Part shown: one piece after another, positions 1-64,000 of the stretch | How the letters are laid out: each line of letters begins with the position of its first letter | Position numbering within the stretch: the stretch's first letter is position 1 | Assembly: GCA_017886765.1 (NCBI GenBank) | Contig: JAGHJI010000064.1 | Location: 24-64,023 of the forward strand | DNA from: Eubacterium sp. | GTDB taxonomy: Bacteria; Bacillota; Clostridia; Oscillospirales; Acutalibacteraceae | Reading direction: 5' to 3' | DNA: 64,000 bases | Program-made: the position numbers and the translations under genes | Notes under the pieces: generated by a model | Databases searched by the model: none | What the model saw: only the letters and a program-made list of their open reading frames with translations | Told to the model about the DNA's origin: nothing

Positions 1-2
1 AC

Positions 3-521
3 GCAACGACTGAAACCTCTACCGAAGAAACTACGCAGTCCGTTGAGCTTGAAAGCCTGGAAATACGCGCTTCAACCTACGATTTACAGATAGGAGATAC
101 AGTAAAACTGCATTATTCCGTGGAGCCCTCCGGCGCGCCTGCTGTGGTGGGATATTTCTGTGATGAGGAAGGGATTATTGAAATCGGCGCGGACGGAGAT
201 ATCAAGGCAGTCGGGACAGGCACGGCCACCGTTGTCGTTTGTGCCAACAACGAATTGTACAAGCAGTGTGATTTTTCTGTAAAGGAAGCGGTGGCGGAGG
301 TAACAACTCAGCAATCGTCTCAGGAGCACAACAGCACGAATTCTCCTGAGCAAGTTACCACCGCCCGGGAAAATGTCAACAATGTCTTAATGGGCATAGG
401 AATTAATGTTGACGCTTTAAGTCAGAATAAACAACTGTATGTCATACCGGCTGCAATCATTGCGGTAACTTTCTTTATATCCGTATTTGTGGCGGTTGCT
501 AAAAAAATAAAGCAAAAATAA
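3..521 (+). CDS. 5'-truncated membrane-anchored protein with a bacterial Ig-like (Big_2-type) domain and a C-terminal TM helix
   Basis: The frame is open from base 3 (ATTETSTEETTQSVELESLEIRASTYDLQIGDTVKLHYSVEPSGA...IKAVGTGTATV), a Big_2-like pattern. It has Thr/Glu-rich linkers and a hydrophobic C-terminus followed by KKIKQK. Confidence 0.65.
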   Translation, partial: ATTETSTEETTQSVELESLEIRASTYDLQIGDTVKLHYSVEPSGAPAVVGYFCDEEGIIEIGADGDIKAVGTGTATVVVCANNELYKQCDFSVKEAVAEVTTQQSSQEHNSTNSPEQVTTARENVNNVLMGIGINVDALSQNKQLYVIPAAIIAVTFFISVFVAVAKKIKQK

Positions 522-547
522 CTTGCCGTGATTTACATTTAGTTAGA

Positions 548-2443
548 ATGAGGAAGAGTATGAGGGTGAAAAAATCAGAAATACGAAGCGCATTTAAAAA
601 AATGCTGCTGGCTTTCATTGATATAGCGCTTTTTGCGCTGTCAAACATCTCTGTCTGTTATATTATAAACGACGGAGGTTTTGACAGCTTTGCCTATGAC
701 GGCGTTTTGTTCAACGCCTGGCATTTAATCGGGTTAAGCATAATCGTCGCGCTGATCAACTACTTTTTCAGACTTTATAAAAGCATATGGACATTTGCCG
801 GAACAAAGGAAATTATAAACTGCGTCGGCGCTTCGTTTTTTGACACTCTGGCACTCTACCTTGTTGACAGGCTAATATTCAGAATGATTCTGGGGTACAC
901 AATACTCCCGTTATACGCATATGTTCTGCATTTTATTTTACTGATTGTCTGCACATGTCTGCCGCGAATCGGCTTCAGAATCATCAGAAACGAGTTCAAC
1001 AGACACCTACCGGCAAACACAAAAAACCACCATATTAAAAACGTCATGATCGTCGGCGCCGGATATATGGGCAACACTATTATCGACGAGCTCAAATCAA
1101 ATCAGTGGAATATATGCAAGCCGGTTGTGGCAGTGGATGACAATCCGGAGAAAAAAGGGAAAAGGCTCAACGGCGTCAAAATTGCCGGAAATTGCTCGCA
1201 AATTCCCCAGCTTGCGGACGAATACAATGTTGACGAAATCATAATATGTTTCCCGTCCGCACCCCAGAAAAGGCAGAATGAAGTAGCCCAAATAGCGGTT
1301 TCTACCGGCAGGAAAGTCAAAACCACACCGTCCATGCAGGAGATTCTGCAGGACAGCACGAATATGCGCCGCATACGCAATGTGGAGATTACCGATCTGC
1401 TGGCCCGGGATGAAGTAAAGCTTGATATAAGAGTTTGCAGATACCTGATAGACAAAACCATCCTCGTTACGGGGGGCGGCGGCTCCATCGGCTCTGAACT
1501 CTGCAAACAATGCGCAAGATACAATCCGAAAACCATCATTATTTTTGATATATACGAAAACTGCGCCTTTGAGCTGGAAAACGAACTGAAGGAAACCTAC
1601 GGCGACAATATAAATATCCATGTCAGAATCGGCTCCGTCAGGGACCCGCAGAGGCTTGAGGAAATATTTGAGGAATTCCATCCGGATGTCGTATTCCACG
1701 CTGCCGCTCACAAGCATGTTCCGCTGATGGAAGCATCTCCCTGCGAAGCGGTAAAAAACAACGTATTCGGTACATATAACGTGGCTTTGGCGGCAGACAG
1801 GTACAAAGTCGCGAAAATGGTTATTCTCTCCACTGACAAAGCGGTGAATCCCACGAATGTTATGGGAGCGACCAAAAGGATCACCGAAATCATTGTTCAG
1901 TATATGAACGAAGTAAGTCAAAACACAAAATATGCCGCAGTGAGATTCGGAAATGTTCTCGGCTCTCACGGGTCCGTAATTCCCATATTCAAAAAACAGA
2001 TTGAAAAAGGCGGTCCCGTCTGCGTAACCCATCCGGACATTACCCGCTATTTTATGACCATACCGGAGGCGGCGCAGCTCGTATGCCAGGCAGGCGGTCT
2101 TGCAGAGGGCGGGGAGATTTTCGTTCTGGATATGGGAGAACCCGTCAGGATCATGGATCTGGCTGAAAACCTGATTAAGCTCTCCGGCTTTACCGTGGAA
2201 GAAATCGGAATAAAAATAACCGGACTCAGACCCGGTGAAAAGCTTTATGAGGAGCTTTCAATGGAGTCAGAGCTGGAAACCAGGCAAAAAACAGCAAATG
2301 AAAAAATCTTTGTAAATCAGCCTGCGCAAATTGATAAAAAAGAATTTAAAAAAATGATTGACATTTTAAGCAATATTGACGATAATGATGTACGTGAAAA
2401 GCTTCAGCAGTTTGTACCCAATTATCATCCTGTTGAAAACTGA
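548..2443 (+). CDS. capD: Polysaccharide biosynthesis nucleotide-sugar 4,6-dehydratase, CapD/PglF family
   Basis: N-terminal TM helices, a CoA-binding-like GAG motif, then TGGGGSIGSEL, HAAAHKHVP, STDKAVNPTNVMGATK, VRFGNVLGS and GLRPGEKLYEEL. Confidence 0.9.
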   Translation: MRKSMRVKKSEIRSAFKKMLLAFIDIALFALSNISVCYIINDGGFDSFAYDGVLFNAWHLIGLSIIVALINYFFRLYKSIWTFAGTKEIINCVGASFFDTLALYLVDRLIFRMILGYTILPLYAYVLHFILLIVCTCLPRIGFRIIRNEFNRHLPANTKNHHIKNVMIVGAGYMGNTIIDELKSNQWNICKPVVAVDDNPEKKGKRLNGVKIAGNCSQIPQLADEYNVDEIIICFPSAPQKRQNEVAQIAVSTGRKVKTTPSMQEILQDSTNMRRIRNVEITDLLARDEVKLDIRVCRYLIDKTILVTGGGGSIGSELCKQCARYNPKTIIIFDIYENCAFELENELKETYGDNINIHVRIGSVRDPQRLEEIFEEFHPDVVFHAAAHKHVPLMEASPCEAVKNNVFGTYNVALAADRYKVAKMVILSTDKAVNPTNVMGATKRITEIIVQYMNEVSQNTKYAAVRFGNVLGSHGSVIPIFKKQIEKGGPVCVTHPDITRYFMTIPEAAQLVCQAGGLAEGGEIFVLDMGEPVRIMDLAENLIKLSGFTVEEIGIKITGLRPGEKLYEELSMESELETRQKTANEKIFVNQPAQIDKKEFKKMIDILSNIDDNDVREKLQQFVPNYHPVEN

Positions 2444-2473
2444 TTATCTATAATTTTTCAGGAGAACAGAACT

Positions 2474-3874
2474 TTGGAAAATGCACAGAGCAATCAATCC
2501 GCTAAATTCAGATTAAAAAGAAAAAGACAAAACAGGAATTATTATTCGTCCTATATTAAAATTGTCGCCGCCAGCTTTTTTACGGTAATCATGACGGGAA
2601 CATTATTGCTGATGCTGCCCGTGTCCATAAAAACCGGCAGCGTAAATTTTCTGGACGCCTTATTAACCGCCACATCGGCAACATGCGTAACCGGTCTGAT
2701 TATATTCGACACTTTTTCAAAATGGACGTTGTTCGGTCAGATTGTCATCATCTGCCTTATTCAGATAGGCGGACTGGGATTTATCACCATATTGACGATG
2801 CTGTCGCGATTCATAAAAAAAAGAGTCAGCCTGCGTGAAAAACTCGTACTGCAGGAAAGCTTCGGCAGTATTCCCATGGGAGATACCAAAAAAATTGTCA
2901 GGGTTGTCCTCATCGGGACTGCCTTTTTTGAGATTACGGGAGCACTGATTTTGTGCACGCAGTTCATCCCTCAGATGGGTTTTAAAAACGGTCTGTTTAC
3001 CTCGGTTTTCCTTTCGGTATCGGCGTTTTGTAACGCCGGATTTGATGTTCTCGGGCGGATTGAGCCCGGCTCTTCTCTGGTAACGGTAAACACAAATCCG
3101 GTGATTCTGCTGACAATCGCCTCGCTGATTATCATCGGCGGTATCGGCTTTATCGTATGGGATGACATCGCGTTCAGAAAATTCCGCGCAAAGCGCTTCA
3201 CGCTGCATACTAAGCTCACTTTGCTCACAACCGCCATACTTCTGATTGGCGGTACTGTCCTGTTCTATATTTTTGAGCGGGACAATACGTTTGCCGGTAT
3301 GACCGAGTGGCAGAAAATTTTAAATGCGTTTTTTGCCAGCGTAACACCGAGAACGGCAGGCTTTAACAGCGTCCCTGTCGCGCAGATGGCAACAGAGTCA
3401 GAGGTAGTCACGGATATTCTGATGTTCATCGGCGGCTCGCCCGGCTCCACTGCCGGCGGTATCAAGACAGCCACGGTGGCAGTTATGTTTTTGTGCACCT
3501 TTGCGACATTGAAAAACTCCAAGGATATTGAGGTCTTTGGCAAAAGGATCAGCGTTGACGTCACCAGAAAAGCAACGTCGATCTTCATCATTAACCTTAT
3601 GGAGATCTTTATTTCTACTTTTCTCATCTCCATATTACAGCCGGAACTCGCATACTCCGACATTCTGTTTGAATGCTTGTCGGCGCTCGGCACGGTAGGT
3701 ATGACCACCGGCATCACGCCGCTTCTTGACCCGGTGCCGGAAATCATTGTTACCCTGCTGATGTTTATCGGCAGAATCACGTCGCTGCTGTTTGCGTTCA
3801 TCTTCATCCTGGACTCCAACAAGTTTGTCAACCGCAATTCGCAGAAGCCGAAGGGGACCGTGCTTGTAGGATAA
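2474..3874 (+). CDS. trkH: Trk/Ktr potassium uptake membrane subunit
   Basis: Four pore-loop signatures (SATCVTGL, SAFCNAGF, RTAGF, SALGTVG) plus MFIGGSPGSTAGGIK. TTG start preceded by GGAG. Confidence 0.92.
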   Translation: MENAQSNQSAKFRLKRKRQNRNYYSSYIKIVAASFFTVIMTGTLLLMLPVSIKTGSVNFLDALLTATSATCVTGLIIFDTFSKWTLFGQIVIICLIQIGGLGFITILTMLSRFIKKRVSLREKLVLQESFGSIPMGDTKKIVRVVLIGTAFFEITGALILCTQFIPQMGFKNGLFTSVFLSVSAFCNAGFDVLGRIEPGSSLVTVNTNPVILLTIASLIIIGGIGFIVWDDIAFRKFRAKRFTLHTKLTLLTTAILLIGGTVLFYIFERDNTFAGMTEWQKILNAFFASVTPRTAGFNSVPVAQMATESEVVTDILMFIGGSPGSTAGGIKTATVAVMFLCTFATLKNSKDIEVFGKRISVDVTRKATSIFIINLMEIFISTFLISILQPELAYSDILFECLSALGTVGMTTGITPLLDPVPEIIVTLLMFIGRITSLLFAFIFILDSNKFVNRNSQKPKGTVLVG

Positions 3875-3980
3875 CACTCGGCAGTGTGCAAACGCGGGAT
3901 CAAATCGTACAATACAGTTTGCCATTTTTCGCAAACAGTATAATATATAATTTTTTTGGAAAGAAGGACAATAGCATTTT

Positions 3981-4622
3981 ATGAAATCAATTCTCGTTAT
4001 CGGCGCCGGCAAATTCGGTCATCATCTTGCGGAATATTTGTGCGAGATGAACAACGACGTAATGCTTGTTGACAAAAACGAAACCCTTATTGATGAATAT
4101 TCCGACAAGGTCACAACGGCTCAGATCGGCGATTTCACCATAAAGAGCAATCTTGCGGCACTTGGAGTCGAAGATTATGACTTTGTATTTGTATGCACCG
4201 GTGATTTTCAGGACAGTCTGGTTATAACAAGCTATCTGAAAGAGCTCGGGGCATAATATGTAATTTCCAAAGCTTCCTCCCTTATTCATGAAAAGTTTTT
4301 GCTTCAGAACGGGGCTGACAGAGTCGTTTATCCCGAAAGAGACACTGCCTATAACAAAGCCGTTGAATACAGCAATTCAAATGTTTTTGACTATTTCAGA
4401 CTCAACGAAGACACGGGTATATTTGAGATTTCAGTACCGGAAAGCTGGGTGGGCAAATCCCTTGCAAAAATAAACGTAAGAAAAATCCACAATATTACGG
4501 TTATAGCATATAAACTTAATGATAAAGTATTCCCGATTAATTCACCCGACTATGTTTTTTCAAGCAATGAGCATCTGATCGTAATGGGTGAAAAATCAAA
4601 TATAAAAAAAGTTGTAAGATAA
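3981..4622 (+). pseudogene. trkA: TrkA/KtrA RCK regulatory subunit interrupted by an in-frame TAA at 4254-4256
   Basis: The N-half (VIGAGKFG Rossmann motif) and C-half (GADRVVYPE, RCK_C) are in the same frame. Reading through gives LKELGA*YVISKA...GADRVVYPE, where homologues typically have K. Confidence 0.85.
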
Positions 4623-4637
4623 AGTGAGGTAAACAAA

Positions 4638-5411
4638 ATGTTATTTAAACCGGAATATGATGGAAACGGAAAGAAAATACTCTGTCAGATGAACGGAATC
4701 AATCCGGAGATGCTGATGGACGTTTATGTCCAAAAGATAAAAAAGGGAGAAAAGATTGAAATATTTGAAAAAGACAATGAGTGCGCGATTCTCCTTTTAT
4801 CTGGCAAGGTCAACTTTAAGGTCGCGGACAAAATAAACGCAGACTGCGCCAGAAAAAATCCCTTTGAAAAAACACCCTACGCCGTACATTTCTGCAAGGA
4901 GACAAAGGCGGAAGTAACCGCCCTTGAGAACAGCGAAGTGTTGGTGCAGATGACCGATAATGACAAAAGCTGGGAGCCCGTATTTTATAATCCCGAAAAT
5001 TGTCTGTATCAGGAATTCGGTAAGGGTCAGTGGAACGGAACAGGACACAGAATCGTGTCCACAATGTTTGACCTTGACAACGCCCCGTATTCAAATATGG
5101 TTATGGGTGAGGTGTTTAACCAGCCAGGCCGCTGGTCCAGTTATCCGCCGCATCACCACCCGCAGCCGGAGCTTTATTACTATCAGTTTGACCATCCGGA
5201 GGGATTCGGCGCCGGATTTGAAGGCGACACACCGTATAAGACGGAAAACGGAACCTGCCTGTGCATCAGAGGCGGAAACGCGCACCAGCAGGTAACCGCT
5301 CCGGGTTACGAGATGTACTATGTATGGCTTATCCGTCATCTCGACGGCGATCCGTGGGATAAGACAAGAATATATGTTTCTGAATACGAGTGGCTGGCAA
5401 ACGCCGATTAA
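4638..5411 (+). CDS. iolB: 5-deoxy-glucuronate isomerase (IolB/KduI-like cupin)
   Basis: GEVFNQPGRWSSYPPHHHPQPELYYY motif and a second cupin His motif; GAGG RBS. Confidence 0.85.
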   Translation: MLFKPEYDGNGKKILCQMNGINPEMLMDVYVQKIKKGEKIEIFEKDNECAILLLSGKVNFKVADKINADCARKNPFEKTPYAVHFCKETKAEVTALENSEVLVQMTDNDKSWEPVFYNPENCLYQEFGKGQWNGTGHRIVSTMFDLDNAPYSNMVMGEVFNQPGRWSSYPPHHHPQPELYYYQFDHPEGFGAGFEGDTPYKTENGTCLCIRGGNAHQQVTAPGYEMYYVWLIRHLDGDPWDKTRIYVSEYEWLANAD

Positions 5412-5424
5412 GCAATACATTTTG

Positions 5425-5438
5425 CGTATATTTATACA
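5425..5438. promoter_or_regulatory. Possible ArgR (ARG-box)-like operator upstream of the amino-acid ABC operon
   Basis: CGTATATTTATACA has one mismatch to the TGnATAwwTATnCA core and lies about 20 bp upstream of TTGACT (5458-5463). The region is AT-rich, so a chance match is possible. Confidence 0.3.
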
Positions 5439-5490
5439 TTAAAATAATTTATTTTTGTTGACTTTAAATAAGTAATATGATAAATTAATT

Positions 5491-5524
5491 AAAAGGACAG
5501 GGGTGTCCACGCCCTTGTCCTTTT
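5491..5524 (+). terminator. Intrinsic terminator-like hairpin after iolB
   Basis: AAAAGGACAGGGGTG-TCC-ACGCCCTTGTCCTTTT inverted repeat with flanking A and T tracts. Confidence 0.65.
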
Positions 5525-5570
5525 ATTTTCAATATATTACATAAATATATTTTAACCGGAGGAAAGAAAA

Positions 5571-6440
5571 ATGAAATTGGCAAAAAAGGTTTTCGTTGCT
5601 GTTCTTGCCGCAGCATTGGCAATCACATGCTTTGCAGGCTGCTCCAACAGCGGTGATCAGACAAATGCGCAGGCAAAGGTCAAGGTGATCGACATTGAAC
5701 TCACAAACGAGGAATACGCGTTCGGTGTTGATAAGAACCAGCCGGAGCTTATGGAAGAGGCAAACGCTCTTATTCAGGAAATCAAGGAAAACGGACAGCT
5801 TGATGAAATATGCAACCACTACTTCGCGGACGGCACACCCGTAGGCGTAACTTCCGCAGCGGAAGATTCTTCAAAAGACCAGCTTATCGTTGCTACAAAT
5901 GCGGAGTTTGAACCCTTTGAGTACAAGCAGGGCGATACATTCTACGGAATAGACATGGAAATCGCGCAGCTTCTTGCCGACAGACTTGGCAAGGAACTTG
6001 TAATCAAAGATATGCAGTTTGACGCGGTTCTCCTTTCTGTTCAGCAGGGAAAATCTGATATCGGTATGGCCGGCCTTACTGTCAGCGAAGAACGTCAGCA
6101 GCAGGTTGACTTTACAGAATCATACTATGCCGCTTCACAGAAGCTTATTGTAAAAGGCGATGACACTACCTTTGACGACTGCCAGACAGCAGAAGACGTT
6201 GTAAAAATCCTCAACAGCTTTGACTCATCAGTAAATATCGGCGGTCAGAACGGTACGACCGGTCAGTCCTATGTTCAGGGCAGTGAGGATTTGGGCTTCC
6301 CGGGATTGAACGCAACGTTCACGGGTTACAGCAACGGTTCGCTTGCCGTTCAGGATTTGATCAACGGCGGTGTTCAGTATGTTATCATTGACGCAGCTCC
6401 TGCCGCGGCAATCACCGAAGCAATCAATTCTGTTGCTTAA
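5571..6440 (+). CDS. Polar amino-acid ABC transporter substrate-binding lipoprotein (SBP family 3), circularly permuted
   Basis: Lipobox-like FAGC after the signal peptide; LIVATNAEFEPFEY, GIDMEIA and DIGMAGLT motifs; GGAGG RBS. Confidence 0.9.
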   Translation: MKLAKKVFVAVLAAALAITCFAGCSNSGDQTNAQAKVKVIDIELTNEEYAFGVDKNQPELMEEANALIQEIKENGQLDEICNHYFADGTPVGVTSAAEDSSKDQLIVATNAEFEPFEYKQGDTFYGIDMEIAQLLADRLGKELVIKDMQFDAVLLSVQQGKSDIGMAGLTVSEERQQQVDFTESYYAASQKLIVKGDDTTFDDCQTAEDVVKILNSFDSSVNIGGQNGTTGQSYVQGSEDLGFPGLNATFTGYSNGSLAVQDLINGGVQYVIIDAAPAAAITEAINSVA

Positions 6441-6459
6441 TCCGTTCATTTGAAAAGAA

Positions 6460-6500
6460 CCTCACTCGTGCCGAAAGGTTTTCGGGTGAGGCTATTTTTT
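6460..6500 (+). terminator. Intra-operon hairpin with T-tract between the SBP and permease genes
   Basis: CCTCACTCG...CGGGTGAGG followed by TTTTTT. Confidence 0.5.
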
Positions 6501-6541
6501 AGCAAGAGAAAGAAAGTCCAACCGGCTTAAAGGTAAGTATT

Positions 6542-7252
6542 ATGCAGAATTTTGACAGAAAAATAGAAGTATTTATAGAATTCTTTATTAACCAGGGCGG
6601 CTACAGAACCGTACTTCTCGGTTTAAAAAACACGGCAATCATTGCGGTGTGCGGCCTGCTTATAGGAATTGTTATAGGTACGGTTATCGCCACAATAAGA
6701 GTGGTTCCGAAAAATAATATCCTTGTAAAAATACTGGACAAACTATCGGTTTTCTACGTCAGTCTTTTCAGAGGAACGCCCATCGTTGTACAGCTTCTTG
6801 TATTCTATTACGTGCTGCTGCCGCTTATGGGCATCCATATAAACTCTGTATCTGTCGCGATTGTTGTGTTCGGAATGAACTCCGGCGCCTATATATCGGA
6901 AATCATGAGAGCAGGTATCCTTTCAGTTGATCCGGGGCAGATGGAGGGCGGACGTTCCGTGGGACTCAGCTACGGCACGACCATGATGAAAATCGTAATA
7001 CCCCAGGCGGTAAAAAATATACTGCCGACTCTGGGCAATGAATTTATTTCACTTATAAAGGAAACCTCCGTCGTCAGCTTCGTAGGCGCCACGGACCTTT
7101 ACGTAGCCTTCAACAGAATCGGCTCAAACAGCTATGAATTTATGATTCCTTATCTTGTAATGGCTCTCATTTACATTGTGCTTGTTGTACTTATTTCCCT
7201 GCTGATCAGGATCATGGAAAGGAGTCTGAGAAAAAGTGATAAAAGTCTGTAA
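6542..7252 (+). CDS. Polar amino-acid ABC transporter permease (HisM/GlnP family)
   Basis: [24 protein letters not shown] and the EAA-like [11 protein letters not shown] motif; PQAVKNILP. Confidence 0.93.
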
Positions 7253-7958
7253 TTTAAAAAAGAGCTTCGGCGACAACGAAGTTCTAAAAGGCATAGATTA
7301 TGAAATCAATCAGGGCGAGAAAATCGTGGTAATCGGTCCCTCCGGCTCCGGCAAAAGCACATTTTTAAGATGTCTGAACCTGCTTGAAACGCCCACCGAG
7401 GGTGAGATTTGGTTTGAGAATGAACTCATCACCGATAAAAAATGCGACGTCAATAAAATCCGTCAGCATATGGGAATGGTCTTTCAGCATTTTAATCTAT
7501 TTAACAACCTGACGATTATGAAAAACATCACGCTTGCTCCGGTCAATTTGAAACTGAAAACCAAGGAGGAAGCGGCGGAGGACGCTTTACGACTGCTGAA
7601 ACTGGTAGGGCTTGAGGATAAAGCAGACGCTTATCCGTCCCAGCTTTCCGGCGGACAGAAGCAGAGGGCGGCAATCGTTCGTTCGCTGGCAATGAACCCC
7701 AAAGTCATGCTCTTTGACGAGCCTACGTCGGCCCTTGACCCGGAAATGGTCGGGGAAGTTCTGCAGGTAATGAAAAACCTGGCGAAGGACGGCATGACCA
7801 TGGTGGTCGTCACCCATGAAATGGGCTTTGCCCGCGAAGTATCCGACCATGTACTGTTTATGGCGGACGGATATATCGTGGAGGACGCTCCCCCTCAGGA
7901 GTTGTTCAACGCACCCAAGGACCCGCGATTGCAGCAATTTCTCAAGGCGGTTTTATAA
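7236..7958 (+). CDS. Polar amino-acid ABC transporter ATPase (GlnQ family)
   Basis: Walker A GPSGSGKS, signature LSGGQKQR, Walker B/D-loop [13 protein letters not shown]-loop VVTHEM. Confidence 0.95.
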
Positions 7959-8017
7959 AGATACAATAAATTTAGAAGAAAAAATGAGTTTGCGAATCCT
8001 ATTTCACAAAAAAAAAC

Positions 8018-8046
8018 AAAGGGCGGTTCAAATTGAACCGCCTTTC
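8018..8046. terminator. Bidirectional terminator between convergent genes
   Basis: AAAGGGCGGTTCA-AAT-TGAACCGCCTTT. Confidence 0.75.
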
Positions 8047-8054
8047 TTCTGATT

Positions 8055-9407
8055 TTAGGTATTATTGTTTATCGTGTTGTAATCAATATACTGCTGTCCG
8101 GCCTCAGGGGGATTTCCGCCGTTTTTTACGGTAATCATCTCACTGACGCCTACAATCTGATAACCTTCCTCAATAAGCTTTGGAACGATCTTTTTGACAG
8201 CCTCGGCAGTGGAAGGGTAAATATCGTGCAGCAAAATGATTGAGCCGTCATACACATTTTTCATTACGGATTTATAGATTTTATCCGCGTCACGTGTTTT
8301 CCAGTCCTCAGGCTCCACAGACCAGTAGGCAATGGGCAGACCCTCTTTTTTACATTCCTCCTGAATCTTCTTTGTCATCACTCCTCCGGGGCATCTGAAG
8401 ATCGTTGGATACTGTCCGCTCACCTTTTTAATCGTATCGCTGCATTTTTTAATATCCTCTGCGGTCACTTTTTTACCGTAATTCTTGTGGCTGTATGTAT
8501 GATTGCCCAGCTCGCAGCCCAGCTCAATTTCCTTTTTTAAAAGCTGTGCGTTGGATTTATTGATCCTTGAACCGCACATAAAGAAAGTCGCCCTTGCGCC
8601 GTATTCCTCAAGCACCTTCAGTATCTCCTGCGTGGAATTGACTCCGTCCTCATCAAACCCCGGACCATCGTCGAAGGAAAGCGCTACAATAGGCTTTTTC
8701 GGGTCAATATCCGGATTCATAACAACCTTTTTCTTTATTTCAATTTTTGAGGGATCGCACCACTGACCATAAACATTTTTATTGTTTACCTCTATGAAAG
8801 CTCTCGCCTTGACATAATAGATATCCTTGGGCGTGAGATTTTCCACCTTAAAAGAATTTTCAAACAGGACTTCATCCTGCGCGTCACTGAAATCCTCGTT
8901 TTTGGAGTACTGAAGCTCATATCCCAGAGCGTTTGTCTGGGCGGTCCAGTTAACGCTTAACATCCCCTCCTCCGGTGATGAAACCATAATATCCGGTACA
9001 TCAGGCAGGGAGAATACGGTTACCTCCTGGGCTTCCTCGCTTTCATATTCCTTATTGTTGAAAAATTTAAAAGCGGTCACTTTTACTTTGCAAACTGTTC
9101 CGCCTTCCATTTCCTTAAAAACATATGTACAGTTCTGTCCTCCTGTTACATCGGTGAATTTTTCATATTGCCCGCTGTCGCTGTTCAAAAGATAAATGTG
9201 ATAGCCTTCGGCTCCTTTTACCTCGTTCCAGTTCACTTCAATCGAGTCACTGGTATTTCCGGTCATTTCTATATTTTTTACCACATCAATATCTTTTTCG
9301 CTGACAACGACAATCGCCGCTGTGGCGCAGACAATAATAAACGCAATAGCAAGACAGGTATAAATTCTGATTTTTTTGGCCAAAACTCCATCTCCTACTA
9401 TCAACAC
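8055..9407 (-). CDS. Membrane-anchored polysaccharide (peptidoglycan) deacetylase with two FN3 domains and a NodB/CE4 domain
   Basis: N-terminal TM, two FN3-like repeats (VNWNEVKGAEGY; VNWTAQTNALGYELQYS), CE4 motifs SFDDGP, NHTYSH, FRCPGG and ILLHD. The real start may be TTG at 9383. Confidence 0.88.
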   Translation of the reverse strand: MLIVGDGVLAKKIRIYTCLAIAFIIVCATAAIVVVSEKDIDVVKNIEMTGNTSDSIEVNWNEVKGAEGYHIYLLNSDSGQYEKFTDVTGGQNCTYVFKEMEGGTVCKVKVTAFKFFNNKEYESEEAQEVTVFSLPDVPDIMVSSPEEGMLSVNWTAQTNALGYELQYSKNEDFSDAQDEVLFENSFKVENLTPKDIYYVKARAFIEVNNKNVYGQWCDPSKIEIKKKVVMNPDIDPKKPIVALSFDDGPGFDEDGVNSTQEILKVLEEYGARATFFMCGSRINKSNAQLLKKEIELGCELGNHTYSHKNYGKKVTAEDIKKCSDTIKKVSGQYPTIFRCPGGVMTKKIQEECKKEGLPIAYWSVEPEDWKTRDADKIYKSVMKNVYDGSIILLHDIYPSTAEAVKKIVPKLIEEGYQIVGVSEMITVKNGGNPPEAGQQYIDYNTINNNT

Positions 9408-9582
9408 TGTAAAATAAACGACAAGATTTTGACGATAAAGAACAAATCCTGTCGGTTTTTATCTCATACTTAGTATAATCTCCGCAAATTCAAAAAGCAA
9501 CAGCAAACAGCCAATATTAAAAAATTAGTCATTTTGTATATATATTTAGGATAAATTCTGTGATATTTTTAACGAATTTAAG

Positions 9583-9611
9583 TTGACCGTAATAAAAGTT
9601 AGTGATATTAT
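9583..9611 (+). promoter_or_regulatory. SigA-type promoter of the ech-hyp operon
   Basis: TTGACC-17 nt-TATTAT. Confidence 0.55.
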
Positions 9612-9678
9612 ATTACCGGCTAATATATTTAAAACATATTATATGGAAAAATATGTTTTTACTGAGGAGGACGGTAAA

Positions 9679-11589
9679 ATGGAAAGTTTGATTATTGTTC
9701 TGATTGGGTTTCCTTTTTTAAGCGCGCTGCTTCTTAGCATATTCAAAAACAACACAGTCAGGCAAATCATCACCTATGTCAGCAGCATTGCCGTAATAGG
9801 TATGGCGGTAGCTTTTGCCGTTAAGTATTTCACATCAGGCGCTGACAGCATTTCTCTTTTCAGCGAAACGGAAATAGTTGACTACGCAATGATGGCCGCA
9901 GAGGCATTCCTTATGGTGCTTGTAACGGTGCTGAGCATAAAATACAAGCAGTATTACGCCGCCGTGCTGTCAATCGTTCAGACTGTACTGATGTTCTGGT
10001 ATGAACTTGGCGGACACGCCCCCCATCAGCTGGTAAATAAAATATACATTGACCAGCTTACTGTAATTATGGTGCTTATCGTCGCGGTAATTGGTACTCT
10101 TATAACAGTTTATGCTTGCGGATATATGAAGGATTACCACAATCACCATAAAGAATTTAAGGACAGGAGGAGATATTTCTTCTCCCTGCTTTACGTTTTC
10201 CTCGGCGCAATGTTCGGACTTGTTCTTTCCAACAGCCTTATCTGGATGTATTTTTTCTGGGAGATCACAAGCGTTGTATCCTTCCTTCTCATCGGATATA
10301 CAAAGACAAGAGAGGCTATCCACAACTGCTTCAGAGCCCTGTGGATGAATCTTTTGGGCGGCTGCGGATTTGCGGCGGCAATCGTCATAGCGGGAATGCA
10401 GTTCCATGTTACCGATATGCAGAGTCTTATCCTGTGTGACGGTACAATAATCGTTGTTCCGGTTATTCTGCTCTCCTTTGCCGCTCTTACCAAAAGCGCG
10501 CAGCTTCCCTTCTCCAAATGGCTGCTCGGCGCAATGGTGGCGCCCACGCCCTCATCCGCTCTGCTGCACAGCGCCACAATGGTCAAGGCGGGCGTGTACC
10601 TGCTGCTGAGGCTCTCCCCTGTTCTTGCAGACTCCTACGCGGGCACGATGGTAAGCCTTGTAGGCGGATTTACTTTCCTTGTCATGTCCATGCTCGCCAT
10701 TACCGTAAGCGACGGCAAAAAGGTGCTGGCATATTCGACCATATCCAACCTTGGTCTGATTACCGCATGTGCCGGCGTAGGCGCGGAGGAAACAGTCTGG
10801 GCAGGCATATTCCTTCTCATATTCCACGCTGTATCCAAATCGCTTTTATTCCAGACCGTGGGCGCTATCGAGAACTCAACAGGCTCAAGGGATATAGAAA
10901 CGATGCACGGTCTTGTCCGCCGTCATCCTTATCTTGCCTGGACTCTCGTTATCGGTATTGCGGGTATGTTCCTGGCTCCGTTCGGTATGCTGATTTCAAA
11001 ATGGGCTGCGCTCAAAGCATTTATTGACAACGGCTCGATCATTCTTATTTTGTTCGTATGCTTCGGCAGCGCCACCACCCTTTTCTACTGGATGAAATGG
11101 ATGGCGACCGTACTGGCGTCAAAAAACAACGACGTAAAAGCCAAGAATACCACCTCCGCCAATCAGTGGGTATCCATTCTGATTCACTCAGCGTTTATGG
11201 TTATGCTTTGCTTTGCGTTCCCGTTTATTTCATCAGAGGTCATTATTCCTTATATCCACAATGTATTCAACAATGCCTATTCGGTTATATCCAGCGACAA
11301 TATCATCATAATGATGATCATGCTGATTGCGATTTTCGTTATCCCGGGCTTATCCTGGATTTCCGCAAGGCATACAAAATACAAAAAGGTTGACCGTTAT
11401 ATCAACGGCGTAAACGCAGGCGACCAGATGAATTATATCGACTCCATGGGCGAAAAGAGGCGATTCTTCCTGGCAAACTGGTATATGGAAGATATATTCG
11501 GTGAAAAGAAGCTCTGGAATCCTTCGGTCATTGTATCCATCATACTGATCGTTTCATTTATGGTTATTTCAATAGGGGGTGCTTTCTGA
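9679..11589 (+). CDS. echA: Ech hydrogenase subunit A (NuoL/MrpA-like antiporter subunit)
   Basis: FFWEITS and KSAQLPFSKWLLGAMVAPTPSSALLHSATMVKAGVYLL motifs. The GAGGAGG RBS precedes the ATG at 9679, so the ORF-track start at 9583 is an over-extension. Confidence 0.88.
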   Translation: MESLIIVLIGFPFLSALLLSIFKNNTVRQIITYVSSIAVIGMAVAFAVKYFTSGADSISLFSETEIVDYAMMAAEAFLMVLVTVLSIKYKQYYAAVLSIVQTVLMFWYELGGHAPHQLVNKIYIDQLTVIMVLIVAVIGTLITVYACGYMKDYHNHHKEFKDRRRYFFSLLYVFLGAMFGLVLSNSLIWMYFFWEITSVVSFLLIGYTKTREAIHNCFRALWMNLLGGCGFAAAIVIAGMQFHVTDMQSLILCDGTIIVVPVILLSFAALTKSAQLPFSKWLLGAMVAPTPSSALLHSATMVKAGVYLLLRLSPVLADSYAGTMVSLVGGFTFLVMSMLAITVSDGKKVLAYSTISNLGLITACAGVGAEETVWAGIFLLIFHAVSKSLLFQTVGAIENSTGSRDIETMHGLVRRHPYLAWTLVIGIAGMFLAPFGMLISKWAALKAFIDNGSIILILFVCFGSATTLFYWMKWMATVLASKNNDVKAKNTTSANQWVSILIHSAFMVMLCFAFPFISSEVIIPYIHNVFNNAYSVISSDNIIIMMIMLIAIFVIPGLSWISARHTKYKKVDRYINGVNAGDQMNYIDSMGEKRRFFLANWYMEDIFGEKKLWNPSVIVSIILIVSFMVISIGGAF

Positions 11590-12476
11590 TGACAGGTACG
11601 GTAAAAATTATTCTCAGCATTGTCGCCTATATTATACTCGCCCCTGTGATCGGCGGTCTGATGTCCGGAATAGACAGAAAGATCACCGCGCGTATGCAGG
11701 GCAGGCAGGGCCCTCCCATTCTTCAGCCCTTTTATGATGTGATCAAGCTTTTGAAAAAGGAGACCGTATTTGTAAATCACGTTCAGATTTTCTATCTGCT
11801 GACATTCCTTGTTTTTGTAATCTTTACAGGCTGTCTCTTTTTCGGCGGATTTGATCTGCTCCTTGTATTCTTCGCATTGACTACGGCAAATCTGTTTCTT
11901 ATCCTTGCCGCAACAAGCGCGCATTCTCCATACGCCAATATGGGCGCCAACCGCGAAATGATGCAGATGCTGGCATATGAGCCTATGGTTCTGCTTACGG
12001 CAGTGGGATTTTACCTGGCGACAGGTACTTTTAAAGTACGTGAAATCGTTATGCATGACGGCACGCTGCCGATCATTATGCTCCCCGGCGTATTTGTGGG
12101 ATTTGTATTCATCCTGACGATCAAACTGAGGAAGCATCCCTTTGACCTTGCCACAAGTCACCATGCACATCAGGAAATGGTCAAAGGTATAACCACTGAA
12201 TTTTCAGGAGAAATGTTCGCTATCGTTGAGATCGCTCACTGGTATGAAAGCGTATTCCTTATGGGCGTGATCGCTCTGTTCTTCCTGAATGCAAACTGGT
12301 GGACGATTTTCATTGCCCTTATTGCTATTTCAATAAGCTACTTTGTATTAGTCCTTGTTGACAATACAAACGCCCGTGTTAAATGGCAAAAAATGTTTAA
12401 GAACTCCTGGATCACAACAATTATCATCGGAGCGCTTAACGTCTTTATTCTTGAAGTATTTACGAAGGGGGTATAA
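11589..12476 (+). CDS. echB: Ech hydrogenase subunit B (NuoH-like)
   Basis: GIDRKITARMQGRQGPPILQPFYDVIKL and PFDLA motifs; overlaps the echA stop. Confidence 0.88.
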   Translation: MTGTVKIILSIVAYIILAPVIGGLMSGIDRKITARMQGRQGPPILQPFYDVIKLLKKETVFVNHVQIFYLLTFLVFVIFTGCLFFGGFDLLLVFFALTTANLFLILAATSAHSPYANMGANREMMQMLAYEPMVLLTAVGFYLATGTFKVREIVMHDGTLPIIMLPGVFVGFVFILTIKLRKHPFDLATSHHAHQEMVKGITTEFSGEMFAIVEIAHWYESVFLMGVIALFFLNANWWTIFIALIAISISYFVLVLVDNTNARVKWQKMFKNSWITTIIIGALNVFILEVFTKGV

Positions 12477-12478
12477 AA

Positions 12479-12913
12479 ATGGCTGACGTATCAAAATCAC
12501 CATGGATTATGCACTATGACGGCTCAAGCTGTAACGGCTGTGATATTGAAGTGCTGGCTTGCCTGACTCCCGTTTATGATGTTGAGCGTTTCGGCGTAAT
12601 CAATACCGGCAATCCAAAGCATGCGGACATCCTGCTGATTACCGGCTCCGTTAACGAGCAGAACAAGGATGTTGTAAAACAGATATACGAACAGATGACC
12701 GAGCCGAAGGTTGTGTGCGCCATAGGCATATGCGCCTGCAACGGCGGCGTATTCAAGGATTGCTATAATATCCTCGGCGGCGTTGACAAGGTCATCCCCG
12801 TAGATATATATGTACCGGGCTGCGCGGCAAGACCGGAAGCGATCATTGACGGCGTTGTCCAGTCTCTGGCGCTTTTGAGAGAAAAAAGCAAAAAGCTGAA
12901 GGAGGGTAATTAA
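12479..12913 (+). CDS. echC: Ech hydrogenase small subunit C (NuoB-like)
   Basis: SSCNGCDIE, GICACNGG and VPGCAARPEAI motifs. Confidence 0.9.
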   Translation: MADVSKSPWIMHYDGSSCNGCDIEVLACLTPVYDVERFGVINTGNPKHADILLITGSVNEQNKDVVKQIYEQMTEPKVVCAIGICACNGGVFKDCYNILGGVDKVIPVDIYVPGCAARPEAIIDGVVQSLALLREKSKKLKEGN

Positions 12914-13306
12914 ATGAGAGAAGAATATACGCTTGAAACAGTGGATATGCCCACCCTTTATAAAATCATGCTTGAAAAGCAGAGGGCAGGCTACAGGCTC
13001 GCCCAGATCTGCGCCACAGCCTTTGAAGGGTACAATGAGCTGATCTACTCCGTTGCCATTGATTACACCTTTGAAAACTATAAAATCATCGTTCCTATTG
13101 ATGAGGAAATCAATACCATTTCAGACTTTTTCCCGTCAGCTATGCTCTATGAAAATGAGATGAAAGAGCTGTTCGGCGTTAAAATAAAATCCATAAATCC
13201 AGACTACAACAACAAGCTATACAGAATAGCCAAGAAAACTCCGTTTAAAAAGGAAGTAAAAAACGCTGTAAAGGTCGTTAAAAAAGAAGAGGAGGCGAAA
13301 GAATAA
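12914..13306 (+). CDS. echD: Ech hydrogenase subunit D (NuoC-like)
   Basis: FPSAMLYENEMKELFG motif; position in the operon. Confidence 0.82.
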   Translation: MREEYTLETVDMPTLYKIMLEKQRAGYRLAQICATAFEGYNELIYSVAIDYTFENYKIIVPIDEEINTISDFFPSAMLYENEMKELFGVKIKSINPDYNNKLYRIAKKTPFKKEVKNAVKVVKKEEEAKE

Positions 13307-14385
13307 TGGGTGAAAGATCAGTTGTGCCCTTTGGTCCTCAGCATCCCGTTTTGCCGGAGCCGATTCATCTGGACCTTGTGCTTGAGGATGAAAAGGTCGT
13401 TGAGGCGATCCCCTCCATCGGTTTTGTGCACAGAGGTCTTGAAAGTCTTGCGGAAAAAAGAGATTTCAACGATTATCAGTATGTTGTTGAGAGAATCTGC
13501 GGCATATGCTCCTTTAAACACGGTATGGCATACTGCGAGACCCTTGAAAGAATTTTTAACGCAGAGGTGCCTGAAAGGGCACAGTTCCTCAGAACAATCT
13601 GGGGAGAGATGAGCCGTATTCATTCCCACCTGCTCTGGTTAGGTCTGCTTGCGGACGCTTTCGGCTTCGACGCGCTGTTTATGCAGTGCTGGAGAATGAG
13701 AGAAAAAGTACTGGATATGTTTGAAGCCTCCACCGGCGGACGCGTTATCTTCTCTGTCAATAAGGTGGGCGGTGTGCTCAAAGATATGGATTCTTCCATG
13801 CTCAAAAGCTTTGTAAGCATTTTTGATGATATGGAAAAAGACCTAAAAAAGATTGTAAAAACATTTCTGAACGACTATACAGTTGACTCACGTCTGAGAG
13901 ACGTGGGCATTCTCACCAAAGAGGACGCCATTCGTCTCGGCGCGGTAGGTCCTATGGCAAGAGCGGCAGGTATCAAGCTGGATACGCGTATGACAGGTTA
14001 TGAGGCTTATGACAAGGTAGAATTTGAAATCATCACATCCGATCAGTGCGACGGCTGGGGAAGATGCGCTGTGCGTATCGGGGAAATTTTCCAGTCCTTC
14101 AATATTATCAGACAGCTTGTTGACAAGATACCCGAAGGTTCCATTGCCAATCAGATAAAAGGCAATCCCGACGGTGAAGCGTTTGCCAGAGTGGAACAAC
14201 CCAGGGGCGAAGCGATATTCTACTGCAAGGGCAACGGAACAAAGTTCCTGGAGCGTTTCAGAATCCGCACTCCCACTTTCACGAACATCCAATCCCTTAT
14301 CCATATTCTTCCGGGATCGGACCTTGCTGATGTACCGCTTCAGATACTAACCATCGACCCCTGCGTAAGCTGCACGGAAAGATAG
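13306..14385 (+). CDS. echE: Ech [NiFe] hydrogenase large subunit E (group 4)
   Basis: Ni-binding motifs ERICGICS and DPCVSCTER; ends at R with no cleavable C-terminal extension. Confidence 0.93.
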   Translation: MGERSVVPFGPQHPVLPEPIHLDLVLEDEKVVEAIPSIGFVHRGLESLAEKRDFNDYQYVVERICGICSFKHGMAYCETLERIFNAEVPERAQFLRTIWGEMSRIHSHLLWLGLLADAFGFDALFMQCWRMREKVLDMFEASTGGRVIFSVNKVGGVLKDMDSSMLKSFVSIFDDMEKDLKKIVKTFLNDYTVDSRLRDVGILTKEDAIRLGAVGPMARAAGIKLDTRMTGYEAYDKVEFEIITSDQCDGWGRCAVRIGEIFQSFNIIRQLVDKIPEGSIANQIKGNPDGEAFARVEQPRGEAIFYCKGNGTKFLERFRIRTPTFTNIQSLIHILPGSDLADVPLQILTIDPCVSCTER

Positions 14386-14398
14386 GAGGAAAAGATAT

Positions 14399-14980
14399 AT
14401 GGGAATCATGAATTTTTCCTTTACCGCTTTAAAGAATCTTTTTTCCAAGCCGGCTACCGAAAAGTATCCGGCTGTACCGAGAACGTATCCGGAGCGCAGC
14501 AGAGGTCATGTTGAAATCAATATTGACGACTGCATCATGTGCGGTATCTGCTCACGTAAGTGTATGTCCGGCGCCATCACTGTGGACAGAGCAAACAAGA
14601 CCTGGTCCATTGAAAGAATGGGCTGCGTTCAGTGCTCCGCCTGTGTAAACGCCTGTCCGAAGAAATGTCTTTCCATGGTGCCGGGATATACGGCGCCGTC
14701 TTCGGAAAAAATCGTTGACAGCTACAGTCAGCCGATTCCGGAGACCAAACCCGGCAAGATCGTAAATGATATGTCCAAGTGCATTCTTTGCGGTCTGTGC
14801 GCAAGGAAGTGTCCCCAGGAATGTATAACCGTTGACAGAACGGGTGAAAAGACCTGGTCCATAGACCGTGACAAGTGCGTGCAGTGCGGCGCCTGTATTG
14901 ACGCCTGCCTGAAATTCAAGGCGCTGAGCACAGTTGACGACGACGGTGAAAAGGGTGTTGTTACACTTCACAAGGAGTAA
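14399..14980 (+). CDS. echF: Ech subunit F, ferredoxin-like, with four CxxCxxCxxxC motifs
   Basis: N-terminal KPATEKYP...RSRGH pattern; CIMCGICSRKC, CVQCSACVNAC, CILCGLCARKC and CVQCGACIDAC. Confidence 0.85.
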   Translation: MGIMNFSFTALKNLFSKPATEKYPAVPRTYPERSRGHVEINIDDCIMCGICSRKCMSGAITVDRANKTWSIERMGCVQCSACVNACPKKCLSMVPGYTAPSSEKIVDSYSQPIPETKPGKIVNDMSKCILCGLCARKCPQECITVDRTGEKTWSIDRDKCVQCGACIDACLKFKALSTVDDDGEKGVVTLHKE

Positions 14981-14985
14981 TCCTG

Positions 14986-17076
14986 ATGACAAGAAAGTTA
15001 ACCTTCCACGGTATCGTTCAGGGAATAGGTTTCCGGCCTGCCGCCCAGCGTACCGCAAAGGACCTTGGAATAAAAGGTCAGGTTAAAAATACAGGCGGAA
15101 ATGTCAGCCTGATCATCAGCGGAAGTAAACAGGCGTTGGACGAATATGTCCGGCGCCTTATTGCCTTGTTTGATATAAAAGAATATGAAACGGAAAATAT
15201 AGATGAAATACCGTTTTCCGATTTTGAAATCGTACATTCCGGCAATGATAACCGAACTCCTTTTCTGACTCCCGACCTTGCCACCTGCGACGACTGCGAA
15301 AAGGAACTCAGGGATAAAAACGACCGCAGATACCGCCACCCTTTTATCAGCTGCGTAAACTGCGGTCCGAGATATACAATCATAAAATCCCTGCCCTATG
15401 ACAGGGAAAACATAACCATGTCACCCTTTGCTATGTGTGACAGATGTAAAACCGAATACCGATCGGTATATGACAGACGGTGCCATGCCCAGACCATCGC
15501 CTGCAATGACTGCGGACCAAAGACAAATATGCCGGTTGAAAGCGCGGCTGAACTTTTAAAGCAGGGTAAAATACTGGCCATTAAGGATATAGGCGGATAT
15601 CATCTCGCCTGCCGTACCGACAGTGTAATAAGCGTAAATAAAATCAGGGAAATCAAGGGGAGAGAAACCAAGCCCTTTGCGGTCATGTTTTCCTCCCTTG
15701 ACGAAATCAAAGCATACTGCAAAGTAAATGGCAAGGAAGAAGCGTTGCTGCTCTCCCCCGCCCGCCCCATTGTCCTGCTTGAAAAAATAAAGGATTTTGA
15801 CAGCTCGGTGTGCGGCGACAGTGATTATATCGGCGCTTTTCTGCCCTGCAATCCCATTCAGATCCTGTTGCTTGACCAGGTATCGCCGCTGGTGATGACC
15901 AGCGCCAATGTAAGCGGCGAGCCCATCATAACCGACGACGAGGAAATTAAAAAATTCGGTGTAGCTGTGCTTTCCCATAATCGAGAAATCCTTACACCGA
16001 TTGACGACAGCGTGGTGTGCGTTACCGCCGGCAGAACCCAGTTTATACGCCGAGCAAGAGGATATGTCCCGCTGACAATAGAAATCGACCATAAAGCCGT
16101 GCGGGACACGCTGTGTCTGGGCGGAGATCTGAAAGCCGCATTTGCCTTTCACAGAGACAATGATGTATTTTTCAGTCAGCATTTCGGCGACCTTGATGAT
16201 AAAGCGGTATATGACTGCTATAAATCAAACATAAACAGATTTGCGAAGCTGCACGGCTTTCAAACAGAAAAAATCGTATCCGATGCCCACCCGGGGTATT
16301 ATTCGTCAAATATGTTTGAAAATACGGATAGGAAAATTCAGCATCATAAAGCGCATACAGCGTCCGTCATCGCGGAGCATCATTTAAAAGGCAAGGTACT
16401 TGGCTTTGCCTTTGACGGAACGGGCTACGGTGACGACGGCGCCGTGTGGGGCAGCGAAGTATTCCTTTTTGAAGAAAAAAAAATCAGCCGAGTCGAGCAT
16501 TTAAAATATGCCACGATGCTGTCCTCAGACGAGGTGTCAAAAAACGCAAAGCTTGCGCTGGACTGCTACCTGGGCGGCAATGAACTGGTTGACAAAGCCA
16601 TTGAAAATCATATCGGCGTCGTGCTTTCGTCCAGCATGGGCAGGCTCTTTGACGCGGTATGCGCTCTGCTGGAAATCAAGCAGTACAATTCCTATGAGGG
16701 AGAATGCGCCTGCGCCCTTGAAAGCATGGCTAAAAAAGCGGAGAGAGCATATTCTTTGACTCCCTCTCTCGACCCGATTGAAATATTAAACGAAATAAAA
16801 ACAGCAAAAAGCAAGGCGCCTGCCGAGACGCTTGCCTTGGGCTTTCACCTCATGATATGCGATCTGATCGTCCGTATCGCTCAAAAATATAAAAAACAAT
16901 ACGGCGTCCGTCAGATCGCGCTGAGCGGCGGCGTGTTCAACAATCGGATCATCACCGCCCGTTCGATAGAAAAACTGGAAGAAAAAGGTTTTACGGTATA
17001 TATGAATGAAAGCGTACCCTGCGGCGATGGCGGAATCGCTCTGGGTCAGGCATATTTATCAAGTATGGAGGAATAA
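14986..17076 (+). CDS. hypF: Carbamoyltransferase HypF
   Basis: Acylphosphatase-like start (GIVQGIGFRP), two Zn fingers, YrdC-like domain, Kae1-like QHHKAH...FDGTGYG, and GDGGIALGQ. Confidence 0.95.
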   Translation: MTRKLTFHGIVQGIGFRPAAQRTAKDLGIKGQVKNTGGNVSLIISGSKQALDEYVRRLIALFDIKEYETENIDEIPFSDFEIVHSGNDNRTPFLTPDLATCDDCEKELRDKNDRRYRHPFISCVNCGPRYTIIKSLPYDRENITMSPFAMCDRCKTEYRSVYDRRCHAQTIACNDCGPKTNMPVESAAELLKQGKILAIKDIGGYHLACRTDSVISVNKIREIKGRETKPFAVMFSSLDEIKAYCKVNGKEEALLLSPARPIVLLEKIKDFDSSVCGDSDYIGAFLPCNPIQILLLDQVSPLVMTSANVSGEPIITDDEEIKKFGVAVLSHNREILTPIDDSVVCVTAGRTQFIRRARGYVPLTIEIDHKAVRDTLCLGGDLKAAFAFHRDNDVFFSQHFGDLDDKAVYDCYKSNINRFAKLHGFQTEKIVSDAHPGYYSSNMFENTDRKIQHHKAHTASVIAEHHLKGKVLGFAFDGTGYGDDGAVWGSEVFLFEEKKISRVEHLKYATMLSSDEVSKNAKLALDCYLGGNELVDKAIENHIGVVLSSSMGRLFDAVCALLEIKQYNSYEGECACALESMAKKAERAYSLTPSLDPIEILNEIKTAKSKAPAETLALGFHLMICDLIVRIAQKYKKQYGVRQIALSGGVFNNRIITARSIEKLEEKGFTVYMNESVPCGDGGIALGQAYLSSMEE

Positions 17077-17078
17077 AG

Positions 17079-17294
17079 ATGTGTGTTGCGGCACCCGGTA
17101 AGATAACTGAAATCAACGGCAGCACCGCCGTTGTGGACTATAACGGAAACAAGATTCATGCGGATAAGGGCATAGTTGACGTAAAAATTGGTGACTATGT
17201 GCTTGTGCACGCAGGGCTTATCATTCAGGTTTTATCCGAAGATGAGGCAAAAAATATGATTGACATTTTTAACGAGCTGGGAGAGCTGTCCTGA
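17079..17294 (+). CDS. hypC: Hydrogenase maturation chaperone HypC
   Basis: MCVAAPG start and GDYVLVHAG. Confidence 0.93.
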   Translation: MCVAAPGKITEINGSTAVVDYNGNKIHADKGIVDVKIGDYVLVHAGLIIQVLSEDEAKNMIDIFNELGELS

Positions 17295-18337
17295 TGGATA
17301 TTAAGGATATAACGGAATTTCTTCGGACATACGACGGAGAAAATCTGTCTTTTATGGAGGTCTGCGGAACACATACCGCCGCCATAAGCGAAAGCGGGAT
17401 TCCCTCTCTTTTAAGCGATAAGATCAGGCTCATCAGCGGTCCCGGCTGCCCGGTATGCGTTACCGTCGCCGATTATATAGACAGGCTGTGCGAGCTTGCG
17501 CTGATGGAAAACACCTGCGTTGTCACCTTCGGCGATTTAATCAGAGTACCCGGCTCAGAATCCGCTTTGCAGGAAACGAAATCAAAAGGCGGACGGATTC
17601 AGATGGTGTACTCCCCCTTTGAGATCATAGACCTTGCAAAGCAGGATGAAAACACCATGTTCGTTTTCGCCGCAGTAGGCTTTGAAACCACCACACCGAT
17701 CTACGCCGTACTGCTTGAAAAAATCATGGAAAATCATATACAGAACATTCAGCTTCTGACGGCGCTTAAGACCATGCCCGCCGCCATTGATGCCTTATGT
17801 CAGATGGACGGAAAGATCGACGGTTTCATCGCACCGGGTCATGTCAGCGTGATTACAGGAGCAAACGCCTTTAAGCCCCTGGCTGAAAAATACGACCTGC
17901 CCTTTGTTGTCAGCGGTTTCCAAGCCCAAGAGCTCCTTGCGTCCATTTATGCCCTTGTGAAACTCAGGGGTCAGGGAAAGGTGCTGAATCTCTACAAATC
18001 CGCAGTAACCGAAAGCGGAAATGAAAAGGCAAAGCATCTTGTTAATAAATACTTTGAGCCCTGTGATGCCGTATGGCGGGGAATCGGGAAAATAAAACAT
18101 TCCGGAATGGCTCTGAAAGAGGAATACAGCCGTTATGACGCCGGCAGCAGAGCGCTTGTAAACGATCATGTAAGGAATAAAAAATGCAGGTGCGGCGAAG
18201 TCATTACCGGCTTTGTTTCCCCCTGCGAATGTCCCCTTTTCGCAAAGGCGTGTACGCCTGAAAATCCACAAGGCGCCTGTATGGTATCCAACGAAGGCTC
18301 CTGTTTTCACTACTATATCAATAACCGAGGTCAGTAA
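17294..18337 (+). CDS. hypD: Hydrogenase maturation protein HypD
   Basis: MEVCGTHT, GPGCPVCV, GFETT, PGHVS and GACMVSNEGSC motifs. Confidence 0.95.
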   Translation: MDIKDITEFLRTYDGENLSFMEVCGTHTAAISESGIPSLLSDKIRLISGPGCPVCVTVADYIDRLCELALMENTCVVTFGDLIRVPGSESALQETKSKGGRIQMVYSPFEIIDLAKQDENTMFVFAAVGFETTTPIYAVLLEKIMENHIQNIQLLTALKTMPAAIDALCQMDGKIDGFIAPGHVSVITGANAFKPLAEKYDLPFVVSGFQAQELLASIYALVKLRGQGKVLNLYKSAVTESGNEKAKHLVNKYFEPCDAVWRGIGKIKHSGMALKEEYSRYDAGSRALVNDHVRNKKCRCGEVITGFVSPCECPLFAKACTPENPQGACMVSNEGSCFHYYINNRGQ

Positions 18338-18338
18338 T

Positions 18339-19319
18339 ATGAAAATCACACTTGCCCACGGCAGCGGCGGAAAATCCACCACAGATTTGATTGAATCGGT
18401 TTTCGCCAAGCACTTTTCAAACCCTATATTAAATAGGATGGAGGACAGCGCTGTTGTTGACAGCTCGTCCAAAATCGCGGTGACGACCGACTCCTTTGTG
18501 GTGACGCCGCTGATTTTTCCGGGCGGCAATATCGGCAGGCTTTCCATCTGCGGAACCGTCAACGATCTGCTTATGCGCGGCGCAGTGCCGAAATATATCA
18601 CCTCCGCCTTTATCATTGAGGAGGGTGCGGATACGGATACTCTTGCGCTGATCGCGAAATCCATGGCGGATACGGCGCGGGAGGCCGGCGTCACCATAAT
18701 CTGCGGCGATACAAAGGTAATCGAAGGCAGCGGCGGCATTTATATCAACACCACGGGCGTGGGCTTCGTTAAGGAAAGCACGGACATTGTTTCCACAAAT
18801 CTCCGTGAGGGGGACGCCGTTGTGGTCAGCGGAAATATGGGAGACCACCATGCCGCCATACTCTCCGCAAGAATGCATATTGAAAACAATATAAAATCCG
18901 ACAACGCTCCTCTGGGCGAAATGGTTCAGGCAATGCTCAAAGCAGGTATCGAGCTTCACTGTATGCGTGACGTGACCAGGGGCGGACTGGGTACAGTATT
19001 AAACGAGCTTGCCAAAGCTTCAAGGGTAAATATTGAACTCAGGGAGGAGAGCATACCGGTTAACGCCGAGGTCAGCTCCTTTGCCAAAATACTTGGACTT
19101 GATATTCTCCATATGGGCAACGAGGGCAAGCTGGTGGCTGTCATGCCTATGGAACAGGCTGAGCAGGCTGTTGAGATCATCAGGCAATGCCGATACGGCA
19201 AGAACGCGCAGATCATCGGAACGGTCAGACACGGATCAGGTGTAACGCTGATTACCCCCATCGGCGGAAAAAGACAGGTAAACGTCCTCTACGGTCAGGG
19301 CCTGCCGAGAATATGTTAA
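18339..19319 (+). CDS. hypE: Hydrogenase maturation protein HypE
   Basis: MKITLAHGSGG start (ATG at 18339 after GAGG), TDSFVV, GTVNDL, RDVTRGG; C-terminal LPRIC. Confidence 0.95.
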   Translation: MKITLAHGSGGKSTTDLIESVFAKHFSNPILNRMEDSAVVDSSSKIAVTTDSFVVTPLIFPGGNIGRLSICGTVNDLLMRGAVPKYITSAFIIEEGADTDTLALIAKSMADTAREAGVTIICGDTKVIEGSGGIYINTTGVGFVKESTDIVSTNLREGDAVVVSGNMGDHHAAILSARMHIENNIKSDNAPLGEMVQAMLKAGIELHCMRDVTRGGLGTVLNELAKASRVNIELREESIPVNAEVSSFAKILGLDILHMGNEGKLVAVMPMEQAEQAVEIIRQCRYGKNAQIIGTVRHGSGVTLITPIGGKRQVNVLYGQGLPRIC

Positions 19320-19323
19320 AAAG

Positions 19324-19364
19324 AAAAGGTACTGTAACAGATGAACCCTGCTGCAGTACCTTTT
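19324..19364. terminator. Bidirectional terminator between hypE and yccF
   Basis: AAAAGGTACTG...CAGTACCTTTT inverted repeat. Confidence 0.7.
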
Positions 19365-19379
19365 ATTTTTACGTTATTT

Positions 19380-19744
19380 CTATTTTTCTCTTATTTCCGC
19401 GCCGAAGGGCATAAGCGCCAGCTTTGCCAGTTTGAACTGCTGCTTACCGAAGGGTATACCGATGATTGTTATACAAAGAATAACGCCCCACGCAAGATGC
19501 TCCAGCGCAAGGGGAATACCTGAAAAAAGCATCCATACGATATTCAGCAAGAAAGATACGGCGCCTCCTCCGTATTCGATTTTTTTTTAAAGGGGAAAAA
19601 GCTTACCGACGCAAGTTTGAAACACTGTTTACCCACAGGTATTCCCACGATCGTCAGGCACCATAAACATCCGATAGCCAGCCAGCTCAGACCGCTGATA
19701 AATCCGCCGAATATAAACCACAAAAAATTACCCAATGTTGACAT
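19380..19744 (-). pseudogene. yccF: YccF-domain membrane protein split by a frameshift in an A9 run (19580-19588)
   Basis: The first repeat is MSTLGNFLWFIFGG...GIPVGKQCFKLA. Adding one A continues the frame as KKKIEYGGGAVSFLLNIVWMLFSG...ITIIGIPFGKQQFKLAKLALMPFG to TAG at 19380-19382. Confidence 0.85.
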
Positions 19745-19826
19745 ATTAACTCCTCCCTTTATTACTATATTATCAGATAATGACTGAAACGGATATATAA
19801 AAGCATATATTTACATACTATTTTTA

Positions 19827-20321
19827 TTATGAAAGCCCCAGAGAAATAATATTTACATTATGATCATCAACCGTCACTGAATAAAATTCTTCGGTATGTA
19901 TTCCCGTTTCAAGATAATGTTTCATGACGATCTGGGCTGTATACGGCATCTTTCTGTCATTTACTTTATCAATATCGACCCATTCCAGAACGCCCTCGTT
20001 GCAATTCTGATTTATTTTAACTCCGTCTTTTAAATCAGCGAAGAAATAGTAATTTATCCTCAACTCGTTTTTCACCGGACGTAGGGCAATATAGCGCAAA
20101 TTAAAATGCTCCAAATCACGTTCATTCAGCCCGATTTCTTCCTTCATCTCACGCAAAACAGCCGCTTTTGCATCATTTATTTCCTTCGCTTTAAAATGAC
20201 CGCCAACTCCACACCAAGAACGTTTTACAACTCTGGATCCGATTCTGTCAAGCAAAAGTATTTTATCTTTGCTTTTTATGTAAATTGTAGCCATATTTCT
20301 GAGTTTCCCGTTCACAAACAT
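19827..20321 (-). CDS. NUDIX hydrolase
   Basis: Nudix box variant GGHFKAKEINDAKAAVLREMKEEIGL. Confidence 0.85.
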   Translation of the reverse strand: MFVNGKLRNMATIYIKSKDKILLLDRIGSRVVKRSWCGVGGHFKAKEINDAKAAVLREMKEEIGLNERDLEHFNLRYIALRPVKNELRINYYFFADLKDGVKINQNCNEGVLEWVDIDKVNDRKMPYTAQIVMKHYLETGIHTEEFYSVTVDDHNVNIISLGLS

Positions 20322-20336
20322 ACCCTCCTATCCGCA

Positions 20337-20648
20337 TCAATCCTCCACTTTTTCAAGAAACAGTCTTTTTTCAAACTTGCCGTTCTTTGCGGCTTTTTTC
20401 TCCTTCACTTTCAGCACCTCGTCCAGTGTACTTCCACGGAAAACCGCCAGAGCCTCCACAACCTCCATAATATCCGCAAGCTCCTCTATATCTTCGCTGT
20501 CAAGATACTCCTGCACTTCCTCGCACAGCTTTTTCCTCAATGCAATATTATACTGATCGCTATCAAGCGTGGATATATGTGCCTTCTGCCCGTTTTGTGC
20601 GATGATTTGTGGGATATTATCCCTGACAAGTTTGTTATAAATTTTCAT
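20337..20648 (-). CDS. MazG-like / phosphoribosyl-ATP pyrophosphohydrolase-like all-alpha NTP pyrophosphatase
   Basis: YNKLVRDNIP...KLCEEVQEY...EELADIMEV...GKFEKRLFL pattern. Confidence 0.8.
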   Translation of the reverse strand: MKIYNKLVRDNIPQIIAQNGQKAHISTLDSDQYNIALRKKLCEEVQEYLDSEDIEELADIMEVVEALAVFRGSTLDEVLKVKEKKAAKNGKFEKRLFLEKVED

Positions 20649-20650
20649 AG

Positions 20651-21120
20651 TTATTTTCCTTTTCTTAAGTAATTTAAAAGTCCTGCGCAGCCGTCATAAA
20701 TATCACGGTACGCCGTATCAAATCTGCCGGAATACCATGGGTCCGCAACATCCGTGCCGTGGTCCGTATAATCCATAAGTCTGCTGATTTTATTTTTCGG
20801 GTCGCCGCCGAAGATTCGTTTCATATTGCGTATATTCGCGTTGTCCATACCGACAAAATAATCGTACTTTTCATAATCACCCGGTTTAAGCTGAACCGCC
20901 CTTTTGCCACTGCAGGATAAGCCGTGCCTTTCAAGTTCCCTTTTGGCAGGAGGGTAAACAGGATTGCCTGTCCCGTTCCATATCTCCTCCGTGCTTGTGG
21001 CAGATGACGCAATCATAAATTCGCCAGCAAGCCCCTGCTTTTTACCATATCTTTAAAAATAAATTCTGCCATAGGCGAGCGGCAAATATTGCCGTGGCAG
21101 ACAAACATAACTTTTATCAT
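20651..21120 (-). pseudogene. Low-molecular-weight protein-tyrosine phosphatase split by a frameshift in an A5 run (21039-21043)
   Basis: The start at 21120 reads MIKVMFVCHGNICRSPMAEF (CX5R P-loop) and stops early. One extra A joins it to the IASSATS...VGMD...DVADPWY frame. Confidence 0.88.
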
Positions 21121-21407
21121 ATCTCAACTGACTTTCCTGTGATTTATTATCTATTTCTCTTTTGTTTTGCTACCTTTTAATTAAATAATAGCATACCCTT
21201 ACGCATTGTCAATAGAAACGAAGCATAATATTCTGTATACGCAAGACTGAAACACATATAACAAATTTTTCTATAATCATGAATACGGTGTAAAATCAGG
21301 TCGCATAAACAGACAAAATGTTGAATTTAAGTACGATATATGGTAAAATGATTTTGCAATATAAAAATATATTGATACCAAAAGCAAAAAGAAGGGAAGT
21401 GATTTCA

Positions 21408-21857
21408 ATGGTTGAAATTACACAGACGACAATGTACATTTTCTGGGCGGCGGCAATTGTTATCTTCGCTGTTGCGGAGGCTGTTACGGCGCAGCTTGTT
21501 TCCATCTGGTTTGTGCTGGGAGCCGTTGCGGCGCTTATAGCTGCTCTTTTCGGCGCGTCTCCGGTCGTTCAGGTCATCGTATTTATAGCCGTCACGATTT
21601 TGGCTCTTGTTATCACAAGACCGCTTGTGAAAAAATATATTCACCCGAAAAAAGAGTATACTAATGCAGACAAGGTTATCGGTCAGGTCGGTATCGTTGT
21701 GGAAGATATTGACAATATCAAAGCAACAGGTCAGGTGAAGATCGACGGAAAAATCTGGACTGCAAGGTCAGTTGACGGCAGCTTAATACCCAAGGACAGT
21801 GATGTAGTTATCAATAGAATTGAGGGTGTAAAGCTGATCGTCACAAAAAACAATTAA
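21408..21857 (+). CDS. nfeD: NfeD-like membrane protein (SPFH partner)
   Basis: Hydrophobic N-terminus and C-terminal OB-like GQVKIDGKIWTARS...IEGVKLIV; ATG at 21408 after GAAGGGA. Confidence 0.85.
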   Translation: MVEITQTTMYIFWAAAIVIFAVAEAVTAQLVSIWFVLGAVAALIAALFGASPVVQVIVFIAVTILALVITRPLVKKYIHPKKEYTNADKVIGQVGIVVEDIDNIKATGQVKIDGKIWTARSVDGSLIPKDSDVVINRIEGVKLIVTKNN

Positions 21858-21874
21858 GAATTAAGGAGAAAATT

Positions 21875-22798
21875 ATGGCATTATTCATTGTTTTAGCGCT
21901 GATTATCATTGCTATCATCGCGCTGATTTTAACAAACATAAGGGTCGTACCCCAGTCAAAGGCGTACGTTCTGGAAAGACTCGGCACCTATTTCGCCACC
22001 TGGGAAACGGGTATTCATGTTAAAATCCCGTTCGTTGACAGGATTGCTAAAATCGTTTCACTCAAGGAGCAGGTCGTTGATTTCAAGCCGCAGGCGGTTA
22101 TCACCAAGGATAACGTAACGATGCAGATCGACACGGTCGTGTTCTATCAGATCACGGACCCCAAGCTTTACACCTACGGTGTGGAAAGCCCTATTGCAGC
22201 TATTGAGAACCTTTCCGCCACCACGCTGCGTAACATCATCGGTGAGCTGGAGCTTGATTCCACACTGACTTCCCGTGATACCATCAACACAAAGATCAGG
22301 GTCATTCTTGACGAGGCGACAGACGCCTGGGGAATCAAAGTAAATCGTGTTGAGCTTAAAAACATTATCCCGCCCAGAGAGATTCAGGACGCCATGGAAA
22401 AGCAGATGAAGGCTGAACGTGAGCGCCGTGAGGCAATCCTCAGAGCAGAGGGTGAAAAGCAGTCCAGAATTCTTGTTGCAGAGGGTCATAAGGAATCAAA
22501 GATCCTTGAAGCCGAAGCCGAGAAGCAGTCCGCCATCCTCAACGCCGAAGCTGTAAAGGAAGCGAAGATACGCGAGGCTGAGGGTGAGGCTGAGGCGATT
22601 CTTAAAGTACAGACCGCCACAGCCGACGCAATCAAAATGCTCAACGAAGCAGACGCAAATGACGCGGTTGTAAAGCTCAAGGCGCTGGAAGCCTTTGAGA
22701 AAGCGGCAGACGGTCAGGCTACCAAAATCATCATCCCTTCTGAGATTCAGGGACTTGCAGGTCTTGCTGAGGGTGTTGCTCAGGCAATTAAAAAATAA
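21875..22798 (+). CDS. SPFH/band-7 (QmcA/stomatin-like) protein
   Basis: ERLG...PFVDRI, VITKDNV, LRNIIGELELD, WGIKVNRVELKNI and coiled-coil AERERRE. Confidence 0.93.
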   Translation: MALFIVLALIIIAIIALILTNIRVVPQSKAYVLERLGTYFATWETGIHVKIPFVDRIAKIVSLKEQVVDFKPQAVITKDNVTMQIDTVVFYQITDPKLYTYGVESPIAAIENLSATTLRNIIGELELDSTLTSRDTINTKIRVILDEATDAWGIKVNRVELKNIIPPREIQDAMEKQMKAERERREAILRAEGEKQSRILVAEGHKESKILEAEAEKQSAILNAEAVKEAKIREAEGEAEAILKVQTATADAIKMLNEADANDAVVKLKALEAFEKAADGQATKIIIPSEIQGLAGLAEGVAQAIKK

Positions 22799-22817
22799 GA
22801 AATACACGTAATGATTA

Positions 22818-22844
22818 AAGGCTGTCGGAAAATCCGACAGCCTT
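22818..22844. terminator. Bidirectional terminator
   Basis: AAGGCTGTCGGA-AAA-TCCGACAGCCTT. Confidence 0.75.
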
Positions 22845-22860
22845 GATTTCTTTTTGTATA

Positions 22861-24213
22861 CTACGGTCTGTAAGCGCCTGTTTTACACACCTCGATCTTT
22901 TCTATATACGGCTCTTTCCTGCACTGTTCTATGACCAGTTTCAAATTGTCCGTAATGACAGGCTTATCAAAAATCGCTATTTTGGAAAAGCCTACCACCG
23001 TGCCTTTATAAACACATTCCCCCTGGGCGTAAATTTTAAACTGCTCAATTCTCTGGGATTTTGTGGTGTCCTCAGAAAAGCGGATACGGTCAACAGATTG
23101 CTTTTTAAAGGAAATGTCCATCTGCATTTTGTCTTGTGACACGGTGTAATCGCTTTCAATCACACATTCATCCTCTTTTTTCAGCCACTGACCCATTTGG
23201 TTTAAGCGGCGGACATCCGCCTTGGAAAACTGACCTTTTCTGTTCGGCGGAATATTTAAAATAAGCAAACAGTTACCGCCAACGGAACCATAATAAATAC
23301 GCATAAGCCTGCGCAGTGATTTCAGCGTCAGAGACTGCAGCGGATGGTAATACCATCCCAGTCTTATGGATACGTCCACCTCGGCAGGATACCACATAAA
23401 GGAATCATAGTTAGCCAAAAACTCTCTGGAGCCCATATCCTCCAGCATAACATCCTGACAACGTTTCTGAAATTTTTTCATATTATCGTCCGTCTGGCAG
23501 TTTGCGGCAATATTCTGCAGTTCATACTGAAATGCGGGTACCACATTCCATTCACTCTTACGGGCTTTTCCGCTTTCATTGCCTACCCAGCGCACATCCG
23601 GAGCGCAGCCGGACATCACAATATCAGGCTGCAATTTAACCGCAGTTGACCAGATACGTTCAAAATCATAATCCTGCTTGGGCTTTCCGTCTGCGGTTGA
23701 GCCGCAGGCACCGTCCAGCCAAAGCATAAAAATCTCTCCGTAACCGGTTAAAAGCTCTGTAAGCTGTTCAATATAGAAGTCATTATATGCAGCCGTACCG
23801 TAAAGCGGACTGTTCCTGTCCCAGGGTGAAAGATATACGCCGAACTTTAGTCCGTATTTTTTGCAGGACTCCGAAACCTCACGCACTACATCGCCCTTTC
23901 CGTTTTTATACGGACTGTTGCGTATACAATGCTCTGTTGTCTTGGTGGGCCACAAGCAAAATCCGTCATGGTGCTTACAAGTAAGGACCACGCCTTTCAT
24001 ACCGGCTGACTTAATCGCCCTGCACCACTGGTCCGTATCCTGCGCCTTGGGATTGAAAACAGACGGAGATTCCTTTCCTGTTCCCCATTCCCTGCCCGTA
24101 AAGGTATTTACCGAATAGTGGACGAAGGCATAATATTTCATTTCCTGAATCAACAGCTGACGTCTGTTGGGCACTATGGAAGTGTAAAGGTCAATTCTGT
24201 CATCTGATACCAT
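22861..24213 (-). CDS. Alpha-L-fucosidase, GH29, no signal peptide
   Basis: FVHYSVNTF...EWG, KHHDGFCLW, YLSPWDRN, nucleophile region WLDGA, RWVGNE, and LNIPPNRKG. Confidence 0.9.
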   Translation of the reverse strand: MVSDDRIDLYTSIVPNRRQLLIQEMKYYAFVHYSVNTFTGREWGTGKESPSVFNPKAQDTDQWCRAIKSAGMKGVVLTCKHHDGFCLWPTKTTEHCIRNSPYKNGKGDVVREVSESCKKYGLKFGVYLSPWDRNSPLYGTAAYNDFYIEQLTELLTGYGEIFMLWLDGACGSTADGKPKQDYDFERIWSTAVKLQPDIVMSGCAPDVRWVGNESGKARKSEWNVVPAFQYELQNIAANCQTDDNMKKFQKRCQDVMLEDMGSREFLANYDSFMWYPAEVDVSIRLGWYYHPLQSLTLKSLRRLMRIYYGSVGGNCLLILNIPPNRKGQFSKADVRRLNQMGQWLKKEDECVIESDYTVSQDKMQMDISFKKQSVDRIRFSEDTTKSQRIEQFKIYAQGECVYKGTVVGFSKIAIFDKPVITDNLKLVIEQCRKEPYIEKIEVCKTGAYRP

Positions 24214-24234
24214 ATTTCATGCTCCGGTTTAGTA

Positions 24235-26676
24235 TTATTTTTTCTTGTTGGCTTTTTTACGCGCTCTTTCCGCCTTAAGCTTTTCTTTCATCTCTTTCTG
24301 CTGCGCCTCAAGCGCTTTTGCCTTTTCTTCCTCAAGGCGTGTTGCTTCCTCATAACGGACTTTCGCTTCCTCATACATGGCCTTAATATCCTCATAATGC
24401 TGATAATTTTCTGCCTGTACAAGAAGTTTTTTAGCGTCAATATACGGTTTTGCAAGACGATTGTAATAGGAATTTTCATCGGTTGCCTTTTTAATTTCGG
24501 CGTCAATTGTTTTTTTCTCGTCTTTCAGGTCGCGGAGTTTTGCTTTTATCTGATTTATTTTATCCGTATCTTTGGATTTTTTTGCTACGGAAAGCTGCTC
24601 TTCCAACTGGGTACGGGATTCAAGATTGCGGTCCTCACGCTCAAACAGATCCTCAAAGACCTTCATATCAAATTCTTCGATCTTACCGCCGTTTTTGCTC
24701 TCTATCTGCTTTTTGCTGTAGATACGGTTTTTTGCTGATTCTATGGCTGCTGAACGCTCTTCTTTTTCTGTCTTTGTGCGTTTCGGCATAGCTTTGGCTT
24801 TAGCGAGTTCCTCTTTCAGTTTGTCAAAAGAAACCGCGGTCAATCCTTCAAGGCCGGTATCATAAATTTCCTGCGCCTTTTCCAGCCTGTACTGCCAGTA
24901 CGGCGTTTTAAATTTATTTATCTCCTCCATAACAATTTTGGAGATTTCAATATTGTCATTGTATTCCATTGCCGCTTTCCATTCTTTTCTGGCGGCTTTT
25001 CTGTCCGCCTTGTTTTCAGCCTGTTTTATCCGCGCCTTCAGTGCCCTAATATCTTTTGGCTGCGAAACGGCCAATTGGCTTGATTCCTCAATCATATCAA
25101 TGGTGGACACAATGTCCTTATCATTCAAAACACCGTTACCGTAGTCCTCAAACATAGCTCTCAGCTGCAATACCTTGACGATACTGCGCTGGCGCAGCTC
25201 GGTCATATCATAGAAGAAATACGGAAGTACATTCAAAATCGCTCCCACGACCGAAAGAATAACAATTACGGAAAAGACCTGCTTGAAAATATCGTTGATA
25301 TACAGCACATTGTAGGGCGACATCATAACGTCCTCCAATGATTTACCGGTTATATCCATAATTTCTGCGGCACGCTGGGCAAGGACAGTATCATTGATAC
25401 CCAAAGATTCATAAACGGCAGGAACCACACTGCTTGTGGCAAGCGTAATCACCGTACCGATCAAACCAACGGTTGCGAACATACCGTCAATGCGCTCGCC
25501 TGTTATGTACTGCTGATAGTCACGTATATCCGCGTTAACAGCAGGAGTCAGAATAACACCGAAGGAGGTCATCAGATAGTTGCCGAACAGTACAAGCGCG
25601 ATATATATGATCATTTTTTCCGGTTCAGCCTGAACGACCGGATATAATACCGCCAGAAATGCCGCGTTAACAATATTGGTTAATATTAATACCTTCTTTT
25701 TCCCCCATTTTCTAATGGCAAAGGGAGCGGCAAGCATTCCCCATAAATTAGCGTTTGCCACCACCATAGTAACTATGGTATACACACCTGCGTTGATACC
25801 GTTTTCGTTGTGATACTGATAGCACCATTGCAGCATATTGCCGTATGTCGTTTCCAAAAATCCAATCCATCCCGCCAGGGAAATGACCCAGAACAATTTG
25901 TTCTTAGCGACAGCCCTCAGCGCGTCCCAAAATCTTATCTGAACAACATGGGTACGTGCCTGAACGATCTTTTCCTGCGTGTTGGCATAGATATATACCG
26001 AACAAAGTACACCTATAATAGCAAACGGCGGATAAAGAATTCTGTACAGTTTCATATCGTACAAATCATTGTTTGTGGCAACCTGCGCAACCAGCGGCAT
26101 TACGGCACTGGCAATGGAAGGCGCCAGCGAATAAACAACGGATTTAATCGTCAGTACATCCGCTCTCTCCTGCGTATCGGGAGAGAGAACCATAATGAGA
26201 TTTTCATAGGAATCATAGAAAAAGGAATAAAAAAACTGAAAACCAATATTAAAAAGCAGAACGATAACCGCTTTTACTACCTGATTGGGGATTTTTTCAT
26301 ACGGCACCATAACCATACCGATTACAAGAAGGCAGGTAGGCAGTGCCATATACAGCATATATGGACGGTACTTGCCGTTTTTACTTCTGGCGTTGTCAAT
26401 TATATTTGCCCTTATTGCGGTAGCGGGAAAGGATATGACAATGGAAAGGGCATAGATAATGTACATCAGCGTTGGAGATATACCTATCGCGTTGCCTATT
26501 ATTACATTCGTTGTACTCAGCATAAGCTGCTGAACACAATAAATAAGGAAATACATACCTATTCCACCTACGGAATAGGCAAATATTTCCTTAAACGGCA
26601 TATAGCGCCCGGGCATAGGATGCTTCCAGTAAACCTTTGCGTCCGAAACTGTTTTCTTGATCTGATTAATATTCAA
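24235..26676 (-). CDS. GPH/MelB-like MFS sugar transporter with a long charged C-terminal extension
   Basis: IIDNARSKNGKYRPYML, ADIRDYQQYITGERIDG and about 12 hydrophobic segments, followed by about 325 aa of Lys/Glu-rich sequence. Confidence 0.82.
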   Translation of the reverse strand: MNINQIKKTVSDAKVYWKHPMPGRYMPFKEIFAYSVGGIGMYFLIYCVQQLMLSTTNVIIGNAIGISPTLMYIIYALSIVISFPATAIRANIIDNARSKNGKYRPYMLYMALPTCLLVIGMVMVPYEKIPNQVVKAVIVLLFNIGFQFFYSFFYDSYENLIMVLSPDTQERADVLTIKSVVYSLAPSIASAVMPLVAQVATNNDLYDMKLYRILYPPFAIIGVLCSVYIYANTQEKIVQARTHVVQIRFWDALRAVAKNKLFWVISLAGWIGFLETTYGNMLQWCYQYHNENGINAGVYTIVTMVVANANLWGMLAAPFAIRKWGKKKVLILTNIVNAAFLAVLYPVVQAEPEKMIIYIALVLFGNYLMTSFGVILTPAVNADIRDYQQYITGERIDGMFATVGLIGTVITLATSSVVPAVYESLGINDTVLAQRAAEIMDITGKSLEDVMMSPYNVLYINDIFKQVFSVIVILSVVGAILNVLPYFFYDMTELRQRSIVKVLQLRAMFEDYGNGVLNDKDIVSTIDMIEESSQLAVSQPKDIRALKARIKQAENKADRKAARKEWKAAMEYNDNIEISKIVMEEINKFKTPYWQYRLEKAQEIYDTGLEGLTAVSFDKLKEELAKAKAMPKRTKTEKEERSAAIESAKNRIYSKKQIESKNGGKIEEFDMKVFEDLFEREDRNLESRTQLEEQLSVAKKSKDTDKINQIKAKLRDLKDEKKTIDAEIKKATDENSYYNRLAKPYIDAKKLLVQAENYQHYEDIKAMYEEAKVRYEEATRLEEEKAKALEAQQKEMKEKLKAERARKKANKKK

Positions 26677-26928
26677 AGTAAACTCCCCCTATATGCCGTT
26701 ACAGCGTAAAATCACTTTCATATTTTCGTGTTACGGATCAACCGTTATCCATATAATTAATATTATATAATAAAAACAATATTAAATAAATTCAGAATAC
26801 AGTAAAAATAATACATAAATCGGAAACGGTCGCCTATTTATGTCAGCCAATACAATCTGTGTTATTTCCCAAGCAGACTTAAAACGCATTCGTTTGGATC
26901 CACCGTAAGTATAAAAAGAGAAAATTAT

Positions 26929-26965
26929 AAAAAGTCGTAAACCCTATCCGGATTTACGACTTTTT
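26929..26965 (-). terminator. Terminator-like hairpin between the two transporter genes
   Basis: AAAAAGTCGTAAA...TTTACGACTTTTT. Confidence 0.65.
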
Positions 26966-27051
26966 ACATCCTAACAGAAATATTATAACAATTGTATGAA
27001 AATTTCAATAAAATTCATTTTAAAAACAAGATTTTATTTAAAATTAAAACC

Positions 27052-28569
27052 TTACTGGCTTATCGCGGCTTTTTCTTCTTTTTCCGCTTTCTCCTGCTCT
27101 TCCCTGCGCGCTTTGATCTCCTTCATCATCTGACGGTGACCTTTACCGGTTATATTGTAAAAATGCATGGGTATGAGCATAAGCAGATATCCAACCGCAG
27201 GCAGAAGAACTGTAAGGAAGAACAGTGTGTTATTCGTGGCGGCTGACTGTACCATAGAACCTTCCGTATGGCTCTTGTATCCGACCCAGCCCAGAATGGC
27301 AAGACCGATTGATGAGGAAAGCGTGTTCTCAATCTTTCCGGTAAAACTCATAATGGAAAGCATGATACCCTCAACACGTCTGCCGGTTTTCCATTCAATA
27401 TAATCAACCGTTTCGGCTTCCATTTCCTTTTGAATCAGATTCTTGAACTCAAGCGGAATGGTAGTCAGACAGGTAAACGCGGAAACGACAACGCCTGTAA
27501 GAAGTGTTACGGACTGATCCGCCTCTTTTTGCAAAAGGCCCTTGAAAGTGAACACTGCAAAAAGCAGATGGAGAATGATGGCGCTGATACAGCATACCTG
27601 ATAGAATCTGCGTGAATCAGATTTTTCGCCCAGTTTTTCAACAATTTTCGGAACAAGTATTCCGGCGAATAAAAAGCCGGGGAATTTTACAACATCAATA
27701 ACCGCGTTGTATTTCAGATTGAACATAAGGTCGGCAACAAAATAGAACGACACCTGCTCCGCAACCTTACAAAGCACAAAGAAAATATTGCACAGAAACA
27801 GCATCAGAAGCGGCCTGTTTTTAAACAGGAGTGAAAAGCATTCCTTTACAGACGGTGTATCGGAACTGTGTCTTGCGCGCTCAACGGTATTTCTGTACGT
27901 CATTCGTGTCAGGAAGAAAATTCCTATTGCCGATATGATAGCGGAAGTAAGATACGCCTGAGGCGTATGGTCACGGAAATAAGGTAACCATGCGGCGCCT
28001 GCAACGAATACCTGAGGGAGAGCCCCCACAACCGAACGAACGATGGAACTGACACCAAAGAGCTTGGTCCTTTCTATTCCGTTGGGAGTGATGGAAAACG
28101 CCAGAGCTCCCATAGGAATGTCAAACGCCGTATATGTAACGTCAAGCATTATGAAAAGTATCGTGGTATAAATCACGTTCAAAACCGGGGGCGCGTCCGC
28201 ACTTCCGACAAAGAACAGCACCATAACAATCGAAACGAATATCGGCGCCCATTTTATGTACGGGCGCATCTGACCGTCCTTGGTACGCGTCCTGTCAACA
28301 AGAATACCCATTATAGGGTCGTTGATGGCATCAAATATTCCGCAGAAAAGCCTGATGGTCGAGGCTGTTCCCATAGGATCCTTCAGTTTTTTGAACAATA
28401 CATTTGTAAGGAAATAGTTGACGTATTTTGAACTTGTCATGGAGGTATTCATACCCTGCGCGCCGCGTCCCAGCGCGTATGAAATCGTTTCTCTCCAGGT
28501 AAGGTAGGTTTCTTCACCTACATCGGTCTTGACGATTTTACTGTCTAAAAAAGCTTTTAACTTCCCCAC
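27052..28569 (-). CDS. GPH/MelB-like MFS sugar:cation symporter
   Basis: FDAINDPIMGILVDRTRTKDGQMRPY and ETVDYIEWKTGRRVEG motifs. Confidence 0.88.
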   Translation of the reverse strand: MGKLKAFLDSKIVKTDVGEETYLTWRETISYALGRGAQGMNTSMTSSKYVNYFLTNVLFKKLKDPMGTASTIRLFCGIFDAINDPIMGILVDRTRTKDGQMRPYIKWAPIFVSIVMVLFFVGSADAPPVLNVIYTTILFIMLDVTYTAFDIPMGALAFSITPNGIERTKLFGVSSIVRSVVGALPQVFVAGAAWLPYFRDHTPQAYLTSAIISAIGIFFLTRMTYRNTVERARHSSDTPSVKECFSLLFKNRPLLMLFLCNIFFVLCKVAEQVSFYFVADLMFNLKYNAVIDVVKFPGFLFAGILVPKIVEKLGEKSDSRRFYQVCCISAIILHLLFAVFTFKGLLQKEADQSVTLLTGVVVSAFTCLTTIPLEFKNLIQKEMEAETVDYIEWKTGRRVEGIMLSIMSFTGKIENTLSSSIGLAILGWVGYKSHTEGSMVQSAATNNTLFFLTVLLPAVGYLLMLIPMHFYNITGKGHRQMMKEIKARREEQEKAEKEEKAAISQ

Positions 28570-28669
28570 TTTTACATCCCTTCCGTATATTTTTACTGTC
28601 TAATTTTATCAGTATATATATTATTTGTAAAGTGATTTAACATAGATTTAACCTTAATTTAAAAAAACA

Positions 28670-28690
28670 CCGGTCATATGCCATGACCGG
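28670..28690 (-). terminator. Terminator after the HPrK-like gene
   Basis: CCGGTCAT-N5-ATGACCGG with a T7 tract on the minus strand. Confidence 0.65.
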
Positions 28691-28695
28691 CGCGC

Positions 28696-29406
28696 TTATC
28701 TTTTCATTGCATTATAAGAGGTAAGGACAGCTTCCCTGCTGATATTGCATCCGAATTCATATAAAGGGACCTTTGCAAAGATCTGCTCCAAAACGTCAAA
28801 GAGCATATCCATTCTGTCGGCATTCAGTTTACGTACTGTCTGTGAAAAAATATTGAACACCGCTTTGCCCGTATCGGCTTTCCTGATCCAATTCTCCTCG
28901 CTTCTTTCCAAAAAGCATATACCTGCAAGCTCCGCAATCTCCGGAGAGGAGTAATCATATTTCCCGCTCCATGGAGTACCGCATGCATAGACTTTTCCGT
29001 CTATCAGTCTTATGGCAGGCTTATCATCGTTGAGCATATGCGCCCTGTCGCCGAAATACTTAAGCCAAAGCTGCGTATGCGTCGATTTACCCGTGCCGCT
29101 GTCGGCAGAAAAAGCGTAAGCCATACCGTCAACCACAATACAGGATGAATGAAGCAGAATACCGTTGTATTTTAAAAGCTCGGTATAAAAATCAGAGCCG
29201 GTAATCATATACTCCCAATCGTCCTGCACCAGCTCCGGATGCTCCTCCATTGCCTTTAAGACTCTTTTTTCATCCACATCAATAACAATATCAATGTGTT
29301 GATTTTCATTCTGGTCGGCAGCAAGATACGGCTGCGCCTGCTTCGCTGTCCTGCCCTTTGGATTTACCATATTCACTTTAAGTCCTGCTATATCGTATAT
29401 AGGCAT
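28696..29406 (-). CDS. HPr-kinase-related P-loop protein
   Basis: LLHSSCI...AFSADSGTGKST...LNDDKPAIR...GTPWSGK, the HPrK C-terminal-like motif set. Confidence 0.7.
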   Translation of the reverse strand: MPIYDIAGLKVNMVNPKGRTAKQAQPYLAADQNENQHIDIVIDVDEKRVLKAMEEHPELVQDDWEYMITGSDFYTELLKYNGILLHSSCIVVDGMAYAFSADSGTGKSTHTQLWLKYFGDRAHMLNDDKPAIRLIDGKVYACGTPWSGKYDYSSPEIAELAGICFLERSEENWIRKADTGKAVFNIFSQTVRKLNADRMDMLFDVLEQIFAKVPLYEFGCNISREAVLTSYNAMKR

Positions 29407-29547
29407 AAACTCATCCTTAAATAGAAATTACAAGATAATTCGTAAACCCTGTTCGGTTAGTTATCTGCAACTTTTAGTATAAACGATATGAGCGTATTTA
29501 GCAAGAGTAATTTACCAACCTTTATAAACCATTTCATCTATTTTCCA

Positions 29548-29576
29548 TTGACTTTTTCGCTCTTTTGTTCTATAAT
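29548..29576 (+). promoter_or_regulatory. SigA promoter of dinB
   Basis: TTGACT-17 nt-TATAAT. Confidence 0.85.
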
Positions 29577-29588
29577 GAACGTATGTTC
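29577..29588. promoter_or_regulatory. LexA (Firmicute SOS/Cheo) box
   Basis: GAAC-GTAT-GTTC immediately after the -10, over the expected TSS. Confidence 0.88.
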
Positions 29589-29614
29589 GATAACGCAAAA
29601 AAATGGTGAAAGTT

Positions 29615-30844
29615 ATGGAAAAAGAGATATTACACATAGACTGCAATAAATTTTATGCCAGTGTTGAATGTTACCTCCACCCTGAACTGAGGGATAAGCC
29701 CGTGGCTGTGGGCGGCAGCGAACAGTCAAGGCACGGAATCATACTGACTAAAAACGAGATCGCCTCAAAATACGGACTCGTTGTGGGCGAACCGCTCTGG
29801 AAAGCAAGACAGAAATGCCCGGGGCTCATTATTGTTCCGCCCAATTTCCCGGTATACATTGAATTTTCCAAAAGAGTGAGGAATATTCTTGAGGATTATA
29901 CCGACCTTATCGAGCCTTTCGGTTTGGACGAATCCTGGATCGACGTAACCGGTGACTGGCGCAAAACAGGATATACCATTGCTCAGGAAATACGGAGAAG
30001 GGTAAAGAATGAAATCGGCATTACCGTCAGCATCGGGCTGAGCTTCAATAAAATCTTCGCAAAGCTGGGCTCAGATTACAAAAAGCCCGACGCCGTAACC
30101 GTGATAAATAAGAACAACTACAGGGATATTGTATGGAACCTGCCCTGCGGTGACCTTCTTATGATAGGCAGAGCTACCACAAAAAAACTGAACGCCTACG
30201 GTATTTACACCATTGGCGATGTGGCAAGAGCGGACGACAGATTCATGAAAAATCTGCTGGGTAAAAACGGTCAGATGCTGCAGCGATTCGCCCGGGGGCA
30301 GGATACATCGCCGGTCAGGCATATGTCCCTCTCCAGAGATATTAAAAGCATCGGCAATTCCACCACAACGCCCAGGGATCTGAAAAACGATGAAGATGTG
30401 AAAATTATTTTTACCGTGCTGGCGGAAAGCGTCTCACGGCGTATGCGAAAGCACGACCTAAAAGGCATCACGCTGGCGATTTCAGTAAGGGACTGTGAAC
30501 TGAACACCTTTACACGGCAATGTAAGATGCAGGCTCCCACAAATGTCAGCAACGAGCTTATCAAAAATGCTATGGAGCTTTTCACGGCAAACTATCACTG
30601 GGAAAAGCCTATAAGAAGTCTGGGGCTGAGCGTCACCGATTTTGAATATGACGGCAGTTTACAATATGATCTGTCCGGCTCGGTTGAAAAAAGGGAAAAG
30701 CTTGAACGCCTTGAAACAGCGGTAGACAGACTGAAGGACAGATACGGAAACTACTGCGTTCAGAAAGCTACAGCCCTCTATGATGAAAACCTTTCTCATT
30801 TCAATCCATTTGAAGAGCATACAATCCATCCGGTATGTATTTAG
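29615..30844 (+). CDS. dinB: DNA polymerase IV (Y family)
   Basis: ILHIDCNKFYASVE, FGLDESWID, AKLGSDYKKPD, IGNSTT and IMS-C little-finger region. The start is probably ATG 29615 (track start 29603). Confidence 0.93.
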   Translation: MEKEILHIDCNKFYASVECYLHPELRDKPVAVGGSEQSRHGIILTKNEIASKYGLVVGEPLWKARQKCPGLIIVPPNFPVYIEFSKRVRNILEDYTDLIEPFGLDESWIDVTGDWRKTGYTIAQEIRRRVKNEIGITVSIGLSFNKIFAKLGSDYKKPDAVTVINKNNYRDIVWNLPCGDLLMIGRATTKKLNAYGIYTIGDVARADDRFMKNLLGKNGQMLQRFARGQDTSPVRHMSLSRDIKSIGNSTTTPRDLKNDEDVKIIFTVLAESVSRRMRKHDLKGITLAISVRDCELNTFTRQCKMQAPTNVSNELIKNAMELFTANYHWEKPIRSLGLSVTDFEYDGSLQYDLSGSVEKREKLERLETAVDRLKDRYGNYCVQKATALYDENLSHFNPFEEHTIHPVCI

Positions 30845-30856
30845 CAGATAAAAATA

Positions 30857-30877
30857 TCGGGGCATTGACTGCCCCGA
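30857..30877 (+). terminator. Hairpin after dinB
   Basis: TCGGGGCA-TTGAC-TGCCCCGA; weak T tract. Confidence 0.45.
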
Positions 30878-30907
30878 ACTTAGCTAACTTATAAATTCAC
30901 CGTATTT

Positions 30908-31140
30908 TGTATTAACGCGCCCTGCGCCGCTGTGCGCGTTGTGCGCGCGGCGCAAACCAATATAAATGGGAGATTGGTAATCGCCCCTACGGTTATAACA
31001 ATGTAACGGCGGAAAAAAAGGGGTTTCCAAAGGGGAATAAGCCTGCGCCTTCCCCTTTGGTCGTTTTTTTGGTTACCGTCTTTTGCGATTCAAAAGATGG
31101 TAACATCCGCGCGTCAGCGCAAACACATTTTTAACATATT
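30908..31140. repeat. Dispersed multi-hairpin repeat R1, copy 1 (contains a GTAG-type REP on the minus strand)
   Basis: Aligns along its length with 41205-41438, apart from a ~28-nt variable block. Confidence 0.9.
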
Positions 31141-31152
31141 GAATACGCTAAG

Positions 31153-31926
31153 TCAGAATTTCCTTGCCATAAAAAACAAGCGGTTGAAGCGGAAAATCAC
31201 TTCCCCGTTTTTCTGCAGACGATATTCTTTTTTCACCTGTACAAGAATATCCTGCTCAAACTCTTTTTTCTCCGTATCATCCAGCACCTCAAGATAGGGC
31301 TTTAATCCTGTTGATCTGTACCACTCAATAATACTTTCCTGCGAGGGAAGCCGGTGAAAATAAATTGTTTTCCACATTGAAAAATCGGCGGATATATTGG
31401 AAAGCAGGTCGAAATATTCTTCCTCCGTCAAATTATTGAATTTTCTTTCGTTCTGAAATTTACCGTCCCATTTGGCGGTTTTTATAACACGGTCAACGAT
31501 ACTGTTAATGGGCATTTCAGCCTGATTGGGCACCTGTACCGCTAAAACTCCGCCGGGATTCAGAATATTCATCATATTTTTCAAAAGGCTTTTATGATTG
31601 GGAATCCACTGAATACAGGCATTGGAGAATACGATATCAAATTTCCCCTGCAATTTATCAAAATCTTTTGTTGCGTCAAAAAGGATAAAATCCATATCCG
31701 GATGATCCTTTCTCGCCTTTTCTATCATATTCGGTGAAAAATCAGCGCCGATAATATCCGCATGGGGAAAACGCTTTTTCAGAACAGACGTACTGTTACC
31801 CGGTCCGCAGCCTATGTCAATGATTCGTTTTGGGTTGTCAAGATCAATCCGGTTTGCCAAATCGACGGAAGGCTGTGTCCGCTCTTTCTTAAATTTAAGA
31901 TACTGTGTTGAATTCCAGTCGCTCAT
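31153..31926 (-). CDS. Class I SAM-dependent methyltransferase, trans-aconitate 2-methyltransferase (Tam)-like
   Basis: MSDWNSTQYLKFKKERTQPSVDL, IDIGCGPGNST, FSNACIQW and LNPGGVLAVQ. The real start is ATG 31926; the track extension to 32058 runs through repeat R2. Confidence 0.85.
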   Translation of the reverse strand: MSDWNSTQYLKFKKERTQPSVDLANRIDLDNPKRIIDIGCGPGNSTSVLKKRFPHADIIGADFSPNMIEKARKDHPDMDFILFDATKDFDKLQGKFDIVFSNACIQWIPNHKSLLKNMMNILNPGGVLAVQVPNQAEMPINSIVDRVIKTAKWDGKFQNERKFNNLTEEEYFDLLSNISADFSMWKTIYFHRLPSQESIIEWYRSTGLKPYLEVLDDTEKKEFEQDILVQVKKEYRLQKNGEVIFRFNRLFFMARKF

Positions 31927-32099
31927 ATAAATTCCCATAGCCTTTCCGGCTACAAATAGTATTATTAAAATTCCTAAACGCCCTATTGTAGCCGGATAAG
32001 GCGTATAATGGGAATTTAGCCATCTCAAAATTATGCCGCAGGCAAATTTTGAGGGCAATATAATCGCATATCGTGTGATTTTTCACACGAATACACTCC
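31927..32099 (-). repeat. Structured 173-nt leader element R2, copy 1
   Basis: Near-identical to 38316-38488; abuts the start codon. Confidence 0.9.
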
Positions 32100-32131
32100 A
32101 AAAAAATGCCGGAAACGCTGATGATTTCCGG
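32100..32131 (-). terminator. Terminator of the leu operon
   Basis: Minus strand GCCGGAAA-TCATCAGCG-TTTCCGGC followed by ATTTTTTT. Confidence 0.75.
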
Positions 32132-32143
32132 CTGTTTATCTTT

Positions 32144-33214
32144 TTATAACAAAGACGCTACCATGTCGCCCATCTGAGAGGTGCTTACCGTCTCAAGCCC
32201 CTCCTCAGCAATATCCGGTGTTCTCACTTTTGTAAGCGCCGTATCCACTGCGTTTTCTATTGCGTCAGCCGCCTGGCTTTCGCCAAGGGAATAACGCAGC
32301 ATCATGGCACCGGAAAGAATGGTGGCAAGGGGATTTGCCTTACCCTGTCCGGCAATATCCGGCGCGGAGCCGTGAATCGGTTCGTACATACCGAATGTAC
32401 CCTCTGCCAGTGAAGCGGAGGCAAGCATACCGATGGAGCCGGAGATCATAGACGCCTCGTCGGACAGAATATCACCGAAAATATTTGAGGTTACAATCGT
32501 ATCAAACTGCCCCGGATTGCGAACAAGCTGCATGGCGCAGTTATCCACATACATATAGGAAATTTCTACCTCGGGATAGTCCTGGCCCACTTCCTCCATA
32601 ACCTTTCTCCAAAGCTTTGAGGAATCCAGCACGTTTGCCTTGTCCACGCAGGTAAGCTTTTTGCCGCGTTTCATGGCGTACTCAAATCCCGCTTTCACAA
32701 TACGCTTAATCTCCGGATAGGTATAACGTTCGGTATCATACGCGCCAACGACACCATTTTCCTCATATGTTCCTCTGTCGCCGAAATAGATGCCTCCCGT
32801 AAGCTCACGGACAATCAGGATATCCAGATTGTCGCCGATAATCTCCGGTTTAAGCGGAGACGCATCTTTAAGAGGAGCAAAAATCTTTGCAGGGCGGAGA
32901 TTGGCAAACAACCCCAGAGACTCACGGATGGCCAGCAGACCCTTTTCCGGTCTGATTTCACTGGGAAGCGTATCCCACTTGGGACCGCCCACAGCGCCTA
33001 AAAGAACAGCGTCGGAAGCTTTGCATGCAAGCTCGGTCTCTTTTGGATAGGGCACTCCGGCAGCGTCAATGGCGGCGCCGCCCAAAAGCTGATAATCATA
33101 ATCAAAGGAAAAGCCGAATCGCTTCCCCGCCTTGTCAAGTATCTTAATACATTCGTCAACAATCTCAGGGCCGATTCCGTCACCCTTTAATACTGTTATA
33201 TTGTATTCTCTCAT
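32144..33214 (-). CDS. leuB: 3-isopropylmalate dehydrogenase
   Basis: [34 protein letters not shown] and [12 protein letters not shown]. Confidence 0.97.
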
Positions 33215-33321
33215 AACATCCTCCTTTGTACAACTGGGGACTGTCCCTACTTGTACATTGTTGTAATATTTTATGGTTTTCGATTTACAGACTGTATATT
33301 TTTAGGGAAAATATTTAAACA

Positions 33322-33813
33322 TTATTCAAAATTCAGTACAGCGGCAAGGTCATCAAAAACATTATCAGCTATTTTATCCGTGGCTTTATCAACCTCATCA
33401 TCACTCATTAAATCCGTATCATACCTATATCTAATATCGACAATGCAATCCATATTATAATTGCTGTTATGATATGAAACAAGACGTACTTTGTTTATGT
33501 CTTTTGCACAATAATAATTATCATTTTCAAAATCAAAAAATGTTTTAGTCCAAGATGCATCATAATCACCGGCTGACATATAATCACCTATTCTACAGTC
33601 GGTATGTACAAAATCCTCAATAGAGCTAAACTGCATATTGCAAGAAATAATTCCGTCATGAACAGAAGAGTCACCGTCTGTCCGAATTTTTGTTAAGCGA
33701 AAGCCAATACTTTCAAGAGCTTTCACTGCGAATCTTAAGACATCATATTTATCCGAATTTTCATTTGCAATAACCTTACGGCTGTAATTTCTGCACGAAC
33801 AACAAGCTGCCAT
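33322..33813 (-). CDS. Hypothetical AT-rich acidic protein inside the leu operon
   Basis: A 163-codon ORF with GGAGG RBS and ATG at 33813 (MAACCSCRNY...); no recognisable family. Confidence 0.6.
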   Translation of the reverse strand: MAACCSCRNYSRKVIANENSDKYDVLRFAVKALESIGFRLTKIRTDGDSSVHDGIISCNMQFSSIEDFVHTDCRIGDYMSAGDYDASWTKTFFDFENDNYYCAKDINKVRLVSYHNSNYNMDCIVDIRYRYDTDLMSDDEVDKATDKIADNVFDDLAAVLNFE

Positions 33814-33833
33814 TTTTCCTAATCCTCCATTTA

Positions 33834-35570
33834 CTAACACACATCAAAAATACCCGGCATTGTATCATCACGCATTGTGTCCTCCTGGTCACGGTTGATG
33901 GCGCAGATAATTCCCTTCATGGACGCGTAACTGATATTGTGACTTACACCTATACCGAAAACATCCTTACCCTGCGGATTCTTCAGATGAATATAGCTAA
34001 TCGCCTTGGAATCACTGCCCACGGATATTGCATGCTCGCTGTAATCCACAAACTCATAATCCGTGATACCTATTGTCTGAATCGCTGAGAAGAAAGCGCC
34101 TATAGGTCCTGAGCCGGTACCCTCGATTTTAACGGGATCATTATCTTTATACTTGATCTCTCCGGTAAAGTGAACGGAGGTCAGATAATCGCCCTCATTC
34201 TTTTCCTCACTGACCTTGTAATTCAAAAGTCTGTACGGTCCGCAGACGTTTCTGTATTCCTTCTGGAACAAGTCAAAGACCTCTGAAGGATGAAGCTCCT
34301 TGCCCTTTTCGTCACAGGCTTTCTGTACCACAGCGCCGAATTCAGGATGCATGGCCTTTGGCATATTTATACCATAATCGTTTGCAAGGATATATGCCGT
34401 TCCGCCCTTTCCGCTCTGGGAATTGATGCGGATAATCGGCTCATATTCACGTCCCACATCGGCAGGGTCAATAGGAAGATAAGGTACTTCCCACATATCC
34501 GTACCGCTTTCTTTCATATACATCTTGCCTTTATTGATAGCGTCCTGATGAGAACCGGAAAACGCTGTAAATACCAGCTCGCCCGCATAGGGATGGCGAG
34601 GCGGAACTTTCATTTTCGTCGTTCTTTCATATACGTCTTTTATCTTATTAATATCATGAAAATCCAGTTTGGGGTCCACACCCTGGGTCCACATATTAAG
34701 AGCCAGCGTTACCAAATCTACATTTCCCGTTCTTTCACCGTTGCCGAAAAGCGTACCCTCAATTCTGTCCGCGCCTGCAAGAAGCGCAAGCTCGGCAGCG
34801 GCGACACCGGTGCCTCTGTCATTGTGAGGATGAAGCGAGATGATAGCGGCGTCACGGTTGGGCAAATGGCGGAAGAAATATTCAATCTGGTCCGCATAGC
34901 CGTTGGGCGTTGAGCCTTCCACAGTTGACGGAAGGTTAAGAATGATCGGGTCTTCCTTGGTGATATGGAGCGCCTCCATGACCTGACGGCAAATCTCAAC
35001 CGCGTTATCCATTTCCGTTCCGGTAAAGCTTTCAGGGCTGTACTCAAAACGGATATGCGTTTGGGGATTTGTTTTCTTCTGTTCTTCCGTCAGTTCATAA
35101 ATCAATTTTGCTCCGTTGACGGCAATATCGATTACACCCTGCATATCGGTTTTGAAAACCACCTTGCGCTGGAGAGTTGACGTTGAGTTATAAAAATGCA
35201 CGATTACATTTTTCGCGCCCTTGATAGCCTCAAATGTTTTCTTGATCAGATGCGGCCTTGCTTGAACAAGCACCTGAATCGTTACGTCATCCGGAATATA
35301 TCCGCCGTCAATCAGCGTGCGCAGAATTTCATATTCCGTCTCACTGGCAGAGGGAAATCCCACTTCAATCTCCTTAATACCGATATCCACAAGCGTTGAA
35401 AAAAGCTCCAGCTTCTCCTGCAGATTCATCGGGTCAACAAGCGCCTGATTACCGTCGCGCAAGTCAACCGAGCACCATATCGGCGCCTTTGTAATGGTTT
35501 TGTCCGGCCAGGTACGGTCCGGAATGTTTATCGGTTTGAAACCGACGTACTTTTCATACCCTTTTTTCAT
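33834..35570 (-). CDS. leuA: 2-isopropylmalate synthase (long, yeast/actinobacterial-type LeuA)
   Basis: WCSVDLRDGNQAL, FEYSPESF, SLHPHNDRG, GNGERTGNVD and RINSQSGKGG; AAAGGAG RBS before ATG 35570. Confidence 0.96.
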   Translation of the reverse strand: MKKGYEKYVGFKPINIPDRTWPDKTITKAPIWCSVDLRDGNQALVDPMNLQEKLELFSTLVDIGIKEIEVGFPSASETEYEILRTLIDGGYIPDDVTIQVLVQARPHLIKKTFEAIKGAKNVIVHFYNSTSTLQRKVVFKTDMQGVIDIAVNGAKLIYELTEEQKKTNPQTHIRFEYSPESFTGTEMDNAVEICRQVMEALHITKEDPIILNLPSTVEGSTPNGYADQIEYFFRHLPNRDAAIISLHPHNDRGTGVAAAELALLAGADRIEGTLFGNGERTGNVDLVTLALNMWTQGVDPKLDFHDINKIKDVYERTTKMKVPPRHPYAGELVFTAFSGSHQDAINKGKMYMKESGTDMWEVPYLPIDPADVGREYEPIIRINSQSGKGGTAYILANDYGINMPKAMHPEFGAVVQKACDEKGKELHPSEVFDLFQKEYRNVCGPYRLLNYKVSEEKNEGDYLTSVHFTGEIKYKDNDPVKIEGTGSGPIGAFFSAIQTIGITDYEFVDYSEHAISVGSDSKAISYIHLKNPQGKDVFGIGVSHNISYASMKGIICAINRDQEDTMRDDTMPGIFDVC

Positions 35571-35604
35571 AATAATCAATCTCCTTTCCATTTTGTACAG
35601 GAGT

Positions 35605-35860
35605 AAAAAATAAGCCCCTATACATCAAAATAGTATAGGGACGTAATTCTCTACGTGGTACCACCCTATTTCAGCAGACGAATCTGCCCTTTAGCATCCA
35701 ACAATGCCTTTGCCGATAACGCAGCAACACGGCTGTTCCTATTCATTTCTATTCAGAACAGCAACTCCGCAGAGAGCTATACACTTGATAATACGTATTG
35801 ACTCGCACCTGCCGTCAACTCTCTTAAACTGAATTATAAAGTCTTTTTCTGCTTCATCGT
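35605..35860 (-). promoter_or_regulatory. T-box riboswitch (probably leucine, CUC specifier)
   Basis: Minus strand: AGAGAG and GGTGCGAG stem I motifs, candidate CTC specifier at 35774-35776, T-box AATAGGGTGGTACCACG (35654-35670), terminator CCCTATAC...GTATAGGG plus T tract. Confidence 0.9.
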
Positions 35861-35891
35861 TTTTATTCGGGTACTATTAAATTGTATAATC

Positions 35892-35919
35892 ATTATACCA
35901 AATATAAATGATTTGTCAA
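35892..35919 (-). promoter_or_regulatory. SigA promoter of the leu leader
   Basis: TTGACA-16 nt-TATAAT with TGn extension. Confidence 0.75.
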
Positions 35920-35931
35920 GTAAATTATTAT

Positions 35932-36576
35932 TTATAGCAAGGAATAACCGTATCCGTTGGCAATAGCGTCCACCTTTTCCCCTGCTTTGCAGTGCGGGCA
36001 GTCATGCGGCGCGTACGCCTTATAACCCGGTACATCTTCCTTTGAGAATATGGTATTGATCTCAACGCCGTCGATATTGTTAATTGCGGAAAATATTGCC
36101 GTGACGCCGGCGACCCTGCCGCCGTAATACGCAACGCTTTCCATAGCTCTTTCCACTGTTTTTCCGCTGGTGATACAGGAAATAAGAACAAGTACATTCT
36201 TGCCGTTAATCAGCTTTTTCAGATTGTCACGGAAAATAATATTTCCTGCCGCGTCATATTCCGGACCGAGCACATAAACATTGTTATCCGGATTTGGATT
36301 AAACATAGTGGGGCGTGAAAGCTCGTGAGCAAGATACGCGCCCAGCGCCTGCGTTTCGTAAAGGCACAGCACCGTGTCAACATGAATGCTTCTCTCCACA
36401 TAATACTGCGCCATGAGCATGGCGGCGTCAACGGACACATTATGATTATGCTTAACATCAGATGTGCCGATATAATAATTCATATGTGACGATGCCGAAA
36501 TATAATGACCCGGCATTGCGTGGATAAATACTCTCTCATCCCTGTGGGAGGTTATTGTATAAACAGGTTTATCCAT
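35932..36576 (-). CDS. Phosphoribosyltransferase-family protein (orotate PRTase-like)
   Basis: GHYISASSHMNYY and a degenerate PRPP-binding loop VLVLISCITSGKTV; C-terminal CPHC. Confidence 0.7.
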   Translation of the reverse strand: MDKPVYTITSHRDERVFIHAMPGHYISASSHMNYYIGTSDVKHNHNVSVDAAMLMAQYYVERSIHVDTVLCLYETQALGAYLAHELSRPTMFNPNPDNNVYVLGPEYDAAGNIIFRDNLKKLINGKNVLVLISCITSGKTVERAMESVAYYGGRVAGVTAIFSAINNIDGVEINTIFSKEDVPGYKAYAPHDCPHCKAGEKVDAIANGYGYSLL

Positions 36577-36688
36577 AACAGCAGCTCCTTAGCTTTCTTT
36601 ATTATATTAATTTTACCTTAGAAATGATATTTTTTCAACCGAGCCGGATATAAAAAATATGGGCAATAATTTGTGAAAAATAAACAAT

Positions 36689-36721
36689 AACAGCCGTTTC
36701 AGATTTCATGAAACGGCTGTT
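36689..36721 (-). terminator. Terminator-like hairpin after GH43
   Basis: AACAGCCGTTTCA...TGAAACGGCTGTT. Confidence 0.65.
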
Positions 36722-36741
36722 GATATAGCATATCACAAAAT

Positions 36742-37683
36742 TTATACTCTGTCCCTGTATCTCTCTGCGGTTATGATTCCGTCATTTACATTGAATTTAC
36801 AGATGCGGGCGTTACGTCTGTCACCCGGCAAGCCGTCATCCTCCACATCTCTCGCATGGTAAACAGCGTACCACTGACCCTTGTACTTAATCATGGAATG
36901 ATGGCCGGTGCCCTCTTCAAACTCATTTGCCCTGAGTACAGGCGCATAGGTCTTGTCATCGGGGTATTTTTCAAACTTTATTTTTGTAAGATCGGTTTCA
37001 TCTGTTTTTGCCCTTGCGTAGCCTATATAATACGTAGGCTGCTGATAACAGTTGCCGGAATACATAAGATAATGCCAGTCGCCTTCTCTGAAATAGAAGG
37101 CGCCCTCAATCGTATGCCAGTCAACGCCCTTTTTATATCTGTCTTTCATATAGACATCCTCGTCAAGCGTGGGGACTACCAGCGTAACGGGTTTGCCTTG
37201 TACCGTATACGGGTCAAGCAGTCTGTCAACGACGATATATGTACCGGGTCTGTCGCCGTCAAAACGGTTTGTGGAATAGAAAATGAAAAGACCGTTATCA
37301 TTTTTCACAACATGGGAATCAATAGAAAACGGGTGAAGAAGCTGTTTGGGGTTTTCAAAGGGACCCAACGGGCTTTTACTGCTTGATACGTGCATAGTCT
37401 GCCTGTGTCCGCCGTCATCAGGTGTATCGCCGTAAAATTCAAAGGAACAGTACATATAATACGTTCCGTCAATCTCAATAACGGACGGCGCCCAGAACTC
37501 CTCCACATCTGGATAGGTAAACACTTTACCGTAAAACGCCCAGTCGCCGAAAAGGTCGTCGGCATAATAGGCGTAAATACCGTCGTCACCGGTGGTGTAA
37601 ATATAAAATCTGCCGTTGCTTTCCATAATAAAAGGATCCGCCTGACCGATATAATTTTTCCGGTCGATTTTTAAAAGCTGCAT
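36742..37683 (-). CDS. Glycoside hydrolase family 43, intracellular
   Basis: QADPF (base), FWAPSV, SIDSH (pKa modulator), TIEGA (acid) and GTGHHS beta-propeller motifs. Confidence 0.88.
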   Translation of the reverse strand: MQLLKIDRKNYIGQADPFIMESNGRFYIYTTGDDGIYAYYADDLFGDWAFYGKVFTYPDVEEFWAPSVIEIDGTYYMYCSFEFYGDTPDDGGHRQTMHVSSSKSPLGPFENPKQLLHPFSIDSHVVKNDNGLFIFYSTNRFDGDRPGTYIVVDRLLDPYTVQGKPVTLVVPTLDEDVYMKDRYKKGVDWHTIEGAFYFREGDWHYLMYSGNCYQQPTYYIGYARAKTDETDLTKIKFEKYPDDKTYAPVLRANEFEEGTGHHSMIKYKGQWYAVYHARDVEDDGLPGDRRNARICKFNVNDGIITAERYRDRV

Positions 37684-37784
37684 AATCCGCTCCTGTATTC
37701 AATAGGTTTTGCGGCAGTATTATACAATACGCAGACCATCATTACAAGATAAAACGTAAAAAATTTTATGAATTTTTTCAGCCG

Positions 37785-38315
37785 TTATTTTACAAACCTT
37801 TTCAACCGGTTCACAAGCACTGCCGCAAGGACGATTTTGACCGCGTCAGGCAGAAGAAACGGGATAACGCAGGTGGAAAGCGCCGATACAAAAGAGACCT
37901 TATAAGCGATGACAAACCACACGGTGCCGAACAGATAACATACCAAAATACCTATAACCATAAAGACAACATTCTGCCAGATCTTTCTACCGACTTTTTC
38001 AACCGCAAAGCCCACAATCAAAGCCGTGAAAATGAAACCCACGATATAGCCGCCGGTAGGTCCTGTTACCGCGGCAAGTCCGCTGTTAAAGCCCGTAAAT
38101 ACAGGCAGCCCGATTATGCCCAAAAGTATATAAACTATCGTTGTAAGCGTTGCCCGTTTCCATCCTAAAAGGCCTGCTGTAAGGCAGACAGCAAAAGTCT
38201 GCAGCGTTACCGAAACGGTCAGCGGTATGGCAATCCATGCGCAGACGGCGATAAGCGCCGCAAACAGTCCTATGTAAACCAGATCAATCGTTTTAAATGT
38301 TCTTCTTTCACGCAT
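37785..38315 (-). CDS. bioY: Biotin ECF S-component BioY
   Basis: VTLQTFAV, YILLGIIGLPVF, GPTGGYIVGF and PFLLPDAVK; real ATG at 38315; BirA-like operator upstream. Confidence 0.93.
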   Translation of the reverse strand: MRERRTFKTIDLVYIGLFAALIAVCAWIAIPLTVSVTLQTFAVCLTAGLLGWKRATLTTIVYILLGIIGLPVFTGFNSGLAAVTGPTGGYIVGFIFTALIVGFAVEKVGRKIWQNVVFMVIGILVCYLFGTVWFVIAYKVSFVSALSTCVIPFLLPDAVKIVLAAVLVNRLKRFVK

Positions 38316-38488
38316 AATAATTCCCATAGCCTTTCCGGCTACAAATAATTTATTAAAAAATTCCTAACGCCCTATTGTAGCCGGATAAGGCGTATAATGG
38401 GAATTTAGACATCTCAAAATTATGCCACAGGCAAATTTTGAGGTCATTACAATCGAATATAGTGTAAATTTTCACACTATATTCCTCC
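38316..38488 (-). repeat. Structured 173-nt leader element R2, copy 2
   Basis: Near-identical to 31927-32099; lies between the bioY promoter and the bioY ATG. Confidence 0.9.
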
Positions 38489-38503
38489 GTTTTTCTTACG
38501 GAA

Positions 38504-38532
38504 ATTATGGCACCGATTGTTCAGATTGTCAA
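38504..38532 (-). promoter_or_regulatory. SigA promoter of bioY
   Basis: TTGACA-17 nt-CATAAT on the minus strand. Confidence 0.75.
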
Positions 38533-38557
38533 CTTTATTCTAATTACAGGTTTACAA
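38526..38557. promoter_or_regulatory. BirA operator
   Basis: TTGTCAAC-N16-GTTTACAA, matching the Firmicute BirA split palindrome and overlapping the -35. Confidence 0.78.
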
Positions 38558-38671
38558 TTTGATTTTTGTAAATTTTCAGTATTTTTGTTGAATAAAGTTG
38601 AATAATAGGATTTTTTAATATATAATAGAGAAAGTATTGTAAAATATATTTTAGACAAACAGGTGGTAAAG

Positions 38672-41149
38672 ATGAAAAGAGTTTTATCCTTATTATTAAG
38701 TACGGTAATGCTTTTAACTGTTTTTGCGGGATTTGAAATCACCGCTTACGCCGCCACAAGGAGCGGTACAACAGGCGATCTGAGCTGGTCGCTGGATACG
38801 GATACCGGCGTCTTCACATTAAGCGGAAACGGCGAGAGCGGGGATTATACCAACACGCTGTTTGGCGGAAAACCGGATTGGTACCTCTATCGTAGATATA
38901 TAAATAACGTCGTTATTGAAAACGGCGTTACGTATCTGGGAAACTATCTGTTTTATGACTGTGAGAATTTGGATACCGTCGTCTTTAACGGCTCCAGCGT
39001 GACTACGATCGGAGAAGGTACTTTCTCTAACTGCACCAGTTCAACCTACTGGCTTGATATTCCGGAATCGGTAACAAGTATCGGCTCGGGCGCTTTCAGC
39101 TCCACAAATTTCAACTATGTAAAATTCTTTTCCCCCAGTATCAGTATAGCAAATAATGCTTTCGGCACCGGCGGCGGGTACGCAAGATTTTTCGGCCTCC
39201 ACGATTCCGGCGCGCGCGCTTTTGTCCAGAACGGCCAGAACAACGGATACGACTGGCACTATTACTGTATAATAGAAGACGGCAGGGAGATTGAAGGCGG
39301 CTACCACGATTACCGCACGGAAACTGTCGAGCCCACCTGTACGTCACAAGGCTATGACAGATATTACTGCGCCTACTGTGATGTGGACGAGGTGAAGAGC
39401 AATTATACCGATATGATCGGACATAATTACAGATATGCCGGTACAAATGCGTCCAACCTTGTCTACACCTGCAGCAACTGCGGAAGAAACGATCTGATGC
39501 TGGACGCAGTTATGATTCAGAATGAATTTATAAACGCCATTAGCCACGATAACGACAACGCACCATACAACCAGTCGAATTATGACGGAAGAGTCGATGT
39601 TTACCTTGACGGCTATGTAAACGCAAAGGACTTCTTGTTTATTGACAATCTTGTAAAGAATATAGATACCACAAACAAACAGACCGTTATAGACGAAAGC
39701 ACCACCTATCAGACAATGGAGGGCTTCGGCGCCTCCGCCGCCTGGTGGGCTCAGGATGTAGGCGGCTGGGATAACCTGGACGAGATCATCGAGCTGCTTT
39801 ACGGCACGGACAAAGGCATAGGGCTTAATATCTACCGCTACAATTTGGGCGGCGGTTCCGAGGATGACACCCATATATCCGACTGGCGCAGAAGGGCGGA
39901 GGATTTTCTGGATGAAAACAGCAATATAAATGACGCGTCAACATATGACTGGGACGCCGATATCAACGCCAGGAACGCCCTCGCCTCAGCACAAAAGGCA
40001 AACAGCGACTTAAAGGTCACCCTTTTCTCCAATTCCGCGCCGGTATCCCTGACAGATAACGGGCTGGCATACTGCAGCAACGGCGCAACGCAAAACCTCA
40101 GTGAAAGCAACTACCAGGCTTTCGCAAATTATGTTGTAAACTGCGCCGAGCATTTCATAGAAGAGGGCTACAATGTTACCACCGTATCCCCTATCAACGA
40201 GCCGGAATGGGCATGGGCTGCGGATGAAAGCGGAAACTGCAGTCAGGAGGGCTGTCACTGGGAACGCGGCGCGGCGCGTACGTTCTACAACAATTATATG
40301 GTGCCGGCACTGCAGAACAGCAGTCTTAACGGAAAAGTAGAATTATCCGTTTGGGAAAGCGGTCAGCTTAACCACTCGGATTACTGGGATGATTTTCTCA
40401 ACTATTTCTTCTCATCTGATACAAACTTCTGGAGTTTAGAAAAATACGGCAACTATAACCAGAATATCAGAAGCTATGTAAATTCGCTTGACACCCATTC
40501 CTACTGGGCAAGTCAAAGCGACAGAGAGGCGGTAGCCGAACAGCTTCAGGACAGTGATTACTCGGCAATCCAAAAGGTGCGCTGCACCGAATACTGTCAG
40601 ATGACAAACGACGGTAACAGCGGCGTATACGACATTATTGAGGACGAGAATTTCTATACAAACGGCATGACCATTGAATACGGAATTGCTCTGGCTGATA
40701 TTATTTACCAGGATCTCACCATACTTAACGCTGTTGAGTGGGATTGGTGGACAGCCTGCAGCGGCGGCGTATATCCCGACGGTCTGGTGTATATAAACTA
40801 TAACGACCATTCCGATGTTCAGACCTCAAAGCGTTTGTGGTGCCTGGGCAACTACTCAAAATTCATTGACGACGGCGCCAAGAGGATTTCTGTTTCAACA
40901 GGCAGCGCTATGCCGTCAACTGTTGAGCAGAGCGCTTATCTGAATCCCGACGGCAGCATTGCCATTGTATATATCAACAAGGGTGAAACAACACAGTACA
41001 CCTCCTTTGACAGCAGTCAGTACACCTCCTTTGAAACCTATGTTACGGACGAGATGCACGATCTGGAGCAGTATCAGTCAGGAAGCGTAAACGCCAGAGC
41101 GGTATCCATTCCCGCCAAAAGCGTAACAACAGTCATACTTGAAAAATAA
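38672..41149 (+). CDS. Secreted multidomain glycoside hydrolase: BspA-like LRR, Cys-rich repeat, dockerin-like Ca loop, GH30 catalytic domain
   Basis: Signal peptide; VVIENGVTYLGNYLF and LDIPESVTSIGSGAF LRR repeats; TVEPTCTSQGY...CAYC; DVYLDGYVNAKD; YQTMEGFGASAAWW, IYRYNLGGG, SPINEP and CTEYC. Confidence 0.82.
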   Translation: MKRVLSLLLSTVMLLTVFAGFEITAYAATRSGTTGDLSWSLDTDTGVFTLSGNGESGDYTNTLFGGKPDWYLYRRYINNVVIENGVTYLGNYLFYDCENLDTVVFNGSSVTTIGEGTFSNCTSSTYWLDIPESVTSIGSGAFSSTNFNYVKFFSPSISIANNAFGTGGGYARFFGLHDSGARAFVQNGQNNGYDWHYYCIIEDGREIEGGYHDYRTETVEPTCTSQGYDRYYCAYCDVDEVKSNYTDMIGHNYRYAGTNASNLVYTCSNCGRNDLMLDAVMIQNEFINAISHDNDNAPYNQSNYDGRVDVYLDGYVNAKDFLFIDNLVKNIDTTNKQTVIDESTTYQTMEGFGASAAWWAQDVGGWDNLDEIIELLYGTDKGIGLNIYRYNLGGGSEDDTHISDWRRRAEDFLDENSNINDASTYDWDADINARNALASAQKANSDLKVTLFSNSAPVSLTDNGLAYCSNGATQNLSESNYQAFANYVVNCAEHFIEEGYNVTTVSPINEPEWAWAADESGNCSQEGCHWERGAARTFYNNYMVPALQNSSLNGKVELSVWESGQLNHSDYWDDFLNYFFSSDTNFWSLEKYGNYNQNIRSYVNSLDTHSYWASQSDREAVAEQLQDSDYSAIQKVRCTEYCQMTNDGNSGVYDIIEDENFYTNGMTIEYGIALADIIYQDLTILNAVEWDWWTACSGGVYPDGLVYINYNDHSDVQTSKRLWCLGNYSKFIDDGAKRISVSTGSAMPSTVEQSAYLNPDGSIAIVYINKGETTQYTSFDSSQYTSFETYVTDEMHDLEQYQSGSVNARAVSIPAKSVTTVILEK

Positions 41150-41152
41150 TCA

Positions 41153-41190
41153 AACCCCCAAGACTGTAAAAAACATAGTCTTGGGGTTTT
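41153..41190 (+). terminator. Terminator after GH30
   Basis: AAACCCCAAGACT...AGTCTTGGGGTTTT. Confidence 0.75.
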
Positions 41191-41204
41191 TATAACATAA
41201 ATGA

Positions 41205-41438
41205 TGTATTAACGCACCCTGCGCCGCTGTGCGCGTTGTGCGCGCGGCGCAAACCCATATATTCGGGCGATTGGTAATCGCCCCTACGGTAACATGCTGC
41301 GTTATTGCGTGCAAAAAGAGGTTTCCAAAGGGGAATAAGCCTGCGCCTCCCCTTTGGTCGTTTTCTCGGTTACCGTCTTTTGCGATTCAAAAGATGGTAA
41401 CATCCGCGCTTAAGCGCAAATCACATTCTTAACATATT
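41205..41438. repeat. Dispersed multi-hairpin repeat R1, copy 2
   Basis: Aligns with 30908-31140; contains a perfect GTAG-GGGCGATT-ACC-AATCGCCC on the minus strand. Confidence 0.9.
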
Positions 41439-41461
41439 TCATACGGTAAATCTTATTTTTC

Positions 41462-41911
41462 TTACAAAAACTGTCTTACATCCTCTGCAAGTTTATCTTC
41501 AATGCGTACAAGTCTGCCCGTTATATCTCTCGACTTATGGTCAGCGCTTTTATACTGATTAAGGTACCTGCTCAGCGACTTTACGCCCATATTGCATCCG
41601 TCAGTGATCAGATCGGCTATCGTGCTGTCATCACCGTCAAAAGCCATTTTCATATTCGTTTTTACCCAGCTCATACCCTTTGCCATCGGATTTGGATTTT
41701 TACCGTCGTCATTATGCTCGCTGAGAAGAACGAGAATTTCATTTTTCAGCTTTTCATGCTGGCTTTTACAGTTATGAAGAAGATTTCTGAAATCAACGTT
41801 TTTCACGTTGTCGATTACGTCGTCAATGGCGGACACGCCCATTTTTATACCGGCGTCACATTCTTTAAGGAGCTTTACCGTATCTCCGTCCGCACCTGTT
41901 TTATCCGTCAT
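41462..41911 (-). CDS. Conserved hypothetical four-helix (ferritin-like) protein
   Basis: LLKECDAGIKMG...NPMAKGMSWVKTNMK...GCNMGVKSL helical pattern seen in clostridial small proteins; the family is not firmly recognised. Confidence 0.55.
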   Translation of the reverse strand: MTDKTGADGDTVKLLKECDAGIKMGVSAIDDVIDNVKNVDFRNLLHNCKSQHEKLKNEILVLLSEHNDDGKNPNPMAKGMSWVKTNMKMAFDGDDSTIADLITDGCNMGVKSLSRYLNQYKSADHKSRDITGRLVRIEDKLAEDVRQFL

Positions 41912-42050
41912 ACTATCCCTGCTTTCTAAAAAAATTACTGATAAAAGTATTTGCCTTTACCGGCAGATTATGCAATATGAATATGCGCAGGCTATTTGTC
42001 AAACAATATTATAAACTTGATAAAATTTTACGGAGTGTTATAATAAAATC

Positions 42051-42833
42051 ATGAGAAATTATCATACGCATACAACCAGATGCCGCCACGCTTTCGGCAA
42101 GGACAGGGATTATGTAAATAAAGCGATTAAAGCGGGTATTACGGAGCTGGGCTTTTCAGACCATGCCCCGATGCTTTTTCCTGTGGATAACTATTATTCC
42201 ACATACAGAATGTTTCCCGAGGATGTGCCGGATTACGTCAATTCCATAAACCTTCTGCGCGAGGAATACAAAGATAAAATTAAAATTCATTTGGGATATG
42301 AAATCGAGTATCTGCCGGATATTATAGATAAGACCATTGCGTATCTGAAAAAATACGGTTACGAATATCTGATACTCGGTCAGCATTTTACCGACAATGA
42401 ATACGAACCGCACTCCCATTACTGCGGAATACCCAGCAATAACGCCCAAGCCTTTGACAAATATATTGAACAGGCGCTGGACGGACTCAAAACAGGTATG
42501 TTTTTATATATTGCCCACCCGGACTTATTTAATTACACAGGACCTGACGAAGTGTATACGGAAAAAATGACTTATTTCTGCCAGGAAATCAAAAAGCTGG
42601 ACTACCCCGTGGAGTTCAATCTGCTGGGCTACGCGCAAAAAAGAAATTATCCCGACAAGCGTTTCTGGGAAATCGTGTCAAAAGTGGGCAATGATGTCAT
42701 AATCGGATTCGATGCCCATTCACCCGAGGTTTTCCAGAATAAAAAGATCTATAACGACGCGAAAAAATATTTGTCAAATCTGGGTATCATCCCCCTTGAA
42801 AAACTGGAAATAGGCGAACAAAAGGAGCGATAA
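42051..42833 (+). CDS. PHP-family phosphatase (HisJ/HisK histidinol-phosphatase-like)
   Basis: NYHTHT, GFSDHAP, GYEIEY, AHPDL and GFDAH metal-binding motifs. Confidence 0.88.
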   Translation: MRNYHTHTTRCRHAFGKDRDYVNKAIKAGITELGFSDHAPMLFPVDNYYSTYRMFPEDVPDYVNSINLLREEYKDKIKIHLGYEIEYLPDIIDKTIAYLKKYGYEYLILGQHFTDNEYEPHSHYCGIPSNNAQAFDKYIEQALDGLKTGMFLYIAHPDLFNYTGPDEVYTEKMTYFCQEIKKLDYPVEFNLLGYAQKRNYPDKRFWEIVSKVGNDVIIGFDAHSPEVFQNKKIYNDAKKYLSNLGIIPLEKLEIGEQKER

Positions 42834-42908
42834 ACAACCGCTCCTTTCAGACCGTCGATAAAATGGGCTGAACCACGCCAAAACAAATAAGCGTAGTATG
42901 CATTTTTT

Positions 42909-42934
42909 GTAGGGGACGGTGTCCCCGCCGTCCC
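42909..42934 (+). repeat. GTAG-type REP-like palindrome
   Basis: GTAG-GGGACGG-TGTCCCCG-CCGTCCC. Confidence 0.6.
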
Positions 42935-43168
42935 GTTTTGGCGGAGGGAGTGCAACAAAAAACAGCGGTAAGGATATCGAATCCTTACCGCTGTTGGGCG
43001 TTTTTCGTTTTTTGCTCAGGGGCGATACCGTCGTACAGCACCCGTTCGCAAGAAAACGAAATTCATCTCCATTTCTCGCAGTCTAACAGCGTGTAGAAAT
43101 CTATTCTTGGACTTTTTCTACACGCTGAAAGGAGCGGTAAATAGCCGCTCCTTTTTGGTTGTATTAAA

Positions 43169-45109
43169 TCAAAGCGCTTTGGTTTCGATTTCCTCCAGGA
43201 TTCTTGCTAAGAATTCGTCTGTGGTCGTGGCACCCTCGTCACCATTCTTTCTGGAACGCACAGAGATTGTGCCGTTTTCAATATCCTTATCCCCTGCAAG
43301 AAGCATATAAGGAATCTTTTCAAGCTGCGCGCTTCTAATCTTAAATCCGATTTTCTCCGACCTGTCATCGATTTCACAGCGGATACCCTTTGCCTCCAGT
43401 GCTTTTTTGACCTCGTTCAGATAATCAAGATGCCTGTCGGCGATGGGCAGCAGCTTGACCTGAACCGGAGCAAGCCAAGTCGGGAATGCGCCGGCATACT
43501 TTTCAATAAGAAGGGCAAGCGTCCTTTCATAACAGCCGATGGATGTTCTGTGAATGATATAGGGATTTTTCTTCACACCGTCACGGTCAACGTATTCCAT
43601 ACCGAATTTTTCAGCGAGCATCTGGTCAATCTGGATTGTGATAAGCGTATCTTCTTTCCCAAAAACGTTTTTAATCTGTATATCAAGTTTCGGTCCGTAG
43701 AACGCGGCCTCGCCGATACCGATCTTATATTCAAGTCCAAGATCGTCAAGAATGTTTTTCATAGCGCTCTGCGCCTCGTCCCACTGTTCTTCAGTTCCGA
43801 TATATTTTTCGCGGTTATTCGGATCCCATTGACTGAATCTGAAAGTTACATCCTCATAAAGTCCCAGTGTTTTCAGCATATATTCGCAAAGCTCCATGCA
43901 GCCTCTAAATTCGTCCTCAAGCTGTTCCGGAGTACACATAAGATGACCTTCTGAAATTGTAAACTGACGGACACGTATAAGTCCGTGCATTTCACCGCTG
44001 GCCTCATTTCTGAACAAAGTCGAGGTTTCGTCATATCTGAGCGGCAGATCACGGTATGAACGCGGCTTATTAAGGTATGCCTGGTACTGGAACGGGCAGG
44101 TCATAGGACGAAGTGCGAAAACTTCCTTATCCTTTTCCTCGTCGCCTAAAACAAACATTCCTTCCTTATAATGATCCCAGTGTCCGGATATCTTATATAA
44201 GTCAGATTTAGCCATAAGAGGAGTTTTAGTAAGCTGCCAACCTCTCTTTGCTTCCTCATCCTCCACCCAGCGCTGCAGAATCTGGATGATCTTTGTTCCT
44301 TTGGGCAGCATGATCGGCAGTCCCTGACCGATATAGTCAACTGTTGTGAACAATTCAAGCTCTCTGCCGAGCTTGTTATGGTCGCGTTTTTTTGCCTCCT
44401 CAAGCGCCTGCAAATGCTCTTCCAGCATGGACGCTTTGGGGAAAGCGGTACCGTAAACACGGCAGAGCATCTTGTTTTTGGAATCGCCGCGCCAGTAAGC
44501 GCCCGTGCAGTTCGTCAGTTTAAACGCTTTTACGACCTTCATATCCATAAGGTGAGGACCGGCGCAAAGCTCGGTAAACTCTCCCTGCTTATAGAAGCTG
44601 ATGGGCTCGCCCTTTTCCGCATGCTCCTGAATAAGCTCAACCTTATACGGCTCGCCCTTTTCCTCCATAAGTTTAATGGCGTCAGCAGGAGGAAGCTCAA
44701 ATCTTTCGATTTCCGGAGCCTCTTTTACGATTTTTTTCATTTCCTTTTCAATGGCTTCGAGATTTTCCGGAGTAAACGGCTCGTCAACATCGAAATCATA
44801 ATAAAATCCGTTTTCAATAGCTGGACCGATTGTCAGCTTTGCGTCCGGATAAAGTCTTTTTACCGCCTGCGCCATAATATGTGACGCTGTATGGTTAAAA
44901 GTCTTTTTTCCGTCCTCATTGTCGAATGTAAGAACTTCAAAATCGCAGTCGCTGTCCACAACGGTTCTCAGGTCCTTTACCTCCCCGTTTATTCTGCAGC
45001 AGCATGCATTTCTGTAAAGACCCATTGAGATATCCTTCGTTATATCAGCGGCTGTGACCGGTACTTCATATTCTCTGACCGTACCGTCTTTTAAAATAAT
45101 CTTAATCAT
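43169..45109 (-). CDS. thrS: Threonyl-tRNA synthetase
   Basis: TGS domain, FNHTASHIMAQAV, GFYYDF, ELCAGPH, RPMTCP, GEAAFYGPKLD and anticodon-binding domain. Confidence 0.98.
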   Translation of the reverse strand: MIKIILKDGTVREYEVPVTAADITKDISMGLYRNACCCRINGEVKDLRTVVDSDCDFEVLTFDNEDGKKTFNHTASHIMAQAVKRLYPDAKLTIGPAIENGFYYDFDVDEPFTPENLEAIEKEMKKIVKEAPEIERFELPPADAIKLMEEKGEPYKVELIQEHAEKGEPISFYKQGEFTELCAGPHLMDMKVVKAFKLTNCTGAYWRGDSKNKMLCRVYGTAFPKASMLEEHLQALEEAKKRDHNKLGRELELFTTVDYIGQGLPIMLPKGTKIIQILQRWVEDEEAKRGWQLTKTPLMAKSDLYKISGHWDHYKEGMFVLGDEEKDKEVFALRPMTCPFQYQAYLNKPRSYRDLPLRYDETSTLFRNEASGEMHGLIRVRQFTISEGHLMCTPEQLEDEFRGCMELCEYMLKTLGLYEDVTFRFSQWDPNNREKYIGTEEQWDEAQSAMKNILDDLGLEYKIGIGEAAFYGPKLDIQIKNVFGKEDTLITIQIDQMLAEKFGMEYVDRDGVKKNPYIIHRTSIGCYERTLALLIEKYAGAFPTWLAPVQVKLLPIADRHLDYLNEVKKALEAKGIRCEIDDRSEKIGFKIRSAQLEKIPYMLLAGDKDIENGTISVRSRKNGDEGATTTDEFLARILEEIETKAL

Positions 45110-45131
45110 TTTATATTACCTCCATAAAAAT

Positions 45132-45345
45132 AAAAAAATCACCCTGAAAAATCAGGGTGAATAAAATCCACGGTCCCACCTGAATTATACTGAAAACAGT
45201 ATCACTCATTGCCTTTTAACGCGGGCGGCGTCCTGTCATTTCCTACAGGCTCTCAAAGGCGGTAATCTGCTTTTCATACTGCGCGCTTGCACCGTCCGCG
45301 CGCTCTCTGCAAGCTGTAAAAGCAAATCATGTCCTTATCATCAAT
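45132..45345 (-). promoter_or_regulatory. T-box riboswitch (threonine, ACC specifier)
   Basis: Minus strand: AGAGAG...GGTGCAAG, ACC at 45261-45263, T-box AATTCAGGTGGGACCGTGG (45168-45186), terminator TCACCCTGA...TCAGGGTGA plus T tract. Confidence 0.9.
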
Positions 45346-45359
45346 TTTATGTTTATAAT

Positions 45360-45388
45360 ATTTTAACACCCCTTACTGTTATTGTCAA
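45360..45388 (-). promoter_or_regulatory. SigA promoter of the thrS leader
   Basis: TTGACA-17 nt-TAAAAT. Confidence 0.75.
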
Positions 45389-45425
45389 CTGGTAAAAGTT
45401 TAATTTCGCTTTGTTTTTAAAAAAC

Positions 45426-45454
45426 TTGACAGATACAAGATATAGGTGTATATT
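45426..45454 (+). promoter_or_regulatory. SigA promoter of rny
   Basis: TTGACA-17 nt-TATATT. Confidence 0.6.
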
Positions 45455-45588
45455 ATTATAGATGTTTTACATATAGTTACACTTTTTCCTGTATAAATAT
45501 GTAAAATTTTCCAAAATTGCATTTAAACTGTACCTTTTCTGAATGGTAAATTTCGAGAATTTTAAACAGAAGGAGGTGCTGTTGACGT

Positions 45589-47145
45589 ATGAGTAGTACA
45601 ATCATTCCGATTGTTGTCGGCATAGTATGTGCCGTTATTTTTGGTATAATCGGCTTTGTTCTCGGCGGCGAACACCGCAGAAGAACAAGCGAAAAAGCTA
45701 TCGGCTCCGCAACGCAGGAGGCGACAAAAATAATCAACAACGCTTTGTCAGAGGCTGAGGCTACAAAAAAGGCCCGTCTTGTGGAAGCGAAGGATGAAAT
45801 TCACAAGCTCCGTTCGGATGCCGATAAAGATATCCGAGAGAGAAGAAGTGAAGTTCAGAGACAGGAGACACGATTAAATCAGAGAGAAGAATATCTTGAT
45901 AAACGTGCGGATTCCATTGAACAAAAAACGAACGCTTTAAGCGAAAAGCAAAAAAAGCTTGATGAAAAACTACTCGAGATTGACGGCATTAAGAAAAGCC
46001 AGTTTGATATGCTGGAGCGCATATCAGGACTCACCCAGGAGGAAGCCAAGGAACAGCTCCTTGCAACGCTCAGTGAGGAACTTGATACAGAGAAAAGCAA
46101 GCGTATCCTTGAGTACGAACAGATGGTCCGTGACCAGAGCGAAGTTCTGGCAAAGGAAATTATCAGTACCGCAATTCAGCGCTGCGCGGCGGATCACACC
46201 GCTGAAACCACAGTTTCCGTGGTTGCTCTTCCAAATGATGAAATGAAAGGCCGAATCATAGGCAGAGAGGGCAGAAACATCCGCTCTATTGAAACGATTA
46301 CCGGTGTTGAACTGATTATTGACGACACGCCGGAGGCGATTACAATCAGTTCCTTTGACCCTGTCAGAAGGGAGATCGCCCGCCTCACGCTTGAAAGACT
46401 GATTCAGGACGGAAGAATCCATCCCACCAAGATTGAAGAGTGCTTTGAAAAAAGTAAAAAAGAAGTTAACGACACCATTAAGCAGGAGGGTGAAAAGGCT
46501 GTTCTTTCAGCAAACTGCGGTCATATTCATCCCGAGCTTGTCAAACTTCTCGGTAAATTAAAATACCGTACGTCATACGGTCAGAGTGTGCTTAAGCACA
46601 GCCTGGAGGTCTCATACATAGCAGGTCTTATGGCTGCTGAGTTGGGCGCCGACGAAAAGCAGGCAAGACGTGCCGGACTTCTTCATGATATCGGTAAAGC
46701 GCTTGACCACGAAATGGAAGGCTCGCATATCCAGCTCGGTGTAGAGTATGCGAGAAAGTATAAGGAGAGCGAAGGCGTAATCCACGCAATCGCCGCCCAT
46801 CACGGTGAAATTGAATGCAAAACAGTGGTAGCTTGTCTTGTTCAGGCTGCCGACGCGGTTTCCGCCGCAAGGCCGGGCGCGAGAAGAGAAAATATTGAAA
46901 ACTATATCAAGCGTTTACAGCAGCTTGAGGAAATATCCACAAGCTTTGACGGCGTAGAGCGCGCTTATGCAATTCAGGCGGGACGTGAAGTCAGAGTCAT
47001 GGTTAAACCCAACGTGATTGACGACAGCAGAATGCCTTATATCGCGCATGAAATCGCCAAGAAGATCGAAGATGAAATGGAATATCCCGGACAGATCAAA
47101 GTGAACATCATTAGGGAGTCCAGAGTAAGCGATATCGCAAAATAA
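45589..47145 (+). CDS. rny: Ribonuclease Y
   Basis: N-terminal TM, coiled coil, KH ([14 protein letters not shown]) and HD domain (GLLHDIGKA), [10 protein letters not shown]. Confidence 0.97.
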
Positions 47146-47166
47146 CATTTAACTTAAACAAAAAGT

Positions 47167-47194
47167 AAAAATGCCGACAAATGTCGGCATTTTT
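47167..47194 (+). terminator. Terminator after rny
   Basis: AAAAATGCCGACA-AA-TGTCGGCATTTTT. Confidence 0.75.
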
Positions 47195-47214
47195 CACTAT
47201 AATGAGGTGATAGT

Positions 47215-47505
47215 ATGATAAAACACATTGTATGTTTCAAGCTCAAAGACAACAGCCCCAAAAGCTGTGAAAAAGCGGCTGAAGTGTTCAGGTCAATGGA
47301 CGGCAAGGTGCCGATGCTGAGGAGTATTCAGGTAGGCATAGATTTTCTGCATTCTCCCCGTTCCTATGATATTGTTCTGGAAACCACATTTGATGACGAA
47401 GAGGCGCTGAATCATTATCAAAATGACCCCTACCACTGTGATGTTGTAAAAAAATACATTCACAGCGTGCAGGAAACTTCTGTTGCAATCGACTATAAAT
47501 TATAA
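47215..47505 (+). CDS. Dabb / stress-responsive A/B barrel protein
   Basis: MIKHIVCFKLK...SYDIVLETTFDD...YQNDPYH...DY pattern. Confidence 0.85.
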   Translation: MIKHIVCFKLKDNSPKSCEKAAEVFRSMDGKVPMLRSIQVGIDFLHSPRSYDIVLETTFDDEEALNHYQNDPYHCDVVKKYIHSVQETSVAIDYKL

Positions 47506-47545
47506 AAATAAAGCTGTCGCACATACTTTGTGACAGCTTTATTTT
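47505..47545. terminator. Bidirectional terminator
   Basis: AAAATAAAGCTGTCGCA...TGTGACAGCTTTATTTT. Confidence 0.75.
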
Positions 47546-47868
47546 TTTGCCAACTCAACACATTTTTCCACAATATCATTGACCGTCTGTATATCCCGGG
47601 GATTGAGACTCTCAAGCTTTGAAACATTCATTCCGGCAAGAGAATTGCTTTTGCCGGTCAGCAGAAAATCTGCGGTTGTATTTAGCGCGGCGGCTAATCT
47701 AATTATTGTTTTCGCTCTTAATTCACGTTCCCCACGCTCATAATTTGATATTGCCTGCGGCGTGGTATCTGCCAGTTCCGCAAGTCTTTCCTGGGTGATT
47801 CCGGCTTGTCTTCTTCGTTCATAAATACGCTTGCCGATATCTAAATTCAGCTTTTTGTCTTCATTCAC
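47539..47868 (-). CDS. XRE-family HTH transcriptional regulator
   Basis: IGKRIYERRRQAGITQERLAEL...ISNYERGER...LNTTADFLLTG; likely GTG start at 47868 after AGGGGTGA. Confidence 0.88.
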   Translation of the reverse strand: MNEDKKLNLDIGKRIYERRRQAGITQERLAELADTTPQAISNYERGERELRAKTIIRLAAALNTTADFLLTGKSNSLAGMNVSKLESLNPRDIQTVNDIVEKCVELAKK

Positions 47869-48254
47869 TTTATCACCCCTTTGTTTAATTATATAAACAA
47901 AACTCTGAAATATTAATACGATATCGTTGAAATTTATAAACAATTCGTTTATAATGATGTATGATGTATATTGAATTACAAAATCAAATTATTATCAAAT
48001 AAATATAGGCTAATAATTATTTTGCCTTTTCCGCACTGGCACTGTAAGAGAGTTGATGAAATGAATGATTTTTAAAAGAGCTAAACTCCATATCACGTTT
48101 ACAAAAAAGCTTTCAGAAAAATTATATGAATAGAACCATTATTTTTTATTACCGTATAGAATTCTGATACATTCTGAATACACCGCATTCTATCCAAATA
48201 AACAGCCATGCTTTAATAAATAAATAAATATATAATATTATATATATGTTAAAG

Positions 48255-48283
48255 TTGACATATTATATGCTAACTGCTATAAT
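48255..48283 (+). promoter_or_regulatory. Consensus SigA promoter of the capsule/EPS operon
   Basis: TTGACA-17 nt-TATAAT with TGn extension. Confidence 0.85.
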
Positions 48284-48321
48284 ATTTTTGTATCTTAATT
48301 TATCAACATACGGAGGAAATT

Positions 48322-49104
48322 ATGGAAGAAAACAGAGAAATTAGCATAGATTTAAGAAAAGTATTTTCTATGTTAAAGAAAAAAATAATTTTCATAGTAA
48401 TCATCTCCTTAATAGGCGCTGTGCTGGCAGGATGTATTACAAACTTTTTTATTGAGCCGAAGTATACCGCAACAATAAAAATGCACGTTTACAGCAGCAG
48501 TGATAACAGAGTAGCCTCAAGCAGCTCCATTTCATCCAGTGAGATTGAGGCGTCCAAACAGCTTGTAAACACATATCTCGTTGTTGTAAACAGCGACACC
48601 TTTGCACAGAAGGTTGCCGACCGGCTTGATAACGGAATTACTCCCGAGCAAATACAGTCAATGATGTCCAGTTCACAGATCGAGGAAACCCTGGCTTTTC
48701 AGGTAAACGTAACCAGCACTGACCCTCAGCTTGCGGCAGATGTTGCAAATGCGATTGCAAATACATGCCCTGATGAGATCGTAAGAATACTCAAGGTCGG
48801 CGGCGTTGAGGTTATCGACTATGCATCCGTTCCCGATTCGCCGTCATCGCCGAATCTTCAGAAAAACATACTGATCGGACTGCTTTTCAGTTTTGCCGTT
48901 TCCTTTGTTTTCTTCTTTGTTAAAGAACTGTTTGATACAAGCATTACTGACGAAAAGGATCTGGAAAGAGAATTCGATATTCCAATTCTCGGAACCATAC
49001 CAAGGCTCGTTCCTGTAACAGAGAAATCCAAAACGGAGCAAAATATTGAGCCGCCGAAACCGTCTATTGAAAACATAGGCAAAGAAAAGGAGGGCGCAAA
49101 ATAA
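48322..49104 (+). CDS. cpsC: Polysaccharide co-polymerase / chain-length regulator (CpsC/Wzd)
   Basis: EISIDLRKVF, two TM helices, PKYTAT, A..IAN and A..P..PSSPN motifs. Confidence 0.9.
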   Translation: MEENREISIDLRKVFSMLKKKIIFIVIISLIGAVLAGCITNFFIEPKYTATIKMHVYSSSDNRVASSSSISSSEIEASKQLVNTYLVVVNSDTFAQKVADRLDNGITPEQIQSMMSSSQIEETLAFQVNVTSTDPQLAADVANAIANTCPDEIVRILKVGGVEVIDYASVPDSPSSPNLQKNILIGLLFSFAVSFVFFFVKELFDTSITDEKDLEREFDIPILGTIPRLVPVTEKSKTEQNIEPPKPSIENIGKEKEGAK

Positions 49105-49919
49105 TGGCATTCTCAAATAAAAGAATCACAAAGAAAAACAAAAAGGATGCAAAAGCGGCAAGCTTTACCAGAGATGACCAGAAAAAGATTCTCTGTGCCG
49201 ACTCTCCTTTCGTTGTAAAAGAAGCCTATAATTCCATAAGGACAAATTTGCTTTTTACCCAGCAGGGTGAAAAATGCCCCGTTTTTGTTGTTTCAAGCCC
49301 TACGGCAAATAACGGCAAGTCCATAAACGCTATCAATATGGCGATCTCCTTTTCCCAGATGGGGAAAAGAACGCTGCTTATAGACGCGGACATGCGCAAT
49401 CCCACCGTTCACCGTATGTTTTCCATACCGGTAAAAAACGGTCTTTCTGAAATCCTGGCAGGTCTTACAGACAGTATCACCGTATCAAAAACGGATATTG
49501 AAAATCTTTCCATCCTGACCGCAGGTAAAATCCCACCGAATCCGGCAGAACTTCTGGCCTCCGCAAGGATGGACCAGCTCCTTGAATTCGTTAAGGAAAG
49601 ATACGACTGTGTACTGATTGACACACCTCCGGTCAATCTTGTGACGGATTCAACAGCATTCGCCTCAAAGGCAACGGGATACATCATCGTTGTAAAGCTT
49701 GAAACCACTGATTTACAGGATGTAAGGACGACTGTAAATTCACTTAAGCATATCGGGGCGCCGATCGTTGGGTTCATTATGAACGACGCAAACGCTTCCG
49801 GAAAGCGTTACAGCTCTTATTATAAGAGGAGATACAACCGCTCGAAGTACAATTATTACTACAACTATAACTATAATTACAGTTATGGATATAACAACTA
49901 TTACAACAGATATAAATAA
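49104..49919 (+). CDS. cpsD: BY-kinase (CpsD/Wze) with a very Tyr-rich tail
   Basis: EAYNSIRTNL, Walker A variant PTANNGKS, LLIDADMRNP, VLIDTPP and C-terminal Tyr cluster. Confidence 0.92.
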   Translation: MAFSNKRITKKNKKDAKAASFTRDDQKKILCADSPFVVKEAYNSIRTNLLFTQQGEKCPVFVVSSPTANNGKSINAINMAISFSQMGKRTLLIDADMRNPTVHRMFSIPVKNGLSEILAGLTDSITVSKTDIENLSILTAGKIPPNPAELLASARMDQLLEFVKERYDCVLIDTPPVNLVTDSTAFASKATGYIIVVKLETTDLQDVRTTVNSLKHIGAPIVGFIMNDANASGKRYSSYYKRRYNRSKYNYYYNYNYNYSYGYNNYYNRYK

Positions 49920-49934
49920 GCAGGTGTTTTAAGG

Positions 49935-51431
49935 ATGGACAAACGCAACAGAATGCAGAAACACTCTGAATTTTTTGTGGGATTATTTTCAATCCTATTT
50001 GCCAATTTAAGCAGTTATGTTTTTTTCACGCAGTTTATCCCCAAAATTCTTGAATACAGCCGTGACAGTTGGGTGGAATACTGTATTGTTGTGCTGTTTT
50101 CCTATCTCATCGTCTTTTTTTGTTTTTATTATCCGGTAAATCTGCACAAGCGCAGTAAACCCATGGAAATATCGGCAACGCTGAGAAACTGTCTGATAAC
50201 CTACGCTCTTTTGTCTGTATTGTTGCTGCTGACTAAAAATGATATCCTCCATTCGCGTTATCTTTATATAAGCAGTTTTTTCACCTATTGCGCATTTTCA
50301 CTTTTAGGCAGGTATATTTATAAAAAAATCATGCTGAAAAAGTTTTCCAAAAGTAAAATTGCAACGATTACAGGCGTTATCTCCACTGTGGAAAAGGCAA
50401 ATGATTTAATACCTAAGCTCAAAACAGACTGGACAAAAAACGTAAAGGCTGTAGCGCTTCTTGACACAGTGTATGAAGGCGGAGCGTATAAAAAGCCCAA
50501 TAAATTCACGTACGCAAACGGATCAACCGCTACACAAACACTTGAGATCATTAACGATGTGGACGGTGTCCCGGTAGTCGCAAATAAAGACAATCTAATG
50601 GGATGGATCCGTACCGCTTCACTTGATGAAGTCTATATTAATCTTCCTGCCGGCAACGAGCATGACGTTGCGCAGTACATAGAAGAGCTGGAGGATATGG
50701 GAATTGTTGTTAACGTAAATGTCCCATCGCTTGAGAAAATACTTGAAGAAAGTAAGTTTAACAATCTGAAATGCGACGTGAAAGCGGACATACCCATGGC
50801 AATATTTTCACCCGCGGTACATAATCCGACGCAGCTGACGATAAAGCGAATCATTGATTTTATCGGCGGACTGGTCGGCAGCATCGTTTCCCTGCCCATT
50901 ATACTGATAACGGCAATTCCACTTTTATTGGAGTCCCCCGGTCCGCTGATTTTCAAACAGCAAAGGATCGGAAGAAACGGCAGAGTCTTTAACATTTACA
51001 AACTTCGTTCCATGTATGTCGATGCTGAAGAGCGCAAAAAGGCACTGATGGAGCAAAACAAAATGAACGGTTTTATGTTCAAGATGGACAACGACCCCAG
51101 AATTACGAAGGTCGGTAAGTTCATTCGCAAAACCAGCATTGACGAACTGCCCCAGTTCTGGAATGTGCTTAAGGGTGATATGAGCCTTGTAGGCACCCGT
51201 CCGCCAACCATTGACGAATTTGAAAAATATGAAAGTCATCATAAGAGAAGGCTTTCCCTTAACCCCGGAATCACCGGTCTTTGGCAGGTATCCGGCAGAT
51301 CAAATATTCAGAATTTTGAAGAAGTCGTAAAACTCGACTGTGAGTATATTGACAACTGGTCACTGTGGCTCGATATAAAAATATTATTTAAGACAGTGGG
51401 CGTTGTTCTAACACACAAGGGCGCGGAATAG
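49935..51431 (+). CDS. Priming glycosyl-1-phosphate transferase (CpsE/WcaJ family)
   Basis: Four N-terminal TMs; KRIIDFIG, FKQQRIG, KLRSM, DPRITKVGKFIRKTSIDELPQ, VGTRP and PGITGLWQVSGRS. Confidence 0.93.
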   Translation: MDKRNRMQKHSEFFVGLFSILFANLSSYVFFTQFIPKILEYSRDSWVEYCIVVLFSYLIVFFCFYYPVNLHKRSKPMEISATLRNCLITYALLSVLLLLTKNDILHSRYLYISSFFTYCAFSLLGRYIYKKIMLKKFSKSKIATITGVISTVEKANDLIPKLKTDWTKNVKAVALLDTVYEGGAYKKPNKFTYANGSTATQTLEIINDVDGVPVVANKDNLMGWIRTASLDEVYINLPAGNEHDVAQYIEELEDMGIVVNVNVPSLEKILEESKFNNLKCDVKADIPMAIFSPAVHNPTQLTIKRIIDFIGGLVGSIVSLPIILITAIPLLLESPGPLIFKQQRIGRNGRVFNIYKLRSMYVDAEERKKALMEQNKMNGFMFKMDNDPRITKVGKFIRKTSIDELPQFWNVLKGDMSLVGTRPPTIDEFEKYESHHKRRLSLNPGITGLWQVSGRSNIQNFEEVVKLDCEYIDNWSLWLDIKILFKTVGVVLTHKGAE

Positions 51432-51470
51432 ACAAACTTTTTTTATTAAATACAATACATTGGTGACAAA

Positions 51471-52595
51471 ATGAAAATTGCAATGATAGGCCACAAAAGG
51501 ATACCCTCACGGGAAGGCGGAATTGAGATCGTAGTGGACAAACTCTCGTCCGGTCTTGTAAAAAGAGGGCATACCGTGGTGGCATACAACCGCAAAGGGC
51601 ACCATGTTTCCGGCAGAGAATTTGAAAGCAACATAAATCTGAAAGAATACAACGGCGTGAAGCTCAAAACCGTTTTTACTTTTGAAAGCAGCAAACTTAA
51701 CGCCGTTGTATACAGCTTTCTGGCGGCGGTCAGGGCGTGTTTTAGCAATTATGATGTTGTGCACTTTCACGCAGAGGGCCCGGCGTCTATGTGCCCGCTG
51801 CCTAAACTTTTCGGGAAAAGAGTGATTGTCACCATCCACGGCCTTGACTGGCAAAGAGCAAAATGGGGCGGCTTCGCCACCCGTTTTCTTAAATTCGGGG
51901 AAAAAACGTCAGCTAAATACGCCGATGAAATCATCGTGCTTTCAAAAAACGTGCAGAAATACTTTCTGGATACATACGGCAGAAAAACGGTTTATATTCC
52001 TAACGGCGTGGAAAGATCGGAAATAAAAAGCGACGCCCTTCTCAAGGATAAATTCGGTATAGAAAAAGACGGTTACATTCTGTATCTCGGCAGGATCGTA
52101 CCAGAAAAGGGCGCGCATTATCTGATAAACGCCTACAAATGCCTTGATACCGACAAAAAGCTTGTCATCGCAGGAGGCTCCAGCCATACAAGCGAATATA
52201 TGAACGAAATCAAGGCGCTTGCGAAAGAGGATGAAAGGATCATCTTCACCGGATTTGTACAGGGAGAAATCCTTGAGGAGCTTTATTCTAACGCTTATAT
52301 TTATTGCCTGCCCAGTGACCTGGAGGGTATGCCTCTGAGTCTGCTGGAGGCAATGAGTTACGGCAACTGTTGCCTGACTTCCGACATACCGGAATGCACG
52401 GAAGTATGTGGAAATATGGCAGCAACATTTAAAAAAGGAAATGAAAAAGACCTGCAGGATAAGCTGCAGATGCTTTTGAATAACAAAGATATTGCAGATA
52501 AATACAGGCAGGGCGTTGCTGACTTTATCTGCAATACATTCAACTGGGACGATATTATCGACCGTACAGTTCAGCTTTATAAGGGTGAAAGATGA
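51471..52595 (+). CDS. Glycosyltransferase family 4
   Basis: GGIE, YLGRIVPEKG and EGMPLSLLEAMSYG. Confidence 0.9.
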   Translation: MKIAMIGHKRIPSREGGIEIVVDKLSSGLVKRGHTVVAYNRKGHHVSGREFESNINLKEYNGVKLKTVFTFESSKLNAVVYSFLAAVRACFSNYDVVHFHAEGPASMCPLPKLFGKRVIVTIHGLDWQRAKWGGFATRFLKFGEKTSAKYADEIIVLSKNVQKYFLDTYGRKTVYIPNGVERSEIKSDALLKDKFGIEKDGYILYLGRIVPEKGAHYLINAYKCLDTDKKLVIAGGSSHTSEYMNEIKALAKEDERIIFTGFVQGEILEELYSNAYIYCLPSDLEGMPLSLLEAMSYGNCCLTSDIPECTEVCGNMAATFKKGNEKDLQDKLQMLLNNKDIADKYRQGVADFICNTFNWDDIIDRTVQLYKGER

Positions 52596-53812
52596 AAATT
52601 TTAATGGTAAATAAGTTTCTGTATCCTAACGGCGGTTCTGAAACTTATATGTTTAAATTAGGCGAATACCTTACCTCTCTGGGACATGAAGTTGAATACT
52701 TCGGAATGGAGCACCCGAACAGATGCGTGGGGAATTCCGCTGACTGCTATACTGAAAATATGGATTTTCACAATTCCGGAGGATTAAAGAAAATCAAACT
52801 TTCTCTTAAAACGATTTATTCCGGAGAGGCTCGTGAAAAAATAGGTAAAGTAATAAACGATTTCAAACCTGATATTGTTCATCTGAACAATATAAATTTT
52901 CAGCTTACACCGTCAATTATTTATGAAATAAAGAAATATAACATTCCCATTGTTCAAACAGTGCATGATGTTCAGATGGCTTGTCCGAACCACAAAATGT
53001 ATATCGAGGAACAGGAAAGCACCTGCGATAAATGCCTGGACGGCAGATATATCAACTGTATCAAAAACAAATGCCTGCATAACTCGACGATGAAAAGCGT
53101 AATAGCGGCTGCCGAATCGTATTACTACCATGGCAGAAATACATATAACCTAATTGACTGTTTTATTTGCCCGAGTCAGTTTATGGCGGACACGATAACA
53201 CGAGCCGGAATAGAAAAATCAAGAACTGTTGTTATGCACAATTTCTGCGAAAAGCAGATAAATCTCCCCAAAAAAGACACAAGTAAAAAGTATGTGCTTT
53301 ATTTCGGCAGACTCAGTAAGGAAAAAGGCGTTCATACGCTGATTGATGTCTGCAGGGAACTTGAGAATATACATTTTGTTTTTGCCGGCACAGGTCCTCT
53401 GGAAGATTTGTGCCGTGATGTGAAAAACATTGATGCCGTCGGATTCAAATCCGGCGACGAATTAAAAGCACTCATCAGAAACGCAATGTTCTCCGTCAGC
53501 CCGTCGGAATGTTATGAAAACTGCTCTATGTCAATCATCGAATCTCTTTCTCTGGGGACGGCGGTAATCGGCGCCAATATAGGCGGGACACCGGAGCTTA
53601 TTGCCCCCGGTGAGACCGGACTTATATTTGAGTCAGGCAATAAGGCAAGTCTGAAAAACGCCATACAGACTCTTTATAATGATCCTGACGTCACAACGGT
53701 TATGAGTGATAAATGTATTGAGTACAGCCAAAACACCATTGAAAAATATACCGACAAGCTGTTGGAAATATATTCACAGCAATTAAGAAGGGAAAATCAA
53801 CTTCATGTCTAA
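52592..53812 (+). CDS. Glycosyltransferase family 4
   Basis: GGSETY, YFGRLSKEKG and ENCSMSIIESLSLG. Confidence 0.9.
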   Translation: MKILMVNKFLYPNGGSETYMFKLGEYLTSLGHEVEYFGMEHPNRCVGNSADCYTENMDFHNSGGLKKIKLSLKTIYSGEAREKIGKVINDFKPDIVHLNNINFQLTPSIIYEIKKYNIPIVQTVHDVQMACPNHKMYIEEQESTCDKCLDGRYINCIKNKCLHNSTMKSVIAAAESYYYHGRNTYNLIDCFICPSQFMADTITRAGIEKSRTVVMHNFCEKQINLPKKDTSKKYVLYFGRLSKEKGVHTLIDVCRELENIHFVFAGTGPLEDLCRDVKNIDAVGFKSGDELKALIRNAMFSVSPSECYENCSMSIIESLSLGTAVIGANIGGTPELIAPGETGLIFESGNKASLKNAIQTLYNDPDVTTVMSDKCIEYSQNTIEKYTDKLLEIYSQQLRRENQLHV

Positions 53813-54977
53813 AAAATTAAACGGAACAGTCATTGTTACATACCGCTGCAATGCCAGATGCAATATGTGCAACAGGTATAAAAAGCCGTCCAAACCGGAA
53901 GAGGAAATCACTGTTGAAACCATCAGGAAACTGCCGCCCATGTATTTCACAAACATCACCGGCGGAGAGCCCTTTATTCGTGAGGATCTGAAGGATATCG
54001 TCCGGGAGCTTTACAAAAAAAGCGACAGAATCGTCATCTCCACAAACGGCTTTTTCACGGACAGGATCATCGACCTTTGCAACGAGTTCCCGAATGTGGG
54101 TATAAGAATTTCCATTGAGGGTCTGGAGGAAACAAACAACGCGATCCGCGGTCTGGACGACGGCTTTAACAAAGGCTACACCACCCTCAAAAAACTGGTT
54201 GAATTGAAGCATCCCGACGTAGGTTTCGGCATGACTGTACAGGATGCCAACGCCAAGGACCTTGTGCCTCTTTACAAGCTCAGCGATGAGCTGAATATGG
54301 AATTTGCCACCGCTTCACTGCACAACTCCTTTTACTTTGTGGAGGCAAAGAACATTATCAAAGACAGACCTATGGTGGCTAAGGAATTTGAAAAGCTCAT
54401 TAACGAGCTGCTAAAATCCAATTCGCCGAAAAAATGGTTTAGGGCTTATTTTAACCACGGACTTATCAACTACATATACGGACAGAAAAGACTGCTCCCC
54501 TGCGATATGGCATTTGACACCTTCTTCATTGACCCCTATGGTGACGTTATGCCCTGCAACGGAACAAAGGAAAAAGAGGTTATGGGCAACCTGAACGAAA
54601 CCGATTGGGATACCCTCTGGAACAGCGCGCAAGCGGACAAGGTCAGAGAAAAGGTACGTCACTGCGACAGACAGTGCTGGATGATCGGCTCCGTATCTCC
54701 CGCTATGCACAAATACATTCAAAAACCCGCCACATGGGTGATCAAACATAAATTTCTGCGCTTTTTCAAAGAGCAGAAATATTCCATGTACGAAAACAAG
54801 ATCTGCCGTGACCTACGTGACGGTAAGGTGACAAAAGAAGAACTGGACAAGTTGTCCACCTGCGATATGAACGCCGTCGTAAACGATGGTCTTTCGGACA
54901 TATCAAGACAGCAGCTTAAGGACAAAACCGGCGAGGAGATCGTTGATGCGGATATCGCCGCGCAGATTAATAAGTAA
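53805..54977 (+). CDS. Radical SAM protein with a SPASM/twitch-type C-terminal Cys domain
   Basis: YRCNARCNMC (CxxxCxxC), ITGGEPF, and C...DPYGDVMPC...GNL...C..QC. Confidence 0.92.
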   Translation: MSKKLNGTVIVTYRCNARCNMCNRYKKPSKPEEEITVETIRKLPPMYFTNITGGEPFIREDLKDIVRELYKKSDRIVISTNGFFTDRIIDLCNEFPNVGIRISIEGLEETNNAIRGLDDGFNKGYTTLKKLVELKHPDVGFGMTVQDANAKDLVPLYKLSDELNMEFATASLHNSFYFVEAKNIIKDRPMVAKEFEKLINELLKSNSPKKWFRAYFNHGLINYIYGQKRLLPCDMAFDTFFIDPYGDVMPCNGTKEKEVMGNLNETDWDTLWNSAQADKVREKVRHCDRQCWMIGSVSPAMHKYIQKPATWVIKHKFLRFFKEQKYSMYENKICRDLRDGKVTKEELDKLSTCDMNAVVNDGLSDISRQQLKDKTGEEIVDADIAAQINK

Positions 54978-55001
54978 ATCAGTCTTTTGGGAGGATTGAT
55001 T

Positions 55002-56024
55002 ATGAACAAGACCATCAGCCGTTTAGATTATATTGACAAAATCAAAGCCCTTGCATGTGTTCTGGTTGTATTGGGACATTTTATTATGAGTATGGACGCA
55101 AGCAATATTCTGCCATATAACAGCTTTACGGAATGGTTTAAGGAAACCATTTACACTTTCCATGTTCAATTATTCTTCCTTTGCAGCGGTCTGCTGTATG
55201 TTTTTTCCATAAAACAAGGCAATCATTATAAATACGGTCCGTTTGTTTTTAAAAAGTTGATTGCTCTGGGTATTCCCTATCTGACGTTTACAACGATCAC
55301 CGTGCTGATGAAAATGCTTGCCGGAGATTCCGTAAATACGAAAACGGGCGGTTTGCTTTACACACTTTTTATTGAGCCTACAGCGCCTTATTGGTATTTA
55401 TATGTGCTTTTCTTTTTGTTTCTGATTATCCCTCCGTTTCAATCAAAAAAAGCAGTGAGCATTGTCCTCGGCGTCTCTTTGATTTTGAAAATTATAATGA
55501 TAACCGGTCTTTTGTCCGAAATGGAGCTGCCGTACTTTGTAACCGGTATAATGAATTATTCCATATGGTTTGTACTTGGCATGACGCTTGTCACATTTGA
55601 GTACAAGGCGGATAAAAAGTTTCTGATTTGCGGTGCGGCAGGGCTAATTGTTTTTCTGGCGTTAAGCGCAGTGTGGTATCATTTTTCCTTAACGGATAAT
55701 AAGGCTTTTGCTTTTATCTTAGGCGTTATCGCTGTCCTAAGTATTTCTACGCTGTTTTCAAACAGCAATATAAAAACAGACATAGTTACTAAGTTTTTGA
55801 TAAAATATAATCTTCCCATATATCTAATGCACACGATTTTTGCTGCAGGCGTTAGAATCGTACTTGTTAAACTGGGAATCACTGCCTGGTACATTCATAT
55901 TCCGGCAGGCCTTATCGCAACCTTTATCGGTCCGGCAATTGCCGCGTTCATAATGGAAAAGACAAGGTTTTTGGAAATATTTTTATATCCGACAAAACTT
56001 ATTAAAATATCGAGGAGCAAGTAG
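55002..56024 (+). CDS. Acyltransferase family 3 (polysaccharide O-acyl/acetyltransferase)
   Basis: RLDYIDKIKA...VVLGH, FHVQLFFLCSG, YWYL and LPIYLMH; multi-TM; GGAGG RBS before ATG 55002. Confidence 0.88.
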   Translation: MNKTISRLDYIDKIKALACVLVVLGHFIMSMDASNILPYNSFTEWFKETIYTFHVQLFFLCSGLLYVFSIKQGNHYKYGPFVFKKLIALGIPYLTFTTITVLMKMLAGDSVNTKTGGLLYTLFIEPTAPYWYLYVLFFLFLIIPPFQSKKAVSIVLGVSLILKIIMITGLLSEMELPYFVTGIMNYSIWFVLGMTLVTFEYKADKKFLICGAAGLIVFLALSAVWYHFSLTDNKAFAFILGVIAVLSISTLFSNSNIKTDIVTKFLIKYNLPIYLMHTIFAAGVRIVLVKLGITAWYIHIPAGLIATFIGPAIAAFIMEKTRFLEIFLYPTKLIKISRSK

Positions 56025-56026
56025 TT

Positions 56027-57145
56027 ATGGCTGACAAAAGCAAAAAGGTTGCGATCATCACACGTCACGCCGTATCAAACTACGGCTCTGTTCTGCAGGC
56101 ATACGCGCTGCAAAGCGCAATAAAATCTCTTGGCTTTGACTGTGAAATTATTGACTATATACGTGAAGACGAGGATTATAAGAACATTGCCGATACCCTG
56201 GTAAAAAGATCCGCATGGAATAAAAACGTCCTGACACGTCTAATTTACAAATCCATTCAGGCGCCGGAATATATCAGAATGGGCAGGGCATTTGAAAAAT
56301 ACAGAAAGGAATTACTCTGCGAAAGCGGCAGAAGATACGCTTCCCTTAAGGAGCTCAAACAAGATCCCCCAGCCGCTGATATGTATTGCACCGGTTCCGA
56401 TCAGGTATGGGGCGCCATAGGAAACGATGAAACCGACGGCGCGTATTTTCTTGACTTTGCGCCGAAAGGAAAGAAAAAAATCGCTTATGCGGCAAGTTTC
56501 GGAAAAACAGATATAAACGATAAAAACACAAATAAAATAAAAAAATATCTTGATGCTTATGACTTTTTAACTGTGCGTGAAAAAAGCGCGGCACAGCTTA
56601 TACAGAATATTGGAATAAATAACGTAAGACAGGTGCTTGACCCGACCCTGCTGCTTGACAAAAACCAGTGGAGCAAGCTGATCAAAGAGGAAATCCGTGA
56701 CAGATATGTGCTTTTATACCAGCTTCACAGCAATCCTCAAATGGACAGCTATGCCAAGAGTTTTGCTCAAAAGGCGGGACTTAAGCTCATCCGGCTTACT
56801 CCCCTTTTCCACAGAATATTCAAATCCGGAAAAGCGGTATATCTTCCGGATATCAGCGGCTTTTTATCCTACATAAAAAACGCGGAATATATGATTACCG
56901 ACTCTTTTCACGGTACGGCATTTGCAATCAATTTCAATACGCAGTTTATAGACATACTCCCCGGTGAAACAAAAACACGCAACCAGAGCATATTGGAACT
57001 CACCGGACTTACGAACAGAGTTCTGAACTCCTATGAGGATTACAGCTTTATAAACAGCAAAATAGATTTTACAAAAGCCAACGAGATTATCGCTGAAAAA
57101 CGCGTTGAATCCATCAATATACTTAAGAATATGCTGGAGGGCTGA
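56027..57145 (+). CDS. Polysaccharide pyruvyl transferase family protein
   Basis: NYGSVLQAYAL, GSDQVW, YAASFG, VRE, DPTLLL and TDSFHG motifs. Confidence 0.88.
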   Translation: MADKSKKVAIITRHAVSNYGSVLQAYALQSAIKSLGFDCEIIDYIREDEDYKNIADTLVKRSAWNKNVLTRLIYKSIQAPEYIRMGRAFEKYRKELLCESGRRYASLKELKQDPPAADMYCTGSDQVWGAIGNDETDGAYFLDFAPKGKKKIAYAASFGKTDINDKNTNKIKKYLDAYDFLTVREKSAAQLIQNIGINNVRQVLDPTLLLDKNQWSKLIKEEIRDRYVLLYQLHSNPQMDSYAKSFAQKAGLKLIRLTPLFHRIFKSGKAVYLPDISGFLSYIKNAEYMITDSFHGTAFAINFNTQFIDILPGETKTRNQSILELTGLTNRVLNSYEDYSFINSKIDFTKANEIIAEKRVESINILKNMLEG

Positions 57146-57154
57146 AAACAGATT

Positions 57155-58360
57155 ATGACCACGCCCGTACTTGTTGAGAAAAAGGAATACTGCTGCGGAT
57201 GCGCGGCATGTAAAGCCGTCTGCGGCGCCAACGCCATCACGATGAAAACCGACGAATACGGATTTGAATATCCGGTTATTGACAGCGACAAATGCGTAGG
57301 CTGCAAAAAGTGCGTCGAGGTGTGCGCTTATCAGAATGATACCAATCTGAACAAACCGCAATCTTCCTTCGCCGCCGTTTCAAAAAATACCGATGTTATG
57401 GAATCCGCGTCCGGAGGCGTTTTCGCTTGTGTTGCTACGGAATTTATAAAACAAGGCGGAACGGTTATCGGCTGTGCTCTGGAAAATATCCACGGGAAAC
57501 TCATACCGCATCATATAGTGGTTGATGATCTCCGTGATTTGAAAAAGCTGTTGGGCTCAAAATATGTGCAGAGCGATACTTCTGAAATTTTCAGTACGGT
57601 AAAAACACTGCTGAATGAGGAGAAAAAGGTTCTTTTTTCAGGAACACCATGTCAGGTGGCGGCGATTTATTCTTATCTGGGAAAAGAATATGAAAATTTG
57701 TTCACGATTGACCTGATCTGTCACGGCGTTCCCGGCAGAAAAATGTTCTGGGATTATTTGGATATGATTTCCAATAAATACGGCAAAGTCAAAGACTTTG
57801 TATTTCGTGACAAAAAAAGAGGTCTGACCTTTGTTTCCCGCATCTTGTGTGAATCCGGCGGAAAAGACAAAGTGAAATATATCCAGTACGGAGAAAGCTC
57901 CTATTACACCTATTTTCTGCAGTGCAACACATACCGAGACTGCTGTTACCGCTGCAAATACGCCGCCGGAGAAAGAGCCGGCGATATAACCATAGGTGAT
58001 TTTTGGGGAATAAAAAAGCAGCATCCTGAACTTTTCGATGGGAATCACCGGGAGTTTGACGCCGACAAGGGAATCAGCTGTATCCTGACGAACACGCAAA
58101 AGGGTAAATATCTTCTTGAACACTATGGAAAAGAAATGAGCCTATACCCCAGCACGTTTGAGAAAATATCGGAAGAAAACAAGCAACTATATGAACCCAG
58201 CGTACCGAAAGGCAACCGCGATAAAATAATGGAATGTTATAAAACTAAAGGATTTATTGCTCTTGACAGTTATTTTATAAATCAACAGGGAAGCAAAATA
58301 CTTCTTGCTAAGATAAAAGCAAAGATTCCCCTATGGGTAAAGAAAGCGATAAAAAAATAG
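57155..58360 (+). CDS. 4Fe-4S ferredoxin fused to an F420 hydrogenase/dehydrogenase beta-subunit-like (FrhB) domain
   Basis: CCGCAACKAVC, CVGCKKCVEVC, SASGG, SKYVQS, GTPCQV, DLICHGVP, CYRCKY and DITIGDFWG. Confidence 0.88.
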   Translation: MTTPVLVEKKEYCCGCAACKAVCGANAITMKTDEYGFEYPVIDSDKCVGCKKCVEVCAYQNDTNLNKPQSSFAAVSKNTDVMESASGGVFACVATEFIKQGGTVIGCALENIHGKLIPHHIVVDDLRDLKKLLGSKYVQSDTSEIFSTVKTLLNEEKKVLFSGTPCQVAAIYSYLGKEYENLFTIDLICHGVPGRKMFWDYLDMISNKYGKVKDFVFRDKKRGLTFVSRILCESGGKDKVKYIQYGESSYYTYFLQCNTYRDCCYRCKYAAGERAGDITIGDFWGIKKQHPELFDGNHREFDADKGISCILTNTQKGKYLLEHYGKEMSLYPSTFEKISEENKQLYEPSVPKGNRDKIMECYKTKGFIALDSYFINQQGSKILLAKIKAKIPLWVKKAIKK

Positions 58361-58383
58361 TATTATTTGACGGTGGAACAAAA

Positions 58384-59478
58384 ATGAAAAAGAGAATTTT
58401 TTTTATTGTAAATAATCTTTCCGGAGGCGGCGCTGAAAGAGTTATCAGTATCATTTCAAACTATCTGATAAAACAGGATTACCAGGTTACAATCCTGATG
58501 CTTCGCTCAGATAAATGCGTGTATGCGCTTGACCCTTCAATAAAACTGATTAAACGAGAGAATGTGAAGGATAATGACGCTTTAAATCAGATAAAATTTA
58601 TCAGAAACTGGTATAAAAAAGAGCCTGACGCGGTATTTGTTTCGTTTTTAAGAAAACAAAATCTCTATTCGCTTATGGCATCTATCGGATTAAATGTTAA
58701 ATTTATGTTTTCCGAACGGGCTAATCCTGACGTTAAATTCGAACCTTTAAACAAAGATTATATAGAGCTTTCTTTGCTGAAGAAATTTTCAGTCTTATCA
58801 AGCTGTAAAAAAATAGTATTTCAAACTCAGGGAGCAGCAAATTGTTATCCTGTAAAATCACAAAAAAAATCTGAAATCATACCTAATCCGTTAAATGAAA
58901 TTTCTTTGCCCGTATACAAAGGTGAAAGAAAAAAAACGATTTGCGCAGTCGGCAGATTAACAGGACAAAAAAATTACAGACTGCTTATTGACGCATTCGC
59001 TCAGTTTTCAAAGCCGCATCCCGATTACAAGCTGGAGATATACGGCGACGGCGGTTTGAGAAAAACAATGGAAAATTATATTGACAAACTGGGTCTGACC
59101 GATAAGATCGAACTCTGCGGCTTTTGCAAAGATGTTCACCAGCGGATTGCCGACGCAGGAATGTATGTTATGTCCTCGGATTTTGAAGGGCTTTCAAACG
59201 CCATGCTGGAGGCTATGGCATTAGGGCTTCCGGTCATATCGACCGATCATCCCCCCGGAGGCGCAAGAGCGTACATAAAAAGCTATGAAAACGGTATTCT
59301 TACTCCCGTGGGAGATGTGGACGCTATGGCGAAAGCCATGTGCTACATGGCGGAAAATCCGCAAAAGGCAAAAGAAATGGGACTAAAGGCTTCCTCCGTA
59401 CGTCAGGAGCTTTCAATGGACAGTATATGTAAAAAATGGAAAAAAGTATTTGACGAAATAGCAGAGGTAAAAGAATGA
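58384..59478 (+). CDS. Glycosyltransferase family 4
   Basis: GGAERV, VGRLTGQKN and EGLSNAMLEAMALG; likely ATG 58384. Confidence 0.9.
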   Translation: MKKRIFFIVNNLSGGGAERVISIISNYLIKQDYQVTILMLRSDKCVYALDPSIKLIKRENVKDNDALNQIKFIRNWYKKEPDAVFVSFLRKQNLYSLMASIGLNVKFMFSERANPDVKFEPLNKDYIELSLLKKFSVLSSCKKIVFQTQGAANCYPVKSQKKSEIIPNPLNEISLPVYKGERKKTICAVGRLTGQKNYRLLIDAFAQFSKPHPDYKLEIYGDGGLRKTMENYIDKLGLTDKIELCGFCKDVHQRIADAGMYVMSSDFEGLSNAMLEAMALGLPVISTDHPPGGARAYIKSYENGILTPVGDVDAMAKAMCYMAENPQKAKEMGLKASSVRQELSMDSICKKWKKVFDEIAEVKE

Positions 59479-60503
59479 GTAAATTCAACAAAATGGACCC
59501 CACCAAAATGTATTTCATAACCGGAGCGGCAGGCTTCATAGGTTTTCACCTGGCAAAGAAGCTGATGGAGCAGGGCGCTGCGGTTGTGGGAATAGATAAT
59601 ATGAACGATTACTATGACGTAAAGCTTAAAGAAGCGCGCCTGAATATACTGAATAAATTTGATCATTTCACTTTTATTAAGGGCAGCATTGCCGACAAGG
59701 CACTTGTTTTTCAGATCTTTACCGAGCACAAGCCGGATATCGTCGTAAACCTCGCGGCGCAGGCAGGGGTCAGATACTCCATTACAAATCCCGACGCTTA
59801 TATTGAGTCAAACATCGTGGGCTTTTTTAATATACTGGAGGCGTGCAGACACAATCCGGTGGAGCATCTGCTGTATGCTTCTTCCTCCTCCGTCTACGGT
59901 ATGCAGGAAAAAACGCCCTTTTCCGTTACCGACGACGTGTCACATCCCATAAGTCTCTATGCCGCCACGAAAAAGTCGGACGAGCTAATGGCTTTTACAT
60001 ATTCTCATCTTTACAATATACCCACTACGGGACTGCGCTTTTTCACGGTTTACGGACCTTACGGACGACCGGATATGGCGTATTTTGGCTTTACGAACAA
60101 GATGATCAAGGGCGAGACCATTCAGATATTCAATAACGGCGATATGAAACGCGATTTCACTTATATTGACGACATTGTTCAGGGTGTTGAAAATATGCTC
60201 TGTAATCCGCCCCGGGGTAATGACCCCGCAAAAATTTATAATATCGGCAACAATAAGCCCGAGGATCTGATGACATATATAGAAGTCCTTGAAAAAACGC
60301 TGATAAAAGAAGGCGTCATTACTGAGCCTGCAAAAAAAGAGTTTTTGCCCATGCAACCCGGCGATGTTTATCAGACTTACGCCGATGTGACAGAGCTTAT
60401 GAACGATTTTGACTTCAAACCAAGCACACCTATAGAAAAAGGCTTGGGTGAATTCGCAAAATGGTACAAATCCTTTTATGTTCAGGGAGGCGTTAAACAA
60501 TGA
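59475..60503 (+). CDS. NAD-dependent epimerase, UDP-glucuronate 4-epimerase-like
   Basis: [48 protein letters not shown] and MQPGDV. Confidence 0.92.
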
Positions 60504-61675
60504 AAATTGCGGTTGCGGGCACCGGATATGTAGGACTTTCGATTTCAGTCCTGCTGGCACAGAGCCATGAGGTTACTGCCGTTGATATCCTACAGGAAAA
60601 GGTGGATATAATCAACAGCGGCAATTCCCCTATTGTGGATAAAGAAATAGAAGATTATCTAAAAAATAAAGAGTTAAACCTAACCGCTACCACAGACGGA
60701 GAAACGGCATACAGTCAGGCGGATTTTGTGGTTATCTCCACACCCACCAACTATGACACAAAGCTCAATTTTTTTGACACATCTTCGGTGGAAAGCGTCA
60801 TCGAGCTGGTTATGAAGGTCAATCCGCAAGCCGTTATGGTCATCAAATCCACTGTTCCCGTTGGCTACACGGAGAATATCCGGAAAAAATATAATTGCGA
60901 TAAAATTATGTTTTCTCCGGAGTTTCTGCGTGAGGGGCACGCTCTGTATGATAACCTGTATCCGTCCAGAATCATTGTCGGTGCGCCGGACGATATGGCG
61001 CAGGACGCACAAACATTTGCCGGACTTCTAAAAGATAATGCCATAAAAACGGACGTTCCCGTATTGTTTACCAAGCCCACTGAGGCGGAAGCAGTCAAGC
61101 TGTTTGCCAATACATATCTTGCGCTGCGTGTGGCGTATTTTAACGAACTGGACACCTATGCCGAGCTTAGAGGGCTTGACACAAAACAGATCATTGAGGG
61201 CGTTTGTCTGGATCCGAGAATCGGCGACCACTACAATAACCCCAGTTTCGGCTACGGCGGCTACTGCCTGCCCAAGGACACGAAACAGCTGAGGGCGAAT
61301 TTTGCGGATGTACCCAGTAATCTCATCGGAGCAATCGTTGACGCAAACGTAACGAGAAAGGATTTTATCGCTGACAGGATTATTGAAAAAAATCCGAATA
61401 TCGTGGGTATTTACCGCCTTACAATGAAATCAAACTCGGATAATTTCCGACAGTCATCCATACAGGGCGTTATGAAACGCATAAAAGCCAAAGGAATTGA
61501 AGTCGTTGTTTACGAGCCTGTGCTGAAAGAGGACAAGTTTTTCAACAGCCGCGTAATAAAGGACCTGGGTGAATTTAAGAAAATATCCGACGTTATTGTC
61601 GTAAACCGCTTTGACAGTGAGATTGAGGACGTCAAGGACAAGGTTTACACAAGAGATTTATTTTTCAGAGATTAG
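60500..61675 (+). CDS. ugd: UDP-glucose 6-dehydrogenase
   Basis: [32 protein letters not shown] and NFRQS. Confidence 0.96.
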
Positions 61676-61692
61676 TTGGGGTGGTCAAATAA

Positions 61693-62574
61693 ATGAATAT
61701 TTTTGAACGGGGTTTCATGTATCTGGCGAGACACGGCTTTCTTAACTGGATGCCGGATAGGCCTTATTTGGAGATCTGCTACAAAATTCATATAGGAAAA
61801 AAATTAAATTTAAAAAACCCAAAATCTTTCAACGAAAAACTTCAGTGGCTTAAGCTTTATGACAGGAAACCTGAATACACAAAGATGGTTGACAAATATG
61901 AAGTGAAAAAGTATGTAGCGGATAGGATCGGCGAGGAATATATTATTCCCACCATAGGCGTATGGGACAAAGTCGAGGATATAGATTTTGACAAACTACC
62001 TGATCAGTTTGTGCTCAAATGCACACATGATTCAGGAGGCCTTGTTATTTGTAAAGACAAATCCACGCTGGATATTGATGAAGCAAAAAAGAAATTAAAG
62101 CATTTTTACAACAGAAAATATTTTTATCTTCACCGTGAATGGCCGTATAAAAATGTTAAACCAAGGATCATTGCCGAAAAATTTATGGTGGATGAATCCG
62201 GTACGGAATTAAAAGATTATAAATTTTTCTGCTTTGACGGCGAGCCGAAGGCTTTGTTTATAGCCACAGACCGCGGTATAGACACAAGATTTGATTTTTA
62301 TGACATGGAGTTTAATCATATGGATTTCACAAACGGTCATAAAAATTCAGATAAAACCATCAAAAAGCCTGAGGGGTTTGACGAGATGGTAAGGCTGTCA
62401 AAAATCTTGTCCAAAGGTATGCCGCATGTACGCGTTGATTTTTACGATATAAACGGAAAAGTATATTTCGGAGAAATAACCTTTTATCACTGGAGTGGTT
62501 TTGTACCGTTTGAACCGGAAAAGTACGACAAAATGTTCGGTGAATGGATAAATCTTCCTCAAAAAACAGACTAA
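61693..62574 (+). CDS. TupA-like ATP-grasp protein
   Basis: NPKSFNEKLQWLK, DKYEVK, LPDQFVLKCTHDSG, DYKFFCFDG, VRVDFY and YFGEITF. Confidence 0.88.
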   Translation: MNIFERGFMYLARHGFLNWMPDRPYLEICYKIHIGKKLNLKNPKSFNEKLQWLKLYDRKPEYTKMVDKYEVKKYVADRIGEEYIIPTIGVWDKVEDIDFDKLPDQFVLKCTHDSGGLVICKDKSTLDIDEAKKKLKHFYNRKYFYLHREWPYKNVKPRIIAEKFMVDESGTELKDYKFFCFDGEPKALFIATDRGIDTRFDFYDMEFNHMDFTNGHKNSDKTIKKPEGFDEMVRLSKILSKGMPHVRVDFYDINGKVYFGEITFYHWSGFVPFEPEKYDKMFGEWINLPQKTD

Positions 62575-62592
62575 TTATGAACAGGAGCACCC

Positions 62593-63894
62593 ATGATTGA
62601 AAAAACTTTAACTGCAATACCTGATGACAAGTATAAAAATGTCCGTCCGGATTGGGCGTTTTTTATATATTTTTCAATAATGTTTCTTTTTTATATGAAT
62701 ACTGTTATTCAGCTTGCAATTCAGCTGTTTATTCTGGCATATGTAGTTATAAGAAAAATATTTCCATCGGGAATTGTACGCTTAAAAAAAGATACCATTA
62801 AAAATATCATCTTCTTTGTCGTATGGTTTGGCGGACTGACTTTACTTTTTTTCCTTTCTACAAAATTCTGGGCATACGGACATGTAGAAGGTACAACTAC
62901 ACTAACAGATTTATTCAGATGCTTCGGAATAGGACTGGCAATGTTTTTATACATTGATTCCACCGAAAAAGTTTTATCTATCCTGCAATCTTTTGCCTAC
63001 GCTTCGGTAATTATGGGGGTTGCCGCACTTGTTACTACGTCACCGTCCCAGTACTTTCAGTCGGGAGACGATGGTTTTGGTCAGGTCATAGGCCAGCAAA
63101 GAAACGGCGTGGGGGCAGTAGGCGCGGGTATGACCGTTATATGCATTTACCTAAAAAGGTATACCGATTTTAAATACGGTTATTATATGTCGGCATTTTT
63201 TGTTGTCCTTACTGTTTTAACCGGTTCAAGAGGAGCTATTATTCAGCTTCTTATACTTTTTGTATTGATTGTTATTATAGATAAGAACCTTTTTAAAATG
63301 CTTACAAAAGTAATCATATTTGTGTTAGTTTCCACTGTAGTGCTTCTAATCATACGCAACGTACCGGCTCTTTATGAAAACATCTGGCTTAGATTCGGAG
63401 ATCTTTTCTCAACGATTACCGGTGAGGAAATCGAAGATGCCAGCACACAGGGACGAGAATTTTACAAGGAAATCGCTTGGATCATGTTTAAACAAAGACC
63501 GCTTACGGGCTATGGACTTGACGGTTTTAAACTCTATTTGCTTAATAATCCTATCTATAAAGGATATTATATTGATGCCACATACAGTCACTGTAACTTT
63601 TCCGAACTTATGGCGGACTTGGGAATTATGGGGCTGCTTATATGGTATGTACCGACATTTTATATTCTTATAAGAGGATTCATATACAGAAACTGCCACC
63701 CATTATCAAAAATAATGTTTTTCTGGCTGCTTTCCATGATTATTCTTGATTATGCAAGAATCCCCTGGTCTACACATCCTTCTTCATACCAATACTTCCT
63801 TGTATTTCTTTCCATTATCCTGATGTCAAATGAAGCGAAATATATAAAAAGAAAAAATGATAAAAGCACTACTCAAATAATAGAAAAGGATTAA
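62593..63894 (+). CDS. wzy: Wzy / O-antigen ligase-family polymerase
   Basis: About 11 hydrophobic segments, LTGSRG, periplasmic-loop R...PLTGYG...HCNFSELMADLG. Confidence 0.75.
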   Translation: MIEKTLTAIPDDKYKNVRPDWAFFIYFSIMFLFYMNTVIQLAIQLFILAYVVIRKIFPSGIVRLKKDTIKNIIFFVVWFGGLTLLFFLSTKFWAYGHVEGTTTLTDLFRCFGIGLAMFLYIDSTEKVLSILQSFAYASVIMGVAALVTTSPSQYFQSGDDGFGQVIGQQRNGVGAVGAGMTVICIYLKRYTDFKYGYYMSAFFVVLTVLTGSRGAIIQLLILFVLIVIIDKNLFKMLTKVIIFVLVSTVVLLIIRNVPALYENIWLRFGDLFSTITGEEIEDASTQGREFYKEIAWIMFKQRPLTGYGLDGFKLYLLNNPIYKGYYIDATYSHCNFSELMADLGIMGLLIWYVPTFYILIRGFIYRNCHPLSKIMFFWLLSMIILDYARIPWSTHPSSYQYFLVFLSIILMSNEAKYIKRKNDKSTTQIIEKD

Positions 63895-63897
63895 TCT

Positions 63898-64000
63898 ATG
63901 GGTAAGGTTCACAATTTTCTAAAAAAGCTTGATGATTTTAATAAACATTATCATTCAGTGAAAACCGAAAAAAATAAAATGGCGGATACCAGGCGAGCAA
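63898..64000 (+). CDS. 3'-truncated ORF continuing the polysaccharide operon, product undetermined
   Basis: AAAGGA RBS then ATG; open to the window end (MGKVHNFLKKLDDFNKHYHSVK...). Confidence 0.5.
   Translation, partial: MGKVHNFLKKLDDFNKHYHSVKTEKNKMADTRRA

What the first reader, a model, noticed from the sequence alone, without database searches (positions are those of the whole stretch)
31927..32099. R2: candidate undescribed portable promoter plus translational RNA switch in front of two unrelated genes (second copy 38316-38488)
Two 173-nt near-identical copies each end in GGGAAT-N4-ATG at the start of a Tam-like methyltransferase and of bioY. Read on the minus strand there are four parts. 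(a) A hairpin with a compensatory change, TCGTGTGA/TCACACGA versus TAGTGTGA/TTACACTA (C-G to A-T). (b) A palindrome CTCAAAATT...AATTTTGAG overlapping a promoter-like TTGCCC-17-CATAAT (32030-32058; the bioY copy has ATGACC and an extended -10). (c) A ~95-nt region with two mutually exclusive folds: AATTCCCAT...GCCTT.TCCGGCTACAA pairing with TTGTAGCCGGA.AAGGC.ATGGGAATT buries the RBS, whereas AAATTCC/GGAATTT plus CGCCTTA/TAGGGCG frees it. (d) Copy 1 begins immediately after the leu terminator, so it would be the only promoter for the methyltransferase. I do not recognise it as a known riboswitch. The alternative is a Correia-like MITE that donates promoter and RBS; both copies also carry a GGAG at their far edge, as if inserted between an old SD and the ATG.
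Basis: partly seen in the sequence, partly recalled or inferred. Interest (0 to 1): 0.8.

Follow-up and report, generated by a model that had tools for sequence, protein, structure and literature searches.

The report
Mobile hairpin element splitting ribosome-binding sites
The two repeats belong to a family of about 165-bp mobile DNA inserts in one genus of uncultured gut Clostridia that sit between a gene's ribosome-binding site and its start codon and carry a replacement ribosome-binding site inside a foldable RNA hairpin.

Summary
This genome has 9 copies. I found about 140 more in related genomes, all but one within one genus.

- **Position.** 136 of 138 unique copies end within 3 nt of the start of an ORF, in the gene's orientation. 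Random positions do so 7.8% of the time. The downstream genes are unrelated.
- **Insertion.** The bioY copy is a discrete 161-162-bp insert. Conspecific strains with about 99% identical flanks read GGAGG[A/T]CATTATTATG, an intact Shine-Dalgarno (SD), spacer and ATG. The element therefore lies inside the SD-to-ATG spacer, and the host SD stays at its 5' edge.
- **Known families.** No Rfam family matches.
- **Structure.** All three hairpins show compensatory changes.
- **Energetics.** The SD-masking fold is about 20 kcal/mol more stable than the fold that frees the SD.
- **Mobilisation.** There are no terminal inverted repeats and no clear target duplication. No transposase could be linked; Y1/RAYT-like and GIY-YIG were tested.
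- **Promoter.** The promoter-like box scores 9 of 12 and is lost in divergent subfamilies.

The RNA-switch reading is plausible but unproven, and nothing points to a ligand. The closest known analogue is the Neisseria REP2 repeat.

The parts
31930..32095 (-). Element copy 1, about 166 bp, between the old SD and the methyltransferase start
   Evidence: Present in all four metagenome runs laid on it and in three Logan contigs.
32096..32099 (-). Host Shine-Dalgarno (GGAG) left at the 5' edge of copy 1
   Evidence: An SD-like tetramer ends 1-8 nt upstream of the hairpin-a core in 94 of 107 copies, against 22 of 107 in a control window.
32100..32132 (-). leuB intrinsic terminator directly upstream of copy 1
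32069..32093 (-). Hairpin a of copy 1 (TATTCGTGTGA-AAAA-TCACACGATA). It contains the conserved GTG 5-9 nt after the host SD.
   Evidence: helix 2: 89% of cells paired, 7 of 9 pairs with changes on both sides..
32024..32053 (-). Hairpin b of copy 1 (CTCAAAATTTGCC...GGCATAATTTTGAG). It overlaps the promoter-like TTGCCC (32058-32053) and CATAAT (32035-32030).
   Evidence: helix 3: 93% paired, 7 of 12 pairs with changes on both sides; 9 of 12 promoter match.
31986..32017 (-). 5' arm of hairpin c, the anti-SD-like arm (AAATTCCCAT..CGCCTTAT.CCGGCTACAA)
31968..31986 (-). Partner of the 5' arm in the alternative fold B (ATAGGGCG..AGGAATTT)
   Evidence: inner helix 87.5% paired; the pair at columns 121-137 is GC in 39 copies and AU in 36..
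31929..31955 (-). 3' arm of hairpin c. It holds the invariant GAAAGGCTATG (31946-31936) and the SD-like GGGAAT (31936-31931), 4 nt before the ATG.
31153..31926 (-). SAM-dependent methyltransferase gene served by copy 1
38322..38482 (-). Element copy 2, 161-162 bp. It is a strain-specific insert in the bioY SD-to-ATG spacer.
   Evidence: contigs of three runs skip 38322-38482, with 1-2 letters in between; ten empty-site contigs.
38484..38488 (-). Host bioY Shine-Dalgarno (GGAGG) at the 5' edge of copy 2
   Evidence: shared by filled and empty alleles
38504..38532 (-). Native bioY promoter (TTGACA-17-CATAAT with TG) upstream of the insert
   Evidence: 11 of 12 match
38455..38484 (-). Hairpin a of copy 2 (GAATATAGTGTGA..TTACACTATATTC). 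Its foot pairs with the last bases of the host SD region.
38413..38442 (-). Hairpin b of copy 2, with ATGACC (38447-38442) and CATAAT (38424-38419)
38319..38406 (-). Hairpin c of copy 2: 5' arm 38406-38375, fold-B partner 38375-38358, 3' arm 38344-38319
37785..38315 (-). bioY gene served by copy 2

Best explanation
The repeat is a non-autonomous mobile element of about 160-170 bp. It has no terminal inverted repeats and consists of three hairpins. It is confined almost entirely to one genus of uncultured gut Clostridia; carrier MAGs are deposited as Eubacterium sp., Candidatus Fimenecus sp. and similar names.

Shown:
- It sits inside the spacer between a gene's Shine-Dalgarno sequence and its start codon, always in the gene's orientation.
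- The host SD is stranded at its 5' edge.
- Its 3' end lies 0-6 nt (usually 4) before the start codon.

Inferred:
- The host gene then has to be translated from the element's own 3' end. That end carries GAAAGG...GG(G/T)(A/G)AU. Both halves are complementary to the 16S rRNA 3' tail as known for Firmicutes.
- At equilibrium this segment is paired with an anti-SD-like 5' arm in a hairpin of about -35 kcal/mol. A weaker local hairpin (fold B, about -15 kcal/mol) ties up the 5' arm and frees the 3' arm. Fold B forms first as the RNA is made.
- I therefore propose that translation starts mainly on nascent or otherwise opened transcripts. Opening could come from the fold-B kinetic trap. It could also come from ribosomes that load on the stranded host SD, start at the conserved GTG in hairpin a and run into the 5' arm.
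- In the main subfamily a weak sigma-70-like promoter inside hairpin b may add transcription.
- The enzyme that moves the element, and the way it finds SD-to-start spacers, are unknown.
For: Copy number and range:
- 9 copies in this genome.
- 31 of 37 genomes of the genus carry it, and 0 of 24 from other families.
- A covariance model of hairpin c hits only 1 of 250 other genomes of the order.

Position:
- 136 of 138 unique copies have an ORF start within 3 nt of the expected place, against 7.8% of random positions.
- An SD-like tetramer flanks the 5' end in 94 of 107 copies, against 22 of 107 in a control window.
- In a tandem pair the second unit starts right after ...GGTAAT of the first, with no SD between. 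The SD is therefore flank.

Insertion:
- bioY is empty in 10 contigs and in 3 metagenome runs, and filled in the window, L207 and run X10.
- dnaE carries the element only in this species, out of 30 genus genomes examined. Within the species it is present in all four runs.

Structure:
- 88.4% of cells are paired. 171 cells have changes on both sides, against 68.6 in shuffles (0 of 500 shuffles reach this).
- Fold B has 63 such cells against 27.4.
- G-U outnumbers A-C 93:46 in hairpin c and 166:53 in fold B. This places the structure on the sense strand.
- Old copies at orthologous sites in G010 and G006 have entirely rewritten stems that still pair.

Other:
- The bioY native promoter lies upstream of the insert, so the element is transcribed within the mRNA.
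- The hosts include genes expected to be essential (dnaE, nadK; tpiA in G220). The hairpin therefore cannot be a full block.
Against: - No transcript data. Four RNA runs gave no coverage, so no TSS and no proof that the promoter or the RBS works.
- Only one within-species empty/filled pair was found. It cannot say whether the element was gained or lost.
- The bioY copy has no donor closer than 91.5% identity.
- No transposase is linked.
- Covariation among copies of a mobile family could reflect hairpins needed in single-stranded DNA for transposition rather than RNA function. Hairpins a and b show no strand bias.
- Copies are related by descent, so the shuffle controls overstate significance.
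- The SD-like GGGAAT is weak, and fold A is 20 kcal/mol more stable than fold B.
- The 16S 3' end of this organism is not in the assembly.
Confidence: 0.7

Rival explanations
1. The element is purely selfish. The hairpins are single-stranded-DNA recognition structures for a transposase, in the manner of IS200/IS605-derived palindrome-associated elements or REPINs moved by a Y1/RAYT enzyme. The RBS-like 3' end only makes insertions tolerable. There is no regulatory RNA switch.
For: - No terminal inverted repeats, no clear target duplication, terminal and subterminal hairpins, and one fixed orientation.
- Hairpin c is an inverted doublet of GTAG-headed units.
- The opposite strand of the 5' arm reads GTAGCCGGATAAGGCG. 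This is one base away from an E. coli K-12 REP, GTAGGCCGGATAAGGCG.
- Hairpins a and b show no G-U/A-C strand bias.
- Y1-type genes exist in the genus, including a 175-aa HUH/Y protein in this genome.
Against: - Y1 gene counts do not track element counts (rho 0.31, p 0.06 in 37 genomes; 0.16, p 0.14 in 91). Genomes with 11-13 copies have none (G012, G034).
- No element-like ends flank the Y1 genes.
- The sense-strand G-U excess in hairpin c and fold B, and fold B's own covariation, fit RNA.
- Old fixed copies keep all the hairpins.
Confidence: 0.25
2. The element is a portable promoter. Its main effect is to give the downstream gene a new transcription start, TTG(A/C)CC-17-CATAAT inside hairpin b. 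Hairpin b would then be a palindromic operator for a dimeric repressor, creating a regulon.
For: - The promoter-like site is in both window copies.
- Copy 1 follows a terminator directly.
- Half-sites CTCAAAATT and AATTTTGAG flank the spacer. Hairpin b shows no strand bias, as expected for double-stranded DNA.
- 'Putative mobile promoters' are a described phenomenon (PMC3575422).
Against: - Only 9 of 12 consensus positions match.
- Divergent subfamilies replace both hexamers and the half-site sequence but keep a hairpin through compensatory changes, e.g. CGCTCAGTTTGTCGC/GCGACAACGAGCG. That pattern argues for structure, not an operator or promoter sequence.
- bioY keeps a much better native promoter upstream.
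- A promoter alone does not explain placement 4 nt from the ATG.
Confidence: 0.2
3. It is a stationary cis-regulatory RNA, a riboswitch or protein-binding leader conserved in front of a regulon, and not mobile.
For: - Strong conserved structure with covariation and two exclusive folds.
- Always in 5' UTRs, in the sense orientation.
- An invariant GAAAGGCTATG.
Against: - Presence/absence within a species and between species at dnaE.
- Copy number ranges from 0 to 13 per genome.
- The downstream genes are functionally unrelated.
- Copies are 85-93% identical over the whole length, loops included.
- The host SD is stranded upstream.
- No Rfam match.
Confidence: 0.05

Closest known systems
Neisseria REP2 repeats (Parkhill 2000; Morelle 2003), as reviewed by Delihas 2011, PMC3184786 section 11; also Borrelia IR-A/IR-B
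   Same: - A repeat of 120-150 bp without terminal inverted repeats.
- Internal inverted repeats that form stem-loops.
- Carries a promoter, a ribosome-binding site and a start region.
- Sits immediately upstream of many unrelated ORFs.
   Different: - Different phylum. No sequence relation was tested or is expected.
- REP2 is described as including the ATG. Here the host ATG is kept and the host SD is stranded.
- Here an empty-site allele shows insertion inside the SD-to-ATG spacer.
- Here an SD-masking hairpin with an alternative fold is supported by covariation.
- REP2 genes are co-regulated on cell contact. No common regulation is known here.
REPINs / REP-BIME elements with RAYT transposases (Bertels and Rainey 2011, PMC3116915)
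   Same: - Hairpin c is an inverted doublet of GTAG-headed units that forms a long hairpin.
- Modular mosaic build, with an optional 96-nt module.
- 16-of-17 similarity to an E. coli REP.
- Mostly vertical, lineage-restricted distribution.
   Different: - No flanking or co-varying RAYT gene.
- About 10 copies per genome, not hundreds.
- Placed in ribosome-binding sites at gene starts, not in extragenic space after genes.
- Has two additional hairpins.
Classical bacterial MITEs that supply expression signals (Correia/NEMIS, ERIC, RUP)
   Same: Small, non-coding, multi-copy and polymorphic between strains. They can donate promoters and alter mRNA structure (PMC3575422, PMC3184786).
   Different: - No terminal inverted repeats and no target-site duplication.
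- Strict orientation.
- Strict placement between SD and start codon.
SD-sequestering translational switches (RNA thermometers, riboswitch expression platforms, MS2/erm-type translational coupling); comparison from general knowledge
   Same: An anti-SD strand masks the SD and the start region. A competing upstream hairpin can free it. A possible leader ORF could open the mask.
   Different: - The switch travels on a mobile element.
- No aptamer or ligand is evident.
- The 20 kcal/mol gap between folds is much larger than in thermometers.

Membership tests
Classical MITE (derived from a DDE insertion sequence) | Terminal inverted repeats | tested here: not met
   The ends read TAGTGTGA... and ...GGCTATGGGAATT. 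They are not complementary.
Classical MITE (derived from a DDE insertion sequence) | Target-site duplication | tested here: inconclusive
   In the bioY filled/empty pair, 161-162 bp replace 1-2 bases. At most an AT or AAT repeat is present. Only one clean pair was found.
Classical MITE (derived from a DDE insertion sequence) | Small, non-coding, multi-copy, with presence/absence between strains and species | tested here: met
REPIN/RAYT system | Two REP units in inverted orientation forming a hairpin, with a GTAG head | tested here: met
   Hairpin c consists of ...CCGGCTACA / TGTAGCCGG... arms. Similarity to an E. coli REP is.
REPIN/RAYT system | A cognate RAYT (Y1) gene, usually single-copy and flanked by its REPs, co-occurring with the repeats | tested here: not met
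   no significant correlation and no element ends beside the Y1 genes.
IS200/IS605-derived palindrome-associated element | Subterminal hairpins, no inverted repeats or duplication, strand-specific insertion 3' of a short target | tested here: inconclusive
   The anatomy fits: insertion follows GGAG/GAGG within 0-3 nt. No fixed tetranucleotide could be defined.
IS200/IS605-derived palindrome-associated element | A parent insertion sequence with the same ends encoding TnpA | tested here: not met
   No element matches in ten Y1_Tnp loci or six Y1-like loci.
Start-codon elements with a small GIY-YIG (Ssn-like) nuclease parent (lead from earlier notes of this scan; Ssn family: PMC11893778) | Full-length relatives encoding a GIY-YIG nuclease of about 85-100 aa | tested here: not met
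   PF01541 hits in 91 genus genomes are UvrC-sized (about 610 aa). None lies next to an element.
Riboswitch or other Rfam cis-regulatory family | Match to a curated covariance model | tested here: not met
   No hit at gathering score and only noise at E <= 10.
Riboswitch or other Rfam cis-regulatory family | Downstream genes share a pathway or ligand | tested here: not met
   Downstream genes include a methyltransferase, BioY, NadK, DnaE, SleB, YpeB, HPF, RsmD and TpiA.
Neisseria REP2-type upstream module | No terminal inverted repeats; internal stem-loops; promoter, RBS and start region; directly upstream of ORFs | tested here: met
   This is an analogy of build, not shown homology.
Neisseria REP2-type upstream module | Sequence relationship to REP2 | not tested
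   No REP2 sequence was compared.

The most novel reading that the evidence does not exclude
The element homes to translation-initiation regions by reading the Shine-Dalgarno sequence itself. This could work by pairing of its anti-SD-like bases with the SD on single-stranded DNA; candidates are the TTCC next to hairpin a, or the 16S-tail-like 5' arm. It then uses the captured host SD to translate a short leader that begins at its conserved GTG. That translation opens the hairpin masking its own replacement RBS. The result would be a self-contained 'insert anywhere a gene starts' cassette, moved by an enzyme class not yet linked to such elements.
Probability: 0.2. Interest if true: 0.85.

Novelty: new variant of a known kind. 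Interest (0 to 1): 0.62.

Why it matters
- **A rare case of position-specific insertion.** Here a mobile element's insertion site is defined by a gene-expression signal, the gap between SD and start codon, rather than by a DNA word. Genes expected to be essential, such as dnaE and nadK, tolerate it.
- **Possible consequences.** If the RNA part works as proposed, the family spreads a ready-made translational control module through a genome and rewires expression of arbitrary genes.
- **Annotation.** Gene callers start these genes at the element's internal ATG. bioY was called with 180 residues instead of 176.
- **Assembly.** Contigs break at the repeat.
- **A testable question.** The family gives a concrete system for asking how small hairpin repeats without a visible transposase move in Firmicutes.

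Tried and rejected
- **Rfam.** Searches at gathering score and at E <= 10 gave nothing.
- **Internal ATG as the true start.** I considered the ATG in GCTATGGGAAT, which is in frame in all 9 local copies. I rejected it. Many copies read ATGTGA, and spacing shifts of 1-2 nt break the frame.
- **GIY-YIG/Ssn-type parent** (a lead from earlier notes): only UvrC-sized hits.
- **IS200 or RAYT parent.** No correlation and no shared ends.
- **Apparently truncated copies that might hide a gene-bearing parent.** They were contig ends or simply divergent full copies.
- **More empty sites.**
  - Exact-protein look-ups: six returned only filled sites or nothing. A seventh, on LeuB, returned contigs that break inside copy 1.
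  - Laying metagenome contigs on copy 1, the C31 copy and the dnaE copy showed all of them filled.
- **Crossover models.** A serine-recombinase-like GG or AT core does not fit both junctions of the bioY pair and the L110/L025 pair.
- **RNA evidence.** Four RNA runs gave no coverage.
- **Leader-ORF relay.** The GTG is conserved in about 85% of copies, but the stop falls anywhere from -146 to +96. This is inconclusive.
- **16S 3' end of this genome.** Not assembled.

Full report
**1. The observation**

On the minus strand each reads, 5' to 3':
- GGAG or GGAGG;
- a short hairpin (hairpin a);
- a palindrome (hairpin b) overlapping TTGCCC-17-CATAAT in copy 1 and ATGACC-17-CATAAT in copy 2;
- a stretch of about 95 nt that folds into one long hairpin (hairpin c);
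- then GGGAAT-N4-ATG.

The ATGs start a SAM-methyltransferase (31926) and bioY (38315). The two copies are about 90% identical. Copy 1 begins right after the leuB terminator. The UTR part folds at -39.9 kcal/mol, z = -5.6.

**2. The family is large**

The genome (1.9 Mb, 44% GC, 91 contigs) holds 9 copies. All 9 end at the start codon of a gene, in that gene's orientation. The genes are unrelated:
- methyltransferase
- BioY
- metallophosphoesterase
- NAD kinase
- a membrane protein
- SleB-like hydrolase
- MBL-fold hydrolase
- DnaE
- YpeB

Distribution in relatives:

| Search | Result |
|---|---|
| DNA search, same genus (this genome included) | 31 of 37 genomes, 1 to 13 or more copies each |
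| DNA search, other families of the order | 0 of 24 genomes |
| 18-mer GTAGCCNGAAAGGCTATG, genus | 134 hits in 42 of 91 genomes; reversed control 0 |
| Covariance model of hairpin c, order | 1 of 250 other genomes, including 14 from other genera of the same family |

The single outlier lies between pgk and tpiA and again ends at the tpiA ATG. Public records that carry the element are gut MAGs labelled Eubacterium sp., Candidatus Fimenecus sp., and Acutalibacteraceae, Oscillospiraceae or Ruminococcaceae bacterium. Runs that hold this genome are mostly chicken-gut metagenomes.

**3. Position**

- Across 138 unique copies with a 3' end, 136 have the start of an ORF of at least 60 aa within 3 nt of the expected place. 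For random positions in the same loci the figure is 215 of 2760, or 7.8%.
- At the other end, 94 of 107 copies have an SD-like tetramer ending 1-8 nt before the hairpin-a core. In a control window 40 nt upstream the figure is 22 of 107.
- In a tandem pair (L083) the second unit starts directly after ...GGTAAT of the first, with no SD between. The SD is therefore flank, not element.

**4. It is an insertion**

*bioY.* An exact-protein look-up of BioY returned ten contigs from other samples. Their flanks are about 99% identical to the window, and they lack the element.
- Empty allele: ...AAAACGGAGG[A/T]CATTATTATGCGT.
- Window and one further contig...AAAACGGAGGA-ATATAGTGTGA...CTATGGGA-ATTATTATGCGT.

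Laying metagenome contigs on the window confirmed this independently. Three runs skip 38322-38482 with one or two letters in between. One run is filled. The unit is thus 161-162 bp. It lies inside the 8-nt spacer between the bioY SD and its ATG. No clear target duplication is visible. bioY's own strong promoter (TTGACA-17-CATAAT with TG, 38532-38504) lies upstream of the insert, so the element is part of the bioY mRNA leader.

*dnaE.* Only this species carries the element, out of 30 genus genomes examined. The others read AAAGGA...AATAATATG. Within the species the dnaE copy is present in all four runs. Copy 1 and the C31 copy are likewise present in all four runs.

*Other sites.* Between-species pairs at other genes show the same pattern: an ordinary SD, spacer and ATG in the empty genome. 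Some insertions are shared by two species and are old.

**5. Structure**

I aligned 98 non-redundant copies. All three hairpins keep pairing through compensatory changes.

| Measure | Folded as hairpins a, b, c | Fold B |
|---|---|---|
| Cells paired | 88.4% | 79% |
| Cells with changes on both sides (observed vs shuffled) | 171 vs 68.6 | 63 vs 27.4 |
| Shuffles reaching the observed count | 0 of 500 | 0 of 500 |

- With the 3' partners slid by 1-3 columns, pairing falls to 32-48%.
- Some copies have wholly different stem sequences that still pair. Hairpin b in L037/L038 is one case. All stems of the G010/G006 orthologous copy are another.
One of its pairs is GC in 39 copies and AU in 36. That pair involves a base that is bulged in the long hairpin, so this support is independent of fold A.
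- G-U outnumbers A-C 93:46 in hairpin c and 166:53 in fold B. The ratios are 65:48 in hairpin a and 31:26 in hairpin b. Hairpin c and fold B are therefore read on the sense strand, as expected for mRNA. Hairpins a and b could equally act in DNA.
- Mean energies are -34.9 kcal/mol for the full fold and -15.2 kcal/mol when the 3' arm is kept free.

A caveat applies to all of this. Copies are related by descent, so these controls overstate significance.

**6. What the 3' end looks like**

GAAAGGCTATG is invariant in every aligned copy and in the out-of-genus hit. It is followed by GG(G/T/A)(A/G)AT, then usually 4 nt, then ATG.

From general knowledge of the Firmicute 16S 3' tail (3'-UCUUUCCUCCACUAG-5'), both GAAAGG and GGUGAU are complementary to it. 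The 5' arm correspondingly resembles the tail. I could not check this organism's own 16S end because it is not in the assembly.

The internal ATG is not the gene start. Many copies read ATGTGA, and spacing shifts break the frame.

**7. Most likely working**

*Shown.* This is a discrete insert in the SD-to-start spacer, in one orientation, that strands the host SD.

*Inferred.* The gene is translated from the element's own SD-like 3' arm. That arm is masked at equilibrium by the 5' arm. Since the hosts include dnaE, nadK and tpiA, which are expected to be essential, the mask must open. There are two non-exclusive routes.
- **Kinetic route.** Fold B forms first during transcription and leaves the 3' arm free for a time.
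- **Leader-ORF route.** Ribosomes load on the stranded host SD and start at the conserved GTG, which lies 5-9 nt downstream and is present in about 85% of copies. They then run into the 5' arm. This leader frame reaches the foot of hairpin c in 60 of 95 copies, against 24.6 in shuffles. Its stop is not conserved, so this remains a hypothesis.

The promoter-like box matches 9 of 12 positions. Divergent subfamilies lose it but keep the hairpin. A promoter role is therefore possible for the main subfamily, and perhaps needed for copy 1, but it is not the family's defining function.

**8. How it moves**

This is unknown.
- There are no terminal inverted repeats and no consistent core or duplication.
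- Y1/HUH genes occur in the genus, including a 175-aa one between pflB and pflA here. Their counts do not track element counts (rho 0.31, p 0.06). Their loci carry no element ends.
- Small GIY-YIG nucleases, suggested by earlier notes of this scan for other start-codon elements, are absent.
- The strain-specific bioY copy has no relative closer than 91.5% identity. Its 5' part is single-copy in the filled run and absent from the empty runs. The donor is unseen, and gain versus loss is undecided.

**9. Comparison with known things**

- **Neisseria REP2.** This is the closest description I found: 120-150 bp, no terminal inverted repeats, internal stem-loops, a promoter, an RBS and a start, directly upstream of unrelated genes. 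Borrelia IR-A/B are similar. The resemblance is one of build, not shown kinship.
- **REPINs.** Hairpin c resembles a REPIN. The opposite strand of the 5' arm is one base away from an E. coli REP. The RAYT test failed.
- **Classical MITEs.** The defining inverted repeats are missing.
- **'Putative mobile promoters'.** This is a described but mechanistically open category.
- **Earlier notes of this scan.** They describe other families that home to start codons. One note probably describes another copy of this family between dnaK and dnaJ. I did not verify that.

**10. Verdict**

The RNA-switch idea survives as the best account of how the interrupted genes stay expressed, but without any expression data. 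I rate it a new variant of a known kind (a REP2-like or MITE-like upstream module). Its insertion rule, inside the ribosome-binding site, is unusual and well documented here.

Noticed in passing
window 35634-35866 (-) and 45150-45350 (-): Two T-box leaders at Rfam gathering score (124.9 and 107.5 bits). They are unrelated to the element.
   Followed up: no
G000 C63:70276-70371 (locus L006); also L129, L087, L070, L089: Some copies carry an extra 96-nt hairpin-rich module (CTCAGTTGCGGTACCCCAAATTCC...GCGAGCGGTCGCAAACGAACC). It is inserted exactly at the -35-like box. It occurs only inside copies of this element and only once in this genome. In L142 it sits at a different internal position.
   Followed up: partly
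G000 C26:27623-28147 (-), locus L233: A 175-aa HUH/Y1 (IS200/RAYT-like) gene lies between pflB and pflA. Relatives are multi-copy and often broken in some genus genomes (13 in G006, 9 in G078). No link to the element was found.
   Followed up: partly
window 31986-32005 (+ strand) compared with E. coli K-12 NC_000913.3 25761-25795 (L232): The opposite strand of the 5' arm reads TTGTAGCCGGATAAGGCG. This is one base away from the E. coli REP GTAGGCCGGATAAGGCG. It may be chance or convergent hairpin design.
   Followed up: partly
window 31934-31956 and 38323-38345 (-): The 3' arm can form a small local hairpin, UAGCC-GGAAA-GGCUA. From memory it resembles a shortened 16S helix 45 (GUAGCCG...GGAAGG...GGCUGGAUCACC). 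The resemblance was not tested, because the 16S 3' end is not in the assembly.
   Followed up: no
L217 (G220 C7:104089-104185): This is the only hit outside the genus. A shorter version carrying just the hairpin-c module lies between pgk and tpiA in another family, again ending ...GTAGCCGGAAAGGCTATGGAAATTAAAATG at the tpiA start. It could reflect horizontal transfer or an older, simpler form.
   Followed up: partly
window 38483-38484 and the empty alleles L197-L206: The two empty bioY alleles (GGAGGAC... and GGAGGTC...) differ exactly at the base next to the insertion point. This could be a plain SNP or an excision footprint.
   Followed up: partly
window 37785-38327: Gene callers start bioY at the element's internal ATG, giving 180 aa (MGII + BioY). 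Empty-site strains give 176 aa. The same artefact is likely for most genes carrying the element.
   Followed up: yes
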